Part shown: positions 1-64,000 of the stretch, piece after piece
Layout: the number at the start of each line of letters is the position of its first letter
Position numbering within the stretch: the stretch's first letter is position 1
Source: Bacteroidales bacterium
GTDB taxonomy: Bacteria > Bacteroidota > Bacteroidia > Bacteroidales > VadinHA17
Reading direction: 5' to 3'
DNA length: 64,000 nt
Assembly (NCBI GenBank): GCA_033791445.1
Contig: JASJGS010000243.1
Coordinates: forward strand, 3,069 to 67,068
Translations under genes and position numbers: made by a program
The notes under the pieces: model-generated
Databases searched by the model: none
What the model was told of the DNA's origin: nothing
Seen by the model: only the letters and a program-made list of their open reading frames with translations

Positions 1-29
1 ATGGAATAAATTATTGTGTGAATAAAATG

Positions 30-37
30 TACTTTTG
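30..37 (+). promoter_or_regulatory. Bacteroidota housekeeping sigma -7 box (TAnnTTTG)
   Basis: TACTTTTG about 50 nt upstream of the CDS at 87. Confidence 0.5.
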
Positions 38-86
38 ATAGATAATAAAGCTTCTTAAATTGAATATTTAATTAAAATACAAATTC

Positions 87-689
87 ATGAAAAACTTAAT
101 TCTTCTCACAGTGGTATTGTTCCTAGGAATAGGAATTAATCTTCAGGCCGGGGAACCTGATCTGCAGAAAATATTCAACGGAAAAGATTTTACCGGATGG
201 CAGGTGCCGGATAATAACATTTGGTGGACCATTCATGATGGGGTTTTAAAAACTAAGAGCGATCCTGAAAAAACCGCTTCAATTTTATGGACCACCAAAG
301 AATATACTGATTTTATAATTGAGGTAGACTTCAAATTCGGAGAAGGAACTGTTGATTCCGGAGTTTTCCTTCGTGACATTAATGAGCAAATCCAAATGGG
401 GATTTCTGGCAAGTACAAAAGGGATATGACCTGCTCTCCATATATTGGCAGTCTTGGTGATTACCCCGTTGAAGCAAAAGGAATCAAAGAGCTTCTCAAA
501 TCCGATGACTGGAATACTATGCGTATCAAAGCAGATGGGAATAATTACACAGTATGGCTGAATGGAAAAAAGGTAATGAAATATACCTCAGATACTGCCA
601 TTGAGAAGGGCCCTATAGGGCTGCAGCTCCATGGAAACAAAGTAATGGATATTGAATTCCGCAATATTCTGTGTGCTGAAATTAAATAA
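87..689 (+). CDS. DUF1080 / 3-keto-disaccharide hydrolase family protein, secreted
   Basis: Signal peptide; IFNGKDFTGW, DSGVFLR, DWNTMRI and GPIGLQLHG..IEFRNI motifs typical of DUF1080. Confidence 0.85.
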   Translation: MKNLILLTVVLFLGIGINLQAGEPDLQKIFNGKDFTGWQVPDNNIWWTIHDGVLKTKSDPEKTASILWTTKEYTDFIIEVDFKFGEGTVDSGVFLRDINEQIQMGISGKYKRDMTCSPYIGSLGDYPVEAKGIKELLKSDDWNTMRIKADGNNYTVWLNGKKVMKYTSDTAIEKGPIGLQLHGNKVMDIEFRNILCAEIK

Positions 690-726
690 ATAGAAGAGTT
701 ATCTCTTTAATTATCAGGAGGACTGG

Positions 727-1689
727 ATGAAATATCTAAATTTAGGAAATAAGGGACCAAAGGTTTCTACTATGGGTTTTGGTGCCTGGGCAATTGGTGG
801 CATGAACTGGGGAAAAACAGATGATGAGGTATCTATAAGAGCCCTCAACGAAGCCATAGACCAGGGAGTGACTTTTATTGATACGGCTGATGTGTATGGT
901 TTTGGACATTCCGAAGAATTGATTTCAAAAGTAATTAAAGAAGGTGGCAAAGAAAATATAGTTATAGCCACCAAGGCAGGAAATGACTTTTACAATGCCT
1001 CCTCTGACGATGATGAGGGTTATGGGGCCATAAAGCAAACCTATACCAAAAAATACCTGATTTCTGCTGCTGAAAAAAGCCTGAAGAGATTAAATCTGGA
1101 TACACTGGATATACTTCAACTACATAGCCCCGACCTGGAAAAGCTTGAGAGGGACGAGCCCTGGCTGGCCCTTGAACAACTAAAGAAAGATGGAAAAATC
1201 AAACATGCAGGCTTGAGTATTCAATCATTTAAAGAAACTGAACAGGCACATTTACTCGACCAACATTATGATATTCTAGACTGCATTCAGGTACGTTATA
1301 ATTTACTGGAAAGACAGGCCGAGGAGTTGCTTTTTCCCAAAGCCATGGAATATGGAATTGGTGTAATTGTACGAATCCCTCTTTTATTTGGGTTCTTAAC
1401 CGGGAAATTTGATTCCAAATCGACATTTACGGAAGACGATCACCGAAATATGAACCTATCACCAGAAAAACTAAAGACCTATCTTGAAGGTCTAAAAGAA
1501 GTACAAGCCTTGTTTGATTATTACAGCGACCAAAGTAAAACCCAGGTTAGCCTTCGATTTTGTATCTCTCATCCAGCCTGCCACACGGCCATTCCGGGTG
1601 CAAAGACAAAGGAGCAGGTAGCAGAAAATTGTTCTGCTTCAGACCTGGGACCTATCCCTCAGGATATATTGGACTCAATGCTGAAGTAA
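727..1689 (+). CDS. Aldo/keto reductase
   Basis: GFGAWAIGG, FIDTADVYG, IATKAG, SLKRL..LDILQLH, IPGAK motifs. Confidence 0.92.
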   Translation: MKYLNLGNKGPKVSTMGFGAWAIGGMNWGKTDDEVSIRALNEAIDQGVTFIDTADVYGFGHSEELISKVIKEGGKENIVIATKAGNDFYNASSDDDEGYGAIKQTYTKKYLISAAEKSLKRLNLDTLDILQLHSPDLEKLERDEPWLALEQLKKDGKIKHAGLSIQSFKETEQAHLLDQHYDILDCIQVRYNLLERQAEELLFPKAMEYGIGVIVRIPLLFGFLTGKFDSKSTFTEDDHRNMNLSPEKLKTYLEGLKEVQALFDYYSDQSKTQVSLRFCISHPACHTAIPGAKTKEQVAENCSASDLGPIPQDILDSMLK

Positions 1690-1729
1690 AAATTCAATTG
1701 TATTGATTATTTAAACTAAATGACTGATA

Positions 1730-3181
1730 ATGAAAATATTAATCGTCTCATTTATTTTTGGCTTTTTTTGCATTTTCCCCTTGGCTTCACAAACAAATTC
1801 AATTATTGAGAATGAAGAGTTTAGCTCAAATATAAAGGTATTGGAATTGTGGATTGATGCACAGATGGAATTCCGGGAGCTTCCCGGCATGTCTATTGGA
1901 ATCATATATGACCAGGAATTGATTTATGCAAAGGGTTTTGGATATAGCAATCTGGAACAAAAAACATCTGCCACACCCCAAACAGTTTACAGGATAGCAT
2001 CCATAACAAAAACCTTTACGGCTACAGCGCTCATGCAATTGAGAGATGAAGGTAAACTTAGCCTGGATGATCCGATTAAAAAATATCTTCCCTGGTTTTC
2101 CATTAAAAACTCTTTTCCCGATGCACCGGAAATTACAATTCGACAATTAATCACCCATACATCAGGACTTCCTCGTGAAGCTGCTTTTCCATACTGGACA
2201 GACCGTAATTTTCCCAGCATAGAAGAAATTGCCAGTGCCCTGCCGAAACAGGAAATGATTTATGCCTCAGAAACGGTGTACAAATACTCAAACCTGGGGC
2301 TTGCCCTTGCTGGTGAAATTGTATCAGTAGTTTCTGGCATGCCTTATGATGAATATATAAAGGAAAATATATTTGACCCTTTAAAAATGAAAAGTTCCCG
2401 TGTTTTTCTTTCGGAAAGGGAAAAAAGTGAAATAGCTACCCCATATACAAAACGATTATCGGATGGCAACCGTGAGGTTATGCCTTTTACAAATTCAAAA
2501 GGCCTAACACCGGCGGCCAATATTTCATCAAATGTTGAAGATCTTTCTCAATATATTTCTCTTCAATTTGGAAATGGCAAAAAAGAAGGTACCCAAATAC
2601 TAAAAGGAAGTACTTTACAAGAGATGCATCGAGTTCAGTGGTTGCACGATAGCTGGACCAGTGGGCAAGGATTGGGATTTCGGGTTTGGAAACAGGGTGA
2701 TAATACGGCGGTAGGGCATGGTGGCTGGGTAGCTGGTAACCGTACCCAAATATCATTTATTCCAAAAGAAAAAGTAGGCGTAATTGTAATGACCAATTCT
2801 GATGATGGGAGTCCTAATTTTTTTGCTTCAAGGATCCTTTCACAGTTTACTCCAATTTTAAGTAAGGCTTTTGATGAAGAAAAACCAAGTCCGGAATTTG
2901 ACCCTTCCTGGAAAAAATTTGTTGGTACTTATATTGATCCTTCGTATTACGAGACAGAAATTTTAATTTATAACAATGCTCTGGTAATGAGCGGATTTAG
3001 CTTCCCTCCTGAAGACAATCCTACCAGTGAAATTGTAGTCCTTACTCCAGAGGGGGAAAACACCTTTCGAAGGTCAGGAGAAAACGGGAATGGAGAACTT
3101 GTAATTTTTGAGCTAGATGAAAATGACAAAGTTGTAAAGGTAAAAACAGGCGAGAATTATATTTTTCCTAAAAAACAATAA
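1730..3181 (+). CDS. Serine hydrolase, beta-lactamase/PBP-like (AmpC-fold) family, secreted
   Basis: Signal peptide; SxxK (IASITK), LITHTSG, YSN and HGG motifs plus a C-terminal extension. Confidence 0.88.
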   Translation: MKILIVSFIFGFFCIFPLASQTNSIIENEEFSSNIKVLELWIDAQMEFRELPGMSIGIIYDQELIYAKGFGYSNLEQKTSATPQTVYRIASITKTFTATALMQLRDEGKLSLDDPIKKYLPWFSIKNSFPDAPEITIRQLITHTSGLPREAAFPYWTDRNFPSIEEIASALPKQEMIYASETVYKYSNLGLALAGEIVSVVSGMPYDEYIKENIFDPLKMKSSRVFLSEREKSEIATPYTKRLSDGNREVMPFTNSKGLTPAANISSNVEDLSQYISLQFGNGKKEGTQILKGSTLQEMHRVQWLHDSWTSGQGLGFRVWKQGDNTAVGHGGWVAGNRTQISFIPKEKVGVIVMTNSDDGSPNFFASRILSQFTPILSKAFDEEKPSPEFDPSWKKFVGTYIDPSYYETEILIYNNALVMSGFSFPPEDNPTSEIVVLTPEGENTFRRSGENGNGELVIFELDENDKVVKVKTGENYIFPKKQ

Positions 3182-3195
3182 GCTCCATTAAAACT

Positions 3196-3711
3196 TTACT
3201 TTAGTTTACCCTGTTTTTTAAAGGTTTCCATGAGCATACTATTGTCTCGTGGGTCTGGATCAATGGGGAAATCATCAGGGGTACTGGGGTATCCCAGGTT
3301 AATTGAAATCTGATTGGTAAGATAAGGCAAGGGGTCAATGGTTACCGAATGGAAACAGGTTGAACTTGAATATCCGGGCTTAAAAAATCCGGAATAAATT
3401 ATTTCCCTATCCACCGTCATACAAAATGGGGTACCATCATGAATAGATTCCAGTTTTGCCATACCATCATCTTTAAGAATCATTTTATGCTCAGCATGCA
3501 AATAGGAATGAATATCATCATTGCTGATTAGTTCCGAATCTTTTAATACTATGGAGGATGTCACAATCTCACAGCGATTGGTTACCAGACTGTATTCCTT
3601 CAAAAGGTATATTTCAACAGTTTCTCCAGCCTCAGAACTTTCTTTGTTACATCCTGAATACAATAAACCCAGGACAATCAATAATAAGAGATTCCTAAAA
3701 TACTTCCACAT
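3196..3711 (-). CDS. Hypothetical lipoprotein
   Basis: The ATG at 3711 (MWKYFRNLLLLIVLGLLYSGC) gives a lipobox and avoids the overlap with the upstream gene; the ORF track start at 3765 is probably too long. Confidence 0.7.
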   Translation of the reverse strand: MWKYFRNLLLLIVLGLLYSGCNKESSEAGETVEIYLLKEYSLVTNRCEIVTSSIVLKDSELISNDDIHSYLHAEHKMILKDDGMAKLESIHDGTPFCMTVDREIIYSGFFKPGYSSSTCFHSVTIDPLPYLTNQISINLGYPSTPDDFPIDPDPRDNSMLMETFKKQGKLK

Positions 3712-3712
3712 T

Positions 3713-5983
3713 TTAACTTCTGGTTTTAAGAATTTGATGTAATTTTTCAATAAACTGTTCCACATTTGAACGGTTAAAGCACATTGGTGGCTTAATCTTT
3801 AAAATATTTTCATAGGGGCCATCCGTTCCGCTTAAAATAAAACTATTCTTCAACTGATTTTTTACAAAGGAGGCCAATTCTGTATTCGCAACCAGATTTT
3901 CATCCACAAATTCTATGCCCAAAAACAATCCCAGGCCACGAATATCTCCCATGGCTGGAAATTGTTTTTGCAGCGATTCTAATTCCTTTACAAAATATTC
4001 TCCTGTATCTCTGGCATGTTCCGATAATTTCTCCTCTTCTATCACCTCCAGGACCGCTTTTGCTGCTGCACAGGAAACTGAATTTCCGCCAAATGAACTG
4101 AATAACTCTATGCCGTTTGCAAAAGCATCTGCTATTCTTTCTGTAGTTACAACAGCTGCAACAGGGTGACCATTTCCCATAGGTTTTCCAAGTACTACAA
4201 TGTCGGGTATAATATCATGCATCTGAAATCCCCAAAAATATTCTCCCAGCCTTCCAAAGCCAGTTTGAACCTCATCAATTATGCTTAAGATATTATGTTC
4301 CTCAAAATAGGATTTCATTGCTTTCAAATAACCCGGTGCCAAGGGAACCTGTCCACCACAACCCGAAATAGACTCTCCGATAAAGGCTGAAGGAATTATA
4401 CCCTTCCCAATTAAATTATCAATTACTCCAGTTGCCTCTTTCCCATATGAATCAGCATCAGAAAACTTGCCATTGTATAGCTTAGGAAGTGAAAGTTTTG
4501 TAACCTTATCTGATAACCCCCTACCCCCTTTTCCATCAAATTTATAGGAGCTAACATTTATTCCAGTATTGGTAATTCCATGATATCCCTGATCCAATAC
4601 AAGCATATGCTCTCTTCCTGTGAAGACATTGGCCATTCGTATGGCCAGGTCGGTTGCTTCGCTGCCAGAGTTTACCAGAAATACCTTATTAAGAGTTGGT
4701 GGGAAGTATGTAAGTAGTTTCTGGGTGTAATCAACAAATGTATCGTAAACATAGCGTGTATTCGTGTTGAGCAGGCGAAGTTGTTTGGAAATTGCCTTCG
4801 AAACCGAAGGGTGGCAATGCCCAACATGAGGAATATTGTTGTAAGCATCAAGATAGGTATTCCCCTCCTGATCGTACATATACTGGAAGCTTGCCCCAGT
4901 CATATAGATGGGAGTGTGGTAGCTCAATCTTAACGATTTTCCCGTATTCCTTTCTCGTGCAGAAACTAATTTCTTTTTTATCTCTTTATAATCTCCAGAT
5001 TTATAACCTGCTGCTTCTAAAAATTGCTCCTGAACCCAAACAGGATTGATAGTTATCCATTTTTCCATAAGGCTCCAGGCCGGTTTCTCGCTAATAAGGA
5101 TATATTCAGTATCCTCACCTTTTGCTTTCGCTACAGCAGAACTACACAAGCTAACACACAACCGAGCCGGAACAAGATAGTAAATCATCTTCAACTCTTT
5201 TTCGGTCAATGGATATATCGCCTGATATCCTTCAATGAGTTTTTTAGCGGCCTGGATTGGCTTTTCCTTTTCAAACATAATATAGCTAAGGGCAATAGCC
5301 AATTCATTTACCAGGGGAGAATAGCAAATATCCCCAAAATCAATTACTCCGTTAATTATTTTACCATCTGTGAGTACATTCTGGATATTTAAGTCGCCAT
5401 GAATAATGCTGTATCTTAAATCTTGAAGATGGGGCAATACAAATTGTTCATATTGATCAAAAAAGTATTCAACTAACTTCCTTTTTTCTGGCTCTTGAAT
5501 ATATTTTGCTTTTGACTTATTTAACAGGTTGTGCTGCAAGTCCCATAATAATTTTCGGCTTTCAATAGCCGAGCTTCTCTTATCCTTTAAGCTGACATTC
5601 AGCTCTGCAATAGCTTTCCCAAAATTAAAGAGTAAGGTGTCAGAATGTCTCACCTCATCCAGAAATTGCCCTTCAATAAAGGGAACAAGCCTTGAAAATG
5701 TTTGATCATTGTGTTCATGTATGGCTTTCCCTTTTCTATTTAAGGATATTGGAAGTTGAAAGGGTAGTTTAGGTGAAATCTCATCAAGTATTTTGTTTTC
5801 CGCTTGAATCAATTCAAGCTCTCTAATATCTCGATAGTGTTTTAAAACAAAAAATTCATTTTCTTCTGTCTGAATTTTATAATTATGAGAAATATAGCCT
5901 TCAAGCTTATCTATTCTTACCGGTGCGATATTATATGATTGCAATAAATGTTCCACAGAAATAGATTGTGTATTCTTTACCAA
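3713..5983 (-). CDS. Fused phosphotransferase (APH/hydroxylysine-kinase-like) and class III PLP aminotransferase/phospho-lyase
   Basis: N-half HGDLN..NVL and IDFGD; C-half YLDAYNN.PHVGHCHP, VNSGSEA, DEVQTGFGR, LGKPMGNG, SSFGGN. Confidence 0.9.
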   Translation of the reverse strand: MVKNTQSISVEHLLQSYNIAPVRIDKLEGYISHNYKIQTEENEFFVLKHYRDIRELELIQAENKILDEISPKLPFQLPISLNRKGKAIHEHNDQTFSRLVPFIEGQFLDEVRHSDTLLFNFGKAIAELNVSLKDKRSSAIESRKLLWDLQHNLLNKSKAKYIQEPEKRKLVEYFFDQYEQFVLPHLQDLRYSIIHGDLNIQNVLTDGKIINGVIDFGDICYSPLVNELAIALSYIMFEKEKPIQAAKKLIEGYQAIYPLTEKELKMIYYLVPARLCVSLCSSAVAKAKGEDTEYILISEKPAWSLMEKWITINPVWVQEQFLEAAGYKSGDYKEIKKKLVSARERNTGKSLRLSYHTPIYMTGASFQYMYDQEGNTYLDAYNNIPHVGHCHPSVSKAISKQLRLLNTNTRYVYDTFVDYTQKLLTYFPPTLNKVFLVNSGSEATDLAIRMANVFTGREHMLVLDQGYHGITNTGINVSSYKFDGKGGRGLSDKVTKLSLPKLYNGKFSDADSYGKEATGVIDNLIGKGIIPSAFIGESISGCGGQVPLAPGYLKAMKSYFEEHNILSIIDEVQTGFGRLGEYFWGFQMHDIIPDIVVLGKPMGNGHPVAAVVTTERIADAFANGIELFSSFGGNSVSCAAAKAVLEVIEEEKLSEHARDTGEYFVKELESLQKQFPAMGDIRGLGLFLGIEFVDENLVANTELASFVKNQLKNSFILSGTDGPYENILKIKPPMCFNRSNVEQFIEKLHQILKTRS

Positions 5984-5996
5984 TTGGTTTATTTAA

Positions 5997-8462
5997 TTAT
6001 TTTGAGAGAGCAACCGGACTTTCTTCATTAGTAACTATTTTTGATAGAACAATCGTATATTCTCCGACTCTCAGCTCGAAGCAGCCATCTGCTTCAAGAT
6101 CTTTTTCTGGTGAATACTCTATCCCGCTAATTTTATCTAAAATTTCAATGTTTTGATCCATTCCGGCATGAAGATTCACTATAGCTATGCTTCCTTCAGG
6201 AACCAATATCTCAAAAACAATATGTCCGGCTTCCTCTACTTCCCAGTTGGAAACAATTTTTCCAAAAGGTGAATGGTATGTGCATTTTACATATTCCAGG
6301 CCATCGGGAAGAAGAGGTTCGATATAGAACTTTTCGAAGCCCGGGTTCTCAGGATCGGGTTTTATTCCACCCAACCACTTAAAAAACCATTCTGATACTG
6401 AACCGAACATAGGATGATTATTCGAATAGGTATTATCACTTTCTTTCCAGGTTTCCCACAGAGTGGTTGCCCCCTTATCTATCATAAATCCCCAGCCGGG
6501 ATATTCAGTGCTATTTACAACATTAAAAACCTCATTGGTTTTTCTCGCCCTGGAAAGGGTTTCAAGCATATATTTGGTACCAAATATCCCCGTATTGAGA
6601 TGACCTGTGGGTCCATTTTCCAATGCCATTGATAAAGAATCAATGGCTGCAAGAATATCATTTTGTGGAATGATATCATTATATAATAAAGTTGAAAAAA
6701 GGGTTTGTCGGTTTATCGGGTCCGGTATAGATTTACTCCAATACATTTCCGATAATTGACGGGTTAATTTTAAGGCTAACTTTTCAAAGTGCTCCTCAGA
6801 TTCCTCATCTCCCATAAGAGAAGCAAATTCTATCATAATAAGTGCACACTGAAGATAATGGTTGGTTCCTGTTAATTCAACCGGAACAGGTTCCATAGAC
6901 TCATGATCGCTTAAACCTTTCTTTACAATTCCATCAGGGTGTAAGTTGGCTACCTTATCCATCCATTTTAAATCAGCCTCATATAACTCTTTAACTATCT
7001 CCGTATCATTATAGTATAAATAAAGATTATACTGCGTAGTTAAAAATGCTGATTCCCAACTTATCCCACAATAATTTATTCCAACAAAAGGAGCCGTATC
7101 AATAAATATTGAATCATTCATTGCATCAAGCCAATCGTAAATAGTTTTACGATAAAAGGATTGCATATCAAAATTATAAATAAAGGACTCAGCTGTTGCA
7201 TTTAAGTCGCCTCCATACCCAAATTTTTCCCTCGCAGGGCAATCAGATTGAACACTTTGTAAGTTTGCAAGAAAGGTTCTAACAGTAGCCTCCTGAATTG
7301 AATTCAAAAGCTCAGAGGAACAGGAAAAGCTGCATTTGCTTTCAACATTTGTATTTAATGCCAAGCCCTCTATATCCGATACTTGAGGTTTCTTGCTTAT
7401 CCCTGAAATTTCCATATACCGCCAGGTATGAAATGTGAATACAGGGCTGTACCATACTTCCTTTTCGTTGCCAAATATATATGTGTCTGTCTGCCATGCA
7501 ATTTCTGGAGCTCCCGGCCCACCTTTGTCCGCTCTCTTAATCTGGCCTGCAACGGTAGTCATAGGATTTAGCTGACCATTGTCGTAGATTCTTTCACCAA
7601 ATCGAAAAGTTACTATATCCCCAGGATTACCTGATAATTTCACCCTGTATAAGCCAGTAAAATTCACTCCCATATCCACCAGAAAAGTGCTATTAGAAAG
7701 GCTAGAAATCTTCACTGGTTTCTTAATATCTGTAACTTGAATAGCAGGGAAAAAAGCCTTCTGCAACTCTCCACCAGGTCCGGGTAATTCACTCGAATGA
7801 CCCCATTGCTTATCATTATAACCTATCTTATTCCAGCCACTTAGTTCTTTTCTTGCATCATATACTTCACCCAGATAGACGTTGTTTCTTTGAATCGGTC
7901 CATAAGAATATTTCCAGGTCTTATCCGTCTCAATTGTTTCCCTCCTTCCATCAGCATATTCAATCTTCAGACTTGCAATAAATTGCGGTTTTCCAACAGG
8001 CAGGTGTTCTCTCAAATTCAGATGTCCCCACATCTTCAGGGGTAGTGGATTGTAAAAACCATTCCCTAAACTTATTCCTATACAATTTCTGCCCGGTATA
8101 AGGTCTTCAAGAAGGTCATATTCCGTATAATAAACCCTTTTCTCAAAATTTGTCCAGGCTGGTTCCAGGAAATTTTTTCCTATTTTTTCTCCATTTAAGG
8201 TGGCATTATAATAACCGGCTGAAGTAATAAAAAGCCTGGCCGATTTAAGCTCTTCTTTAATCTCAAATTCTTTACGAAAAATAGGAGCTGGATTATCTAA
8301 ATAAAAGAGTGAGTCGGCAGCAGGTAATTGTATTGAATCTCCAATCCATTTTGCATTCAGTAAATCAATTGATTTAGAATCATTTCCTTTATCCAAAGAA
8401 TTGTAACTACAGGAGTAGAAGGCTACTAAAATAAGAATTGAGAATATAATTGTTCTAAACAT
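5997..8462 (-). CDS. Alpha-L-rhamnosidase (GH78), lipoprotein
   Basis: Lipobox FYSC; FRKEF, GEVYDAR, SDCPAREKFGYGGD, GATTLWETW, SNNHPMFG motifs. Confidence 0.9.
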   Translation of the reverse strand: MFRTIIFSILILVAFYSCSYNSLDKGNDSKSIDLLNAKWIGDSIQLPAADSLFYLDNPAPIFRKEFEIKEELKSARLFITSAGYYNATLNGEKIGKNFLEPAWTNFEKRVYYTEYDLLEDLIPGRNCIGISLGNGFYNPLPLKMWGHLNLREHLPVGKPQFIASLKIEYADGRRETIETDKTWKYSYGPIQRNNVYLGEVYDARKELSGWNKIGYNDKQWGHSSELPGPGGELQKAFFPAIQVTDIKKPVKISSLSNSTFLVDMGVNFTGLYRVKLSGNPGDIVTFRFGERIYDNGQLNPMTTVAGQIKRADKGGPGAPEIAWQTDTYIFGNEKEVWYSPVFTFHTWRYMEISGISKKPQVSDIEGLALNTNVESKCSFSCSSELLNSIQEATVRTFLANLQSVQSDCPAREKFGYGGDLNATAESFIYNFDMQSFYRKTIYDWLDAMNDSIFIDTAPFVGINYCGISWESAFLTTQYNLYLYYNDTEIVKELYEADLKWMDKVANLHPDGIVKKGLSDHESMEPVPVELTGTNHYLQCALIMIEFASLMGDEESEEHFEKLALKLTRQLSEMYWSKSIPDPINRQTLFSTLLYNDIIPQNDILAAIDSLSMALENGPTGHLNTGIFGTKYMLETLSRARKTNEVFNVVNSTEYPGWGFMIDKGATTLWETWKESDNTYSNNHPMFGSVSEWFFKWLGGIKPDPENPGFEKFYIEPLLPDGLEYVKCTYHSPFGKIVSNWEVEEAGHIVFEILVPEGSIAIVNLHAGMDQNIEILDKISGIEYSPEKDLEADGCFELRVGEYTIVLSKIVTNEESPVALSK

Positions 8463-8500
8463 CTGGATGGGTTTAACTATTAAGGATTTTGCTTATATCT

Positions 8501-8508
8501 CAAAGATA
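8501..8508 (-). promoter_or_regulatory. -7 box for the GH78 operon
   Basis: TATCTTTG on the minus strand about 40 nt upstream of the ATG at 8462. Confidence 0.5.
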
Positions 8509-8644
8509 AGAAATATTGAAGATTGGGATTCCTTATTAATTTCAAAATAATTAGATTTGAATGATTTTAGCACATTTAGATCAACACTAAATTTCTACTC
8601 TGTGCCTTTAGATCTTTAAAATTAATCATTTATAAACTAAAATT

Positions 8645-10270
8645 ATGCGTATAGTATCTCTCTTTTTCATTGGATTTGTATTTTTTATTACGAGTTGCTC
8701 TATTGATTCAACCCAGGCAGGTAAAGATTATGATGTGGTGGTTTATGGAGGAACCTCTGCCGGCGTCTCGGCAGCTATTCAGGCGAAACGAATGGGAAAG
8801 ACGGTTGTTCTGGTTTGTCCTGATAAGCATCTGGGGGGAATGACTTCTGGTGGATTGGGATGGACTGATTTTGGTAGGAAAGAAACAGTTGGTGGATTTG
8901 CGCTTGAGTTCTATCAGGAACTTAAAAAACATTATGATAATCCTGATGCCTGGCTGTATCAAAAAGCATCAGAGTATTCACGATATAGAAAAGATGATAA
9001 GGCTATGTGGGTATTTGAACCCCATGTAGCTGAACAAGCATTTGAAAAGCTAATTGCAGATGCTGGAGTTCCCGTATTTCGAAATCAATGGCTTGACCGC
9101 GAGGCAGGTGTAAAAAAGGATGCAAACCAGATAATATCGATTACCATGCTAAGTGGAGAAACTTACAAAGGCCGTATCTTTATTGATGCCAGCTATGAAG
9201 GAGATTTAATGGCAGCAGCGGGAATTAGCTATACAACTGGGCGTGAGTCCAATGAAGTATACAATGAAACCTTAAACGGAGTTCAAAAAGAACGTGCTAT
9301 TTCTCATCAATTTGATTTCCCGGTTAGTCCATATGTTATTCCTGATGATCCAACAAGCGGCCTGGTTCCCCTTGTACATGATGGAAATCCGGGAGAAGAT
9401 GGAGAAGGTGATCATCGAATACAGGCTTATAATTTCCGAATGTGCCTGACAACAGCTCCCGAAAATAGCATTCCTTTTCCAAAACCAGAAAATTACGATG
9501 CGACTCAATATGAGCTACTGGCTCGCTATTTTGCAAAGGGATGGCGCAATGTGTTTAATAAATTCGATCCTGCACCCAATTGGAAAACCGATGTTAATAA
9601 TCATGGTGGATTTTCAACAGATAATATTGGTAAAAATTATAATTATCCTGAAGGCTCCTATGAGGAGCGACAAAAGATTATTAAGCAACACGAAGACTAT
9701 CAAAAAGGATTTTTATGGTTCCTGGCAAATGATTCACATGTTCCGGAAGAAATTCAAACGGAAATCAACAAATGGGGTTTATCCAAAGATGAATTTGTTG
9801 ATAACGGCAACTGGCCACATCAAATTTACGTTCGTGAAGCACGACGTATGATTGGTGATTTTGTAATGACCGAATTGCATCTACGTGGACTAAAACCTAC
9901 GACAAAATCAATTGGGATGGGTTCATACAATATGGATTCACACAATGTACAACGATATGTAGATGAAGATGGTAATGTTCGAAACGAAGGCGATATACAA
10001 ATTAACCCCGGAGGCCCCTACCAGATAAGTTATAGCAGTATTATACCAAAAGCTGAAGAAAGCACCAATTTGCTTGTCCCGGTTTGCCTGTCTTCTTCGC
10101 ACATAGCCTATGGCTCCATTAGAATGGAACCTGTTTTTATGGTGTTGGGTCAGTCGGCCGCAACAGCTGCTTCCCTGGCCATTGATGCTGGAATTGGGGT
10201 GCAGGATGTGGATTACACTGCATTAAAAGAAGTTCTCATTCGGGATAAACAGGTCCTGGATTTGGAATGA
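8645..10270 (+). CDS. FAD-dependent oxidoreductase (FAD_oxidored family), lipoprotein
   Basis: Lipobox ITSC; DVVVYGGTSAG, HLGGMTSGGLG, FIDASYEGDL, YVREARR, SIRMEP. Confidence 0.88.
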   Translation: MRIVSLFFIGFVFFITSCSIDSTQAGKDYDVVVYGGTSAGVSAAIQAKRMGKTVVLVCPDKHLGGMTSGGLGWTDFGRKETVGGFALEFYQELKKHYDNPDAWLYQKASEYSRYRKDDKAMWVFEPHVAEQAFEKLIADAGVPVFRNQWLDREAGVKKDANQIISITMLSGETYKGRIFIDASYEGDLMAAAGISYTTGRESNEVYNETLNGVQKERAISHQFDFPVSPYVIPDDPTSGLVPLVHDGNPGEDGEGDHRIQAYNFRMCLTTAPENSIPFPKPENYDATQYELLARYFAKGWRNVFNKFDPAPNWKTDVNNHGGFSTDNIGKNYNYPEGSYEERQKIIKQHEDYQKGFLWFLANDSHVPEEIQTEINKWGLSKDEFVDNGNWPHQIYVREARRMIGDFVMTELHLRGLKPTTKSIGMGSYNMDSHNVQRYVDEDGNVRNEGDIQINPGGPYQISYSSIIPKAEESTNLLVPVCLSSSHIAYGSIRMEPVFMVLGQSAATAASLAIDAGIGVQDVDYTALKEVLIRDKQVLDLE

Positions 10271-10363
10271 TCTATTTTGAAAGCGGATAATCACTTCATG
10301 AATTTCAGTATCTTGCAATAGAGATACACTGTATTTGTTTTATATAATATAACAACTTGAATA

Positions 10364-10825
10364 ATGCAACCAACTGATGCCTTTGCAGCTATAAGTACTT
10401 CAGATAAAATTGCCTCCTCCCTCTATAAGTGGATTACAGGCAACAGGGGATTTAAAAGAACTGTGGCTCTTGAGTTAAAAGAAAATATTGAACTCATTCG
10501 TTTATATAAAAAAAGTGGGGCTGATCCGAAAGAAATTATACCAAGGCTAAATGATGATGCTTTCAGGAAAGCACTAGCATCAGGATTTAACTTTAATGCA
10601 TTAAAACGATCTAAGATCAGCAGTACAAGCACCAAGAATTTGCCACAATTAAGAAAATATCACGGATGGACTACACAAAAAGTATTTGAAAATGTCTACC
10701 TGAAGGTGAGCACCCTAAAACATGCTGCTGAGTTAAAAGCTACTCGTAAACCCATTCGTTTAGGTGTGCGTTTACAAAACCTATTTAAAATGATGGTCAT
10801 GCTGGCTACCCATATTGGCAGTTAG
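10364..10825 (+). CDS. Hypothetical basic protein
   Basis: 153 aa ORF with A-rich leader filling the gap between same-strand genes; no motif recognised. Confidence 0.6.
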   Translation: MQPTDAFAAISTSDKIASSLYKWITGNRGFKRTVALELKENIELIRLYKKSGADPKEIIPRLNDDAFRKALASGFNFNALKRSKISSTSTKNLPQLRKYHGWTTQKVFENVYLKVSTLKHAAELKATRKPIRLGVRLQNLFKMMVMLATHIGS

Positions 10826-10864
10826 ATACAAGCAGACAGAACAATACCTAAGTTATATTAGGAA

Positions 10865-11440
10865 ATGGAACAGATTTATATTGAAGATAAAACTTTTGAC
10901 AATATTGACTTTAAAGAAAATCCTTTGAAAAAAGGAGAATATGAAAACTGCGACTTCATTAATTGTGACTTTTCCAATTCAGACCTTTCTGATATTAGGT
11001 TTTCAGATTGCCATTTTGTTGATTGCAATTTAAGTTTAACTAAACTTATAGGAACAGTACTGCAGGATATAAAATTCAAAGAATGTAAAATGTTGGGACT
11101 ACATTTTGATGATTGCCATGAGTTTGGACTTTCATTTAGTTTTGAGAGCTGCTCACTTAACCATTCTTCATTTTATAAAACTAAAATCAAAAAAACGACC
11201 TTCAAGAATTCACAATTACAAGAAGTCGATTTTACAGAATGTGTATTGAATAATTCAGTATTTGATAATTGTGACCTGACTGAGGCAACTTTTTATAACA
11301 CAAACATTGAGAAAACCGATTTTAGAACTTCAGAAAATTATTCCATTGACCCTGAAAATAATAGAATAAAAAAGGCTAAATTTTCTTTCCCTGATGTTAC
11401 AGGACTTCTAGACAAATATGATATTGAAATTGAATCCTAA
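10865..11440 (+). CDS. Pentapeptide repeat protein (McbG-like)
   Basis: Continuous five-residue repeats (CDFIN CDFSN SDLSD IRFSD CHFVD CNLSL). Confidence 0.92.
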   Translation: MEQIYIEDKTFDNIDFKENPLKKGEYENCDFINCDFSNSDLSDIRFSDCHFVDCNLSLTKLIGTVLQDIKFKECKMLGLHFDDCHEFGLSFSFESCSLNHSSFYKTKIKKTTFKNSQLQEVDFTECVLNNSVFDNCDLTEATFYNTNIEKTDFRTSENYSIDPENNRIKKAKFSFPDVTGLLDKYDIEIES

Positions 11441-11483
11441 AATTTTTATGTAATCCCAATAACACTGGAAAATATCCACTGAA

Positions 11484-14153
11484 TCATAATAAATTCGAGC
11501 CTTCTAATATTATATTCACATCCCGGCTTTTCATATCTTCTGGGTTGAATCGAACTTTAATAGTTCTGCTTTCCCCTGGTAGAAGTGAAAAATAATTATC
11601 GTCCCAATACGCAGGCAAAATCTCCTCACCATCCAGGCTCTCAACAAGTGAAAGCTGTATTCCAAAGGCAATTGTTTCTGATGGATTATCCAGAAATACA
11701 ACTGCTGTATTTTCCTCCTCCCCGATTTCCATGAAATAATCCATATTCACCTTAACCATTGGGAGATTTTTGAGAGCTGTAAAATCAGCATATGATTTTT
11801 GCTCTGCGGAAAAAACATGCCAGGTTCTTCCCTCATGAAATATGGGAACTTCTTCTTTTGATCCTTCTATATCCTTGACCGTTGATAACCAATAAAAATT
11901 GTCTGAAACAATTGAATCCTTTTCGTTTTTTAGCTTTAAACTTAAAAAATATGTCTTTGAAATGTCCTCAGGAACATTTATTTGGAAAGCCAGGGCTTTA
12001 TCATTTTCATTTACTGAAATGGTTTTTGTCTCTGCAAAGACTTGTTGCATAGAAAGATCCAAAACTTTGGCCTCAACAACCAGGTTTTGAAAATCTTCAA
12101 AATAATTATTTATTACATATACAGATTCGTCATCGTAAGCATATTGAACATGTAGTGGTTCACATGCCTTTTTAGCTCCATAATATGCTCCTCCTACATT
12201 TAGATACCAGTCTACATATTGCCAGGTTAAAGCAGCTGGCCAGGCAGCATCGTATTTCCAGGTGGTTATCCCCAGGGCATCGTATTTATTCCGTCCATAA
12301 GCTTCAAACATGCCCCGGGAACTTTCATAATTCAGAAGCATCCCTGTACTTGCAAATTCCTTTGCGTCATTTATTTCGCCATAACGCTTTTGCATGGCTT
12401 TAATGACTACATCAAAATAATGTATTCCCTGTAAAACACTATGAAATGAAAATGTTTCATTGTAGGGTGGCCATATTTTATCTTCAGGCATCATTTTTTG
12501 CATGCTTGAATATGGAGCAAAAATTCCTCCTATACCACCTGATTGAGCAAACCCCCATGCCCCATCAACTTTGTGGGTATAATAATGTGAAGGATAGGCA
12601 TATGTCCATAATTCCAAAGTGCCCGTTCTGGTTCCACCTGTTTTAAAACGGTTCTCAATATCAAAGGCGCCTGAGTGCGGTTGGTATGTTCTTTCTGGTG
12701 TATATCTGGCAATCAATGATCGGTAGGCACTGTCAAGATTTTCGGTGGGAAAAGTCTCATCGTGGCCCAGGAAGTGTACCAGGCTAGGATGGTTTCGAAT
12801 CCTCAACAACATATCTTCAATATTTTGAATCGATAGTGCTTCATCAGGGAGATTCCGGCCAAATATTTGCTGGGTAACCATTACACCCAATTTGTCGCAA
12901 ATATCATAGAATTCATCGGTCTCACGTATAGAAAATCCTTCTGATCGAAGCATATTTAAATTTGCTTCCCTGGCATATCTCACCAGGGCTTCATATCTTC
13001 TTTCTGAAAGGTTCAAAAGCATATCACTGGTCATCCAGGCTCCTCCACGAATTAGAATTTTCTTTCCATTCACCATATACCCGCGCCAGCCCTCATCATC
13101 AATGTATGTAGATACTTCCCTGATGCCGAAGTTAACCTCCTGCTGGTCTGAACTTTTATTTTTTGTCTTAAATTCAAGGTGGGCTTTATATAATTCTTGC
13201 TTCCCATATGGGTGTGGCCACCATAAACGTGGATCTTCTAATTTAAGCTGGGAAAATTCTTCTGGAGTAAACTTTACCCATATGGCTTCATTGGGTTCGA
13301 GTATAACTTTCTTTTTAAACTTGATATTTTCAATAGTACCTATAAGTTCTCCTTCGACTTCAGAGCTTGATTTATTGACTACCTGGGCTGAAACCGTTAA
13401 GCTTGCATTTTCAAGTGAAGGAAGATCCAGGTCAGTAACGATATAAGGGTGTTTTATAACCACCGACCCAGAGGAACTAATATATACATCTCGCCAGATT
13501 CCCATATTTAAATCCGGTGGTTGAGGATTGTGATCATCCCACCCTGTAGTTGCTTCCAATTGTTTCGTACGGTAAAATACATCCGGTAAATGGCCAGGAG
13601 AGATGATCTCAATAGCCAACACATTTATTTCTCCAGCATTTACGAACTGATCAATATCAAACTCAAAGCGACGAAACATTCCAATAACCTGATTGGAATC
13701 AGCAATCTGGGTTCCGTTTAGCCAGACATTTGCCTTATAATTAATGCCATCCAAATGTAATGCAAGTTTTCTGCCTTGCATTTTTGCTGGTATTTCAAAT
13801 TCTTTTCTATACCACCAGGAAGGATAAAAAGGACTATCTTCTAACATTGCCAGCCACCTTCCTTCCCTATATCCAGGAATAGATTTTAGGTTATCGCCAT
13901 AATAAGGATCTGGATAAACTTCATTCTCGGCTAAAGCTGCCAGTACTGTAATAGGAATATCTGTATTAAACCAGTTTTCTGGTTCATAATTGACTGAAGA
14001 CAATTTCTCTCCGGAATTTTGAATGCTGTCAGCCGACTGAATAAGCCAATTCTCGTTTAATTTTAATATATCAGGCCCAATAGAAACATTTGTCCTGCAA
14101 CTATTGACTAACATCAGTAATGACAGGTAAAAACAAAGATTAATTTTCTTCAT
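11484..14153 (-). CDS. Glycoside hydrolase family 2, exo-beta-glucosaminidase/beta-mannosidase-like, lipoprotein
   Basis: Lipobox VNSC; WWYRKEF, GINYKANVWLNG, GIWRDV, PRLWWP, FGIR, NHPS, KKACEPLHVQY, DNYFSLLPGE; catalytic residues look atypical (see findings). Confidence 0.85.
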   Translation of the reverse strand: MKKINLCFYLSLLMLVNSCRTNVSIGPDILKLNENWLIQSADSIQNSGEKLSSVNYEPENWFNTDIPITVLAALAENEVYPDPYYGDNLKSIPGYREGRWLAMLEDSPFYPSWWYRKEFEIPAKMQGRKLALHLDGINYKANVWLNGTQIADSNQVIGMFRRFEFDIDQFVNAGEINVLAIEIISPGHLPDVFYRTKQLEATTGWDDHNPQPPDLNMGIWRDVYISSSGSVVIKHPYIVTDLDLPSLENASLTVSAQVVNKSSSEVEGELIGTIENIKFKKKVILEPNEAIWVKFTPEEFSQLKLEDPRLWWPHPYGKQELYKAHLEFKTKNKSSDQQEVNFGIREVSTYIDDEGWRGYMVNGKKILIRGGAWMTSDMLLNLSERRYEALVRYAREANLNMLRSEGFSIRETDEFYDICDKLGVMVTQQIFGRNLPDEALSIQNIEDMLLRIRNHPSLVHFLGHDETFPTENLDSAYRSLIARYTPERTYQPHSGAFDIENRFKTGGTRTGTLELWTYAYPSHYYTHKVDGAWGFAQSGGIGGIFAPYSSMQKMMPEDKIWPPYNETFSFHSVLQGIHYFDVVIKAMQKRYGEINDAKEFASTGMLLNYESSRGMFEAYGRNKYDALGITTWKYDAAWPAALTWQYVDWYLNVGGAYYGAKKACEPLHVQYAYDDESVYVINNYFEDFQNLVVEAKVLDLSMQQVFAETKTISVNENDKALAFQINVPEDISKTYFLSLKLKNEKDSIVSDNFYWLSTVKDIEGSKEEVPIFHEGRTWHVFSAEQKSYADFTALKNLPMVKVNMDYFMEIGEEENTAVVFLDNPSETIAFGIQLSLVESLDGEEILPAYWDDNYFSLLPGESRTIKVRFNPEDMKSRDVNIILEGSNLL

Positions 14154-14436
14154 AATCTATTCCCTTAAAATAATTTATGGTATCGTAAAAACAGAAATTA
14201 ATATATTCCTTGCTATTTATCGATTTGATTCATACAAATTTATAGAATATACCGGACTATTTGACCATTAATTAATAACTCGTTTCAATGCAATATTGAC
14301 CTGGCTTCTAGATTCATCTTTTTAATAAGCGTACTCCCTATTTTACATAGTTTATTTCCCTCCTTTTTAGTTTAAGAATTATTAATAAATTAGACCTTTT
14401 ATAAATGTTGGGATTTCGCTTATTGCAACACCATAT

Positions 14437-16581
14437 ATGTCAGAGAAAAATAATACCGGAAATTCAGGCCTTATCACAAGCAAGAAATTGAATGTGTTTG
14501 GTGGTGTATTTGTACCGGATGTATTAACCATCCTTGGGGTTATTATGTATTTGAGACTGGGATGGGTAGTGGGCAATGCTGGCTTTCTGGGTGCAGTTCT
14601 TATTATTGTTCTGGCAAAGTCGATCACTATTTGTACGGCTCTTTCCATGTCATCAATCACTACAAATATTAAGATTGGTTCAGGTGGGGCTTTTTCGATA
14701 ATCACAAAATCACTTGGTCTGGAAGCTGGTGGTAGTATTGGCATTCCTTTTTATATATCACAAACCCTGGCTACTGCCCTGTATATAGTTGGATTTACAG
14801 AAGGCTGGATCTATATTTTTCCCAACCATCCACATATTTTGGTCTCTATAATAGCCTGGTTTTTATTAGTTAGTATTTCATACATAAGTGCTCATTTTGC
14901 CATAAAAATTCAATATTTTATTATGGTTATAGTGGCTTTATCCATATTGTCATTTTTATTTACACGAAATGAGCCAACTGCTGCTATCCCTTTTGTAGGA
15001 GAATTTGAAGATGCAAGTTTCTGGCAGGTTTTTGCCATTTTTTTTCCAGCAGTTACTGGTATTATGGCTGGTGCAAACTTATCTGGAGATCTGGAAAATC
15101 CACGCAAAGCTATTCCTCTAGGAACTCTCAGTGCCATTGGGGTTACCATGGTTATTTATATTGCTATGGCTTTTGTTGCTGCAAAATATATTTCTCCTGC
15201 TGAACTCCGTAGCAATCAAATGGTTATGATTGATTATGCTTTTTGGGGACCCATGGTATTAATGGGGATACTGGCAGCAACTTTCTCTTCAGCTTTAGGT
15301 AGTATTATCGGTGCTCCACGAATTTTGCAAGCGTTATCAGAGCAGCGTACCGTTCCCTTGTATCAAGTATTTTCAAAGAAGACCCGAAATAATGAGCCCC
15401 GAAATGCAACTATTTTCACCTCTCTTATCATTTTGGCGGCTCTTCTACTAGGCAACCTGAATGCCCTGGCTACTCTTATTACTATGTTCTTTTTAATTAC
15501 CTATGGCATGATTAACCTGGTGGTATTTATGCAACAGGGAATGAAGATCATTAGTTTTCGTCCTACTTTTAAAATTCCGACTTTTGTTTCACTTCTGGGT
15601 GCTGCAGGAAGCATTTTTGTAATGTTCCTGATCAATCCAGTTTTTAGTCTTGTTGCTATTGCGGTTATCGTTAGCCTTTACATATGGCTGGGAAGACGTG
15701 GACTGAAATCTGAATCAGGAGATATCCGAGGGGGATTTTTTCTTGTTTTAGCTGAAAAAGCTTCACGCATAGCTGCAAAATTTCCACGTCACCAAATCTC
15801 CTGGAAACCCGATCTTTTAATTCCTATAAAAGATCCTAAAACATGGGCTGGATCTGTTCTTTTTATTAAGAATATTGTGTATCCCTCCGGCAGTGTTTTT
15901 GCCTTTACTGTACAGGATCATGACCTGGAAGACACTGAAAATAACCTCTCGGAGCTGATCAGCCCCTTGGAAGATCATAATTTGCTGGTTCATTCTATTG
16001 TACTTGAGCATAAAAAGTTTTTACCTGGAGCTCGCCTTATAATGCAAACCCTAAAGGCCGGAGCAATGCGGCCAAATATTCTGTTTTTGAATTTAGGGAA
16101 TAACCTGGATAAAGAATCATTAATAACTAAACTCTCGGTATATGCTGCAAACAATGACCTGGGAACCATTATTTTGCGACAACACCTAGAAAAAGGCTTT
16201 GGACTACAAACCAATATAAATCTCTGGTTGAGGGATAAAAGTCCCAATTATCATCTGGCCGTTTTAATTGCTCTCCAGCTTCAACTCAATTGGCAGGGAA
16301 ATCTTAATTTAATTACGGTTGGTAGCAAGGAAAGTGATAGGAAACGATTGTATAAATTTCTCGAACAGTTAAGTGACCAAGCTCGCCTTCCCTCAATGAC
16401 AGAATTCTATGTATTTATTGGAGATTTTACAGATACTTTGCATAGAGCTCCTGAAGCGGATATCAATATTTTTGGCCTGGCTGACACCCTGTTCTTTGAT
16501 TTTATGCGTGAAGCTCCTGAGCTAACCAATTCATCATGTCTTTTTATCAGGGATTCCGGCAAAGAAAGTGCATTGGTATAA
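14437..16581 (+). CDS. Amino-acid permease superfamily, prokaryotic cation-chloride cotransporter (CCC/SLC12-like)
   Basis: GVF.P..LTILGVIMYLRLGWVVG, FFPAVTGIMAG.NLSGDL..P, APRILQAL, FRPTF; about 12 TM helices plus a soluble C-terminal domain. Confidence 0.88.
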   Translation: MSEKNNTGNSGLITSKKLNVFGGVFVPDVLTILGVIMYLRLGWVVGNAGFLGAVLIIVLAKSITICTALSMSSITTNIKIGSGGAFSIITKSLGLEAGGSIGIPFYISQTLATALYIVGFTEGWIYIFPNHPHILVSIIAWFLLVSISYISAHFAIKIQYFIMVIVALSILSFLFTRNEPTAAIPFVGEFEDASFWQVFAIFFPAVTGIMAGANLSGDLENPRKAIPLGTLSAIGVTMVIYIAMAFVAAKYISPAELRSNQMVMIDYAFWGPMVLMGILAATFSSALGSIIGAPRILQALSEQRTVPLYQVFSKKTRNNEPRNATIFTSLIILAALLLGNLNALATLITMFFLITYGMINLVVFMQQGMKIISFRPTFKIPTFVSLLGAAGSIFVMFLINPVFSLVAIAVIVSLYIWLGRRGLKSESGDIRGGFFLVLAEKASRIAAKFPRHQISWKPDLLIPIKDPKTWAGSVLFIKNIVYPSGSVFAFTVQDHDLEDTENNLSELISPLEDHNLLVHSIVLEHKKFLPGARLIMQTLKAGAMRPNILFLNLGNNLDKESLITKLSVYAANNDLGTIILRQHLEKGFGLQTNINLWLRDKSPNYHLAVLIALQLQLNWQGNLNLITVGSKESDRKRLYKFLEQLSDQARLPSMTEFYVFIGDFTDTLHRAPEADINIFGLADTLFFDFMREAPELTNSSCLFIRDSGKESALV

Positions 16582-16625
16582 GGTTTAATCAGGATCTCTG
16601 ATAATCTTTTTTTAAAAGTGATGCA

Positions 16626-16644
16626 GCATGCTCCATGAGCGTGC
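16626..16644 (+). terminator. Possible hairpin after the CCC gene
   Basis: GCATGCTC-CAT-GAGCGTGC 8-bp stem (one G-U); no clear U tract. Confidence 0.3.
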
Positions 16645-16665
16645 GTCAGTACAAATAGAACTTCA

Positions 16666-16697
16666 TGTAACATTTTAACACTTCAAACGTCTTAGCA
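16666..16697 (+). promoter_or_regulatory. ECF sigma-type promoter (autoregulatory)
   Basis: TGTAAC-N16-CGTC(TTAGCA) upstream of the sigma gene; the same motif recurs at 18327. Confidence 0.8.
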
Positions 16698-16713
16698 TTG
16701 ACTCATAAATAGA

Positions 16714-17199
16714 ATGACGGTTACCGAATACAATAAAAGTGTGGACCTCTATTCTGACAATATTTTTCGCTTTATCCTAAAAAATGTAAACGATGAAGAG
16801 AAAGCGAAAGACATTGTTCAGGATTGTTTTGAAAAATTATGGCTTAGGGTAGATTCTGTATCCTTCTTAAAAGTTAAATCATACCTGTTTTCAGCTGCAT
16901 ACCACACCTTTATTGATGCAATCAGAAAGGAAAAATCAAAAGATCAATATGTAAAAAGTTTTAACGGTGATACACAGTATAGCGATCAGTATTCTGATTT
17001 AAACGAAATCCTTCACCAGCTAATTTTACAATTGCCTGAAGCACAGAGATCAGTAATTTTACTAAGAGATTATGAAGGTTATTCCTATAATGAAATTGCC
17101 GAGATATTGAATCTTTCAGAATCACAGGTAAAAGTTTACATATACCGAGGTCGATTATTCTTAAAAGAGCGAATAGGAAAAGTAGAAGTATTGTTATAA
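16714..17199 (+). CDS. RNA polymerase ECF sigma-70 factor
   Basis: AKDIVQDCFEKLW (region 2), LPEAQRSVILLRDYEGYSYNEIAEIL..VKVYIYRGR (region 4). Confidence 0.93.
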   Translation: MTVTEYNKSVDLYSDNIFRFILKNVNDEEKAKDIVQDCFEKLWLRVDSVSFLKVKSYLFSAAYHTFIDAIRKEKSKDQYVKSFNGDTQYSDQYSDLNEILHQLILQLPEAQRSVILLRDYEGYSYNEIAEILNLSESQVKVYIYRGRLFLKERIGKVEVLL

Positions 17200-17200
17200 A

Positions 17201-18310
17201 ATGAAGTTTACACGTGAAAATTATGAGCATTTCATGATAGATTACCTTGAGGGTAATTTAAATTCCCAGGATATGGCAGAATTTGGTTCTTTCCTGAACC
17301 TGAATCCTGACATAAACGACTCTTTGACTTCATTTAACGAATTTTCTTTGCATCCAACTGACGCAACATTTCAGGATAAAGCTTCCTTAAAAAAGGAGTA
17401 TCTTGATCTGTTAGACAATATTCCTGAAGAAGAACTGAATTGTATCGCTTATCTCGAAAACGATTTAGGCATTGATAAGGCAGGTGCATTTATAAAAATG
17501 ACATCTGAAAAACCTGAGTATTTAAGCCTATTGTATAAATACAAGAATACAATACTTACACCACTTGCTATTCAATATCCTAATAAAAACCTACTAAAGA
17601 AAGCTGTTCCATTCTATTTTCGAAAGGTGATTTGGATTCCTTCTGCCGCAGCTGCCATTATTTTTATTCTCTTTATTGTAAGGATTCTCTTTATTGCACC
17701 ATCATCATCTGAGTTTGGTTCCCCACAAATATCACAATCACAACAAGAGAACCAATACCAAACCCTACCCAAGGGCTCTAAATCAGAGAACCTGGCTTCT
17801 GATAAGTCTCGAACGGTTCCCATTGAAAAGGACAATTCGTCAAAAACAGCTGAACCGTCTGCATATCAGTCAATTAATAAAATACTGGCATCTAATAATC
17901 TTGATGAAGATAATCATCCTGAAGTGTCTGACCGAAATTTGATGACTAATGCAATTCCTTTACTAGAAGGTAAGTCTGAAACCATACAAGCTAAGAAATT
18001 TGATAATTATAAACTGCATCCTCCAATAATCTATATCCCGAGGGAGTTAAGTCCTCAAGTTTTAAGTGCCTTTGAGGCATATACAATTGAAGACTTCCGG
18101 GTTAAACTAGTAAAATCGACCGATCCAAGACCTACCACAACTCCTTTACTGGTTTCACTTGCCGATGCCGGAATAAAAGGAGCCAACAAAATTTCTGGAG
18201 GAAATATGGAACTAAATACAGCATCCAATAAACAAGGGAAATTAACTGCATTTGTTTTTAACTCCAGGGGATTAAAAATTGCCTCAAGTGTGAAGAAAAA
18301 GAAATTGTAG
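17201..18310 (+). CDS. Putative anti-sigma factor (single TM)
   Basis: Starts 1 nt after the sigma stop; duplicated DYLEGNL/AYLENDL N-terminal motif, TM SAAAAIIFILFIV, low-complexity periplasmic linker. Confidence 0.7.
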   Translation: MKFTRENYEHFMIDYLEGNLNSQDMAEFGSFLNLNPDINDSLTSFNEFSLHPTDATFQDKASLKKEYLDLLDNIPEEELNCIAYLENDLGIDKAGAFIKMTSEKPEYLSLLYKYKNTILTPLAIQYPNKNLLKKAVPFYFRKVIWIPSAAAAIIFILFIVRILFIAPSSSEFGSPQISQSQQENQYQTLPKGSKSENLASDKSRTVPIEKDNSSKTAEPSAYQSINKILASNNLDEDNHPEVSDRNLMTNAIPLLEGKSETIQAKKFDNYKLHPPIIYIPRELSPQVLSAFEAYTIEDFRVKLVKSTDPRPTTTPLLVSLADAGIKGANKISGGNMELNTASNKQGKLTAFVFNSRGLKIASSVKKKKL

Positions 18311-18326
18311 CAACTCGACAATTTCC

Positions 18327-18358
18327 TGTAACTTTTATCCTATCTGCACGTCTTAGCA
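18327..18358 (+). promoter_or_regulatory. Second ECF sigma-type promoter
   Basis: TGTAAC-N16-CGTC(TTAGCA); -35 and -10 elements and spacing identical to 16666. Confidence 0.8.
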
Positions 18359-18382
18359 ACAGAAAACATTAAAACTTAAACT

Positions 18383-19306
18383 ATGAAAAAATCTATTTCT
18401 GCCCTTGTATTGCTGGTGTTTATCATTTCTACTGGTTTTGCTTCTCCCGACACTACCAATGTAAAAGTGGGACCAGATAAGGTTGTACGGGTAGTAGATA
18501 ACTTTGATGGAACCAATGTGGTAATTGGCCGGAGCGGTAACATAATTGTTGATGAAAAAGACGATACTGTAAAAGTTAAAATTGGACAAAGAGGCATCAA
18601 AATCATAGATGGCTGGGATGGAACCAATGTAGAGTTTCTGGATGCATCTGAACTTGAAAAAGAGTTCAATTTCAAAGCCAAACCACGTTTCAGGGGTCAC
18701 TGGGCTGGATTCGAATTGGGACTCAACAATTACCTGACTCCAAGTGGCTCATATACTAATAGCTATCTCGCGCTTAGCTCGGGTAAATCATGGAATGTAA
18801 ATATCAATTTCATTCAATACAGTATTAATCTAAGCAAACAAAAAAATATTGGTATTGTCACTGGTTTGGGATTTCAAATGAATGATTATAAGTTCAGTGG
18901 AAATAGTAGTATAGAAAAGGATAGTGATGGCAATATTGTCCCTATATATTTTACCCAAAACATGAAAATGTCAAAATTTCATGCCAACTATCTAAGTCTT
19001 CCTATAATTTTTGAATTCCACCTAAATCCAAAAAAATATGGACGAAGATTCTATTTGGGAGTAGGTGTAATTGGTACCATGAAGCTTTGGTCTTACACAA
19101 AAATAAAATATTATGACCCTGGTAAAATTAAAGCCAAGAATTACGATGACCTGAGTATTAATCCATGGCAGGCAGCAGTAACTTTAAGAGCCGGATTCAA
19201 GTTCATAAAAATCTTTGTGAATTATAATTTAAATACTCTTTTCATTAAAGACAGAGCTGAAGCATTGCACCCCATTTCCGCAGGCCTTGTTTTACTAAGT
19301 TTTTAA
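18383..19306 (+). CDS. Outer-membrane beta-barrel protein
   Basis: Signal peptide, FRGHWAGFELGLN, alternating beta-strand pattern, C-terminal Phe. Confidence 0.75.
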   Translation: MKKSISALVLLVFIISTGFASPDTTNVKVGPDKVVRVVDNFDGTNVVIGRSGNIIVDEKDDTVKVKIGQRGIKIIDGWDGTNVEFLDASELEKEFNFKAKPRFRGHWAGFELGLNNYLTPSGSYTNSYLALSSGKSWNVNINFIQYSINLSKQKNIGIVTGLGFQMNDYKFSGNSSIEKDSDGNIVPIYFTQNMKMSKFHANYLSLPIIFEFHLNPKKYGRRFYLGVGVIGTMKLWSYTKIKYYDPGKIKAKNYDDLSINPWQAAVTLRAGFKFIKIFVNYNLNTLFIKDRAEALHPISAGLVLLSF

Positions 19307-19421
19307 ATATTCTATACAAATTAGCTGGTTTAAATAATTTTTAATCATATAAGGTTAAGATCGTCAATTTGTATTTGAACTTCAGGGAATTTCATATCTT
19401 TATGATTCTAACCTGAAGTTT

Positions 19422-20195
19422 ATGACATCATCAAATTTATCCGAAAAAGAACTCCGAAGATATCGCCGACATCTTATGATTCCGGAGATTGGCCCTGAAG
19501 GACAGGAGAAAATTAGAGATTCAAAAGTTCTTGTTGTCGGGGCCGGAGGTTTAGGTTGCCCAATTCTACAGTACCTGGCAGCTGCCGGGGTTGGCACGTT
19601 GGGTATTATGGATAACGATAAGGTTGATGAGAGCAATTTACAACGTCAACTATTGTATGGCATAAATGACATTGGTAAGCTAAAGGCCATAATTGCTCGT
19701 CAACGCCTATTAGAATTGAATAATCTTCCTGATTACAGGGTGCTAAATATTCTTCTTAACAAAAAGAACGCCCTGGAAATTATCCCGGAATATGATATTG
19801 TTGTGGTCGCTACAGATAACTTTTCAAGCCGGTATTTAATTAATGATGCCTGTGTAATACTTGGAAAGCCATTTGTATATGGATCTATTTATAAGTTTGA
19901 AGGACAGGTTTCTGTTTTCAATTATAAAAACGGCCCTTCTCTCCGCTGCCTGAACCCAAGCCCTCCATTGGAAAACGAAGCACCACAACCTTCAGATGTT
20001 GGTGTAATTGGTGTTTTGCCCGGTATAATAGGGTCCATGCAAGCCAATGAGGTAATAAAAATGATACTTGGTAAAGGAGATATTCTGTCGGGCAAATTAA
20101 TGATCATTGATATATTTAATCACCGAAATTATATCATTAGAATTAAAGCAAACCCAAAAAACTTTAATATCAAGGAACTTCAAGAAAACTATTAA
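19422..20195 (+). CDS. moeB: MoeB/ThiF/HesA family adenylyltransferase (E1-like)
   Basis: RY.RHL..PEIG..GQ, VLVVGAGGLG, DKVDESNLQRQ, TDNF..RYLINDAC; no rhodanese domain. Confidence 0.8.
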   Translation: MTSSNLSEKELRRYRRHLMIPEIGPEGQEKIRDSKVLVVGAGGLGCPILQYLAAAGVGTLGIMDNDKVDESNLQRQLLYGINDIGKLKAIIARQRLLELNNLPDYRVLNILLNKKNALEIIPEYDIVVVATDNFSSRYLINDACVILGKPFVYGSIYKFEGQVSVFNYKNGPSLRCLNPSPPLENEAPQPSDVGVIGVLPGIIGSMQANEVIKMILGKGDILSGKLMIIDIFNHRNYIIRIKANPKNFNIKELQENY

Positions 20196-20216
20196 TTACT
20201 TTCAATTTTATAAAAT

Positions 20217-20927
20217 ATGAAACTCTTACTAATCAGCAATTCAACCAATGCAGGGGAAGAATACTTAAATCATCCAAAAGAACAAATACGTCAATTTTTA
20301 GGCTCCAAGAAAAAAAACTGTTTATTTATTCCATATGCCGCCGTTACTTTTTCTTTCGATGAATATGAAAATAAAGTACAGGAAAGATTTCTGGAACTAG
20401 GCCATGAAGTCAGATCTGTCCATCGATTTCTTGACCCGATTCAGGCCATTGAGGAAGCCGAAGCAATAATAGTTGGTGGTGGAAACACATGGCAATTAAC
20501 AAAAATGATGCAGGACAAGGGAATGCTTAAAACCTTGGTGAAAAAAGTAAAAAATGGAACTCCCTATATTGGTTGGAGCGCCGGGTCAAATGTTGCCTGC
20601 CCCAGCATTAAAACCACCAATGATATGCCCATTGTAGAACCCGATAGCTTTTCTGTTGGAAATCTCGTGCCATTCCAGATTAATCCGCATTATCTCGATG
20701 CAAACCCTGATGGACATGCCGGGGAGACTCGGGAGATGAGAATAGAAGAATTTCTGGCAGTAAATAAAGAGATATATGTAGTAGGACTTCGTGAAGGAAC
20801 AATGTTACTGTATGATAATGAAAATCTAAAGCTTGTTGGGCCCAGGGATGCGAGAATCTTCAAATTCGGTCTAAAACCATACGAAGTCGATAATAATGCT
20901 GACCTGAATTTTCTTCTTGAAAAATAG
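20217..20927 (+). CDS. pepE: Dipeptidase E (peptidase S51)
   Basis: VGGGNT, GWSAGSN, TTNDMPI, QINPHY, GETRE.RI.EF. Confidence 0.95.
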   Translation: MKLLLISNSTNAGEEYLNHPKEQIRQFLGSKKKNCLFIPYAAVTFSFDEYENKVQERFLELGHEVRSVHRFLDPIQAIEEAEAIIVGGGNTWQLTKMMQDKGMLKTLVKKVKNGTPYIGWSAGSNVACPSIKTTNDMPIVEPDSFSVGNLVPFQINPHYLDANPDGHAGETREMRIEEFLAVNKEIYVVGLREGTMLLYDNENLKLVGPRDARIFKFGLKPYEVDNNADLNFLLEK

Positions 20928-21039
20928 CTCTTGTACTTTATACCATAATTGGACAGGATATCGTTCTTGTTCCCAATATTGCATTTCATATTCCAATGAA
21001 TTAAAAATTTAATTGTATCCCGAATTTCTTAAAAATCGG

Positions 21040-23604
21040 ATGAGGACCTTCAGGCGTATAGTTATTATTCTCTTCTTTATCGTTCTGTTTCTGGCAGGAA
21101 TAGGAATAATCCTGTTTCAAATAAATGAGGACAAAATAAAAAAACAACTGCTCACTGAGCTGAATGAGGAACTTACTACCCTTGTTGATGTAAATGAAAT
21201 TACTTTTAATTTCTTCCGGCACTTCCCTAATATTACAGCAAACTTTAAGCAGGTTACGGTTTATTCACCTGAAGAATTTAATTCTAAATATTCAAATAAG
21301 GTAAGCATAGATACTCTTCTGAATGTCAGTAATATATACTTTGAAATAAATTCCCTTGGATTAATCCAAAAGAAAATTGTATTTAATAAAATTATCCTGA
21401 ATGATGGATGGCTAAATATAATTCTGAATGAAAAGGGTGAGAACAATTACCAGGTTTTTAAAATACCTGAAAAGAATGGATCCGATGGACTTTCATTAAA
21501 TTTTAAATCGGTTGAGTTTAGAAATATCTTATTTGACTATTTTGATATTGAAAAAAGGCTGCAAATTAAATCATCGATTGATGAACAAAAAGCAATCATT
21601 AAGAACAATCACTCATCTATTAAATTTCATACGAAGATTTCAATCCTGGAGCTCATTTCAAAGGAAGCTCTAGTCCTTTCAAATAAAGCTCTATCAGTAA
21701 GCCTTGATTTGTCAATCAAGGATGATGTATTTACCATAACAAATGGGGACCTCGATTTTGCAGGAGTTAGCACTATGGTTTCAGGTACTCTTCAGAAAAA
21801 AGAAAGCTTGTTTCTTGACTGTAGCATTGCCAGTACAGGCAATAAAGTAAAAAATCTTTTGCAGTTAATTCCTGAAGATATACAGGATAAGTTTAAAGCC
21901 CTGAAGGTTGCTGGAAATCTTTCTTTAAATGGTACCATAAAAGGATTTCTTGGTGACAATAAATATCCTCATATAAACCTTCAATTTAATTTAAAGCAAG
22001 GTTTGTTCTTTTATCCAAAATCAAATTTAAGATTTGCTGATATTACAGCTTCTGGGGATTTGGACAATGGTAGCAAAAATAATACATCCACAACTCTACT
22101 TCGGATTAATAGTTTTCAGTCCCGTGTAGGTGGAGAAACAATAAATGGTACTTACCAGATTAAAAATTTAGAGAACCCTGAAATTAAAATTACTACTTCA
22201 GGAACTTTCAATCTGAAAGAGTTTATTAAATTAACCCCAAATACCGATGCAGAGATCCTGGATGGCTATGCCAGGGTAAATATGACAATTACCGGCAAAC
22301 TCCGTGAGTTCAGGAAGATTTCTTTAAATGACCTGGAAAAATTCAATCCAAAAGGCCAGGTTGAACTGATAAATGTAACTTATAAAACATTCAAGAGACC
22401 AATAGTATTTTCATCGGTTTCCGGAATTGTTAGACTCGGTGAACGATTTCATTTAGATAGTTTGCATTTGAAAATTAATGATAATCCTATAACTATACAT
22501 GGCAAAGCAGAGAATGTTCTCTCCTATCTAAATCAAAAAAGGAAACCTTTGGTAATTACCGGAAATGTCGAAACGCCAGGTTTTGACCTAACATCCATAA
22601 TCCCTGGCCGACACAAAACTAGTCCAGGAAATACTCCTGTTAGGACTATTCACCTTCCTGAACATATGGAAGCTCATATAAAGTTGAACGCCAAAGCTCT
22701 GTCATACAGAAGGTTTAAAACAGAAAATTTCACCTGTTTCCTGTTATATAATCCTGGTTCACTTTTATTGGATGATGTTAATTTTAGCTCCATGGATGGC
22801 AAAACCAATGGCAATATAACTATATTCGAGCAAGCAGATTCTGTATTACAGATGCATGCTCTTGCCCGTATTGACAATATTGATATTCATAAACTGTTCT
22901 ATCAAATGGGAAATTTCGGACAGACATTCATTAAATATGATAACCTCGAAGGAAATGTGTCTGGAAATATAAAATTTTATTCAAAATGGTCCAATGACTT
23001 GAGAATCGACAAAAAAAGTATTATTGCGGAAAGTAAATATGTGATTGAAAACGGTGAGCTTATAAATTTTGAGCCCATTCAAAAACTTTCCAGATTTATT
23101 GCTGTTGATGAATTAAAAGACATTAATTTTTCCCGCCTGCAAAATGATGTATTTATTAAAAACGAAACTGTTACCATGCCATTAATGGAAATTAACACTT
23201 CTGCTTTCAATATTGAAGCATCAGGAAATCACTATTTTAACAAACGTTATGAATACAATGTCAGGGTATTGTTATCCGATATCCTGGCCTCTAAGGCAAA
23301 AAATAAAAAGAAAGAGAACAATGAATTTGGAATAGTTGAAGACGATGGGCTGGGTAAAACAACCATACCTCTGAAAATAATAGGAGACCCCGAGGACATT
23401 AATGTATCTTATGATGGCAAAGGTATGACCCGAAACATTAAAGCAGACCTTAAAAATGAAAGACAAAATCTGAAACAACTTTTTAGCAAAGAATTTAGGG
23501 AAAGAAATACGGATTCAACATCTTTGTCAGATAAGAAAGAAACGAAAAAATTCAATATCACATGGGAAGAGGAAGAAGTTCCTGATACAACCATTAAAAA
23601 ATAG
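21040..23604 (+). CDS. AsmA family protein
   Basis: N-terminal TM anchor then a long beta-rich body and AsmA-like C-terminus; ATG at 21040 preferred to TTG at 21013. Confidence 0.75.
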   Translation: MRTFRRIVIILFFIVLFLAGIGIILFQINEDKIKKQLLTELNEELTTLVDVNEITFNFFRHFPNITANFKQVTVYSPEEFNSKYSNKVSIDTLLNVSNIYFEINSLGLIQKKIVFNKIILNDGWLNIILNEKGENNYQVFKIPEKNGSDGLSLNFKSVEFRNILFDYFDIEKRLQIKSSIDEQKAIIKNNHSSIKFHTKISILELISKEALVLSNKALSVSLDLSIKDDVFTITNGDLDFAGVSTMVSGTLQKKESLFLDCSIASTGNKVKNLLQLIPEDIQDKFKALKVAGNLSLNGTIKGFLGDNKYPHINLQFNLKQGLFFYPKSNLRFADITASGDLDNGSKNNTSTTLLRINSFQSRVGGETINGTYQIKNLENPEIKITTSGTFNLKEFIKLTPNTDAEILDGYARVNMTITGKLREFRKISLNDLEKFNPKGQVELINVTYKTFKRPIVFSSVSGIVRLGERFHLDSLHLKINDNPITIHGKAENVLSYLNQKRKPLVITGNVETPGFDLTSIIPGRHKTSPGNTPVRTIHLPEHMEAHIKLNAKALSYRRFKTENFTCFLLYNPGSLLLDDVNFSSMDGKTNGNITIFEQADSVLQMHALARIDNIDIHKLFYQMGNFGQTFIKYDNLEGNVSGNIKFYSKWSNDLRIDKKSIIAESKYVIENGELINFEPIQKLSRFIAVDELKDINFSRLQNDVFIKNETVTMPLMEINTSAFNIEASGNHYFNKRYEYNVRVLLSDILASKAKNKKKENNEFGIVEDDGLGKTTIPLKIIGDPEDINVSYDGKGMTRNIKADLKNERQNLKQLFSKEFRERNTDSTSLSDKKETKKFNITWEEEEVPDTTIKK

Positions 23605-23630
23605 ACAAACTTTTTAGCATCTGTAAACCT

Positions 23631-24788
23631 TTGGATAAGTACAAAAATAAAATACGACTAAAACTAGTTCTTCTAATAATTGCAATTATTATTGGGCTTT
23701 CCTCCCTCTTGTATACAAACAGGTTGGTGAAAGAATTAAAGCTTGAAGAAAAGAAAAAGGTTGAGTTATGGGCTGACGCTACACAACAACTTATTGAGCT
23801 TGACTTAAATGATACCCTCACCAATATTAATTTTTTGGTTAAAGTCATTGAAAACAACAACACAGTACCCGTTATTTTAATGAATGAGAAGGGGGATACT
23901 ACTACGACAAGGAATTTAAGAAGCAAACGCCTAAAGAATGCAAAATACCTTGAACGGCAGATTGAAATAATGAAGAATGAACATGACCCTATCGAAATTG
24001 TTCTGGGCAACGATGAAAAAAATTATATTTATTACAAAGATTCTTTAATCCTAACAAAGCTTGCCTACTTTCCTTACGTTCAATTGGGTGTAATCATTTT
24101 ATTTATTCTTGTTGCTTACCTGGCATTTAGCAGCTCGCGAAAATTTGAACAAAACCAGGTTTGGGTGGGTTTAACAAAAGAAACGGCGCATCAATTGGGC
24201 ACTCCTACCTCATCTTTAATGGGCTGGGTTAATGTCCTGAAAATGAAAAAGGTAGACCCTAAGTTGGTAAATGAATTTGAAGAAGATGTTATACGGCTTG
24301 AGAAAATTACTGAAAGATTTTCAAAGGTCGGTTCAAAACCCATTTTAACTTCTACTAATATAATTCCTGTGATTTTAAATGGGATTAACTATGTCAGATC
24401 ACGCTCCTCAAAAAAGGTTCAATTTAAGCTTGGTTTTTCTGAAACTGATGATATCAAAATTCCATTAAATATCCCTCTTTTTGAGTGGGTAATTGAAAAT
24501 CTCGCTAAAAATGCCATCGATGCCATGAAGGGTGAAGGGACCCTTGAAATTCAATTAATTGATAATACCCAGGTTCTGTTTATTGACTTTAAAGATACCG
24601 GTAAGGGTCTTGGGAAATCAATGTTTAAGACAATTTTCAAACCAGGTTTTACCAGTAAAGAAAGAGGCTGGGGGCTTGGTCTTTCTCTGTCAAAACGAAT
24701 CATTGAGATGTACCATGATGGGAAAATCTTCGTATCCCACTCAGAGTTGAATAAAGGTACTACTTTTCGAATTGTCCTTAAAAAGTAA
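23631..24788 (+). CDS. Sensor histidine kinase (two TM)
   Basis: H box ETAHQLGTP, N box ENLAKNAIDA, DTGKG, F box FKPGFTSK, GWGLGL. Confidence 0.92.
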   Translation: MDKYKNKIRLKLVLLIIAIIIGLSSLLYTNRLVKELKLEEKKKVELWADATQQLIELDLNDTLTNINFLVKVIENNNTVPVILMNEKGDTTTTRNLRSKRLKNAKYLERQIEIMKNEHDPIEIVLGNDEKNYIYYKDSLILTKLAYFPYVQLGVIILFILVAYLAFSSSRKFEQNQVWVGLTKETAHQLGTPTSSLMGWVNVLKMKKVDPKLVNEFEEDVIRLEKITERFSKVGSKPILTSTNIIPVILNGINYVRSRSSKKVQFKLGFSETDDIKIPLNIPLFEWVIENLAKNAIDAMKGEGTLEIQLIDNTQVLFIDFKDTGKGLGKSMFKTIFKPGFTSKERGWGLGLSLSKRIIEMYHDGKIFVSHSELNKGTTFRIVLKK

Positions 24789-24878
24789 TATCCCAAATTT
24801 CACAATGTATTGTTTCATGGGTTTGTTAATTGAAAATCAATAAGATTCATTATTTTTGCCAGCTCAAAATTTCTGTTC

Positions 24879-26141
24879 ATGAACATTGAAAGATCTGATA
24901 TTGAAATAATGGCTCCGGCCGGCTCCTTTGAGTCTTTAATGGCTGCTATCCAGGGAGGGGCTAATTCGGTTTATTTTGGTGTTCAGCACCTGAATATGCG
25001 GGCCACCTCATCCAGCAACTTTACCCTGGATGACATGGGAAAAATTGTTTCTATTTGCCGCGAATACAATATCAAATCCTACTTGACCCTTAATACGGTC
25101 CTATATGATCACGATCTTGGCCTAATGCGTAAGATTGTTGAGGCCGCAAAAAACACGGGTGTTTCAGCCATTATTTTATCTGATCAGGCTGCCATTTTTG
25201 AGGTTCAATCAAAGGGAATTGAAATTCATCTTTCTACTCAGCTTAATATTTCGAATATTGAGTCACTCAAATTTTATGCCCAATGGGCTGATGTAGTTGT
25301 TCTGGCCAGAGAATTAAACCTGACCCAAATATCTAATATTCATAAAGCCATTGTTGAAAATCAAATAAAGGGACCATCTGGAAACCTTATTAAACTTGAA
25401 CTTTTTGTACACGGTGCTCTATGTATGGCCATTTCTGGAAAATGTTATATGAGTCTACATGAAAACAATGCATCTGCCAACCGGGGTGCCTGTCAGCAGA
25501 CCTGCAGGAAGCCCTATATTGTAACTGAAAAAGAATCTGGTTATGAGCTAGAAATTGACAATGAGTATATTATGTCACCGAAAGACCTGATGACCATTCA
25601 GTTTCTCAATAAAATAATAGATGCGGGCATAAGCGTATTAAAAATTGAAGGCCGAGCCCGGCCCCCTGAATATGTTAAAACAGTAGTTGAATGTTATAAT
25701 GAAGCCGTATATGCTATTGTTGAACAAAGCTATAGTACAGAAAAAATTAATTCCTGGACAGAAAGGTTGTCTGGCGTTTTTAACCGAGGATTCTGGGACG
25801 GTTATTACCTGGGCAGGAAGTTGGGTGAATGGAGCCACAAATATGGCTCTCAGGCTACTAAGCGTAAAGTGTATATAGGAAAAGGAAATAATTATTTTCA
25901 AAAAATCGGGGTGGCTGAGTTTATCATGGAAACCGGCAGCCTTGAAACGGGAGATGAGATTTTAATTACTGGTCCTACAACGGGAGCAATTCAAACAAAA
26001 GTAAAAGAAATTAGGGTGGATTTGAAAACTGTTGCGAAAACCCAAAAGGGAGAACGGTTTTCAATACCTGTTGAAGAAATTGTAAGAAGATCTGATAAAC
26101 TTTACAAAATAGTTGAAACAAATCCTGATTTACAGCAGTAG
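24879..26141 (+). CDS. U32 family peptidase-like Fe-S protein (TrhP-type tRNA hydroxylation candidate)
   Basis: EIMAPAG, HLSTQ, VVLARE, ELFVHGALC..SGKC..ANRGAC.Q.CR, SPKDL, LKIEGR. Confidence 0.88.
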   Translation: MNIERSDIEIMAPAGSFESLMAAIQGGANSVYFGVQHLNMRATSSSNFTLDDMGKIVSICREYNIKSYLTLNTVLYDHDLGLMRKIVEAAKNTGVSAIILSDQAAIFEVQSKGIEIHLSTQLNISNIESLKFYAQWADVVVLARELNLTQISNIHKAIVENQIKGPSGNLIKLELFVHGALCMAISGKCYMSLHENNASANRGACQQTCRKPYIVTEKESGYELEIDNEYIMSPKDLMTIQFLNKIIDAGISVLKIEGRARPPEYVKTVVECYNEAVYAIVEQSYSTEKINSWTERLSGVFNRGFWDGYYLGRKLGEWSHKYGSQATKRKVYIGKGNNYFQKIGVAEFIMETGSLETGDEILITGPTTGAIQTKVKEIRVDLKTVAKTQKGERFSIPVEEIVRRSDKLYKIVETNPDLQQ

Positions 26142-26152
26142 TGAAATAATAT

Positions 26153-26863
26153 CTACAAATGCACCTTTCTAATCCCTTCGATATAAAGAGCTCGCAATTT
26201 ACTTAGAAAGTCAAGATTGTGTTCTTTTGTATATATTCTGACAACATCAGTAACATCTTTGATAAAAATTACTCCCTGTGCTGCATCAAAATTATTGTTA
26301 TCAAGGTTATTTTTAATTGAATAAGTTATTGTTTCGAAGACTTTCCAGGATAATTTCACCGGGACCTTAAGATAACTCATCAATGGTTCTTCCTGATCTA
26401 TAAAAATTCCATCCTCTACCTCATCAAGGTCAAATTGCTTCATCACTTTGATAACCCCTTCATTGTTGAATTTCCTTTGTTTTGCAAAGAAAATACCCTC
26501 ATCCATATACCATTTTTGCAGTTCTGTAATTTGTTCAAAACTTTGAAGATCTTTTATTCTAATGGCTGGAGCCTTCTTATTAAAAACAAAAAGTTCTGCA
26601 GGTCTGGCTCCAAAACCAATTTTACAGTTTGACCTGATGCGATCAGAGGCCCTGCTAATTTGCTCATAAGTATACTCTTTCTTGGTAACCAGAAATAAAT
26701 GATGTGGATGAAATTTAGAGGGTAAATCCCCACCATGGTACCCTGGAAAAGATTCAAAATTCTCAAGAACAAAAGAATTTTCAAGAATGTTTGAATTAAG
26801 GGTATGAAGCAACTCTACTTTTGTAATGTAACCAAAAGAGGTAATAATTTTTCTATTTTCCAT
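26153..26863 (-). CDS. Hypothetical protein
   Basis: 236 aa ORF from the ATG at 26863, with a -7 box (TACATTTG) upstream; no family recognised. Confidence 0.7.
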   Translation of the reverse strand: MENRKIITSFGYITKVELLHTLNSNILENSFVLENFESFPGYHGGDLPSKFHPHHLFLVTKKEYTYEQISRASDRIRSNCKIGFGARPAELFVFNKKAPAIRIKDLQSFEQITELQKWYMDEGIFFAKQRKFNNEGVIKVMKQFDLDEVEDGIFIDQEEPLMSYLKVPVKLSWKVFETITYSIKNNLDNNNFDAAQGVIFIKDVTDVVRIYTKEHNLDFLSKLRALYIEGIRKVHL

Positions 26864-26993
26864 GAACAATTTTTTGTAAAGATTATACTATTTACAAATG
26901 TAAATATTTTCGCCAAATTTGCAATGTAATATAAATTTTGCTCAAGACTTGATGTCTGATACTACAATTAAAAATAAGCCATACGGAGCAAGT

Positions 26994-28040
26994 TTAATCC
27001 GTCAGTAGTTTATTTGAAAGGGCAAAAGTCAAAATCTTCCTGGCATTTGTAAGGGGTTCCATTCCTTCCAGTTCAAGCGGATACAGTGTTTCTTCCTGCC
27101 TGGTACCCAGGCCTTTCATATAAGCTTTATCATAGTAGTTTAAGGCATACTCAACAGGTATCGCAAAGTCCTTATTATCAATGGCATCAAGGCTAACTTT
27201 GGTGTGTAAGCCTCCCAGCTTTTTTTGTATTCGAAGAATGGCACTTTTGAGTTCCTCAGCATTCAATTCAGCATATTCCGATATTAGTGCCTGAACTCGC
27301 ATTTGTTTTTCTACTACCAATTGAATTACTGGACTTTCCCGCATTCTTAAAAAAATCTCATCGGGTATTTTTACCTGTCCTACAGATTTGCTTTCATCTT
27401 CTAACCAGATGGTTTTATTAAGACCCAGATCTCGCCAAATTTCGTACAGGTTGTTTTCAAACTGCTCAGTTGAGGGTTGAGTTTCCTGCCCGATTCCACC
27501 AAATGCGGAGCCTCTGTGATGTGCCAGTTGTTCTAAATCGATTACTTGCTCCCCAAGCTCTTTCAGGGCATTTATAATTCTTGTTTTACCACTGCCTGTC
27601 ATCCCGCCCAAAATGAGAAAGGAAGCCGGCTTTGCCATTTCCTTTTTTATATAACGCCTGTAGGCTTTATATCCCCCCTCAATAATAGAGCATTTGATAC
27701 CATTGGTTTCAAAAAGCCAGGCCATGGATTCACTGCGCATCCCGCCCCTCCAGCAATGAATGAAAATTTCTCTATCGGGAGTCAGTTTTTTTGCCTTCTT
27801 AACCAAATTTACCATTTTTGGACCAACGATTTCAAGGCCCCTTAAAACAGCATCCTCTTTACCTGAATTCTTGTAGATAGTCCCTACTATGGCTCTTTCG
27901 GTGTTATCGAAAAGTGGTATGTTATAAGCTCCAGGAATATGGGCATGTTCAAATTCCCCTGGGGAGCGAACATCCACTATCGGCAGGTTTGTTCGGGGAA
28001 GAAAAAAAGATTCTATATCGACTTTTTCAGAAAGGTTCAT
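26994..28040 (-). CDS. mnmH: tRNA 2-selenouridine(34) synthase
   Basis: Rhodanese domain (DVRSP.EF..HIPGA, HCWRGGMRS), GGYKAYR, P-loop GMTGSGKT, DLE.LA.HRGSAFG, EDES. Confidence 0.93.
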   Translation of the reverse strand: MNLSEKVDIESFFLPRTNLPIVDVRSPGEFEHAHIPGAYNIPLFDNTERAIVGTIYKNSGKEDAVLRGLEIVGPKMVNLVKKAKKLTPDREIFIHCWRGGMRSESMAWLFETNGIKCSIIEGGYKAYRRYIKKEMAKPASFLILGGMTGSGKTRIINALKELGEQVIDLEQLAHHRGSAFGGIGQETQPSTEQFENNLYEIWRDLGLNKTIWLEDESKSVGQVKIPDEIFLRMRESPVIQLVVEKQMRVQALISEYAELNAEELKSAILRIQKKLGGLHTKVSLDAIDNKDFAIPVEYALNYYDKAYMKGLGTRQEETLYPLELEGMEPLTNARKILTFALSNKLLTD

Positions 28041-28087
28041 AAAACATATAATGGAAAAAATTGCTAGAAAAGAATTTCAAACTAGCC

Positions 28088-30949
28088 TCATTCCGACGAT
28101 TCAGTAAACCACCTCATAAGCACCCTTTTTAATTCTTCAATTCTTACCGGTTTGGCAATAAAGTCATTCATATCCTCTGTAATGGCTCTCTCTTTAGCGT
28201 CCTCACTAAAGTCTGCTGTTATTGGAACCACAGGCATATTAAAGCCTTTATTTCGAACTTCCCTGGTAGCTTCCCAGCCATCCATTTCAGGCATCATTAC
28301 ATCCATAAAGATAATATCGTAATCCTTTTGACCAACCATTTTAACAACCTCTAGACCATTTATAGCAATATCAATCTCATATCCCAGATTCTTAAAGAAA
28401 GCCTGTTCTAATTTTTGATTCATAAGGTTGTCCTCAGCCAAAAGAATATTTATATCTGGCCTAAGTTTTGACTTCAAAACATTGCCCGAATGCACAACTC
28501 TCACATTTGGAAAGTTATCCTGTAAAATATTGAATAGCTCAGATCCCTGGCAGGGCTCTATCAGGTAATAATCAACACCTAACTTTCGACTTCGCACATA
28601 ATTTCCCTTCTGATCATTTGAGCTTGTAATTACAACCAGATATTTTTCCATTAGATTTTTAGCCTTTAACTGTTCTGCAAATTCAAAGGCATCAAAGTTT
28701 ACTGAATCTCTAAGAAGTAAAATGTGATGTCGTTCTTTTTCCTCCTGTGCATTCGACTCAATAAGGTGAATGGTTTTATCGTGATAAAAATTTAAGCGGG
28801 CTTTTACTCCAAAATTGGTAAGCATATCTGCGACTCTGTGCCCACTAATATCATTGCTTTTTATTACCAAAGCATTTATATGGGTATAACTGGTTACTTT
28901 ACTTAAAGGAATATCCTTCTTTATTCTTTCATCGGGATAAACCTCAAAGGTTAGGATGAACCTTGAGCCAGGATATTCCGGATCTCCGGAAATACCGGAT
29001 GGACTCTCTGCCTTTATTTCACCATTCAGAAGCTCCACCATTTGCCTGGAAAGTGCGAGGCCAAGCCCGGCACCAGCAAACTTCCTGGCAGAAGAATCAT
29101 TTACATTGGAATCTTTATCAAAAAGATGCTTTATATCCTCTTTTGGTATTCCAATTCCGGAATCTTCAATTATAAGCTGGAGGGTAACTTTGCCTGTAGT
29201 GTTTTCAAGTTGCTCAACCTTTATATTAATTCGCCCTATAGAAGTAAATTTAACCGCGTTCCCAGCCAGGTGATTTATGGTTTGTCTAATTTTAAAGGGA
29301 TCTCCAATTAGATTGTCTGGAACGTCTTTTGAAATTCTTAACTTGAAATCCAGATTTTTTTCTTTAGCAATGGGAGTAACCCGTGCTAAGGCAAGATCCA
29401 GTTCGGAGCGTAATGAAAACGGGATTTCTTCGGTAACCATATCCCCTGCCTCAATCTTGGAGAAGGTTAATATGTCGTCCAGAATAGAAAGAAGCAATTC
29501 TGCAGTTTTTCGAATGCTAAGGTGAATTTTCTTTTGGTCGGAAGTGAGATTTTTTGGCTTTATGTTATCCAGTAAACCAATTATTCCGTTTAAGGGAGTT
29601 TGAATTTCAATGCTTGTATTGGTAAGAAAATCTGATTTTGTTTTAACTGCTGCTGCTTCTTGCTTTCTTGCTCTTTCAAAAGGTGTAATATCTATCAGGG
29701 ATTCCAGAAATAAATTTTTATCTCCATCCTGCAAAGTCACTTCTTTTTTATACAGCGCAATCTCCCGGTTTTCTTTCTTGTATATTACTACATCATTTAG
29801 AAAGTGTTTCCCAATTTTTTTGGGGCTGTCGGGATAACCTGTTCGGAAAAACCAGTCACCCAGTACCTCTCCAGCTTTAATATTTTTGTCTTTTGGGAAC
29901 AAGTTGGAGGCCTCCTCATTCATTCTGATAATCTTCCTGTTTTCATCGAGAATAATTATCCCCGTTGGTAAAGATTCAACGATTTCAAACAATTTAACTC
30001 TTGAGGTCTCAAGATCTGCCTCCTTTTTCTTCTGTTTTTGAATATAATTAATTAGCAAACCTGCTATTAAAAATACCAGTAAAAATGTAAGGCTCGAAAT
30101 AATGATAGAACTCCTAATAAGCGATCCCAATATAAGCTCTGACTCCAGGGAAAAGATAATACCAAAATCTCTCTTTATGAACCGCAGTGGATAATAGGCA
30201 GAAAGAAGTTCTATCTCTCGGCCATTTCTGAAGGCTTTGTGCTGAATTACATTTTGATTCTCGCTACGAAGATCATTTGAAATCTTTTCTATTCGACTAA
30301 CTTTTATTTGTTCCTCTGCTCCAAGATTTATATATATAATATCATCGTTTGAATCGATTATCCACTGCCACTGAACATCTTCAATATGTGATTTTTCGAG
30401 AACCGATTTAAGATATTTCTCGTAGCTAACCCTTACCTCCAAGTTACCTACAATCATATTGTCGGTTAATACCGGAAGATATAGCAGATAATCCCCATTT
30501 TTAAATAAGACAGTGTCTTTCCTAAATAAATTTTTCTGTTCGTGGGAAGCATAAAAATCAGTAATAAACTCGCCCTGCCTGTCACAATAAATACTAAAAA
30601 CTTTTTTCTGGTTATTATAAAACTGAATATTTGAAACCAAATCGCTATACTTGAAATAGACTGATCTTAATTGTGCAAGAACATCCTCATGATTACCAAC
30701 ATTTTCTACCAATTGATTTTTTCCCTCATCAAAAAAATTAGAAATATTTGTGGAAAATAAAATTTTTGAAAGTTCGCTTTCGAGGTCGTAGCCAGTTTTT
30801 TCAATTTCACTACCAGCAATCAATGTTTGCTTCATCAAAAAGCTTTCCTGAAGAGATATTTGTTGCTTATAAATTTGAAAATAGTAGTATAAGTTGGCTG
30901 CTAATATAATTACAATGATAAATCCAACCAGGTAGTATATTTTTTTCAT
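28088..30949 (-). CDS. Hybrid sensor kinase/response regulator (TM-periplasmic-TM-PAS-HisKA-HATPase-REC-REC) with a degenerate H box
   Basis: NAVKFT, DSGIGIP, GAGLGL, AEDN..IFMDVMMPEMDG..KP; the H box reads TSIEIQTP. Confidence 0.88.
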   Translation of the reverse strand: MKKIYYLVGFIIVIILAANLYYYFQIYKQQISLQESFLMKQTLIAGSEIEKTGYDLESELSKILFSTNISNFFDEGKNQLVENVGNHEDVLAQLRSVYFKYSDLVSNIQFYNNQKKVFSIYCDRQGEFITDFYASHEQKNLFRKDTVLFKNGDYLLYLPVLTDNMIVGNLEVRVSYEKYLKSVLEKSHIEDVQWQWIIDSNDDIIYINLGAEEQIKVSRIEKISNDLRSENQNVIQHKAFRNGREIELLSAYYPLRFIKRDFGIIFSLESELILGSLIRSSIIISSLTFLLVFLIAGLLINYIQKQKKKEADLETSRVKLFEIVESLPTGIIILDENRKIIRMNEEASNLFPKDKNIKAGEVLGDWFFRTGYPDSPKKIGKHFLNDVVIYKKENREIALYKKEVTLQDGDKNLFLESLIDITPFERARKQEAAAVKTKSDFLTNTSIEIQTPLNGIIGLLDNIKPKNLTSDQKKIHLSIRKTAELLLSILDDILTFSKIEAGDMVTEEIPFSLRSELDLALARVTPIAKEKNLDFKLRISKDVPDNLIGDPFKIRQTINHLAGNAVKFTSIGRINIKVEQLENTTGKVTLQLIIEDSGIGIPKEDIKHLFDKDSNVNDSSARKFAGAGLGLALSRQMVELLNGEIKAESPSGISGDPEYPGSRFILTFEVYPDERIKKDIPLSKVTSYTHINALVIKSNDISGHRVADMLTNFGVKARLNFYHDKTIHLIESNAQEEKERHHILLLRDSVNFDAFEFAEQLKAKNLMEKYLVVITSSNDQKGNYVRSRKLGVDYYLIEPCQGSELFNILQDNFPNVRVVHSGNVLKSKLRPDINILLAEDNLMNQKLEQAFFKNLGYEIDIAINGLEVVKMVGQKDYDIIFMDVMMPEMDGWEATREVRNKGFNMPVVPITADFSEDAKERAITEDMNDFIAKPVRIEELKRVLMRWFTESSE

Positions 30950-31235
30950 ATAGTTAAAAAGTCCAAAAGAACTTTTTGATTTAGGCGACAGTAAAATTAA
31001 CAGCCTTCAAAATTAAGTAAATAAACCGTATTCTATTATGCTTAATTCACCTTCATATAATTCTTTCAGCTAGCATTATATTCTTGTCTAAAAAGGATAC
31101 GCTAAACCAGGTGAAAAGTTGTTCTAAAAATAGAAAATTACAGTTTCTCCGGTAGCTGAAATTTTTATAAGCTATCAGGCCATTTTGGTTAAACTAAATT
31201 TGGAATATTATATATCCGGAAATTTGATTTACAAT

Positions 31236-32183
31236 TTATCTGTATTTTGAGTCTTCATCCAAATATAGATTTCTGTAACTCTGGTATCTTGAAACGCTTA
31301 TTTCACCCTCCTCAACTGCATTAATTATTGCACAATCTGGTTCATTTATATGTTTGCAATTGTAGTATTTACATTTTTGGGCGATTTTGAATATTTCAGG
31401 GAAAAAATGGTAAATTTCATTCTTTTCCATGTGAACCATTCCAAATCCTTTAATTCCAGGCGTGTCAATTATATATCCTCCAAAGTGCAATTCATGCATT
31501 TCAGCAAAAGTGGTGGTATGTTTACCTGTCTTGTGATAATCTGAAATTTCTGAGGTGGTAATGTTTAAGGCTGGATCCAACTTATTTATTAGAGTAGATT
31601 TACCAACCCCAGAATTTCCTGAAAATAAATTAATTTTTCCTTTCACACAGTTCTTTACGTCTTCCATATTCAGGTTTTCCTTAGCTGAAACTTTAAGAGA
31701 AGGATAGCCAACCTTAGAATAAATTGAATCTAATTCGTTCATTTTCTGGATTTTATCCTTAGAATATAAGTCTATCTTATTAAATACAAGTTTGACAGGT
31801 ATACGGTATGCTTCTGCCGCAACCAGAAATCTGTCAATGAATTCAATGTGGGTTTCAGGAGATGTAAGACTTACAATAAGTAAGGCCTGATCAATATTTG
31901 CAGCAATAATCTGAGAGTATTTAGACAATTTTGAGGATTTGCGAACAATGAAGTTTTTACGTTCTGAAATAGAAATAATAGTCCCCGTCTCATGTCCTGG
32001 ATGCAACTCAAAGCCTACATGATCACCAACTACAACCGGATTCGTACTTCTGATACCGGCCTGTCTGAATTTCCCTTTAATACCGCATTCCAATATTTCA
32101 CCATCCCCTGTTTTTAATATGTACCTGCTTCCAGTGGTTTTTATTACTACTGCCTGAGCCTTTATAATTTCATTTTTATTCAT
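31236..32183 (-). CDS. rsgA: Ribosome small subunit-dependent GTPase A
   Basis: OB fold VVGD, NKID, GNSGVGKST, GKHTTT, DTPG, zinc motif C.Y.NC.H..EP.C. Confidence 0.96.
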   Translation of the reverse strand: MNKNEIIKAQAVVIKTTGSRYILKTGDGEILECGIKGKFRQAGIRSTNPVVVGDHVGFELHPGHETGTIISISERKNFIVRKSSKLSKYSQIIAANIDQALLIVSLTSPETHIEFIDRFLVAAEAYRIPVKLVFNKIDLYSKDKIQKMNELDSIYSKVGYPSLKVSAKENLNMEDVKNCVKGKINLFSGNSGVGKSTLINKLDPALNITTSEISDYHKTGKHTTTFAEMHELHFGGYIIDTPGIKGFGMVHMEKNEIYHFFPEIFKIAQKCKYYNCKHINEPDCAIINAVEEGEISVSRYQSYRNLYLDEDSKYR

Positions 32184-32199
32184 AGTCTCCAGTTGAGGT

Positions 32200-32226
32200 C
32201 AAAATTAGCAGAAATCTATATATTTG
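32200..32226. promoter_or_regulatory. Back-to-back divergent -7 boxes for rsgA and xth
   Basis: TAATTTTG on minus (32200-32207) and TATATTTG on plus (32219-32226) in a 64-bp intergenic region. Confidence 0.55.
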
Positions 32227-32247
32227 AGAAATTATTAAAATTCATCT

Positions 32248-33015
32248 ATGCAAAAGATAATCTCATACAACGTAAATGGCATTCGTGCTGCATTAAATAA
32301 GGGCATTGCGGAATGGTTAAAAGAAAGTTCTCCTGATATTTTTTGTGCTCAGGAAACCAAGGCGCTTAAAGAACAGGTTGAAACTTCTGTTTTTGAATAT
32401 TTGGGATACAAGCAATACTGGTTTTCAGCTCAGAAAAAGGGATATAGTGGAGTGATGGTTCTTAGTAAAATCGAACCCAAAAATGTAATATATGGAATGG
32501 GAATGGAAAAATATGATTCAGAGGGAAGAGTTATTCGCCTGGATTTTGATGATACTACTCTAATAAATGTATATATCCCTAGCGGAACACAGGGTGGTCC
32601 AAGGCAAATATATAAAATGGAATTCCTGCATGACTTCCTTGAATATATTACTCAGCTAAAAAAAGAAAGACCTAACTTAATTATTACTGGTGATTTTAAT
32701 ATTTGCCATAAACCAATAGATATTAATCACCCTGAACGACATAAAAAATCATCCGGGTTTCTTCCGGAAGAAAGAGAATGGTTAGACAATTTTGAAGCAA
32801 GTGGGTTTTTCGACAGTTTTAGGAAGTTTAACGATCAACCGCAACAGTATAGCTGGTGGAGTTACAGGGCAAATTCAAGGGCTAAAAATCTTGGATGGAG
32901 AATTGATTATTTTTGGTTGAGCCAATCTATGGAAACCAGGATTAAAAGTGCAGCTATTCATCAAAATATTGTCCACTCCGACCATTGCCCGATAGAAATA
33001 AGCACAGCGATTTAG
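32248..33015 (+). CDS. xth: Exodeoxyribonuclease III
   Basis: SYNVNGIRA, QETK, KKGYSGV, GDFNICH, YSWWSYR, GWRIDY, SDHCP. Confidence 0.96.
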   Translation: MQKIISYNVNGIRAALNKGIAEWLKESSPDIFCAQETKALKEQVETSVFEYLGYKQYWFSAQKKGYSGVMVLSKIEPKNVIYGMGMEKYDSEGRVIRLDFDDTTLINVYIPSGTQGGPRQIYKMEFLHDFLEYITQLKKERPNLIITGDFNICHKPIDINHPERHKKSSGFLPEEREWLDNFEASGFFDSFRKFNDQPQQYSWWSYRANSRAKNLGWRIDYFWLSQSMETRIKSAAIHQNIVHSDHCPIEISTAI

Positions 33016-33099
33016 TAAATTCAACAGTAAACGGAATTTGGAGAATTAGAAAATCTGTCCTATCTTTATACCAGAAAACTAATTTGGTCAGTTATTTCA

Positions 33100-33684
33100 A
33101 TGATGAAATCGAACAGGACAAAAACTTTAATTCTTGAGGTAGCCTCAAAAATGTTTGCCCGCTATGGCTTTCATAAGACGACTATCGATGAGATTGCCAG
33201 GGCAGCCAGAAAGGCAAAAGGTTCTGTATATTACCATTTTACTGATAAAGAAGATCTGTTTAAAGCAGTTGTATCTGAAGAAATTAATACTATTAAATCT
33301 GGCTTACTGGTTATATTAAACAACCCAGATCTTAAACCTCCAGTTAAAATAAAAGCCTATTTATTAAAAAGACTAGAGCTTCTTGCGCATGCAGTAAATT
33401 ATCAATCAACTGTAACTACAGAATTTATTGAACACTATAAATTTATTGAGGGAATTCGACAAGAATACCACAATTGGGAAGGAACAAACATAAAAAAAAT
33501 GATCACGGATGGAATAGAGCAGGATTATTTTGAATCGACTGAGAACCTCGATGTTCTAATTTATGTTTTTATCATGGTTCTTAAAGGTCTTGAGGGTCCA
33601 CTATTTGCACAACAGGGATACCAGGAGTTGATGCCCCATTTTGACAATATGATGAATATTTTAATTAAAGGAATTTCAAAATAA
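33100..33684 (+). CDS. TetR/AcrR family transcriptional regulator
   Basis: FARYGFHKTTIDEIA..KGSVYYHF.DKE.L HTH. Confidence 0.93.
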   Translation: MMKSNRTKTLILEVASKMFARYGFHKTTIDEIARAARKAKGSVYYHFTDKEDLFKAVVSEEINTIKSGLLVILNNPDLKPPVKIKAYLLKRLELLAHAVNYQSTVTTEFIEHYKFIEGIRQEYHNWEGTNIKKMITDGIEQDYFESTENLDVLIYVFIMVLKGLEGPLFAQQGYQELMPHFDNMMNILIKGISK

Positions 33685-33757
33685 TATATTTTTTTCTCTA
33701 TAACTGACTATAAAACCAGAATAGTACAAATCAACTATATTGTTTAGTTTCAAAAAA

Positions 33758-36019
33758 ATGGAAAAAATAGCTCAAAAAATTATTCAATACCGAATTGTTA
33801 TAATAGTTATAACTATTCTATTAACGCTATTTTTCTCATATCATATTACCAAAATAAAAATCAACTCAGACATAATAAGTTCTCTTCCTGATGATGATCC
33901 TGTGGCAGCTTTATATACCCGCATAGGGCAGAAATTTGGCAGCAATTCATTAGGAATGGTGGCAGTAGAAACCAGTAATGTTTTTAATACGGATGTGCTC
34001 AAACATATTAAACAAATTAGTGATACAATAGTTTATACGGAAGGAGTAGCTTCTGTTACCAGCCTAAGTAATATTATTGACATCAAATCAAGTGAATGGG
34101 GAATAGAAATAGGAAAACTTATTGATGAATATGATCTCCCGGAAACAGAAGAAGACCTGTTGAAATTAAAAAACAGAGTTTTTCAAAAAGATATGTACCG
34201 GGGTGTTATTGTTTCGGAAGATGAAACTACAACATTGGTATTATTTAATATTTTGGATGAGGCTGATATACAAGAGGTAGCAAAAGAGATCAAAATAAAA
34301 ATAAATGATTTAGACCTCCCGGAGAACCTGTATTTTGGAGGATTGCCTTTTATGATGAATGATATATCGGATCTGATTGTTACAGACATAATCCGACTAT
34401 TCCCCATTACTTTCTTTATTATTGCCCTTGTACTTTTTATTGGTTTCCGGACGATCAGGGGAGTTGTTCTTCCCATACTAACAGCAGGAATATCAATTAT
34501 ATGGACCTTGGGCTTAATGGTGCTGCTTGGCTACGAATTAACTATAATTTCAAATACAATTCCTATTATTTTATTGGCAGTAGGGAGTGCCTATACCATT
34601 CATGTTGTTAATCGTATTAGCCAACAACCACAGCAGTACCTGCAAAAATCTATTATCAAAGCCCTTTCTTATGTTATTGTTCCTGTAGTTCTCGCAGCTG
34701 GGACTACCATGGTTGGATTTATTTCATTTGTGTTTGGCGCATATTTAATAATGATCCGTGATTTTGGTGTTTTCACTGCCCTGGGCGTATTTTTTGCTTT
34801 TATTTTATCTGCATTCTTCACTCCTGCCATTATTTCCTTTGTTTCTGCTCCAAAAAAAGAAAAGAATGAAAAAGAAGCCAACCAAGAAGGTACATCCGGT
34901 TTAAAAAAAGTACTTATTTCCCTGAAGAACCTTCTAATCAAACACCCTAAATATACCCTGACTGTATGGTGCTTTCTAATTCTAATAAGCATAGCTGGGA
35001 TCTTCTTCATGAAACGAAGTGTAAACATTCAGGATTATTTCAAGAAGAACAACCCTACACGTATCTCTGAAGATATATTGCAAAAGAAATTTGGAGGTTC
35101 TATGCCTGTTTATGTGTCTTTTAAAGGTGATATTCAGAGCCCCGAGCTACTGAAAATGATGAGAAAGACACAGGAATATATGGAGAAAAATTCATCTATT
35201 TACAATACCCAGTCTATTGCTGATCTCATTGAAGAAATGAACGATGCCATGGGGGAAGGTAAGAAAATACCAGACAGAAAAGACAAGATTGAACAATTGT
35301 GGTTTCTGCTGGAAGGACAGGATGCCCTGTCGCAACTGGTTACCGATGATCTGGATGAAGCAGTTATTGTATCCACATTTGCATCGGCCGAATTTGAAGA
35401 CATGCAGGAGTTCGTTGGATATATGGACGTTTTTATCCAGGATAATTCTGGCCAGTATTGTGAAATGGAGGTTACCGGTATGCCCCAGGTTTATGTCCGA
35501 ATGGATAAAAGTTTGATCAACAGTCAGTTCAGTAGCTTATTTATAGCGATTGTTGTAGTGCTGATATTGGTGGGATTCATTCTCCGTTCCGTGCAAAAAG
35601 GAATATTTGCTACTGTACCCATTGTTTCGACCATTATTATTCTTTTCGGATTTATGGGTGCAACAGGAATCCACCTTGATGTGGCTACCGTATTGGTGGC
35701 AAGTATAGCCCTCGGTATTGGCATTGATTATTCCATACATATAATAACCCACTTTAGCCATTCATTAAAGGAAAATGGAAATGCTGAAAAGGCTCTTGAA
35801 GACACTATTCTGATCAGCGGGAAAGCAATAACAATTAATGTATTATCAGTAACCGCTGGTTTTTTGATTCTTATTTTTTCAAAATTGGTGCCCTTACAAC
35901 ATTTTGGAATGCTTGTGGCACTAAGTATGGTTGGGTCAGGATTAGGTGCCCTTTCCTTATTGCCCGCTTTACTGGTACTAACTTATCGAAAGAAACCTTC
36001 TGTTGCAATTAAAAAATAA
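33758..36019 (+). CDS. RND superfamily, MMPL/HAE3-type transporter
   Basis: Two repeats of TM plus periplasmic domain; LAVGSAYTIH and ALGIGIDYSIH; ATG at 33758 preferred to TTG at 33740. Confidence 0.88.
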   Translation: MEKIAQKIIQYRIVIIVITILLTLFFSYHITKIKINSDIISSLPDDDPVAALYTRIGQKFGSNSLGMVAVETSNVFNTDVLKHIKQISDTIVYTEGVASVTSLSNIIDIKSSEWGIEIGKLIDEYDLPETEEDLLKLKNRVFQKDMYRGVIVSEDETTTLVLFNILDEADIQEVAKEIKIKINDLDLPENLYFGGLPFMMNDISDLIVTDIIRLFPITFFIIALVLFIGFRTIRGVVLPILTAGISIIWTLGLMVLLGYELTIISNTIPIILLAVGSAYTIHVVNRISQQPQQYLQKSIIKALSYVIVPVVLAAGTTMVGFISFVFGAYLIMIRDFGVFTALGVFFAFILSAFFTPAIISFVSAPKKEKNEKEANQEGTSGLKKVLISLKNLLIKHPKYTLTVWCFLILISIAGIFFMKRSVNIQDYFKKNNPTRISEDILQKKFGGSMPVYVSFKGDIQSPELLKMMRKTQEYMEKNSSIYNTQSIADLIEEMNDAMGEGKKIPDRKDKIEQLWFLLEGQDALSQLVTDDLDEAVIVSTFASAEFEDMQEFVGYMDVFIQDNSGQYCEMEVTGMPQVYVRMDKSLINSQFSSLFIAIVVVLILVGFILRSVQKGIFATVPIVSTIIILFGFMGATGIHLDVATVLVASIALGIGIDYSIHIITHFSHSLKENGNAEKALEDTILISGKAITINVLSVTAGFLILIFSKLVPLQHFGMLVALSMVGSGLGALSLLPALLVLTYRKKPSVAIKK

Positions 36020-36033
36020 AAAACAGTAATGAT

Positions 36034-36774
36034 ATGAAAACAAAAATGATTAAAAAGTTAGTTCTATCCCTGATATTTCTTTTTTCAGGTTTAATTCTTA
36101 TTTCTGCCCAGGACGCCCTTGAAATTTTAAAGAAAATGGATGAGGTTATGTACTCCCCAAAAGATATGCAATCAAATACTAAAATAGTATTGATTGATAA
36201 GGCAAATAAAGAAAAAGTACGGGAGGCTACCATGATGCAAAAAGGCACAGATAAACGGCTCACACGCTTTACCTCACCTGCATCACAGGCCGGTATAGCA
36301 GTTTTATCCCTGCCCGATGATGTCATGTATGTATATATGCCTGCTTTCGGTAAGGAAAGAAGAATCGCGGCCCATGTTAAAAACCAAAAGTTTGCCGGCA
36401 CAGACTTTTCATACGATGATATGGAAGCTATTGCTTACGTAGATAAATACAATGGGTCCTTGCTAAAAACAGAGGATGATAGCTATCTGCTTAACCTTGT
36501 ACCAAAATCCTCTAAATCAGAATATTCTAAAGTTGTAATGAAAGTTCATAAAACCAACTATTACCCAAGCTTTATGGAATACTATGATAAAGGTAATAAC
36601 AAAATAAAAGAGGCATCCTACACATTTAAGAAAATTGGAGATTACTGGAATGCCGAGGTGGTGGAAATGAAGGATTTAAAAAAGAATCATAAAACCAGAA
36701 TGGAAATGAATGATGTAAAATATGATCAAAATTTATCGGATGATGAATTTACAGTACGAAAATTGAAACAATGA
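36034..36774 (+). CDS. Outer-membrane lipoprotein-sorting (LolA-like) periplasmic protein
   Basis: Signal peptide; F.SPA...G..L, Y.PA..K.RRI, FAGTDFSYDD, C-terminal F+.R.L. Confidence 0.82.
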   Translation: MKTKMIKKLVLSLIFLFSGLILISAQDALEILKKMDEVMYSPKDMQSNTKIVLIDKANKEKVREATMMQKGTDKRLTRFTSPASQAGIAVLSLPDDVMYVYMPAFGKERRIAAHVKNQKFAGTDFSYDDMEAIAYVDKYNGSLLKTEDDSYLLNLVPKSSKSEYSKVVMKVHKTNYYPSFMEYYDKGNNKIKEASYTFKKIGDYWNAEVVEMKDLKKNHKTRMEMNDVKYDQNLSDDEFTVRKLKQ

Positions 36775-36780
36775 TAAACA

Positions 36781-36863
36781 GGCCTCTTACATATAGAGTT
36801 ACTTCTTTCATATAGGGTTATTGGTAAACTTTCAGTGCAGTAACAAGCTATATGTAGGAGGCC
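36781..36863 (+). other. Long intercistronic inverted repeat/hairpin
   Basis: GGCCTCTTACATATAG (36781-36796) pairs with CTATATGTAGGAGGCC (36848-36863); inner GTTACT/AGTAAC. Confidence 0.75.
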
Positions 36864-36903
36864 AAAAATATTTCTTGAGTAAAGTTCTAAGAAAACATTA
36901 GAG

Positions 36904-38280
36904 ATGAAAACACTAAAATTTCTTACCCTGTGTGTACTTATCCTGGTTGCATTAAACAATCCTGTAAATGCTCAGGAAAACCCCTTAAGAATATATGGAG
37001 AGTTCTTTACAGACCAGCGCATTCTTATTGAACAGCCCTACGATTGGGTGTGGAATGAGAATCGATTGAATCTCCAACTTGATAAGAATTTTGGAGGAAA
37101 ATCAAAATTTCATACCGAAATCTGGGTTCGAAATTTTGGTTTGCCCCAAATATATTCTTCCAGCGACCTCTATAATAAAGGTATTATTGATCCCATTGAT
37201 CTGCAAATACGAGAAGCTTACGTAGAACTTTATGGCTTTTTTTTTAAAGACCTGGATGTTAAGATTGGTCGTCAACGAATTGCATGGGGAACCGGAGACA
37301 GGCTAAATCCTACTGACAATTTAAATCCTTATGACCTGGAAGACATACTAGATTTTGGGAGACACCGCGGCTCTGATGCCATAAATCTTAATTATTACCT
37401 GACCAACAGCTTTTCTTTGCAGGCAATTTATATTCCCTTTTTCAGACCAGATAATTTGCCTGTAGGTGTCTTTGCTCAGGCTCTCACTCCTCCTATGGAG
37501 CTTCCTCCACCTTTATATTTAAATGAGTTTTCTGATACGCTATTAGTTCCTAAGTTTAATCTGTCTGAAAGTAGCGTTTTGGGATTTAAGTTTAAAGGAT
37601 TTGCACTTGGATTTGATTTTTCACTAAGCTACGTATGGGGCAGAGAAGGCCTACCCATGCCTAAATATAATACTTTTATTCCTGTAAACCTTACTGGGGG
37701 CGTTAATGTAAATTCACAACTCTTTTTTCCTCGAAATCATATTTTCGGAGCTGATCTGGCCGGAAGTATTGGGAGTGTAGGAGTTTGGGCTGAAGCAGCA
37801 GTATTTTTACCTGCTGAAGAAGTAATTATGACCAATGATTTATCAGCATTAGTCCCTGAAAATTTAAGGCCTATGACAGTGGATAGTGTGATTTTAAAAA
37901 AAGAACCCTATGTCAAGTTTATCGTTGGAGCGGATTATACTTTTGGAAATGGCCTTTACTTAAACTTCCAGTATTTACATGGCTTTATGAATGAAAAAGG
38001 TAAGGGGGAATTGAATGACTACTTTTTCATAGGCATGGAAAAAACCTTCTTTGATGAAAAGTTGAAAATTGTACCCCTGGCAGGGGCATTTATTGTTTCC
38101 AACTGGAAGGACATTGGCAACAATTATTCCCTAATTTATGTACCTGAAATAGAGTATCGGGCTACAGATAATATAAGCATCGGGCTAAGTGCCGCTCTAT
38201 TTACAGGGAAAGGCAATAACGTATTTGTAAGTTTAAACGACTACAATATGCTCATGTTTAAACTAAAATATAGCTTCTAA
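36904..38280 (+). CDS. Outer-membrane beta-barrel protein (DUF1302-like)
   Basis: Signal peptide; IREAYV, KIGRQRIAWG.GD..NPTD..NP; C-terminal LKYSF. Confidence 0.75.
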   Translation: MKTLKFLTLCVLILVALNNPVNAQENPLRIYGEFFTDQRILIEQPYDWVWNENRLNLQLDKNFGGKSKFHTEIWVRNFGLPQIYSSSDLYNKGIIDPIDLQIREAYVELYGFFFKDLDVKIGRQRIAWGTGDRLNPTDNLNPYDLEDILDFGRHRGSDAINLNYYLTNSFSLQAIYIPFFRPDNLPVGVFAQALTPPMELPPPLYLNEFSDTLLVPKFNLSESSVLGFKFKGFALGFDFSLSYVWGREGLPMPKYNTFIPVNLTGGVNVNSQLFFPRNHIFGADLAGSIGSVGVWAEAAVFLPAEEVIMTNDLSALVPENLRPMTVDSVILKKEPYVKFIVGADYTFGNGLYLNFQYLHGFMNEKGKGELNDYFFIGMEKTFFDEKLKIVPLAGAFIVSNWKDIGNNYSLIYVPEIEYRATDNISIGLSAALFTGKGNNVFVSLNDYNMLMFKLKYSF

Positions 38281-38506
38281 TCCTCCTGATTAAATTTGCA
38301 TTTGTCGCTAGATTATAGTAACTTACATAGCAAATGTTATCCCCAAATTCCATAACATTAAAACAGCCACTCTTACCCTAATTGAAGCCTTATTAAGTTG
38401 GTAGTTTTATACTGGAAGGTGTTTTCGAATTGTTTCCATAAGGATATTTTTGAAAACAATTACTCCATACTAAATTATGCATTTTTATAATTAATAATTA
38501 GCAAAA

Positions 38507-39493
38507 ATGAAAGCAGAAATGTTGGTGGTCTTTCGAAATTCATTGATGTTCTTGTGTATAATACTATCTGCATTATCAGGCTTTTCACAGGCTAAATTGC
38601 CCATGGTGAAGACTATTCCCTACAAGATTTATCCCAGGGTAAATGAGGAAAAACCCGATTTACCATCTCCATTTATCGACAGGGCCGGGGCAGAGTATGT
38701 AATAGCTGTGAACAAAGAAATGAAGTTCGCAATAATTCCTGTTTCTTCAAGCAATGATAAGGGTATTTGCCCTCAACTTATTATCGATACGGAAGACTTT
38801 CCTGAGCTGGGAAAGAAGGGTTTGCATTCAGAAAAAGAACTTGACCAAATTGAAACGATAACTGATTGGTCACTTGATACAATAACGCTACTGGGTCGAC
38901 CCAATGGGCTGTCGCAAGATGGTTTTATGGCACAGGATGAAGATATTCTCTCCGTCCTGAAAGGGGATAATCACCTGGTAAAAAAATTAGGCCTCACACA
39001 TCCTCAGCTAGCAAAACCCCTGTTTCACGTATTAAACATGATGGATACTGATCTTGAAATAAATAGGTGGAATATGTCAAAACATCGTTGGGAAAACATA
39101 CTCTATTTCTTTTACAATAAACAGAAGGTCTTTGTTGATGCGGGTGACACGAAGGGGGGACAAAAGTCCATTTTTGATGATGGTATTATGGGAAGTTTTC
39201 ACATCCATTTATGGAGAGAAATTAAACCTGGTGAAATGCATTACCTGAAGAATCATTACAACCATTTATCAGATACAGAATTTACCGAATTAAAGACACT
39301 CTTAGGTCAAATCTTTACAGGTGAAATGGAGCCTCAATTTATTATGCGATATGGCTTCTATGAAGGCCATACCAACTGGCGCACCGACCCAATTGCTATA
39401 TCATTCATTTTTGGATTAAAGTCTCTAGAGGAGCTGGATGGTATCTTCAAAGGCAAACTATATGAGATGCTTACAGAACATTTCAGGAAATAG
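38507..39493 (+). CDS. Hypothetical secreted protein
   Basis: 328 aa with signal peptide; conserved-looking motifs RP.GLSQ.GF, LGLTH.QLA, YGFYEG...R.DP. Confidence 0.75.
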   Translation: MKAEMLVVFRNSLMFLCIILSALSGFSQAKLPMVKTIPYKIYPRVNEEKPDLPSPFIDRAGAEYVIAVNKEMKFAIIPVSSSNDKGICPQLIIDTEDFPELGKKGLHSEKELDQIETITDWSLDTITLLGRPNGLSQDGFMAQDEDILSVLKGDNHLVKKLGLTHPQLAKPLFHVLNMMDTDLEINRWNMSKHRWENILYFFYNKQKVFVDAGDTKGGQKSIFDDGIMGSFHIHLWREIKPGEMHYLKNHYNHLSDTEFTELKTLLGQIFTGEMEPQFIMRYGFYEGHTNWRTDPIAISFIFGLKSLEELDGIFKGKLYEMLTEHFRK

Positions 39494-39546
39494 CTTTGAT
39501 ATTTACGAGATTGCCATAATTTTGCAACAACTACTTATATTAAGCA

Positions 39547-40206
39547 TTGTTGCAACTAACTAAGGTAAAAACATTGAAGATCATACTGTTAAAATCTTAT
39601 ATATTTTTTAGCTTATTCAATTTGTTCTCCCAACAATCCGACTTCAATCCTTCGGACGGGTGGAAACTCTCTAAAGATAAAGATGGTATTCAGGTCTATA
39701 CCCGACAGGTTCCGGACAGCAAGCTGAAAGAATTCCTTGCAATTACAGAAATAAAGGCCCCCAAAGAAGTGATTGTTCAAATTATCAACGATGTTAAAAA
39801 CAAACCAAATTGGATGCCGAATTTAACATCAGCAAAAGTTATTGAGCAAGTAAATGATAATGAGCATATTGATTATTATGAGTCAGAGATTCCATGGCCA
39901 ATGCGTAATAAAGATATTGTAATGTGTTTTAAACAGGAAGAAGTGAAGGATTCCAACCTGGTTCTGATATCCTACTGGGGATTACCAGACTTCATTCCTG
40001 AAAGGAAAGACATGAGCAGATTAAAAAGTACTGAAGGATATTTTAAGCTAACCGAACTGGAAAATGGACTTACAAAAATAGAATATAAAGTGTCATCTGA
40101 CCCAGAAATCAAATTGCCCGCCTGGGCCATTAATAAATTCATGGTTGATCCTCCCTTTCAAACACTGTTTAATCTAAGAAAGTTGAGTGAAAAAGTAATA
40201 AACTAA
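39547..40206 (+). CDS. START domain lipid-binding protein
   Basis: W.L.KDKDGIQVYTR, PWPM.NKD, DP...LPAW.IN; exact start uncertain (TTG). Confidence 0.85.
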   Translation: MLQLTKVKTLKIILLKSYIFFSLFNLFSQQSDFNPSDGWKLSKDKDGIQVYTRQVPDSKLKEFLAITEIKAPKEVIVQIINDVKNKPNWMPNLTSAKVIEQVNDNEHIDYYESEIPWPMRNKDIVMCFKQEEVKDSNLVLISYWGLPDFIPERKDMSRLKSTEGYFKLTELENGLTKIEYKVSSDPEIKLPAWAINKFMVDPPFQTLFNLRKLSEKVIN

Positions 40207-40466
40207 ATCCTGAATTCATGAAAAGAAAGCTGTCATTGGATTAGTTGTTATCTTTTGTTATTACAAGTATTAAGTAATAACTTGCGAAACAAATAATATC
40301 CTCTCTGAAATTTAAAAAAGATATTAGCCTGAAAATTTATAACAAAGTATTGAAATCAATTTGCCAGAACCATGAAAACTCAATTGGATTTCAACATATT
40401 CCATCATCAGTGTCTATAAGGGTTATAATATACAATTATTTTGAAGCTAAATAATTTTTCTAACTG

Positions 40467-42056
40467 ATGAAAACCCGGTGGTATATAGAAAACCTGATCG
40501 ACCTGGAATATTTCCTCCATGTCAATGATAAACAGGGCACGGGACTAAACCAGAAAAAGGAAGATTCCGAAGATCGTGAAATTTTTCTAAGAAATATTCA
40601 GCCTCATCTTTCTAAAACAAAACCTTATTCACGGCGCTTCATTATTAAGTCCTGGCTTGACCAACGAAAAAAAATAGAAAAAGGTGCTGCTGGTAGAGAA
40701 ACGATCCTACCCGGTGAGGCCTTTGATGAAGCTTTCCGGATTCTTAAATATGGCCTGTTTATTTTTGGAAGTATAGTGGGTATAGGTCTCGCCTTTTCTC
40801 TACTCAGCTATACCGGCACTGCTCCACTAAATATTTCCGTATACCTTGGAGCTACTGTCTTTATTCAAATACTTTTATTGCTGCTTCTGGGTATCCTTTT
40901 TCTGATACGCCTGATTCAACCAGGCTTATTTTATACATCCGTATTTTATTCGTTATATAGCCGCCTTGCAATTTCTCTCACCAGAAAGTTAACCAGTCGC
41001 ATTAAATCTTCCCTCTCAGGATCCAGGCAGGAAGGCTATTCAGCTATCCTTGGATTGATAAAAGGAAAGAAGCAGGTTTATGGGTCCTTGTTTTACTGGC
41101 CAGTTTTCAATTCCATGCAACTTTTCGGGATTGGATTCAACCTGGGCATACTTGCTATAACCCTAATAAAAGTGCTGGGAACAGATTTAGCTTTTGGCTG
41201 GCAGTCCACAATCCAGGTAGGTGCTGATGCCGTATATAAAATTGTAAAAGGGATGGCAGTTCCATGGTCCTGGTTTGTACCCTCAGAGATTGCCTACCCT
41301 ACTCTGGAACAAATTAAAGGCAGTCACCTTATTCTGAAGGATGGAATTTATCACCTTACTACTCCTGACCTGGTGGCCTGGTGGCCGTTTTTATGCTTTT
41401 CAGTACTTTTTTACGGCCTTTTACCTCGTTTATTTATTTATTTTGCCGGGCTGTTAAAACAGAAACATTTACTGAATAATATTAAACTTAACCATGCTGA
41501 TTGCGACCAACTCATGGACAGGATGACATGCCCGGATGTTCATTTTGGTAGCCCGGGAGAATCTATATCAAAGAAAGCAGGAGAAAAACTTTCAGAGGAA
41601 ACAACAATCCTATTTGATGATCATTACTTGGATAAAAAATTCATTGTTCTTATCCCAAATGACATTTATGATTCCGTTTCACATGAAAGTTTACAAAGGG
41701 CTTTCGGTCAAACTCTCGGTGGCCAGGTGGTGGAAGCAATTAAAATTAACAATATTGAAACTGCTGAAGATTTAACTCAAACCCATTTGAACCTGAGTAA
41801 TTTTAAAAAGGGTTGGACACATCTTATTATCCTTGCAGAGGCCTGGCAACCTCCTCTTGTCGAGGATATTGCCTTTACTAAAGCACTTCGACATCAACTT
41901 GGTGAACGTATTCCGATACTCATTGTATTGATAGGTAAACCCAAGGCTGATACCATATTCACGCCGGTAAAACCCATTAACTTTCAAACCTGGAAAGATA
42001 AAATTATGGCTATGGGTGATCCATATTTGCGAACGGAAAAACTTGTTCATGAGTAA
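40467..42056 (+). CDS. DUF2868 family membrane protein
   Basis: Several TMs; DLAFGWQST, WWPFL...VLFYGLLPRL, AEAWQPP. Confidence 0.8.
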   Translation: MKTRWYIENLIDLEYFLHVNDKQGTGLNQKKEDSEDREIFLRNIQPHLSKTKPYSRRFIIKSWLDQRKKIEKGAAGRETILPGEAFDEAFRILKYGLFIFGSIVGIGLAFSLLSYTGTAPLNISVYLGATVFIQILLLLLLGILFLIRLIQPGLFYTSVFYSLYSRLAISLTRKLTSRIKSSLSGSRQEGYSAILGLIKGKKQVYGSLFYWPVFNSMQLFGIGFNLGILAITLIKVLGTDLAFGWQSTIQVGADAVYKIVKGMAVPWSWFVPSEIAYPTLEQIKGSHLILKDGIYHLTTPDLVAWWPFLCFSVLFYGLLPRLFIYFAGLLKQKHLLNNIKLNHADCDQLMDRMTCPDVHFGSPGESISKKAGEKLSEETTILFDDHYLDKKFIVLIPNDIYDSVSHESLQRAFGQTLGGQVVEAIKINNIETAEDLTQTHLNLSNFKKGWTHLIILAEAWQPPLVEDIAFTKALRHQLGERIPILIVLIGKPKADTIFTPVKPINFQTWKDKIMAMGDPYLRTEKLVHE

Positions 42057-43497
42057 CTATTATAAAATACCTGCTTTTGCAATCGTAGGACACCCCAACG
42101 AGGGTAAATCCTCCGTTGTATCTACCCTGGCTGAAAATGATCGTGTCCGCATTAGTGCTATTCCGGGAGAAACTATTGTTTGCGAAACCTACCCAGTAAT
42201 TATTGATGGCCATGAAATTATTCGGTTTATAGATACACCCGGTTTTCAAAATCCCAAAACAATATTGAAGTGGCTCAAACGCCATGAAAGCCTGAGTGAT
42301 CAAGCTATACCTGCCTTCATCGATAAGCATATCAACAACCCTGACATGGCACAGGATTGTGAACTACTGAACCCCATAGCTCACGGTGCAGGGATCATAT
42401 ACGTAGTGGATGGATCGAGGCCACTTCGCAGTGTTGATGAGGCGGAAATGGAAATTCTTCGCCTCTCTGGCGCACCTCGTATGGCAATCATTAATTTAAA
42501 AGAAGAAGAAACCCGGTATTTGTCTCAATGGAAAACTGCCTTCAGACTTCATTTTAATTCTATCCGAAATTTTAATGCCCACCAGGCCACTTATACTGAA
42601 CGAATTTCTCTTTTAGAAAGCTTAAAAGGTATAGACCAGGATTGGATCGATCCACTTTCTACTGTTCTCTCATCTTTTAAAAAAGATTGGGCTTATCGAT
42701 CTGTTCGAACTACTGAAGTAATATTAAAAATGTTAACGGAAAGTCTGGAATACTCTATAAGTAAAAATTTTAATGAAAAAGTTTTTGAAGAGGAACTGAA
42801 AAACAAATTATTTGATAAATATATCAGGTCCATTGAAAAAATTGAAACTTCAGCACATCAGCAAATTCGAAAACTGTATAAACATAATATATTCAATTAT
42901 GACCTTCCGGAACATTCAATTATTCATCAGGACCTTTTCAGTGAGAAAACCTGGCAAGTCCTTGGCCTGAGTCAAAAACAACTTACCACACTAGCGGCCA
43001 TCACAGGAGGAACAATTGGAGCAGCTATTGACCTGGCTACTGCCGGGATCTCCTTTGGTATTTTCACTGCAATTGGGGGGGCCATCGGGGCTGGCTGGGC
43101 AGCTTTGGGAGGGGGCCGGCAACTAGCAGGATCAAAAGTTGGTGGTATAAAACTGGGCGGTCAGCAGGTTCAGGTTGGTCCTAATGAAAACATTCAATTT
43201 CTTTATATTCTAATTGACCGTTCACTAATTTTTTACTCACATATCATCAACTGGGCACATGGCAGACGGGATATTTCAGAAATAAATAAAGAAGTTAGCC
43301 TTCTCCCTGATAAAACCGGCTACACAGCAACATGGAACATCAAAGACCAGAGAAAGTGTATTGCTTTTTTTAAAGCGGTCAGAAACGGTGACCCTATAAA
43401 GAAAGAAAAAGCCTACAAGGAATTGGCTGAGACTATTCAGAGTGAATTGACGAAAATATATTCAATCGAAGGAAGCGGGAAGGAAGGAATTCCTTAA
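42049..43497 (+). CDS. GTPase / DUF3482 family protein
   Basis: G1 VGHPNEGKSS, G2 GET, G3 DTPGF; Gly-rich TM hairpin; start overlaps the upstream stop (ATGAGTAA). Confidence 0.82.
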   Translation: MSNYYKIPAFAIVGHPNEGKSSVVSTLAENDRVRISAIPGETIVCETYPVIIDGHEIIRFIDTPGFQNPKTILKWLKRHESLSDQAIPAFIDKHINNPDMAQDCELLNPIAHGAGIIYVVDGSRPLRSVDEAEMEILRLSGAPRMAIINLKEEETRYLSQWKTAFRLHFNSIRNFNAHQATYTERISLLESLKGIDQDWIDPLSTVLSSFKKDWAYRSVRTTEVILKMLTESLEYSISKNFNEKVFEEELKNKLFDKYIRSIEKIETSAHQQIRKLYKHNIFNYDLPEHSIIHQDLFSEKTWQVLGLSQKQLTTLAAITGGTIGAAIDLATAGISFGIFTAIGGAIGAGWAALGGGRQLAGSKVGGIKLGGQQVQVGPNENIQFLYILIDRSLIFYSHIINWAHGRRDISEINKEVSLLPDKTGYTATWNIKDQRKCIAFFKAVRNGDPIKKEKAYKELAETIQSELTKIYSIEGSGKEGIP

Positions 43498-43582
43498 GAG
43501 TTACAATAACTTTGCTATTTGGACACTCCCCAATTGCTCCAAAAGAGGGATATTTTTATTTTTGATTATAAACAAACTAAAT

Positions 43583-44017
43583 ATGGAAAGAATCTCATAT
43601 TATAAAGGCAATAGAGCTCAAAACATATTTTTAATTTCTATTGGAATTTTAGCCCTATTTATTGGTATTGCAGGAATTTTTGGAAAAGTTTTCTCTATTA
43701 ATTGGTTAAATGAAGATTTTGGTACATTGAATATTATTAGCTTTCTCTCACTCGGGGCCCTTTACCTTTTTTTATACTTTACTATTAATAAAAGAAGACA
43801 AAAGTTCATTAAATGGGATAACAAGCTTATTCGATATCGTTTACCAGGAACTAAAGTTACTGAGCTCATAAAAGTCGATGACATAGAAAAGGTAAAAATA
43901 GAGATATTCGGCATAAGTCTTCAGCTAAAAGATTTATCATCCAGGCAGATCAATTTAGAAGGCCTGGATTTTAAAGACATTAAACTAGTAAAAGCATTTT
44001 TCAGCAAATTTGAATAA
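43583..44017 (+). CDS. Hypothetical membrane protein (two TM plus small beta domain)
   Basis: ATG at 43583; two hydrophobic helices then a soluble domain. Confidence 0.65.
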   Translation: MERISYYKGNRAQNIFLISIGILALFIGIAGIFGKVFSINWLNEDFGTLNIISFLSLGALYLFLYFTINKRRQKFIKWDNKLIRYRLPGTKVTELIKVDDIEKVKIEIFGISLQLKDLSSRQINLEGLDFKDIKLVKAFFSKFE

Positions 44018-44296
44018 AATCTATCTTTCTGCATTATAAATCCTTGTAAAAAGAGATCCACTCTTTAATAATTGATTTACCGGCTATTAACACTTCATTC
44101 TTACTCATAGGTATGCCTTTTGAGGCAAGCCTTTTAGAAATTTGTATTATCATTTTGTGGAATATTGAGTATGAATAATATTTCTCTCACGCATGATAAT
44201 ATTATATTTTTTCTATTTTTATTTACAATCTGACATCTCTATTCTGGGTGAAATAAAACCAGAGTAAATACACTTTCTAATAAATATTGATTAAAC

Positions 44297-44310
44297 TCGG
44301 TCATGACCGA
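44297..44310. promoter_or_regulatory. Perfect 14-bp palindrome, candidate ParB-binding (parS-like) site
   Basis: TCGGTCATGACCGA in an otherwise very AT-rich intergenic region upstream of the parB-like gene. Confidence 0.45.
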
Positions 44311-44443
44311 ACATAGAATAGTATTATCTATTTAATATGATTTATAGATTTTATTCAATAAATTAATTTACTATTTTTACAATCTGAGTCTTAGAAATCA
44401 AGCCTGGAGCTCATATTAATCAAATGATAGAATAAATTACTTT

Positions 44444-45283
44444 ATGTTAAACATAAGCTGTTTACATTCTATGAAAAAATCCATTCACCTAATTAAACTT
44501 AATGAGATTGAGGATTCTCCCTACCAGGGAAGAATGATTTTTGTTGAAGAGGGTGATAAAGTAAGTGAGGAGAAAAACATTGAAATGCTTGCTGAAAATA
44601 TCAAAGAAAATGGCCTCCTGAATCCTGTTGTTGTCAGACAAATTAACAATTCATACCAGCTGGTGGATGGTCATAGAAGAGCTGAGGCAATGAAATTGCT
44701 TGGCAAAAAAACCATTGAATGTATAGTTAAAGAAATGACTGAACGAGAGGTCCAGGTAATGACAGTTGTAGGCAACCTACAACGAAAAGACCTATTCAAC
44801 ATTGAAAAAGCCATTGCGTTTAAGAAAATTCTTGACGCTGGCATTTTTACGGATAAAAGAGAACTCTCTAAAGCTATTGGGAAGGATGAAACCTATGTAG
44901 GTGACTTGTTAAATACCCTAAAATTGGATAAGCGAATACTGGATGACCTGCTGAAAAACAAAAGTACCAATGATGTAAGACTATTGAGAGCAATTAGACG
45001 AGTTGAGGATACAAATGAGGATGGCTATTCAAAGAAACAGTGGGAGCTTTATCGGCAGTTCTTATATGAGGGCCTAACAAGGCAGGATGTTTTTAACATT
45101 ACCAGGGGAAAAAATGCCGAGAAAGAGAAAATTTTTACTCTTAAATTCAAGCCACGTCGAATTGAAATCAACTTACATAAAAAATACAATTTAGAAGATC
45201 GAAAAGACCTCATCAAAATTCTAAATCAAAAACTCACAGATGTTTTTAAGGAGTTTGAAAAAAGTACTAAGGATGTAGATTGA
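44444..45283 (+). CDS. ParB/RepB/Spo0J family protein (orphan)
   Basis: SPYQGR, I.ENGLLNPVVVR, LVDGHRR.EA, NLQR.DL..IEKA, HTH; alternative start at 44471. Confidence 0.88.
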   Translation: MLNISCLHSMKKSIHLIKLNEIEDSPYQGRMIFVEEGDKVSEEKNIEMLAENIKENGLLNPVVVRQINNSYQLVDGHRRAEAMKLLGKKTIECIVKEMTEREVQVMTVVGNLQRKDLFNIEKAIAFKKILDAGIFTDKRELSKAIGKDETYVGDLLNTLKLDKRILDDLLKNKSTNDVRLLRAIRRVEDTNEDGYSKKQWELYRQFLYEGLTRQDVFNITRGKNAEKEKIFTLKFKPRRIEINLHKKYNLEDRKDLIKILNQKLTDVFKEFEKSTKDVD

Positions 45284-45351
45284 TTCGTACAAAATAAATT
45301 ATTCACTTTGTTCTAAATGGTACAAATATAGAGCAATTAATATCCCTTTAC

Positions 45352-45383
45352 TGTCATTTCGAGAAGTGAATCGATGGGAATTT
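45352..45383 (+). repeat. Partial REP-like element
   Basis: TGTCATTTCGAG identical to 56212-56223; no right arm seen. Confidence 0.45.
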
Positions 45384-45456
45384 AACTAATATATTTATTT
45401 TATCAGTCTGTATATTAGTGTTATATAAACAATTGTTAAAAATATTTTCAAAAATA

Positions 45457-45488
45457 TTTGGAGATTTAAATTAGATGTCATATTTTTG
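45457..45488 (+). promoter_or_regulatory. Bacteroidota sigma promoter (-33 TTTG / -7 TATTTTTG)
   Basis: TTTG at 45457-45460, 20-nt spacer, TATTTTTG at 45481-45488, upstream of the TetR gene. Confidence 0.7.
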
Positions 45489-45504
45489 ACTGAACGGTCA
45501 GTCA
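45487..45504. promoter_or_regulatory. TetR operator 1
   Basis: TGACTGA-ACGG-TCAGTCA inverted repeat overlapping the -7 box. Confidence 0.8.
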
Positions 45505-45545
45505 GTTTTATAGTCGCATGTGCGGCTTTTTAAAAACGAAATTAA

Positions 45546-45563
45546 TGACTGATCAGTCAGTCA
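45546..45563. promoter_or_regulatory. TetR operator 2
   Basis: TGACTGA-TCAG-TCAGTCA; arms identical to operator 1. Confidence 0.8.
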
Positions 45564-45578
45564 ACAGAAATAAATATT

Positions 45579-46154
45579 ATGTCCCCAAGAACTCGACAAC
45601 AGAATGAAGAAATCAGAGAGTCAAAAAGGACTCTTATTATGAACACTGCACTTAAACTATTTGCCGAAGAAGGATATTATATAACCTCTATGAGCAAAAT
45701 AGCAAGTTCAGCAAACATCTCTAAAGGACTTATATACAATTATTTTGAAAGTAAGGAAAACCTGCTCACTGAAATCTTTTATCATGGTATGCATGAAATG
45801 CTTGAAGACTTTGATCCCAATCATGATGGAATCCTAACAAGAGATGAGCTGGTATTATTTATAAACGACACCTTCCAAAAACTAAAAAGCAATGTAGATT
45901 TCTGGAAATTGTATTTCATTTTAATTATGAATCCTCCGATTTTCAAAATTTTTGAGGAACGATTAAAAGAATTTATGGGCCCAATGATACAGCCCCTGGA
46001 AGATTATTTTTCCAGCAAAGGGTCAAAGGATCCCAAAGCAGAAGCAAGGATGTTTTTAGCCATTTTGGATGGCTTTGGAATGCATTACGTTTTTGATCCT
46101 CAAAATTTTCCAATAGACACTATAAACCAAATTTTTATAGAGAAGTATTTATAA
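45579..46154 (+). CDS. TetR/AcrR family transcriptional regulator
   Basis: MSPRT..Q...IR, ALKLFAE.GY..TSM..IA..ANISKGLIYNYF.SKE. Confidence 0.93.
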   Translation: MSPRTRQQNEEIRESKRTLIMNTALKLFAEEGYYITSMSKIASSANISKGLIYNYFESKENLLTEIFYHGMHEMLEDFDPNHDGILTRDELVLFINDTFQKLKSNVDFWKLYFILIMNPPIFKIFEERLKEFMGPMIQPLEDYFSSKGSKDPKAEARMFLAILDGFGMHYVFDPQNFPIDTINQIFIEKYL

Positions 46155-46171
46155 AAAGTAAAACCAATACA

Positions 46172-46942
46172 ATGAAAAACATTCTTTCAAAATTATCAAT
46201 AGCCTTAATAGGGTTACTGATTTTGACTTCATTCGGGTCTACGTATGCCCAGGAGCTAACAGCCAAAGAAGTGATCGATAAAGCCAATGACCTAATCCGT
46301 GGTAAATCCAGCCAGGGAAACATGACCATGAAAATTATAAGGCCGAAATGGGAAAGAACCTTATCGTTTAAAACCTGGTCTAAAGGAACGGAATATTCGT
46401 TAATCTATGTTACTGCTCCGGCAAAAGAAAAGGGCCAGGTATTTCTTAAACGAGAAAAAGAAATGTGGAACTGGGTTCCCACCATTGAACGAATGATTAA
46501 AATTCCTCCCTCTATGATGATGCAGTCCTGGATGGGGTCAGACATGACCAATGATGACCTCGTAAAAGAATCGTCTATAGTAAATGATTATGACCAGAAG
46601 ATAACAGGAAATGAAACCGTTCAGGGGTATGATTGCTACAAAATTGAACTCATTCCTCACGAGGATGCAGCCGTAGTTTGGGGTAAAATTATTAGCTGGG
46701 TGTCTAAAAAGGAATTTTTTACACTAAAAAACGAGTATTACGATGAGGATGGCTACCTGGTTAATAAAGAGACTCTTTCAAAAATCAAAGACGTAGGCGA
46801 CAGAGTGATGCCAACATTTTTTGAAATAATACCTGTAGATAAAGAGGGGCAAAAAACAACTATGGAGTTCAATGAAATTGAGTTTAATGTAGATCTTCCG
46901 GAAAGTTTTTTCTCCATCCAGAATATGAAACGAATAAGATAG
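46172..46942 (+). CDS. Outer-membrane lipoprotein-sorting (LolA-like) periplasmic protein
   Basis: Signal peptide; APAKEKG..FLK...MWNW.P, SWMGSD.TNDDL, C-terminal FFS.QNMKR. Confidence 0.85.
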   Translation: MKNILSKLSIALIGLLILTSFGSTYAQELTAKEVIDKANDLIRGKSSQGNMTMKIIRPKWERTLSFKTWSKGTEYSLIYVTAPAKEKGQVFLKREKEMWNWVPTIERMIKIPPSMMMQSWMGSDMTNDDLVKESSIVNDYDQKITGNETVQGYDCYKIELIPHEDAAVVWGKIISWVSKKEFFTLKNEYYDEDGYLVNKETLSKIKDVGDRVMPTFFEIIPVDKEGQKTTMEFNEIEFNVDLPESFFSIQNMKRIR

Positions 46943-46999
46943 CACATTATAAGCAAAAGAGTATTTAAGCCTAAAAAAGGTACTTGAACTTAAGAAATT

Positions 47000-48217
47000 A
47001 TGGAAAATTTAAAAATAGCCTGGAGAAATCTCTGGAGAAACAAAAAAAGAACTCTAATAACCGTGGGCTCTATCTTCTTTGGCGTAATATTGTCAACCCT
47101 CATGTCATCGATGCAGGAAGGTTCATATAGTTCAATGGTTGAAAACGTGGTTAAGTTTTATTCCGGCTACATGCAGGTACAGAATGAGGAATACTGGGAC
47201 AAGAAAACCATTAATAACACCTTTGAACCAACAGAAGAATTATATCAAACTATCAGGGAAACAAAAGGTGTAACAAGTTTTGCTCCCCGCCTTGAATCTT
47301 TTGCCTTAGCCTCATCACAGGAAATTACCCGCGGAAGCATTTTGTTTGGCATTAATCCTGTAGAAGAAGAAAATGTCACCGGCGTTAGCAAGTGGTTAAT
47401 TGAAGGGGAATATCTTAAAAATGGTGACGATGGACTTTTGCTGGCTTCCGGCCTTGCAGATTATATGAAGGTAAAGGTGAACGATACGCTGGTATTATTG
47501 GGACAGGGATATCATGGAGTAAGTGCTGCTGGCAAATACCCGATTCGGGGAATTATTAAACTTCCAAATCCAGATCTTAATCGCCAGGTAGCTTACATGG
47601 ATCTCAAAAATGCCCAGGATTTTTTTACAGCAGAAAATCTAATTACCTCTCTTGTAGTAATGGTTGAAGATCCCTATGATCTGCCTCATGCGAACAAGGT
47701 CCTTAAAAAAGAGATTTCCTCACCTTATTCAGTAATGACATGGGATGAAATGCAACCTGAAATAGTTCAAATGATTGAAGCAGACAGGGCAGGTGCCGTT
47801 GTCATGAAAGGTATTCTTTATATCATTATTGGTTTTGGGATCCTGGGTACTATAACCATGATGCTATCAGAGAGACTTCGTGAGATGGGTGTTATGGTTG
47901 CTATTGGTTTGCAGAGAACCAGACTGGGTATTATCCTTTTCTATGAAACCATACTCATCGGTTTTGTTGGGGTAATAACCGGGTTTATAGCAAGCATCCC
48001 TGTGATTTCATACTTTTTTAATAACCCCGTTGAACTTACTGGAGATGCAGCAGGAACAATGATTGAAATGGGGATAGAACCCTACATGTACTTCTCGTGG
48101 ATTCCCAGTGTTTTCTATAATCAGGTTTTAACTGTGTTTGTAATAACCGTTTTGATTGGAATTCTTCCTCTTATTAGAACCTTTAAACTAAATATTTCAC
48201 AAGCCTTACGTGCTTAA
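47000..48217 (+). CDS. ABC transporter permease (LolC/E, MacB/FtsX type)
   Basis: AWRNLWRNK.RT, large periplasmic loop, ER.RE.G.M.AIG, four-TM topology. Confidence 0.9.
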   Translation: MENLKIAWRNLWRNKKRTLITVGSIFFGVILSTLMSSMQEGSYSSMVENVVKFYSGYMQVQNEEYWDKKTINNTFEPTEELYQTIRETKGVTSFAPRLESFALASSQEITRGSILFGINPVEEENVTGVSKWLIEGEYLKNGDDGLLLASGLADYMKVKVNDTLVLLGQGYHGVSAAGKYPIRGIIKLPNPDLNRQVAYMDLKNAQDFFTAENLITSLVVMVEDPYDLPHANKVLKKEISSPYSVMTWDEMQPEIVQMIEADRAGAVVMKGILYIIIGFGILGTITMMLSERLREMGVMVAIGLQRTRLGIILFYETILIGFVGVITGFIASIPVISYFFNNPVELTGDAAGTMIEMGIEPYMYFSWIPSVFYNQVLTVFVITVLIGILPLIRTFKLNISQALRA

Positions 48218-48289
48218 TCAAAATATTTAAAATTATTGAATTGGAAATATCTTAGCCTCTCAGAAATAAAAATTTACAATATATACCCA

Positions 48290-49507
48290 ATGATTTGGTC
48301 AATTTCATGGAAAAATATCTGGAGAAGTAAAGTAAGGAGCATTGTTGTAATTACAGCCATTGCCCTTGGACTTACTGCTGGTATTTTTTCATCCGCTTTT
48401 TTTACAGGGATGGTGGATCAGAGAATCAATCAGGCGATATCAAATGAGATTTCGCACATTCAGATTCACAATCCCAATTTCAAAGAAAATACCGACCTGG
48501 GAAACTACATTCATGAAACCAGTAAGGCTTACAATCTGGTCAAGGACAATCCAGATGTAAAAGGAGTTAGTAAAAGGATAATTATCTACTCCATGGTTGC
48601 CTCCGCCGAAACTGCCGCTGGTGTAAAAATCGCAGGCATAAACCCATCTGATGAAAAAATGGTTTCAGGAATTAGTACAAAAATAATCGATGGTGAATAT
48701 TTTGAGGGGGTTAAAAGAAATCCTGTTGTAATTGGAAAGAAACTGGCGGATAAATTAAAAGTGAAAGTACGCTCGAAAGTTGTGATTACTCTTCAGGACA
48801 TGGACAAAAACATCACTGGAGGAGCTTTCCGAATAGCTGGAATTTACGAATCAGCAAACACTGGTTTTGATGAAAAGAATATTTATGTACTCGATACCGA
48901 TCTTACTCGGTTAACTGCTCTTCCAGAAGGTGTTTGCCATGAGATTGCCATCCTCACCAATGACAATGACCTTTCTATGGTAGTAGATGATCAACTTAAA
49001 AAACAACTCCCTGAATTGGCTGTTGAAAACTGGAAAGAGATTAGTCCGGAAATGAGTTATATGACCGAGATAATGGATCTATACAACTATATTTTCATTG
49101 TAATTATATTATTTGCCCTGCTGTTTGGAATCATCAATACCATGCTTATGGTTGTTCTTGAACGAAGAAAGGAACTGGGTATGTTATTGGCCATAGGAAT
49201 GAGTAAAGGAAAAGTTTTTGCAATGATCATGCTGGAAACAGTTCTTTTATCCTTGACCGGCGGTATGGCGGGCATCTTATTAGGATGGGCTATTTCAGGA
49301 TATTTTGGGAAACATCCCATTAACCTCTCTAGGTGGGCCGAAGGTTATTCTCAATTAGGGTATGATACAGTGGTATATACAACATTAGATCCATCGCAGT
49401 TTGTGGTAGTGACTATTATGGTAATACTTACAGGCATTATTGCTGCCTTGTACCCAGCTTATAAAGCCCTGCAGTATGATCCTGCTGAGGCTTTGAGAAT
49501 AGAATAA
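48290..49507 (+). CDS. ABC transporter permease (LolC/E, MacB/FtsX type)
   Basis: SWKNIWRSK.RS, NTMLM.VLER..ELGML.AIGM, YPAYKA...P.EALR; ATG at 48290. Confidence 0.9.
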   Translation: MIWSISWKNIWRSKVRSIVVITAIALGLTAGIFSSAFFTGMVDQRINQAISNEISHIQIHNPNFKENTDLGNYIHETSKAYNLVKDNPDVKGVSKRIIIYSMVASAETAAGVKIAGINPSDEKMVSGISTKIIDGEYFEGVKRNPVVIGKKLADKLKVKVRSKVVITLQDMDKNITGGAFRIAGIYESANTGFDEKNIYVLDTDLTRLTALPEGVCHEIAILTNDNDLSMVVDDQLKKQLPELAVENWKEISPEMSYMTEIMDLYNYIFIVIILFALLFGIINTMLMVVLERRKELGMLLAIGMSKGKVFAMIMLETVLLSLTGGMAGILLGWAISGYFGKHPINLSRWAEGYSQLGYDTVVYTTLDPSQFVVVTIMVILTGIIAALYPAYKALQYDPAEALRIE

Positions 49508-49558
49508 GTTTATAGAATTTAGAAAACTATCTAATTAAAAATACATAAATCACATAAA

Positions 49559-50242
49559 ATGAGCATAATTAACATCACGAATTTATCCAAGATTTACGAC
49601 GGTGCTGGAATAAAAGTTAAAGCCGTTGATAATATTGACCTGAGATTTGAAAAGGGTGAGTTTGCTGCTATTGTTGGCCCATCAGGATCAGGAAAAACCA
49701 CCTTATTAAATATGCTGGGGGGACTTGACAGGCCGACTTCCGGTGAGGTAGTAATAGATGACCAGAATATCTGGGAGCTAAGCCAACGTAAGCTTACTAA
49801 TTTTCGGTTGAATAAGATTGGTTTCGTTTTTCAGTCATACAACCTTATCCCTGTTCTAACTGCGGGAGAAAACACTGAATTTATTATGCACCTGCAAGGA
49901 AAATCAAAGGCAGAAAGAAATTCAAGAACTCAGGAACTTCTGGAAGCTGTGGGGATTGGAGACAGATCGAAAAGCAGACCCAACAAATTGAGTGGTGGCC
50001 AGCAACAGAGAGTAGCCGTAGCAAGAGCCCTGGCTTCCAAGCCAACCTTTATACTGGCTGATGAACCAACGGCAAACCTGGACTCAAAATCGACTGAAAC
50101 CCTACTGGATATTATGGAAGAATTGAATAAAAATGAAAATATCACTTTTATATTTTCAACCCATGATGCCAGGGTGGTAGCAAAAGCAAGAAGGGTTATC
50201 ACTCTCGTCGACGGAAAAGTTGATTCCGATGAACTAAGGTAA
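49559..50242 (+). CDS. ABC transporter ATP-binding protein (LolD-like)
   Basis: GPSGSGKT, LSGGQQQRVA, ILADEPT.NLD, STHD. Confidence 0.95.
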   Translation: MSIINITNLSKIYDGAGIKVKAVDNIDLRFEKGEFAAIVGPSGSGKTTLLNMLGGLDRPTSGEVVIDDQNIWELSQRKLTNFRLNKIGFVFQSYNLIPVLTAGENTEFIMHLQGKSKAERNSRTQELLEAVGIGDRSKSRPNKLSGGQQQRVAVARALASKPTFILADEPTANLDSKSTETLLDIMEELNKNENITFIFSTHDARVVAKARRVITLVDGKVDSDELR

Positions 50243-50286
50243 TTTTACATTGCTTGTCATCAAACAATATTGATTAATTATTTTTC

Positions 50287-51435
50287 ATGAAATTATTCAG
50301 GCACATTGTATTTTTAGCACTATTCATAGGTGGCATTTTGTCTGCTTCAGGTCAGGATAAAAAATTTGCTTTTAATGGCTACCTGAGCAATATGCAAACA
50401 GTCATGTTTGAAAAGTGGAATGAAGATTGGTTGATTGAAAGTCAGTTTCATAATAGACTGAATTTTAGGTTTTATGCCAATGAGAAGTGGACTTTTGACC
50501 TGGAGTTGAGAAATAGATTGTTGTATGGAGACCTGGTTCGTTTTATCCCTGATTATTCTGAAATAGTTAGTAGTGATGGTGGATGGATGAATTTATCCTG
50601 GCTGATACTCAATGAACCATCCTTTTTTCTCTATTCCACTATTGACAGGGTCTGGATAGATTATAACTCTGGCTATTTTCAGTTACGGGTGGGAAGACAA
50701 AGAATAAACTGGTCGCAAGCCCTGGTCTGGAATCCCAATGATATTTTTAATGCATATTCCTATTTTGACTTCGATTATATTGAACGTCCCGGAAGCGATG
50801 CCGTTAGGGTCCAGTATTATACCGGCAGCTCCTCCTCCATAGACCTTGCAGCAAAAGTGGACAGTGCCAATAAGGTAACAGCAGCAGGGCGTTATGTTTT
50901 TTCTGCATTTAATTACGACATACAATTTTTAACCGGGGTTTTTGAAAACGACGATTATATATTAGGTGCGGGATGGGCCGGAAACATAAAAGGAGCTGGA
51001 TTCAGGGGCGAATTTACCTGGTTTCATTCCTTACATAACTCTCACCCTGAGCAATTTATGTTTTCCATATCAGGAGATTATACTTTCCCGAACTCCCTGT
51101 TTATTGGACTTGATTTTCTTTATTCCAATATCGAATATGATTTTGATGGGTTTGGAGATTATCTAATCTCTTCACTCAATGTTAAGAATATCGCCTTTAC
51201 CGATTACAATATACTTGCACAGATTTCATATCCTATAACACCTCTGCTGAATGGATCTTTTGCGTGTATCTACTACCCCACTGAACAAGGATTTTACCTT
51301 GGGCCTTCCATTGATTATTCTATTCTTGAAAATTTGACTCTTTCCTTTGTTTTTCAATACTTTCAGGGAAAATTCGGAACCGATGTAATTAATAGAACAA
51401 CATTTGGATTCCTCCGATTTAAATGGAATTTTTAA
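50287..51435 (+). CDS. Outer-membrane beta-barrel protein
   Basis: Signal peptide; RVGRQRINW....WNPNDIFN, ERPGSDA; C-terminal FKWNF. Confidence 0.78.
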   Translation: MKLFRHIVFLALFIGGILSASGQDKKFAFNGYLSNMQTVMFEKWNEDWLIESQFHNRLNFRFYANEKWTFDLELRNRLLYGDLVRFIPDYSEIVSSDGGWMNLSWLILNEPSFFLYSTIDRVWIDYNSGYFQLRVGRQRINWSQALVWNPNDIFNAYSYFDFDYIERPGSDAVRVQYYTGSSSSIDLAAKVDSANKVTAAGRYVFSAFNYDIQFLTGVFENDDYILGAGWAGNIKGAGFRGEFTWFHSLHNSHPEQFMFSISGDYTFPNSLFIGLDFLYSNIEYDFDGFGDYLISSLNVKNIAFTDYNILAQISYPITPLLNGSFACIYYPTEQGFYLGPSIDYSILENLTLSFVFQYFQGKFGTDVINRTTFGFLRFKWNF

Positions 51436-51454
51436 AATATTTGACCTAACCTAG

Positions 51455-51494
51455 CATTTTGACTCTTCGACTTTTCAACTCCTGGACTCTTGGA
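51455..51494 (+). repeat. Degenerate 8-bp tandem repeat, 5 units (upstream array)
   Basis: cattttga ctcttcga cttttcaa ctcctgga ctcttgga. Confidence 0.85.
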
Positions 51495-51588
51495 CTGTTT
51501 CTTTTTTCTACCCACAATAATTGTTTTGGTTAATAAATTATCTCAAGATTCTATAACCATCCCTTTACGAAATCCGTAAAACCATTCT

Positions 51589-51612
51589 GTCGAAAGTCAA
51601 AATGTCAAAAAG
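51589..51612 (-). repeat. Inverted copy of the 8-bp repeat (3 units)
   Basis: Minus strand reads ctttttga cattttga ctttcga c. Confidence 0.75.
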
Positions 51613-51976
51613 TGAAATGGAAAAGGCAAAAAGATTCGAAGAATTATGGGTTTGGCAACAAGCACGTGAATTAGTTATGAAAACATATAATGATTTCCCA
51701 AATGGTTCTTCCTTTAATGATTATGGTTTTCTCAATCAGATCCAGCGAGCCAGTATTTCGATAATGAACAACATTGCTGAGGGTTTTGAACGCCATACTG
51801 AATTTGCACGGTTTCTTGATATTGCAAAAGGATCTTGTGGTGAGGTGCGAAGCTTATATTATACCGCAGAAGACTTAGGCTATATCAAATCTTCAATTGC
51901 AGAGGAGAGACGAACCAGGGCAAAACAAATATCTGCTGGAATTGCATCTCTTACCAAATATCTGCGATCTTCCTGA
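51602..51976 (+). CDS. Four-helix-bundle protein (23S rRNA IVS / TIGR02436-like)
   Basis: FEEL.VWQ.AR, QIQRAS.SIM.NIAEGFER, FL.IAKGS.GEVRS; alternative start at 51617. Confidence 0.92.
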   Translation: MSKSEMEKAKRFEELWVWQQARELVMKTYNDFPNGSSFNDYGFLNQIQRASISIMNNIAEGFERHTEFARFLDIAKGSCGEVRSLYYTAEDLGYIKSSIAEERRTRAKQISAGIASLTKYLRSS

Positions 51977-52011
51977 AAGTAATTTAGGCCCTAATAAACT
52001 CTACTAGCTGC

Positions 52012-52226
52012 TTCCAGGACCCTTAGATCCATATACTTTTTGTCTTTTATACTCTTAGACTCATAGACTTTTGTACTCCTAGGCCTTTTGACTCTTGCAC
52101 TTTTCGACCTTTGACTTTTAGATTTGTTGACCTTAAGACCCTTCGACTTTTTGTCTTTTGTACCTTTTTACTTTTGTACTCTTGGACCTTTTGGCTCTTA
52201 GACTTCTGGACTCCCCGACTCTTAAC
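52012..52226 (+). repeat. Degenerate 8-bp tandem repeat, about 27 units (downstream array), consensus CTYTTNGA
   Basis: e.g. ctcttaga ctcataga cttttgta ctcctagg ccttttga ctcttgca cttttcga; one 7-nt unit at 52108. Confidence 0.9.
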
Positions 52227-52336
52227 ATCTGAAATTGATTATTTTCTTACCTTTAAAGTCTTTGTTTAGAATAGACTGCTTAAGTTTATTGTGGAACTAA
52301 CAGCTTATAAAACATTATTTTTGAAATCAGCTATCT

Positions 52337-53464
52337 ATGAAAATATCATCCAATTTCGATGGTGGAAATATTAAGGTTTTATCGATTGATTCGATGGACG
52401 ATATCCAACTTGAAATCCGAAAGGACACCTTATCAGATTTTTCACAATGGTTTTATTTCAGAATGCAGGGTGCTGCTGGCTATCCATGCAGCATCAAAAT
52501 CTTGAATGCCGGGGATACTTTTGAACCAGATGGCTGGAAAGATTACAATGCTGTGGCATCTTACGACCGACTGAACTGGTTTCGTGTTCCCACATCATTT
52601 AATGGCCAGGTACTTAGTATTGAGCACAAACCAGAGTTTAATTCAGTTTTCTATGCTTATTTTACTCCATTCTCCTATGAGCAGCATTTAGATATGGTTC
52701 ACTCTGCCCAGATTTCACCTCTTTGTGTACTGGAGTCGCTTGGGGATACTGTCCAGGAGCGGGATATAGATCTGTTAACTATCGGAGATCCTGGTGATGA
52801 CAAAAGGAAAATATGGCTTATTGCCAGGCAGCATCCGGGTGAAACAATGGCATCATGGTTTATGGAAGGGTTTATCAGCCGATTGTTAGACGAAAGTGAC
52901 GCCGTCTCCAGGAAGCTTCTTCAAAAAGCTGTTTTCTACCTCGTTCCCAACATCAATGTGGATGGTTCCATGCTTGGTAATTTAAGGGTTAACGCTGCAG
53001 GGAGAAACCTCAACCGCGAGTGGGCTAATCCAAGCAAGTCTAAGAGTCCTGAAGTATATCATGTACTCCATAAAATGGAAGAGACTGGGGTAGACCTGAA
53101 CCTTGATATCCATGGAGATGAATCTCTGCCATACAATTTCATATCTTCCATTCAAGGCATACCCGCTTTTAACGAGAGGCTAAAAACTCTTCAGGACAAG
53201 TTTCTATCCAGGTGGATAGAGGTAACCCCTGATTTCCAGATAGAACATGGATACAAAAAAGATGAACCAGGGAAAGCAAATCTGAATATTTGTTCCAAAC
53301 AGATCGGCCAAAAATTTAATTGCCTCTCTCTTACCGTTGAAATGCCATTCAAAGACAACAAAAACTTACCCTATCCTGCCACAGGATGGTCTCCTGAAAG
53401 ATCAGCAATTTATGGAGAATCTGTTCTAAATGTAATTCTTTCCATTGTGGATGATCTTCGCTAA
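52337..53464 (+). CDS. M14 family cytosolic-type zinc carboxypeptidase
   Basis: NFDGGNI, QWFYF, ARQHPGE, N.DG...GNLR.N..G.NLNREW, LDIHGDE, LTVEMPFKD. Confidence 0.92.
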   Translation: MKISSNFDGGNIKVLSIDSMDDIQLEIRKDTLSDFSQWFYFRMQGAAGYPCSIKILNAGDTFEPDGWKDYNAVASYDRLNWFRVPTSFNGQVLSIEHKPEFNSVFYAYFTPFSYEQHLDMVHSAQISPLCVLESLGDTVQERDIDLLTIGDPGDDKRKIWLIARQHPGETMASWFMEGFISRLLDESDAVSRKLLQKAVFYLVPNINVDGSMLGNLRVNAAGRNLNREWANPSKSKSPEVYHVLHKMEETGVDLNLDIHGDESLPYNFISSIQGIPAFNERLKTLQDKFLSRWIEVTPDFQIEHGYKKDEPGKANLNICSKQIGQKFNCLSLTVEMPFKDNKNLPYPATGWSPERSAIYGESVLNVILSIVDDLR

Positions 53465-53481
53465 CTAACATCACATAAATC

Positions 53482-54099
53482 ATGGAGAAATATTTAAATT
53501 TTGCCAAATACTTTTACATATGCATTGGATTATTCACTATTCTATTTTGCATATCGGTACCTGTCACTAAAATGGAAAAGCAACTCCGTCGGTTTTACGA
53601 ATCAGATTTAAAATTCAATAAAAAAGAAGCTGAAAAGGATTTTAAACTGAACAATTATAATACACAGAAAAAACGCATTGAAGATTTAAATTTTGCAGTT
53701 GATCAAACAGCCAATCAAATAAGTATCTTAATATTTAATGCCGAAATTTTGAATGATTCTATTCTTAGAATGATGAATGATCCTATTGGTATTGCCGGCC
53801 TGTCTGACTCCCTGGCAGTATTGGATAAAACAATTAGACAGAGTGAATTGCTGGTTGATTCATTAAACAAAGTATTTGAAGAAAACTCGAGTAACTTGCT
53901 TAAAATGATGGAAGAGTACGATAAAAAGGACCAGGAAATTAAGCTTATGACAATCGAGGCAGATGGCCTGAGAAAATTCATTTTCACATCAAAAATACTT
54001 CTGATCACAAATCTTGCATTATTTGTATTAACACTATTCCTTGGAGTTATCTTACTAATAAAAGGATTGGCAATGCGGAGGATAAAAACACCATTATGA
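53482..54099 (+). CDS. Hypothetical membrane protein with coiled-coil periplasmic domain
   Basis: TM at each end, heptad-like middle. Confidence 0.7.
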   Translation: MEKYLNFAKYFYICIGLFTILFCISVPVTKMEKQLRRFYESDLKFNKKEAEKDFKLNNYNTQKKRIEDLNFAVDQTANQISILIFNAEILNDSILRMMNDPIGIAGLSDSLAVLDKTIRQSELLVDSLNKVFEENSSNLLKMMEEYDKKDQEIKLMTIEADGLRKFIFTSKILLITNLALFVLTLFLGVILLIKGLAMRRIKTPL

Positions 54100-54263
54100 T
54101 TGAAGTAAATTCTTAAATGAAAATACCTCAAATCATCAAATAAAAAAAATCTCATATTGTTATCGTCCGATAACAGATTTCATTAAATTTGAACCCGCTG
54201 TAATTAAGGTATTAACCGAATATCAACTTATCAGAAATAATATTTATTTAAATTTATTCTTAA

Positions 54264-55469
54264 ATGGCAAATACAAAAAAAATTAAAGGCATAATTGCGA
54301 TCCTAACTGGTGGTGGAGATGTTCCAGGTCTGAACCCAGCAATTCGAGCAGTTACAATCAGGGCAAATCGTGAAGGATATAGGGTAATTGGATTAAGACG
54401 TGGATGGGCAGGAATAACTGAACTTAAAAGAGACAAGAAGGCCGATAACAGCATGAATTATGTCACTTTAACGGATGACATCGTAAATAAGGCAGGTCGA
54501 ACTGGTGGTACTTTTTTGCATTCCTCAAGGACCCGGCCCAGTCATATGCCAAAAGAAAAAGTTCCTGAACACTTAAAATCAAGTTATAATGAGGAGGTCA
54601 ATGACCTTACTCCTGAGATCATTAAAAACCTTGAATGGCTGGGCGTTGATTTTTTAATCCCCATTGGTGGTGATGATACCTTAAGTTATGGGGTTCGCCT
54701 GTACAAAGAAGGGGTAAAGGTTGTAGCAATTCCAAAAACAATGGATAATGATGTACCTGGTACAGATTATTGCATAGGTTTTAGCACCTGCGTTACCCGA
54801 ACTATTATGATGACGAATAATCTTCGTACTTCTGCCGGTTCACATGAAAGGATTCTGGTTATGGAAGTTTTTGGCCGCTATGCTGGTTTTACCGCTATGT
54901 TACCAACCATGGCCGGAACAGCGGACAGATGTGTAATACCTGAATATAAATTTGATATTGATCATCTTACTGAACTTCTTGTATATGATAGAAATAAAAA
55001 TACCAGTAAGTATTCCATAGTTCTTATCTCAGAAGGGGCCATGTATAAGGGAGGGGAAATGGTCTTCCAAGATGCAGAAAAAGATATGTTTGGGCATGCA
55101 AAGTTAGGCGGTATCGGAGACCAGGTTTCTTTGCAAATAAAAGGTCTTTCCTCCAAGTATAATAATGGTGCCACCATAAATGTAATTAACCAGAAGCTGG
55201 GTTACCTTGTTCGGGGTGGAGATCCGGATGCAGTTGATTCTATTGTACCAATGGCATTTGGAAACCTTGCACTTGATCTTATCCTGGGCGGATTTCATGG
55301 CCGATTGGTTGTATTGAAAAACGGTAGATACGACGATGTTCCAATTGACGTTGTAACCAGCTCAAAAAAGATAGTAAACGTAGAAAAATACTATAATATT
55401 AAACGCTTAAGACCTCATTATCACAGATTTGAAATGAAGCCTCTTTTCCTTATGGCGGCTGATAGCTAA
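54264..55469 (+). CDS. 6-phosphofructokinase family, probably PPi-dependent
   Basis: LTGGGDVPGLN, GGTFLHSSR, IGGDDT, PKTMDND, EVFGRYAG. Confidence 0.9.
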   Translation: MANTKKIKGIIAILTGGGDVPGLNPAIRAVTIRANREGYRVIGLRRGWAGITELKRDKKADNSMNYVTLTDDIVNKAGRTGGTFLHSSRTRPSHMPKEKVPEHLKSSYNEEVNDLTPEIIKNLEWLGVDFLIPIGGDDTLSYGVRLYKEGVKVVAIPKTMDNDVPGTDYCIGFSTCVTRTIMMTNNLRTSAGSHERILVMEVFGRYAGFTAMLPTMAGTADRCVIPEYKFDIDHLTELLVYDRNKNTSKYSIVLISEGAMYKGGEMVFQDAEKDMFGHAKLGGIGDQVSLQIKGLSSKYNNGATINVINQKLGYLVRGGDPDAVDSIVPMAFGNLALDLILGGFHGRLVVLKNGRYDDVPIDVVTSSKKIVNVEKYYNIKRLRPHYHRFEMKPLFLMAADS

Positions 55470-55494
55470 TAAGTTTATTCATAATTGAATACTG

Positions 55495-55524
55495 AGCCCA
55501 ATTAAATGAAATTGGGCTTTTTTT
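55495..55524 (+). terminator. Rho-independent terminator
   Basis: AGCCCAATT-AAATGA-AATTGGGCT stem followed by a T tract, 25 nt after the pfk stop. Confidence 0.85.
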
Positions 55525-55574
55525 GTTTTTTAATTAACTTGTTTGTATCATTCATATAAAATTTCCTGAAAATT

Positions 55575-56174
55575 ATGAGAAAGAAATCTCGCTTTGAAAC
55601 CAGATATATAACTGGAGATTTGCCATGGGATGTGAAAAGAGCTGATTCAAGCCTCACAAATCTGGTTGAAGATAAAACCATTCCGAAAGGCAAGGTTTTG
55701 GAAATCGGTTGTGGAACGGGAGACAATTCAATTTGGTTGGCACAACAAAATTTTGAAGTAACAGCTTGCGATGTATCAGCAACAGCTATTAAGCTGGCTA
55801 CTGAAAAAGCCAGAAATAACAATGTGGACTGCAGGTTTATTGTAGCCGATATTCTTCATGATTCAATTTCAGAAGGTCTTTTTGATTTCGTTTTTGACAG
55901 AGGCTGTTTTCATAGCTTTCGAACAAATAAGAAAAGACTTAAAATTGCCAGGAATGTAGCTTCTCACTTGAATGCAAAAGGTTTGTGGCTTTCTTTAATT
56001 GGCTCTGCTGATGCCCCACCGAGAGAAATCGGACCGCCCATGCATTCTGCCAGGAATATAGCAGATGCAGTCGAAAAATATTTTGAAATTATCTCTCTTA
56101 CTAAAAGTCACTTTGAAACCGATCAGGCCAACCCGGCTCCAAATTGGGTATGCCTTATGAAAAAAAGAGATTGA
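55575..56174 (+). CDS. Class I SAM-dependent methyltransferase (TPMT-like)
   Basis: LPWD, VLEIGCGTG, D.S..AI, FDFVFDRGCFH. Confidence 0.9.
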   Translation: MRKKSRFETRYITGDLPWDVKRADSSLTNLVEDKTIPKGKVLEIGCGTGDNSIWLAQQNFEVTACDVSATAIKLATEKARNNNVDCRFIVADILHDSISEGLFDFVFDRGCFHSFRTNKKRLKIARNVASHLNAKGLWLSLIGSADAPPREIGPPMHSARNIADAVEKYFEIISLTKSHFETDQANPAPNWVCLMKKRD

Positions 56175-56210
56175 TTAGAATCTATACAGAAGGAAATGCT
56201 CAAAAACGTT

Positions 56211-56282
56211 TTGTCATTTCGAGGAAGGTAACGACGAGACCCGCTTGCCGGTAGGCAGGTTTCAATTCATTAGAAATGACAA
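56211..56282. repeat. REP/MITE-like palindromic element with an inner GC-rich hairpin
   Basis: TTGTCATTTC / GAAATGACAA 10-bp terminal inverted repeats; inner CCCGCTTGCCGGTAGGCAGG. Confidence 0.7.
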
Positions 56283-56352
56283 TGAAAAATGGTAGTTTTA
56301 TTCTTAATTTTGCAAGAAGGATATAAAACAGGTAAAAATTTTCAATAATAAG

Positions 56353-56805
56353 GTGAGAGCAGTAATACAAAAGGTCCAAAAAGCCGCTGTAAGTATCAAC
56401 GATAAAGTTAAATCTGAAATTAAGTCAGGCTTACTTATATTCATCGGAATAGAAGAGGAAGACACCCATGATGATAAAGAATGGCTGTGTAAAAAAATTG
56501 CCCAATTAAGAATATTTGATGATGAGAAAGGTGTCATGAATCTCTCCATACAGGATGTTGATGGTGAGGCTCTTGTAATAAGTCAATTTACTCTTCATGC
56601 GAAAACAAAAAAGGGAAACCGGCCCTCCTACATCAAAGCAGCAAAGCCTGAAATGGCTATTCCATTTTATAATAAATTTGTAAAAACATTAAACCAGTTA
56701 ATAAATAAAGAGGTTCAAACGGGTGAATTTGGGGCTTATATGAAAATATCACTGATAAATGATGGGCCGGTTACTATATATATTGATACCAAAAATAAGG
56801 AATAA
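56353..56805 (+). CDS. dtd: D-aminoacyl-tRNA deacylase
   Basis: MRAVIQ.V, LRIF.D..G.MN.S, SQFTL, GNRPS, FGA.M...NDGPVT. Confidence 0.96.
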   Translation: MRAVIQKVQKAAVSINDKVKSEIKSGLLIFIGIEEEDTHDDKEWLCKKIAQLRIFDDEKGVMNLSIQDVDGEALVISQFTLHAKTKKGNRPSYIKAAKPEMAIPFYNKFVKTLNQLINKEVQTGEFGAYMKISLINDGPVTIYIDTKNKE

Positions 56806-56865
56806 GAACCTCAGAAAACCAGAAATCTCTCTTAATATTAATCACATCTATATTTATTCAACAAA

Positions 56866-57201
56866 ATGACCATAGAAGAAGCACAAAAGCAGGTAGATAA
56901 TTGGATCAACAAATATGGAGTCAGATATTTTAATGAACTTACCAACATGGTACTTCTAACTGAAGAAGTAGGAGAACTGGCCAGGATTATTGCCAGAAAA
57001 TATGGAGAGCAGTCTTTCAAAAAGAATGAAGAAGATACCAACCTGGGTGATGAAATGGCTGATATACTTTTTGTCCTCATTTGTATGGCCAACCAAACCG
57101 GAGTAAATTTAACCGATGCTCTTGAAAAGAACCTGTCAAAAAAGACCATAAGAGATAATGAGCGACACCAGAATAATGATAAATTATCAGACTTTAGATA
57201 A
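56866..57201 (+). CDS. MazG-like nucleotide pyrophosphohydrolase (YpjD type)
   Basis: LTEEVGELAR, YGEQSFK, DEMADILFV..C.AN. Confidence 0.92.
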   Translation: MTIEEAQKQVDNWINKYGVRYFNELTNMVLLTEEVGELARIIARKYGEQSFKKNEEDTNLGDEMADILFVLICMANQTGVNLTDALEKNLSKKTIRDNERHQNNDKLSDFR

Positions 57202-57230
57202 TAGTATTTCAATATAAAATAGAAACCAGA

Positions 57231-58106
57231 ATGAACACACTAGAGATGCCCACAAACCATGAAAACATTGAACTTAAGGTCGCAGAAATGATAGAAAACA
57301 GCAAGCAGGAAATGTCTGTTGCAAACCTCAAAAAAATCATGAATCTTATCGATCTTACTACTTTAAGTGTTACCGATAATGAGGCAAATGTATCTGAATT
57401 GTGTAATAAGGTAGAGCGTTTCCCCAGTGTATTTCCTAATATTCCTAATGTTGCTGCTGTTTGTGTATATCCCTCATTAATTCAGGTAGTTTGCTCCACC
57501 ATTAAAAATGCAAACATTGGTTTTGCATCCGTTGGCGGAGGATTCCCTGCCTCGCAAACATTTATGGAAATTAAAATAAAGGAGGCACAATTGGCTGTTG
57601 AACGAGGTGCAACCGAAATAGATATTGTACTGAATGTTGGAAATTTTCTTGCAGGCAAATATGTTGAAGTGCAGGATGAAATTGCAGTGCTTAAAAAAGC
57701 TACGGGTAATGCAAAGCTTAAGGTAATACTGGAAACAGGAGCCCTGCCAGGATATGGCGCCGTTAGAAAAGCTTCCTTTCTTGCCATGGACGGTGGAGCT
57801 GATTTCATTAAAACATCTACTGGAAAGATTGAGCCGGCTGCTACTCCGGAAGCTTTTTTAGTTATGGTGGAAGCCATTCATGATTTCTTTAATGAAACGG
57901 GTAAAGCTATTGGTATTAAACCTGCAGGGGGGATCTCGACTCCAGAGGATGCATTAATTTATTTCACTATAGTCAAGAATATACTGGGAGAACATTGGTT
58001 AAACAATAAATTATTCAGAATTGGAGCTAGTAGACTAAGCAATAATTTACTGGGCAAAATTCAGGATCTATCCGGAGAAAGACAGTCCTTTCTGCCTTAT
58101 TTTTAA
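57231..58106 (+). CDS. deoC: Deoxyribose-phosphate aldolase
   Basis: IDLTTL, AVCVYP, GFP, EIDIV, LKVILETG, FIKTSTGK, KPAGG, RIGAS. Confidence 0.95.
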   Translation: MNTLEMPTNHENIELKVAEMIENSKQEMSVANLKKIMNLIDLTTLSVTDNEANVSELCNKVERFPSVFPNIPNVAAVCVYPSLIQVVCSTIKNANIGFASVGGGFPASQTFMEIKIKEAQLAVERGATEIDIVLNVGNFLAGKYVEVQDEIAVLKKATGNAKLKVILETGALPGYGAVRKASFLAMDGGADFIKTSTGKIEPAATPEAFLVMVEAIHDFFNETGKAIGIKPAGGISTPEDALIYFTIVKNILGEHWLNNKLFRIGASRLSNNLLGKIQDLSGERQSFLPYF

Positions 58107-58143
58107 ATCTATTTTTGTCTTTCCCTAAACTTTTAAATTTCTG

Positions 58144-58151
58144 TATCTTTG
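58144..58151 (+). promoter_or_regulatory. -7 box for the DUF4271 gene
   Basis: TATCTTTG 18 nt before the ATG at 58170. Confidence 0.55.
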
Positions 58152-58169
58152 TGCAAATTTTTTTCATAA

Positions 58170-59336
58170 ATGAACGGGAAAACAAAAAATAAATTCATTC
58201 AGCCTCAGGATACTATTCCCGTTTTAAAGCAAGATACTTTACAAAAAATTGATTCTGTTCCTGCATCAATCTCACTGCAAAAGGATACAACAAAGACAGA
58301 CAGTACTCAAATAAGCATTAAAAAATATTCGCAAAGCGAGACAGATAGCATCTTTATTCAAAATGAGCTCCGGTTAAAAAGAATTGAATCGCAGCGCATT
58401 CGAAGGGCTCAACAGCAAAAGGATCAGGCAACTAAAGAGATTGAGCTTCAAGAGCAGAAGGTCGATTTTGAATCGAATAGTATCATATTCTCTTATGACT
58501 CACTTACGAATTGGCCAGACCCCTATTTCTTAGATAAAATACAACTGGAACCTGTTCAAAAAGCTTCCCGGGAAGCCGATTTTTATATTTATGAAGATCG
58601 TGGAACTGAAAAGGATAATACTCAAATTATTTTAATTAATCCTAAAAGTTCCGTTCATAACCAGAATAGGACAAATGCTGCAGAAAATAGTAATCACGCC
58701 TGGTATTTAATCATATTCTTGCTTGTGTTAGCCCAATTAGCCAGGGTAAGGTTATATTATGGAAAGTATTTTGCCCCAGTATTTTATTCCCTGGTTAGTT
58801 ATAAAACCGAGAATAATTTATACCGAAATAAAAATACGCCGTTTATCCGGTTTAGTTTTGGTTTAAATACCATCTTTTTTCTCATCGCTCCCATATTTTT
58901 CTTACAGGTTTCTGATTTTTTTGAGTTAAACATATTGAATTACAACCCTATAATAAACTACCTTATACTGGTTGGCGTTTTCATTCTTTGGTATTTCATA
59001 AAATTTATTGTGCTGCAACTTATTGGATATATCTCTTTTTCACAAAAATTATTTAGTGAATATTTTTTTAGTTTTTCTCTTTCTGTAAAAAATATTGCTC
59101 TGTTTTTAATTCCCGTTTCAATTTTTGAGGCATATATTGATACCGGAATGAATCATTTATTTATTTATCTCGGATTGGTGATAATCGGATTGGTCTATTT
59201 ATTAAGGGTGTTCAGGCTGCTGTATTTATTTCTTATCAAAAGATTTTCTGTATTATATGGAATTTTGTATCTTTGCGCCTTGGAAATTTTACCTATTCTG
59301 ATCTTGATCAGGATTTTGTTTCTAAGCAGCCAATAA
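58170..59336 (+). CDS. DUF4271 family membrane protein
   Basis: C-terminal multi-TM region ending ILYLCALEILP; upstream of hemD as is usual in Bacteroidota. Confidence 0.82.
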   Translation: MNGKTKNKFIQPQDTIPVLKQDTLQKIDSVPASISLQKDTTKTDSTQISIKKYSQSETDSIFIQNELRLKRIESQRIRRAQQQKDQATKEIELQEQKVDFESNSIIFSYDSLTNWPDPYFLDKIQLEPVQKASREADFYIYEDRGTEKDNTQIILINPKSSVHNQNRTNAAENSNHAWYLIIFLLVLAQLARVRLYYGKYFAPVFYSLVSYKTENNLYRNKNTPFIRFSFGLNTIFFLIAPIFFLQVSDFFELNILNYNPIINYLILVGVFILWYFIKFIVLQLIGYISFSQKLFSEYFFSFSLSVKNIALFLIPVSIFEAYIDTGMNHLFIYLGLVIIGLVYLLRVFRLLYLFLIKRFSVLYGILYLCALEILPILILIRILFLSSQ

Positions 59337-59363
59337 GATTCGTTTAATCTAAATTTACGAGCC

Positions 59364-60113
59364 TTGAAAATAAAAAAAATCCTTGTTTCTCAGCCAGCCC
59401 CATTGAATGGAAAGTCTCCTTATTTTGATTTGGCTGAAAAAAATAACCTGAAAATTGATTTTCAACCTTTTATTCATGTGGAAGGTATAGCAGTTAAAGA
59501 ATTCAGGCAATACAGAATCAATATCCTTGATCATACGGCCGTTATTTTTACAAGTAAAACTGCTATTGATCATTTCTTTCGTATTGCTGAGGAAATGAGA
59601 ATCCAGGTTCCAGATTCTATGAAGTATTTTTGTGTAACAGAAGCGAATGCACATTACCTTCAAAAGTATATCGTATATAGAAAACGGAAGATATTCTATG
59701 GTAAAGGAACTTTCCCGGATCTTATGGAATTAATTGCCAAGAATCACGAAGAGAAGTATATATGCCCCTTGTCTGATGTTCATAAAACTGAGATTCCGGA
59801 ATTGCTGAAAAAAAGTAAAATCAATTATTCCAAAGCGATTTTTTACAAGACTGTTTGTAGTGATCTTTCAAGCCTTTCTGAAGTAAAGTATGATATACTT
59901 GTGTTTTTCAGTCCAACAGGTATTAAATCGCTTTTGCATAATTTTCCAGACTTTGAGCAAAACAATACTAAAATAGCTGTCTTTGGACCAACCACTGCAA
60001 ATGCAGTTAAGGAGGCTGGTTTAAGGATTGATATTCAGGCACCAAATTCAAAAGCCCCTTCAATGACAATGGCCCTGGATCAATTCATTGTTGATTTTAA
60101 TAAGAAGAATTAG
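59364..60113 (+). CDS. hemD: Uroporphyrinogen-III synthase
   Basis: ILVSQP.P...SPY, FTSK.AIDHFF, YLQKYI.YRKRK, FFSP.GI, APSMT.AL. Confidence 0.9.
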   Translation: MKIKKILVSQPAPLNGKSPYFDLAEKNNLKIDFQPFIHVEGIAVKEFRQYRINILDHTAVIFTSKTAIDHFFRIAEEMRIQVPDSMKYFCVTEANAHYLQKYIVYRKRKIFYGKGTFPDLMELIAKNHEEKYICPLSDVHKTEIPELLKKSKINYSKAIFYKTVCSDLSSLSEVKYDILVFFSPTGIKSLLHNFPDFEQNNTKIAVFGPTTANAVKEAGLRIDIQAPNSKAPSMTMALDQFIVDFNKKN

Positions 60114-60184
60114 TAATTATCTGCTCTTCTTTATTTTAATAAAGCACTTTTAGATTTTTCTATTGGTCTCCATGTTTAACTGTT

Positions 60185-60571
60185 TTGGTGAAAAAACACA
60201 CGCTTAAAAAACAGGAAAGGCTTAAAAGCCGAAAAGTTATTGAAAAACTATTTGCTGAAGGAAATACTTTTACAATAAATCCCTATCGCATTTTCTGGTT
60301 GCCCCTTGAAGAACAGGATACGCCCTTGAAATTTGCTATTGGTGTTCCAAAAAAGAGATTCAAAAATGCAGTTGACCGAAATCTCTTAAAACGGAGATCC
60401 AAAGAAGCATATCGCACGCAAAAGTATGAACTGGAAGATTCTCTTCAATTTAATAATATGAAGATCTCAATATTTCTTGTCTATATTAATGATACGGTTG
60501 TTGAATACCCTGTCATTCATGAACAAGTTCAGAAGATCATTCACAAATTAATAACGAATTTGAATCTTTAG
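60185..60571 (+). CDS. rnpA: Ribonuclease P protein component
   Basis: ERLKS...I..LF, VPKK.FK.AVDRN..KRR..EAYR; start at 60185 or 60188. Confidence 0.93.
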   Translation: MVKKHTLKKQERLKSRKVIEKLFAEGNTFTINPYRIFWLPLEEQDTPLKFAIGVPKKRFKNAVDRNLLKRRSKEAYRTQKYELEDSLQFNNMKISIFLVYINDTVVEYPVIHEQVQKIIHKLITNLNL

Positions 60572-60592
60572 ATTGTTTTTATTGTTGTTAAA

Positions 60593-60814
60593 ATGAAAAA
60601 GGTTATAAGCATACTCATGATAGGCCTGGTAAAATTTTATCAGAAAGCTATTTCTCCGCTTTTTCCTTCTGTGTGTCGATATACACCAAGTTGTTCATCT
60701 TACAGTATTGAGTCCCTTCAAAAACATGGACCATTCAGGGGAGGTTGGTTGTCAATAAAACGATTTTTATCTTGTAACCCCTGGGGAGGAAATGGATATG
60801 ACCCAGTACCCTAA
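60593..60814 (+). CDS. yidD: Membrane protein insertion efficiency factor
   Basis: YQ..ISP....CRY.PSCS.Y, RF..CNPWGG.GYDPVP. Confidence 0.95.
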
Positions 60815-60848
60815 TAACAAGGTATAACTTACTGAATATAAATAAATA

Positions 60849-61082
60849 GTGATAACTATTACATTAAAGAGAAATGACTGTATTGGTTGCGGAAATTGCC
60901 TTGATATAGCGCCTGAATACTGGAAAATGGATGAGAAGGATGGGTTGGCCACTCTAGTTGGTTCTGAACAAAAAAAAGAATTCTATGTTTTACAATTGGA
61001 GGATTATGCTGAAGAAGAAAACTTGTATGCAGCAAAAGCTTGCCCAATGAATATTATTAAGGTTAAAAAACAAATATTTTGA
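60849..61082 (+). CDS. Ferredoxin (single cluster)
   Basis: CIGCGNC...AP and distal ACP. Confidence 0.88.
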   Translation: MITITLKRNDCIGCGNCLDIAPEYWKMDEKDGLATLVGSEQKKEFYVLQLEDYAEEENLYAAKACPMNIIKVKKQIF

Positions 61083-61258
61083 ATTATAACTTTAACATAA
61101 TACTCGCGTATATTAATACGTTAAATAATGTTAATTAGCAGATAAATAAAGAGTTTCTTAATAAAAAACCCTATTTTTCGGCACTTTTTTTGCAGCCTGA
61201 ATAACTCAAATAGTTTATAGTTATTTCAGCATATTAAATTTCAAGTATTAAATACCCG

Positions 61259-62971
61259 TTGATAATGAAAATAGAGATGAACAGAATAAGTAAAAAAGTA
61301 AAGCTCACTGGTGCAGGGATATTGATTATTGTTATCTCATTAGGTTTTGTTTCGTTTAACGAAAGTCGAGATTTTAAACTGGTTAAAAACATTGAAGTTT
61401 TCTCTAATTTATTTAGGGAGCTAAACTATTTCTATGTTGACAATCCGGATCCGGAAAAAATGATCCAGACGGGCATTGATGCCATGCTTAAAACACTTGA
61501 TCCATATACTGTTTTTATCCCTGAATCAGAACTGGAGAATTTTAATTTTGTTACAACAGGACAATATGGTGGGGTTGGCTCCTTGATCAGACCCAGTGGA
61601 GACTATATTACTATTTCAGAAGTATATAAAGGATTTCCTGCTGACCTGGCCGGACTAAAAGCTGGTGATCAGATTATTGAAATCGACAATAAATCTATTA
61701 AAGGGGCCAGTTCAACGGAAGTAAGTGAAATGATGAAAGGGGCTCCTGATTCTGATGTCCTTATAACTGTTCGACGCTTCAATGTTGACGAACCTATTAT
61801 AAAAACAATAACCCGTAAAGAAGTAAGTATTCCAAGTGTTCCCTATTATGGATTAATAGATGATAAAACTGGCTACATTCGTCTTTCAAATTTCACGCAG
61901 GGTGCCAGTGAAGAAGTAAAATCAGCCTTTCTTGAGTTAAAATCCAAATACAAAGCCGAAGCTATAATACTTGATTTACGAGGTAACCCTGGTGGTTTAT
62001 TGATTGAGGCTGTAAATATTACAAATTTATTTGTTGATAAAGGACAGGAAATTGTTAGTACACGAGGCAAAATAAAAGATTATGATCATAAATATTTAGC
62101 TCCAAATCAGCCTGTTGATCCTAAAATTTCTTTGGCAGTTTTGGTCGACCGAGGATCTGCATCAGCATCAGAAATTATTGCCGGTGCAGTGCAAGATCTT
62201 GATCGTGGAGTAATTTTAGGTGAAAGAACCTATGGAAAAGGCCTTGTTCAAACAACTCGGCCATTGGGATACAACAACCAGCTAAAAGTTACCACAGCAA
62301 AATACTATATTCCCAGCGGAAGATGTATCCAGGCCCTGGATTACGCAAACCGAAATGAGGATGGAAGTGTTGGCCATGTGCCCGACTCCCTTATTACTGA
62401 GTTTAAGACACAGCATGGCAGGGTTGTTCGAGATGGCGGGGGCATTGTTCCTGATATTGATGTTAGCCCTGGAGATGCCAGCCTTTTAACCGCAAATTTA
62501 TATGCAAAATATATTTTCTTCGATTATGCTACAAAGTATGCCTCCTTACATGAAAGCATTCCCTCTATTGAAGATTTTAAATTCACTGACGGTGATTTTG
62601 AAGACTTTAAAACCTTTGTGAAAGAGAAAAAATTCAGTTATGAAACCCGCACTGAAAGGGCCCTGCAAAACCTGATCAGAGAAACCAAAAGAGATAATAA
62701 ATATGAAGATTACGCTGCAGATTTTCAGCAATTGGAGGATAAGCTATCTCACAACCTGGATAAAGATATCGATCATAATAAGGAAGAAATAGAGCATTTC
62801 ATTAGCAGTGAAATCATTGGTAGGTATTATTATCAGGCTGGAAGTATAAAGAGTACTCTTAGCTGGGATGAAGACGTTAAGGCTGCAGTAGAGATTCTTT
62901 CTAATACTGATGAGTATCTAACGATTCTTAATATAGAACAACCTGCTGAAATTTTTGCCAACTCAAAATAG
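61259..62971 (+). CDS. S41 family C-terminal processing peptidase
   Basis: LDPYT, PDZ domain, DLRGNPGG, SASASEI, GKGLVQ, TAKYY.PSGR.IQ; true start may be 61265 or 61277. Confidence 0.93.
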   Translation: MIMKIEMNRISKKVKLTGAGILIIVISLGFVSFNESRDFKLVKNIEVFSNLFRELNYFYVDNPDPEKMIQTGIDAMLKTLDPYTVFIPESELENFNFVTTGQYGGVGSLIRPSGDYITISEVYKGFPADLAGLKAGDQIIEIDNKSIKGASSTEVSEMMKGAPDSDVLITVRRFNVDEPIIKTITRKEVSIPSVPYYGLIDDKTGYIRLSNFTQGASEEVKSAFLELKSKYKAEAIILDLRGNPGGLLIEAVNITNLFVDKGQEIVSTRGKIKDYDHKYLAPNQPVDPKISLAVLVDRGSASASEIIAGAVQDLDRGVILGERTYGKGLVQTTRPLGYNNQLKVTTAKYYIPSGRCIQALDYANRNEDGSVGHVPDSLITEFKTQHGRVVRDGGGIVPDIDVSPGDASLLTANLYAKYIFFDYATKYASLHESIPSIEDFKFTDGDFEDFKTFVKEKKFSYETRTERALQNLIRETKRDNKYEDYAADFQQLEDKLSHNLDKDIDHNKEEIEHFISSEIIGRYYYQAGSIKSTLSWDEDVKAAVEILSNTDEYLTILNIEQPAEIFANSK

Positions 62972-63000
62972 CTCATTCATTTTTGTTTGTATTGTTTTGT

Positions 63001-63130
63001 TTCAGGGGTCTGTCTTGTTGGTTTTGCTACCTTAAGTAAATATTCTTTACTGGAGGGTGCCCTAAGCGTTAAGGGAGCTAATCTGATTTTTGGATTTGGC
63101 TTCAGTTATACCCTACAAATCGGATTTCGT
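63001..63130 (-). ncRNA. Candidate structured RNA downstream of moaD (Moco-motif-like ends)
   Basis: GC-enriched non-coding island with nested stems AGGGT/ACCCT, AGC..AATC/GATT.GCT, CCCT/AGGG and AGTAAA/TTTACT. Confidence 0.4.
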
Positions 63131-63145
63131 TTCTAAAAATTATTC

Positions 63146-63379
63146 CTATCCTCCGGCAAATGGAGGTATAAGGGCAATTTCATCATTCGGCTTTAATGAG
63201 GTATTGCCTGTTATTTGCTCCTGATTCACAAATATCTGGTATTGATAAGTTGAAAATTTAGGGTATTCTTTCACCAATTTATCCTTAAGTTCAGAAGTTG
63301 TTTTTACATCTTTTACCTCTACTGCCTGCTTGCCAGATTCAGACATTAAAATTCCAAAAAATAAAACTTTAACTTTCAC
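63146..63379 (-). CDS. moaD: MoaD/ThiS family sulfur carrier
   Basis: VKVLFFG, VNQE, DEIALIPPFAGG with C-terminal Gly-Gly. Confidence 0.88.
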   Translation of the reverse strand: MKVKVLFFGILMSESGKQAVEVKDVKTTSELKDKLVKEYPKFSTYQYQIFVNQEQITGNTSLKPNDEIALIPPFAGG

Positions 63380-63436
63380 AATAATATGTTTTTGTTACAC
63401 CTAGATTGAAATATATATCAAATCGACTCGCAAATA

Positions 63437-64000
63437 TTAATGCGCTTCGAGCCAATTGTTTCCTACCCCATGATCTACATTCAACGGAACTCTTAAAGAT
63501 ATTACATTCTCCATTTCATTTATCACTATTTCTTTTATTTCTTCCAATTCAGGTTTAAAAACATCAAAAACCAATTCGTCATGTACCTGTAAAATCATTT
63601 TTGTTTTGAATTTACCCGCTTGCAATTTCTGGTTGATGTGTACCATTGCCAGCTTGATAATATCGGCAGCAGAGCCTTGTATGGGTGCATTAATGGCATT
63701 TCTTTCAGCCATACCTCTTACTACGGCATTATTTGAATAAATATCATTAAGAATTCTTTTTCTCCCCATCAAAGTTTCAACGTATCCCTTTTCACGGGCC
63801 AGAGCAATACTCCTATCCATGTATTTTTTAACCCCTGGATAGGTATTAATATACCCATCAATTAATTCTTTCGCATCGCTTCTTGAAATGCCAAGGCGCT
63901 GAGACAAACCAAAAGAAGAAATTCCATAAATGATTCCAAAATTCGCAGTTTTAGCTCGTCCCCTCATTTCACGGGTGACATCCTCTACAGGAATATTATA
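63437..64000 (-). CDS. polA: DNA polymerase I, 3' part (continues beyond the window)
   Basis: AKTANFGIIYG, GYVET..GR.R, AINAPIQGSAADIIK, LQVHDELVF; frame open to the window edge. Confidence 0.96.
   Translation of the reverse strand, partial: YNIPVEDVTREMRGRAKTANFGIIYGISSFGLSQRLGISRSDAKELIDGYINTYPGVKKYMDRSIALAREKGYVETLMGRKRILNDIYSNNAVVRGMAERNAINAPIQGSAADIIKLAMVHINQKLQAGKFKTKMILQVHDELVFDVFKPELEEIKEIVINEMENVISLRVPLNVDHGVGNNWLEAH

Follow-up and report, generated by a model that had tools for sequence, protein, structure and literature searches.

A PF05635 four-helix-bundle gene bracketed by 8-nt repeat arrays: a candidate insertable cassette with counterparts across its gene family

Introduction

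In the 23S rRNA of Coxiella burnetii and Leptospira, an intervening sequence (IVS) carries an S23p/PF05635 open reading frame between terminal inverted repeats, and the passages of PMC4990558 that concern it treat this rRNA IVS as a selfish insertion acquired horizontally. The same passages, citing Lin 2006, describe the PF05635 family as pentameric rings. A section of PMC3936711 places 18 family genes within cas loci, one such position being between cmr3 and cmr2, and Avd of diversity-generating retroelements (DGRs) is, according to part of PMC10053308, a member of the PF05635 superfamily that matches PF05635.

A separate literature concerns short intergenic tandem arrays. The heptamer arrays of cyanobacteria are named STRRs. 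Arrays of the heptamer TAACTGA lie between genes in Beggiatoaceae, Cyanobacteria, and Bacteroidetes, often just 5′ of start codons, and are missing from close relatives; the author of these excerpted findings proposes a repeat-binding protein that is possibly mobile (PMC4679880). In Xanthomonas, excerpts of PMC4692102 give 70–75 convergent pairs of GGGAATC arrays per genome, with no assigned function. The main text of PMC4679880 makes no mention of S23, four helix, intervening sequence, or 23S, and that of PMC4692102 makes none of S23, four-helix, or intervening. A full-text literature search likewise returned no report of tandem-repeat arms around PF05635 genes. Heptamer arrays and the rRNA IVS are known separately, and the link between the gene and the arrays appears to be new, no report of it having been found.

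Here, we describe a PF05635 gene that lies between such arrays in a 64-kb window, by which we mean the whole stretch of Bacteroidales DNA that was analyzed. A sequence-only reading of the window had proposed that the gene and its arrays form one unit, inserted between two unrelated genes, and had suggested several checks, among them the flank periodicity of family members against control genes, the covariation of the repeat consensus with protein phylogeny, and an empty site at the same junction in relatives. Our best reading is that the window's element is a copy of a widespread, horizontally spread, IVS-like PF05635 cassette.

Results

The features of the locus are collected in the table. 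Its 124-aa ORF had been assigned to the four-helix-bundle family TIGR02436, and profile searches bear this out, with matches above cut-off to both PF05635 (E 9.9e-28, 96.9 bits, cut-off 33.8) and TIGR02436 (93.9 bits, cut-off 24). Among solved structures, the closest relative of the 14-kDa product by sequence is XCC0516 (PDB 2gsc_A; E 5.6e-12, residues 7–120). The conserved motif of the family, given as GxxRxxxSxxxNxxE in a section of PMC3936711, appears in the protein as QIQRASISIMNNIAEG, with R, S, N, and E in register and the first G changed to Q. Since the closest homologues start with MEKAKRFE, ATG 51617, rather than ATG 51602, is probably the true start. Neither PADLOC nor PHROGs gave a match for the protein. 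The description of the gene as lone holds within the 64-kb window but not genome-wide: the genome carries three PF05635 genes, and two of these lie at the end of a contig. A profile search of 41 genomes (the window's own and 40 relatives) found at least one PF05635 gene in 34. Many of the matches in these genomes are close to the end of a contig, no more than a few hundred bases away.

Table. Features of the cassette and its neighbors (positions in the window)
Feature	Position	Strand	Description
Cassette	about 51455-52231	+	~775 bp between putative outer-membrane protein and M14 peptidase genes
Upstream neighbor	50287-51435	+	382-aa putative outer-membrane protein, outside the cassette; orthologue adjoins M14 in G002
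Array a	about 51456-51500	+	5 octamers, GACYYTTN type, orientation as array c; lag-8 match 0.68
Segment absent from X4 allele	51457-52085	+	array a joined to array c via common 11-nt TTTTGACTCTT
Spacer	51501-51587	+	non-repetitive; within segment absent from G002
Array b	51588-51645	+	~6 units, reverse orientation (GTCRAAAR type), over ATG 51602, ATG 51617, and first codons
PF05635/TIGR02436 four-helix-bundle gene	51602-51976	+	124 aa, profile matches
Array c	52018-52224	+	26 GACYYTTN units, pyrimidine-rich, G-poor
Downstream neighbor	52337-53464	+	M14 carboxypeptidase, outside the cassette; PF18027 E 7.6e-38, PF00246 E 9.5e-18

In array c, 25 units have the full 8 nt, and the remaining one, at 52106, has 7. 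Across the 25 octamers, the counts per position are G18, A21, C23, T18/C7, T14/C11, T19, T23, and N; positions 1–3 and 6–7 of GACYYTTN are conserved, and position 8 is free. The match fraction is 0.56–0.59 at lags of 8, 16, and 24 and 0.14–0.40 at other lags. The sequence-only reading had rightly seen a long 8-nt array with a single 7-nt unit, which we count at 26 units instead of about 27, and its consensus CTYTTNGA is a circular permutation of ours. It had also counted five upstream octamers in register, and the five are there in array a, at about 51461–51500: GACTCTTC, GACTTTTC, AACTCCTG, GACTCTTG, and GACTGTTT. The motif had been noticed nowhere else in the window, and indeed the spaced pattern GACN5GACN5GAC matches twice in the 64 kb, both times in array c, where 0.05 matches are expected and none of 100 shuffles reaches two. 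In one respect the earlier account failed. It had all units running in the same orientation and so overlooked array b, whose reverse units over the start codon are of the form GTCGAAAG TCAAAATG TCAAAAAG TG..., with a period of 8 called by Tandem Repeats Finder (TRF) at 51588–51610.

Arrays b and c form inverted pairs at 51593–51620 with 52139–52166 (28 nt, 71%) and at 51595–51613 with 52035–52053 (19 nt, 79%), and several inverted pairs of 18–19 nt at 74–83% occur in the window. Array a is itself complementary to part of array b (51457–51474 versus 51593–51610, 83% over 18 nt). At 28 nt and 71% and at 18 nt and 83%, these matches make for a weak inverted arm. Overall, the cassette has the characters of short-period intergenic tandem arrays: its units are head-to-tail and degenerate, of period 8, and variable in copy number between close relatives, the array being missing in G002 and shorter in the X4 allele described below. 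The spacer between arrays a and b is possibly the promoter region of the gene. A promoter and terminator scan gave 6 promoter-like sites where 3.2 were expected and no terminator-like site, and none stood out.

We compared three sets of family loci. The relatives set comprises 72 loci, drawn from the genome of the window and from 25 further genomes of its order (the window genome's 3 loci, the best match per genome, and 40 further loci from well-assembled genomes). The wide set holds 80 relatives of the window's protein, and the third set 80 relatives of a heptamer-armed paralogue, 76 of them with usable flanks, all from named public genomes. Carriers of the family that are available in culture include Marinifilum flexuosum DSM 21950, Labilibaculum manganireducens, and Ancylomarina salipaludis. 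Arrays were called by TRF, at a period of at least 5, at least 2.5 copies, and a score of at least 30, within 260 nt upstream and 300 nt downstream. Over all 228 loci, an array was found upstream in 160 (70%) and downstream in 167 (73%), compared with ~5% each in controls. By set, arrays lay upstream, downstream, and on both sides in 59, 59, and 49 of the 72 relatives loci, in 61, 62, and 47 of the 80 wide loci, and in 50, 46, and 35 of the 76 third-set loci; the corresponding numbers for 1500 random ORFs, all from the one genome G000, were 71, 69, and 4. Segments 640–1000 nt away at the same family loci contained an array in 16 of 196 cases. Depending on the set, 18–39% of flanks had no detectable array. 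Thus, the periodicity of the flanks, the first of the suggested checks, is a common property of the family and is rare beside control genes.

The base period over 340 family arrays was 7 in 173, 8 in 86, 9 in 36, and another value in 45. Measured as single TRF rows, these arrays have a median length of 38 nt and a maximum of 197 nt, which makes the window's 207-nt downstream arm exceptionally long.

The usual geometry of these arrays is inverted. We scored inversion by aligning the upstream flank to the reverse complement of the downstream flank, with a threshold of 13.5, the 99th percentile of cross-locus pairs. Scores exceeded it at 51 of 70 relatives loci, 65 of 80 wide loci, and 39 of 76 third-set loci, versus 11 of 1500 controls. 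The third set is clearly weaker than the others in this respect. The window's own locus, which scores 13.5 inverted and 18 direct, is atypical. The claim that arrays bracket the gene therefore stands insofar as there are arrays on both sides, but direct brackets are the exception in a family whose arms are usually inverted. A clear inverted pair was present in 126 of 152 loci, and among these the upstream arm had more G than C in 114 and was purine-rich in 105, while the downstream arm had more C than G in 115. This constant skew means that the orientation of the gene is fixed relative to its arms. At family loci, the upstream arm commonly stops at or just before the start codon.

The type of repeat unit follows the clade of the protein. 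The window protein's closest relatives, at 53–71% identity, are spread over many phyla or major lineages, which include Rikenellaceae, Nitrospirota, Pyrinomonadaceae, Pontiella, Gemmatimonadota, Thermodesulfobacteriota, Phycisphaeraceae, Verrucomicrobia, Planctomycetaceae, Neomarinimicrobiota, Marinilabiliales genera, Lentisphaeria, and Caldithrix. Together with the window's locus and the closest relative among same-order genomes (L026), these close relatives make up a clade set of 25 loci, in 18 of which GTC recurs periodically in four or more units. This clade's consensus reads RRGTCNAARR upstream and its complement downstream, that is, GACYYTTN on the other strand, and the distance from one GTC to the next is 7–9 nt in 56% of instances within the arms, compared with 7.8% in the rest of the loci. 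A second clade, found in candidate-phyla-radiation bacteria, Flavobacteriales, Victivallales, Flexilinea, and others, has 9-mers of the AAAGTTYAT type. A third has heptamers, among them TCAGTTA, which is TAACTGA read on the opposite strand.

Arms resemble each other more as protein identity grows: their mean 5-mer cosine is 0.24 below 45% identity and 0.45 above 65%. In a Mantel test, none of 500 permutations reached the observed correlation between arms and proteins. On a FastTree phylogeny of 150 of the 152 proteins (two of <85 aa were excluded), the unit label, coded in three states, requires 27 changes, compared with 49.9 on average and never fewer than 44 over 300 shuffles; kinship among rows inflates both this test and the Mantel test. 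Each unit class spans unrelated hosts of very different G+C content. Thus, in the suggested comparison with protein phylogeny, the unit follows the protein and not the host. Because kin share labels, this link could reflect co-inheritance of a mobile unit and not recognition.

These observations bear on the alternative that survives best, namely that the cassette is a pure IVS-type RNA hairpin whose arms pair in read-through transcripts and are excised by RNase III, with no sequence-specific protein contact and with units that are alike only by descent. The recurrent inverted arms are what such a hairpin needs. Moreover, passages of PMC4990558 describe a Coxiella gene of this family as lying in a loop whose closing stem, 28 bp long, is an in vitro substrate of RNase III, and the insertion of family genes within cas operons, noted in part of PMC3936711, would suit it equally. 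Several results stand against it. Mismatches between arms are of the G.U type in 259 cases and of the A.C type in 264, and with no excess of wobble pairs, pairing in the sense RNA is not specifically supported. The folded 801-nt cassette RNA is no more stable than shuffled sequences (z −0.17; 9 of 20 shuffles equal or better). The long arm of the window has no partner of similar length. The GTC/GAC core is kept across phyla at 53–71% protein identity while the adjoining positions vary, and one-directional solo arrays exist. A stem should constrain all positions alike, so that a conserved core with free spacer positions, as read from the unit sequences, would fit a reiterated protein site better than a plain stem. 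We consider the hairpin alone an unlikely account.

A corresponding site without the cassette exists. In G002, a genome of the same genus whose M14 protein is 86% identical to that of the window, both flanking genes are kept with a spacer of 126 nt that contains neither array nor PF05635 gene. The upstream neighbor itself gave no Pfam or NCBIfam match. At the right junction, window AAATTGATTATTTTCTTACC matches G002 AATTTAATTATTTTCTTACC. The G002 sequence resumes at window position 52232, which places the inserted block at about 51455–52231; the junction was read from the sequences directly, because a MAFFT alignment of the filled and empty sites put the gap badly. The absence of the whole block at the same junction supports the proposal that gene and arrays are one unit inserted between two unrelated genes, at nearly the coordinates first proposed for it, and supplies the empty site that had been suggested as a check.

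The same region was compared with contigs from four independent marine-sediment or marine metagenome runs. In one run from another study, X4, a 9986-nt contig at a depth of 17 joins 51456 directly to 52086 and so skips 629 nt, with ~99% identity on both sides and 255 nt on the shorter one. This allele retains an array and has lost or lacks the PF05635 gene, and array a is the left endpoint of the skip. Two runs from two further studies (X7 and X9) contained pieces identical to the cassette-bearing form. No RNA run was listed among those that contain the stretch. The junction is therefore seen in three states: empty in G002, with a solo array in X4, and with the full cassette in the window. The X4 form is either a deletion between the direct arrays or an ancestral array that later received the gene segment. 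Array a, with its atypical same-orientation units, is the endpoint of a natural deletion or insertion allele, and this extra direct array either mediates or records the gene-less form.

Such gain and loss might also be expected if the inverted arrays were DNA termini, used by a recombinase or transposase whose gene lies elsewhere, or engaged in hairpin- or cruciform-dependent recombination, with the helix-bundle protein as an accessory or a passenger. Besides the presence/absence polymorphism in G002 and X4, this transposon-like alternative can draw on the close protein relatives in many phyla and different gene contexts, on the strand symmetry of the arm mismatches, and on the fixed orientation of arms relative to the gene. 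However, the cassette contains no transposase, its sole ORF being the PF05635 gene, and no clear target-site duplication was seen by eye at its junctions. Furthermore, the arms vary greatly in length and are tandem arrays instead of unique termini, and simple recombination through the 11 common bases explains the X4 allele. We judge this alternative improbable.

Arrays also occur without the gene. Other contigs of the window's genome carry further period-7 and period-8 arrays that adjoin ordinary genes. At one site, between CYTH and aspartokinase genes (G000, contig C44), an array is present that is absent from G002 and G003. A search with a family HMM was negative for all 14 upstream regions examined at this site, that of G000 included, and the site therefore gives no support to the idea that solo arrays are relics of cassettes. 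The X4 allele provides one route from cassette to solo array. A further candidate solo array, C225:154-200, was rejected: reverse-complemented, it equals the beginning of contig C158 and so represents the same upstream arm. These gene-less arrays, and the free-standing intergenic repeats described in portions of PMC4679880 and PMC4692102, could suggest that the window's arrays are ordinary slippage-prone intergenic simple repeats, of the STRR or long-simple-sequence-repeat kind, with the gene sharing the same permissive spacers by coincidence, but this is strongly disfavored and merits very little credence given both-side arrays at 49/72, 47/80, and 35/76 family loci versus 4/1500 controls, the fixed polarity, the clustering of unit class on the protein tree, and the joint absence of array and gene from G002.

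Membership in known element classes was also considered. An rRNA IVS identity was rejected: no rRNA family reaches the Rfam threshold in the window, the neighbors are protein-coding, and the element does not lie in helix 25/45 of 23S. A DGR identity was rejected because the assembly, which is 86.7% complete, has no match to the reverse transcriptase profile PF00078. The element does not show the marks of a MITE or transposon, with no target-site duplication evident at the junctions and the PF05635 gene as the only ORF. The earlier remark that neither reverse transcriptase nor rRNA is nearby is thus upheld by the PF00078 search, with 0 matches in that assembly, and by Rfam, in which no family, rRNA included, reaches threshold over the window. 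At 51300–52400, with E values up to 1 admitted, Rfam gave only a chance snoRNA match (E 0.81).

Discussion

We hold with high confidence that the PF05635 gene and its arrays are one inherited, insertable unit whose repeat units are specific to the protein clade. The presence of family genes inside cas loci fits an insertable cassette. That the protein binds the units of its own cassette is a more tentative proposal, to which we lend somewhat less than even credence. Taken as a whole, the reading of an insertable gene–array unit whose protein binds its units is modestly favored. Against it count the family flanks that lack an array, the weaker third set, the arrays that stand alone beside ordinary genes, the window's weak inverted arm and unremarkable fold, the even balance of mismatch types, and the origin of the ORF controls in a single genome.

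The cassette interpretation can be put in more mechanistic terms. A cassette would consist of a PF05635 gene bracketed by arrays of 7- to 9-nt units. In its typical form, the upstream array would be purine-rich with more G than C, abut the start codon, and be the reverse complement of the downstream array. The window's copy would then be one with a short upstream arm (array b), a very long downstream arm (array c), and an extra direct array (array a), and recombination of this extra array with the downstream arm could remove the gene and leave a solo array. The units may be cognate sites for the cassette's own ring-forming protein, with about one unit for each protomer. Either binding to the arms or arm-to-arm pairing in single-stranded RNA or DNA would control translation at the start codon and the processing or propagation of the cassette.

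A broader and rather doubtful extension is that PF05635 proteins are the sequence-specific partners of scattered 7- to 9-nt arrays in general, including those of the TAACTGA, GGGAATC, and STRR types. Each clade would read its own unit, one per ring protomer; the gene with its inverted arrays would be an autonomous mobile or regulatory element; and solo arrays would be gene-less derivatives acted on in trans. The genomes that figure in this extension are Bacteroidota, cyanobacterial, Beggiatoaceae, and Xanthomonas genomes.

For decades, no function has been assigned to the PF05635 or S23p family, to the intervening sequences of 23S rRNA, or to arrays of the heptamer type. Structures have been solved for the family, and Avd of diversity-generating retroelements is a homologue of it. 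Our data join the family, the IVS, and the arrays through the inverted-array framing of the gene, a unit that tracks the protein clade, and gain or loss as a block. They also offer a concrete candidate for the mobile repeat-binding protein about which MacGregor (2015) asked. If recognition proves modular, with one clade-specific unit per protomer, the family would represent a new natural code for periodic nucleic-acid sequence. Modular recognition would also explain assembly breaks at family genes, many of which lie near contig ends.

It is useful to contrast the cassette with known systems. Its protein shares fold and superfamily with Avd of diversity-generating retroelements, but no reverse transcriptase was found in the assembly, and flanking arrays are no feature of DGRs.

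Other comparisons are by analogy. TRAP is a ring-shaped oligomer that reads spaced (G/U)AG triplets, and the ToxIN protein forms an assembly with a tandem-repeat RNA whose gene neighbors its own. Neither is homologous to the cassette, whose units are 7–9 nt long and lie on both sides of the gene in opposite orientation, and whose binding by the protein is inferred here. The RAYT gene and REP elements offer another parallel, in that one gene is flanked by short repeats that are also found solo elsewhere in the genome. There, however, the repeats are single palindromes, whereas those of the cassette are tandem arrays, and PF05635 is not known to have nuclease or transposase activity.

The heptamer arrays offer a further comparison. 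Like them, the arrays of the cassette are intergenic, are built of tandem units on a scale of about 7 nt, lie near start codons, and are absent from the corresponding junction of relatives, and the TCAGTTA units of one family clade are the reverse complement of the known TAACTGA. Unlike free-standing heptamer arrays, they are tied to one gene family, and the period in the window is 8, not 7.

Finally, the cassette at most family loci resembles the rRNA IVS in that a PF05635-family gene lies between terminal inverted repeats. In contrast to the IVS, the window's cassette lies outside rRNA, and the arms of the cassette are tandem arrays of 7- to 9-nt units that vary in length, instead of a unique 28-bp stem. 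The window's copy departs further from the IVS in its very unequal arms and in the extra direct array that it carries.

Repeated segments at PF05635 loci

The third PF05635 locus of the window's own genome (L003, on contig C97) suggests that such loci undergo repeated unequal recombination, since it carries both partial gene copies and a reiterated longer unit. The first ~20 codons of the gene have been copied twice, partially and in tandem, on its 5′ side, and each partial copy is followed by octamer arrays. Downstream, the upstream units recur in reverse complement as a 25-nt unit, present in at least five copies; the contig terminates within this array. Loci in relatives show that cassettes, the gene with its flanking arrays, are evidently able to multiply locally, as PF05635 sits in tandemly duplicated blocks at both L023 and L016. 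At L023 the upstream and downstream flanks have strong direct similarity (score 101), and at L016 the 5′ end of the gene is repeated together with its arrays.

A further PF05635 locus, L021 (G005:C16), has a long downstream arm of GGTATCG/CGATACC heptamers that is broken by a run of N, and many genes of the family lie at contig ends. Thus, the associated arrays break short-read assemblies. Counts of PF05635 genes made from draft genomes are probably too low.

Features of the window, its genome (G000) and relatives
Feature	Genome	Location	Strand	Remarks
Putative outer-membrane protein, 382 aa	window	50287-51435	+	neither Pfam nor NCBIfam match
205-aa ORF downstream of M14 peptidase	window	53482-54099	+	no Pfam match; 201-aa counterpart in G002 (same genus)
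L003, third PF05635 gene and arrays	G000	C97:3600-4405		
L023, PF05635 in tandemly duplicated block	G002	C11:166069-169383		
L016, PF05635 in tandemly duplicated block	G019	C31		
Period-8 array, ~235 nt (loci L163, L166)	G000	C44:20129-20363		one-directional; NNNGTTCC/NNGTTTCA units
~150-nt stretch, two copies	G000	C221:120-400		contains ...AGAACTTTAGGCATT...
~150-nt stretch, one copy	G000	C239:4900-5080	reversed	contains ...AGAACTTTAGGCATT...
AACAGTT/ATCAGTT heptamer array	G000	C228:21367-21497		
AACAGTT/ATCAGTT heptamer arrays	G000	C239:2170-2261, 4795-5153		
AACAGTT/ATCAGTT heptamer array	G000	C203:7080-7259		
AACAGTT/ATCAGTT heptamer array	G000	C224:4612-4830		

Arrays apart from PF05635 genes

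The period-8 array on C44 separates a CYTH-domain gene from one for aspartokinase, with no PF05635 gene near it, and the same junction in the same-genus genomes G002 and G003 is without an array. As a solo array, it is an insertion or expansion in its own right. For the ~150-nt stretch on C221 and C239, possible readings are a small RNA or a derivative lacking the gene; each copy is flanked by different period-7 and period-8 arrays, and the stretch itself has units similar to the arms of the C97 cassette.

The AACAGTT/ATCAGTT arrays adjoin ordinary genes, such as a cupin gene, and several occupy the ends of contigs. The 86.7%-complete assembly of G000 yielded no PF05635 gene carrying units of this type; relatives do have such genes (L011, L040). 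In reverse complement, these units are close to TAACTGA, the heptamer repeats of Beggiatoaceae, Cyanobacteria and Bacteroidetes.
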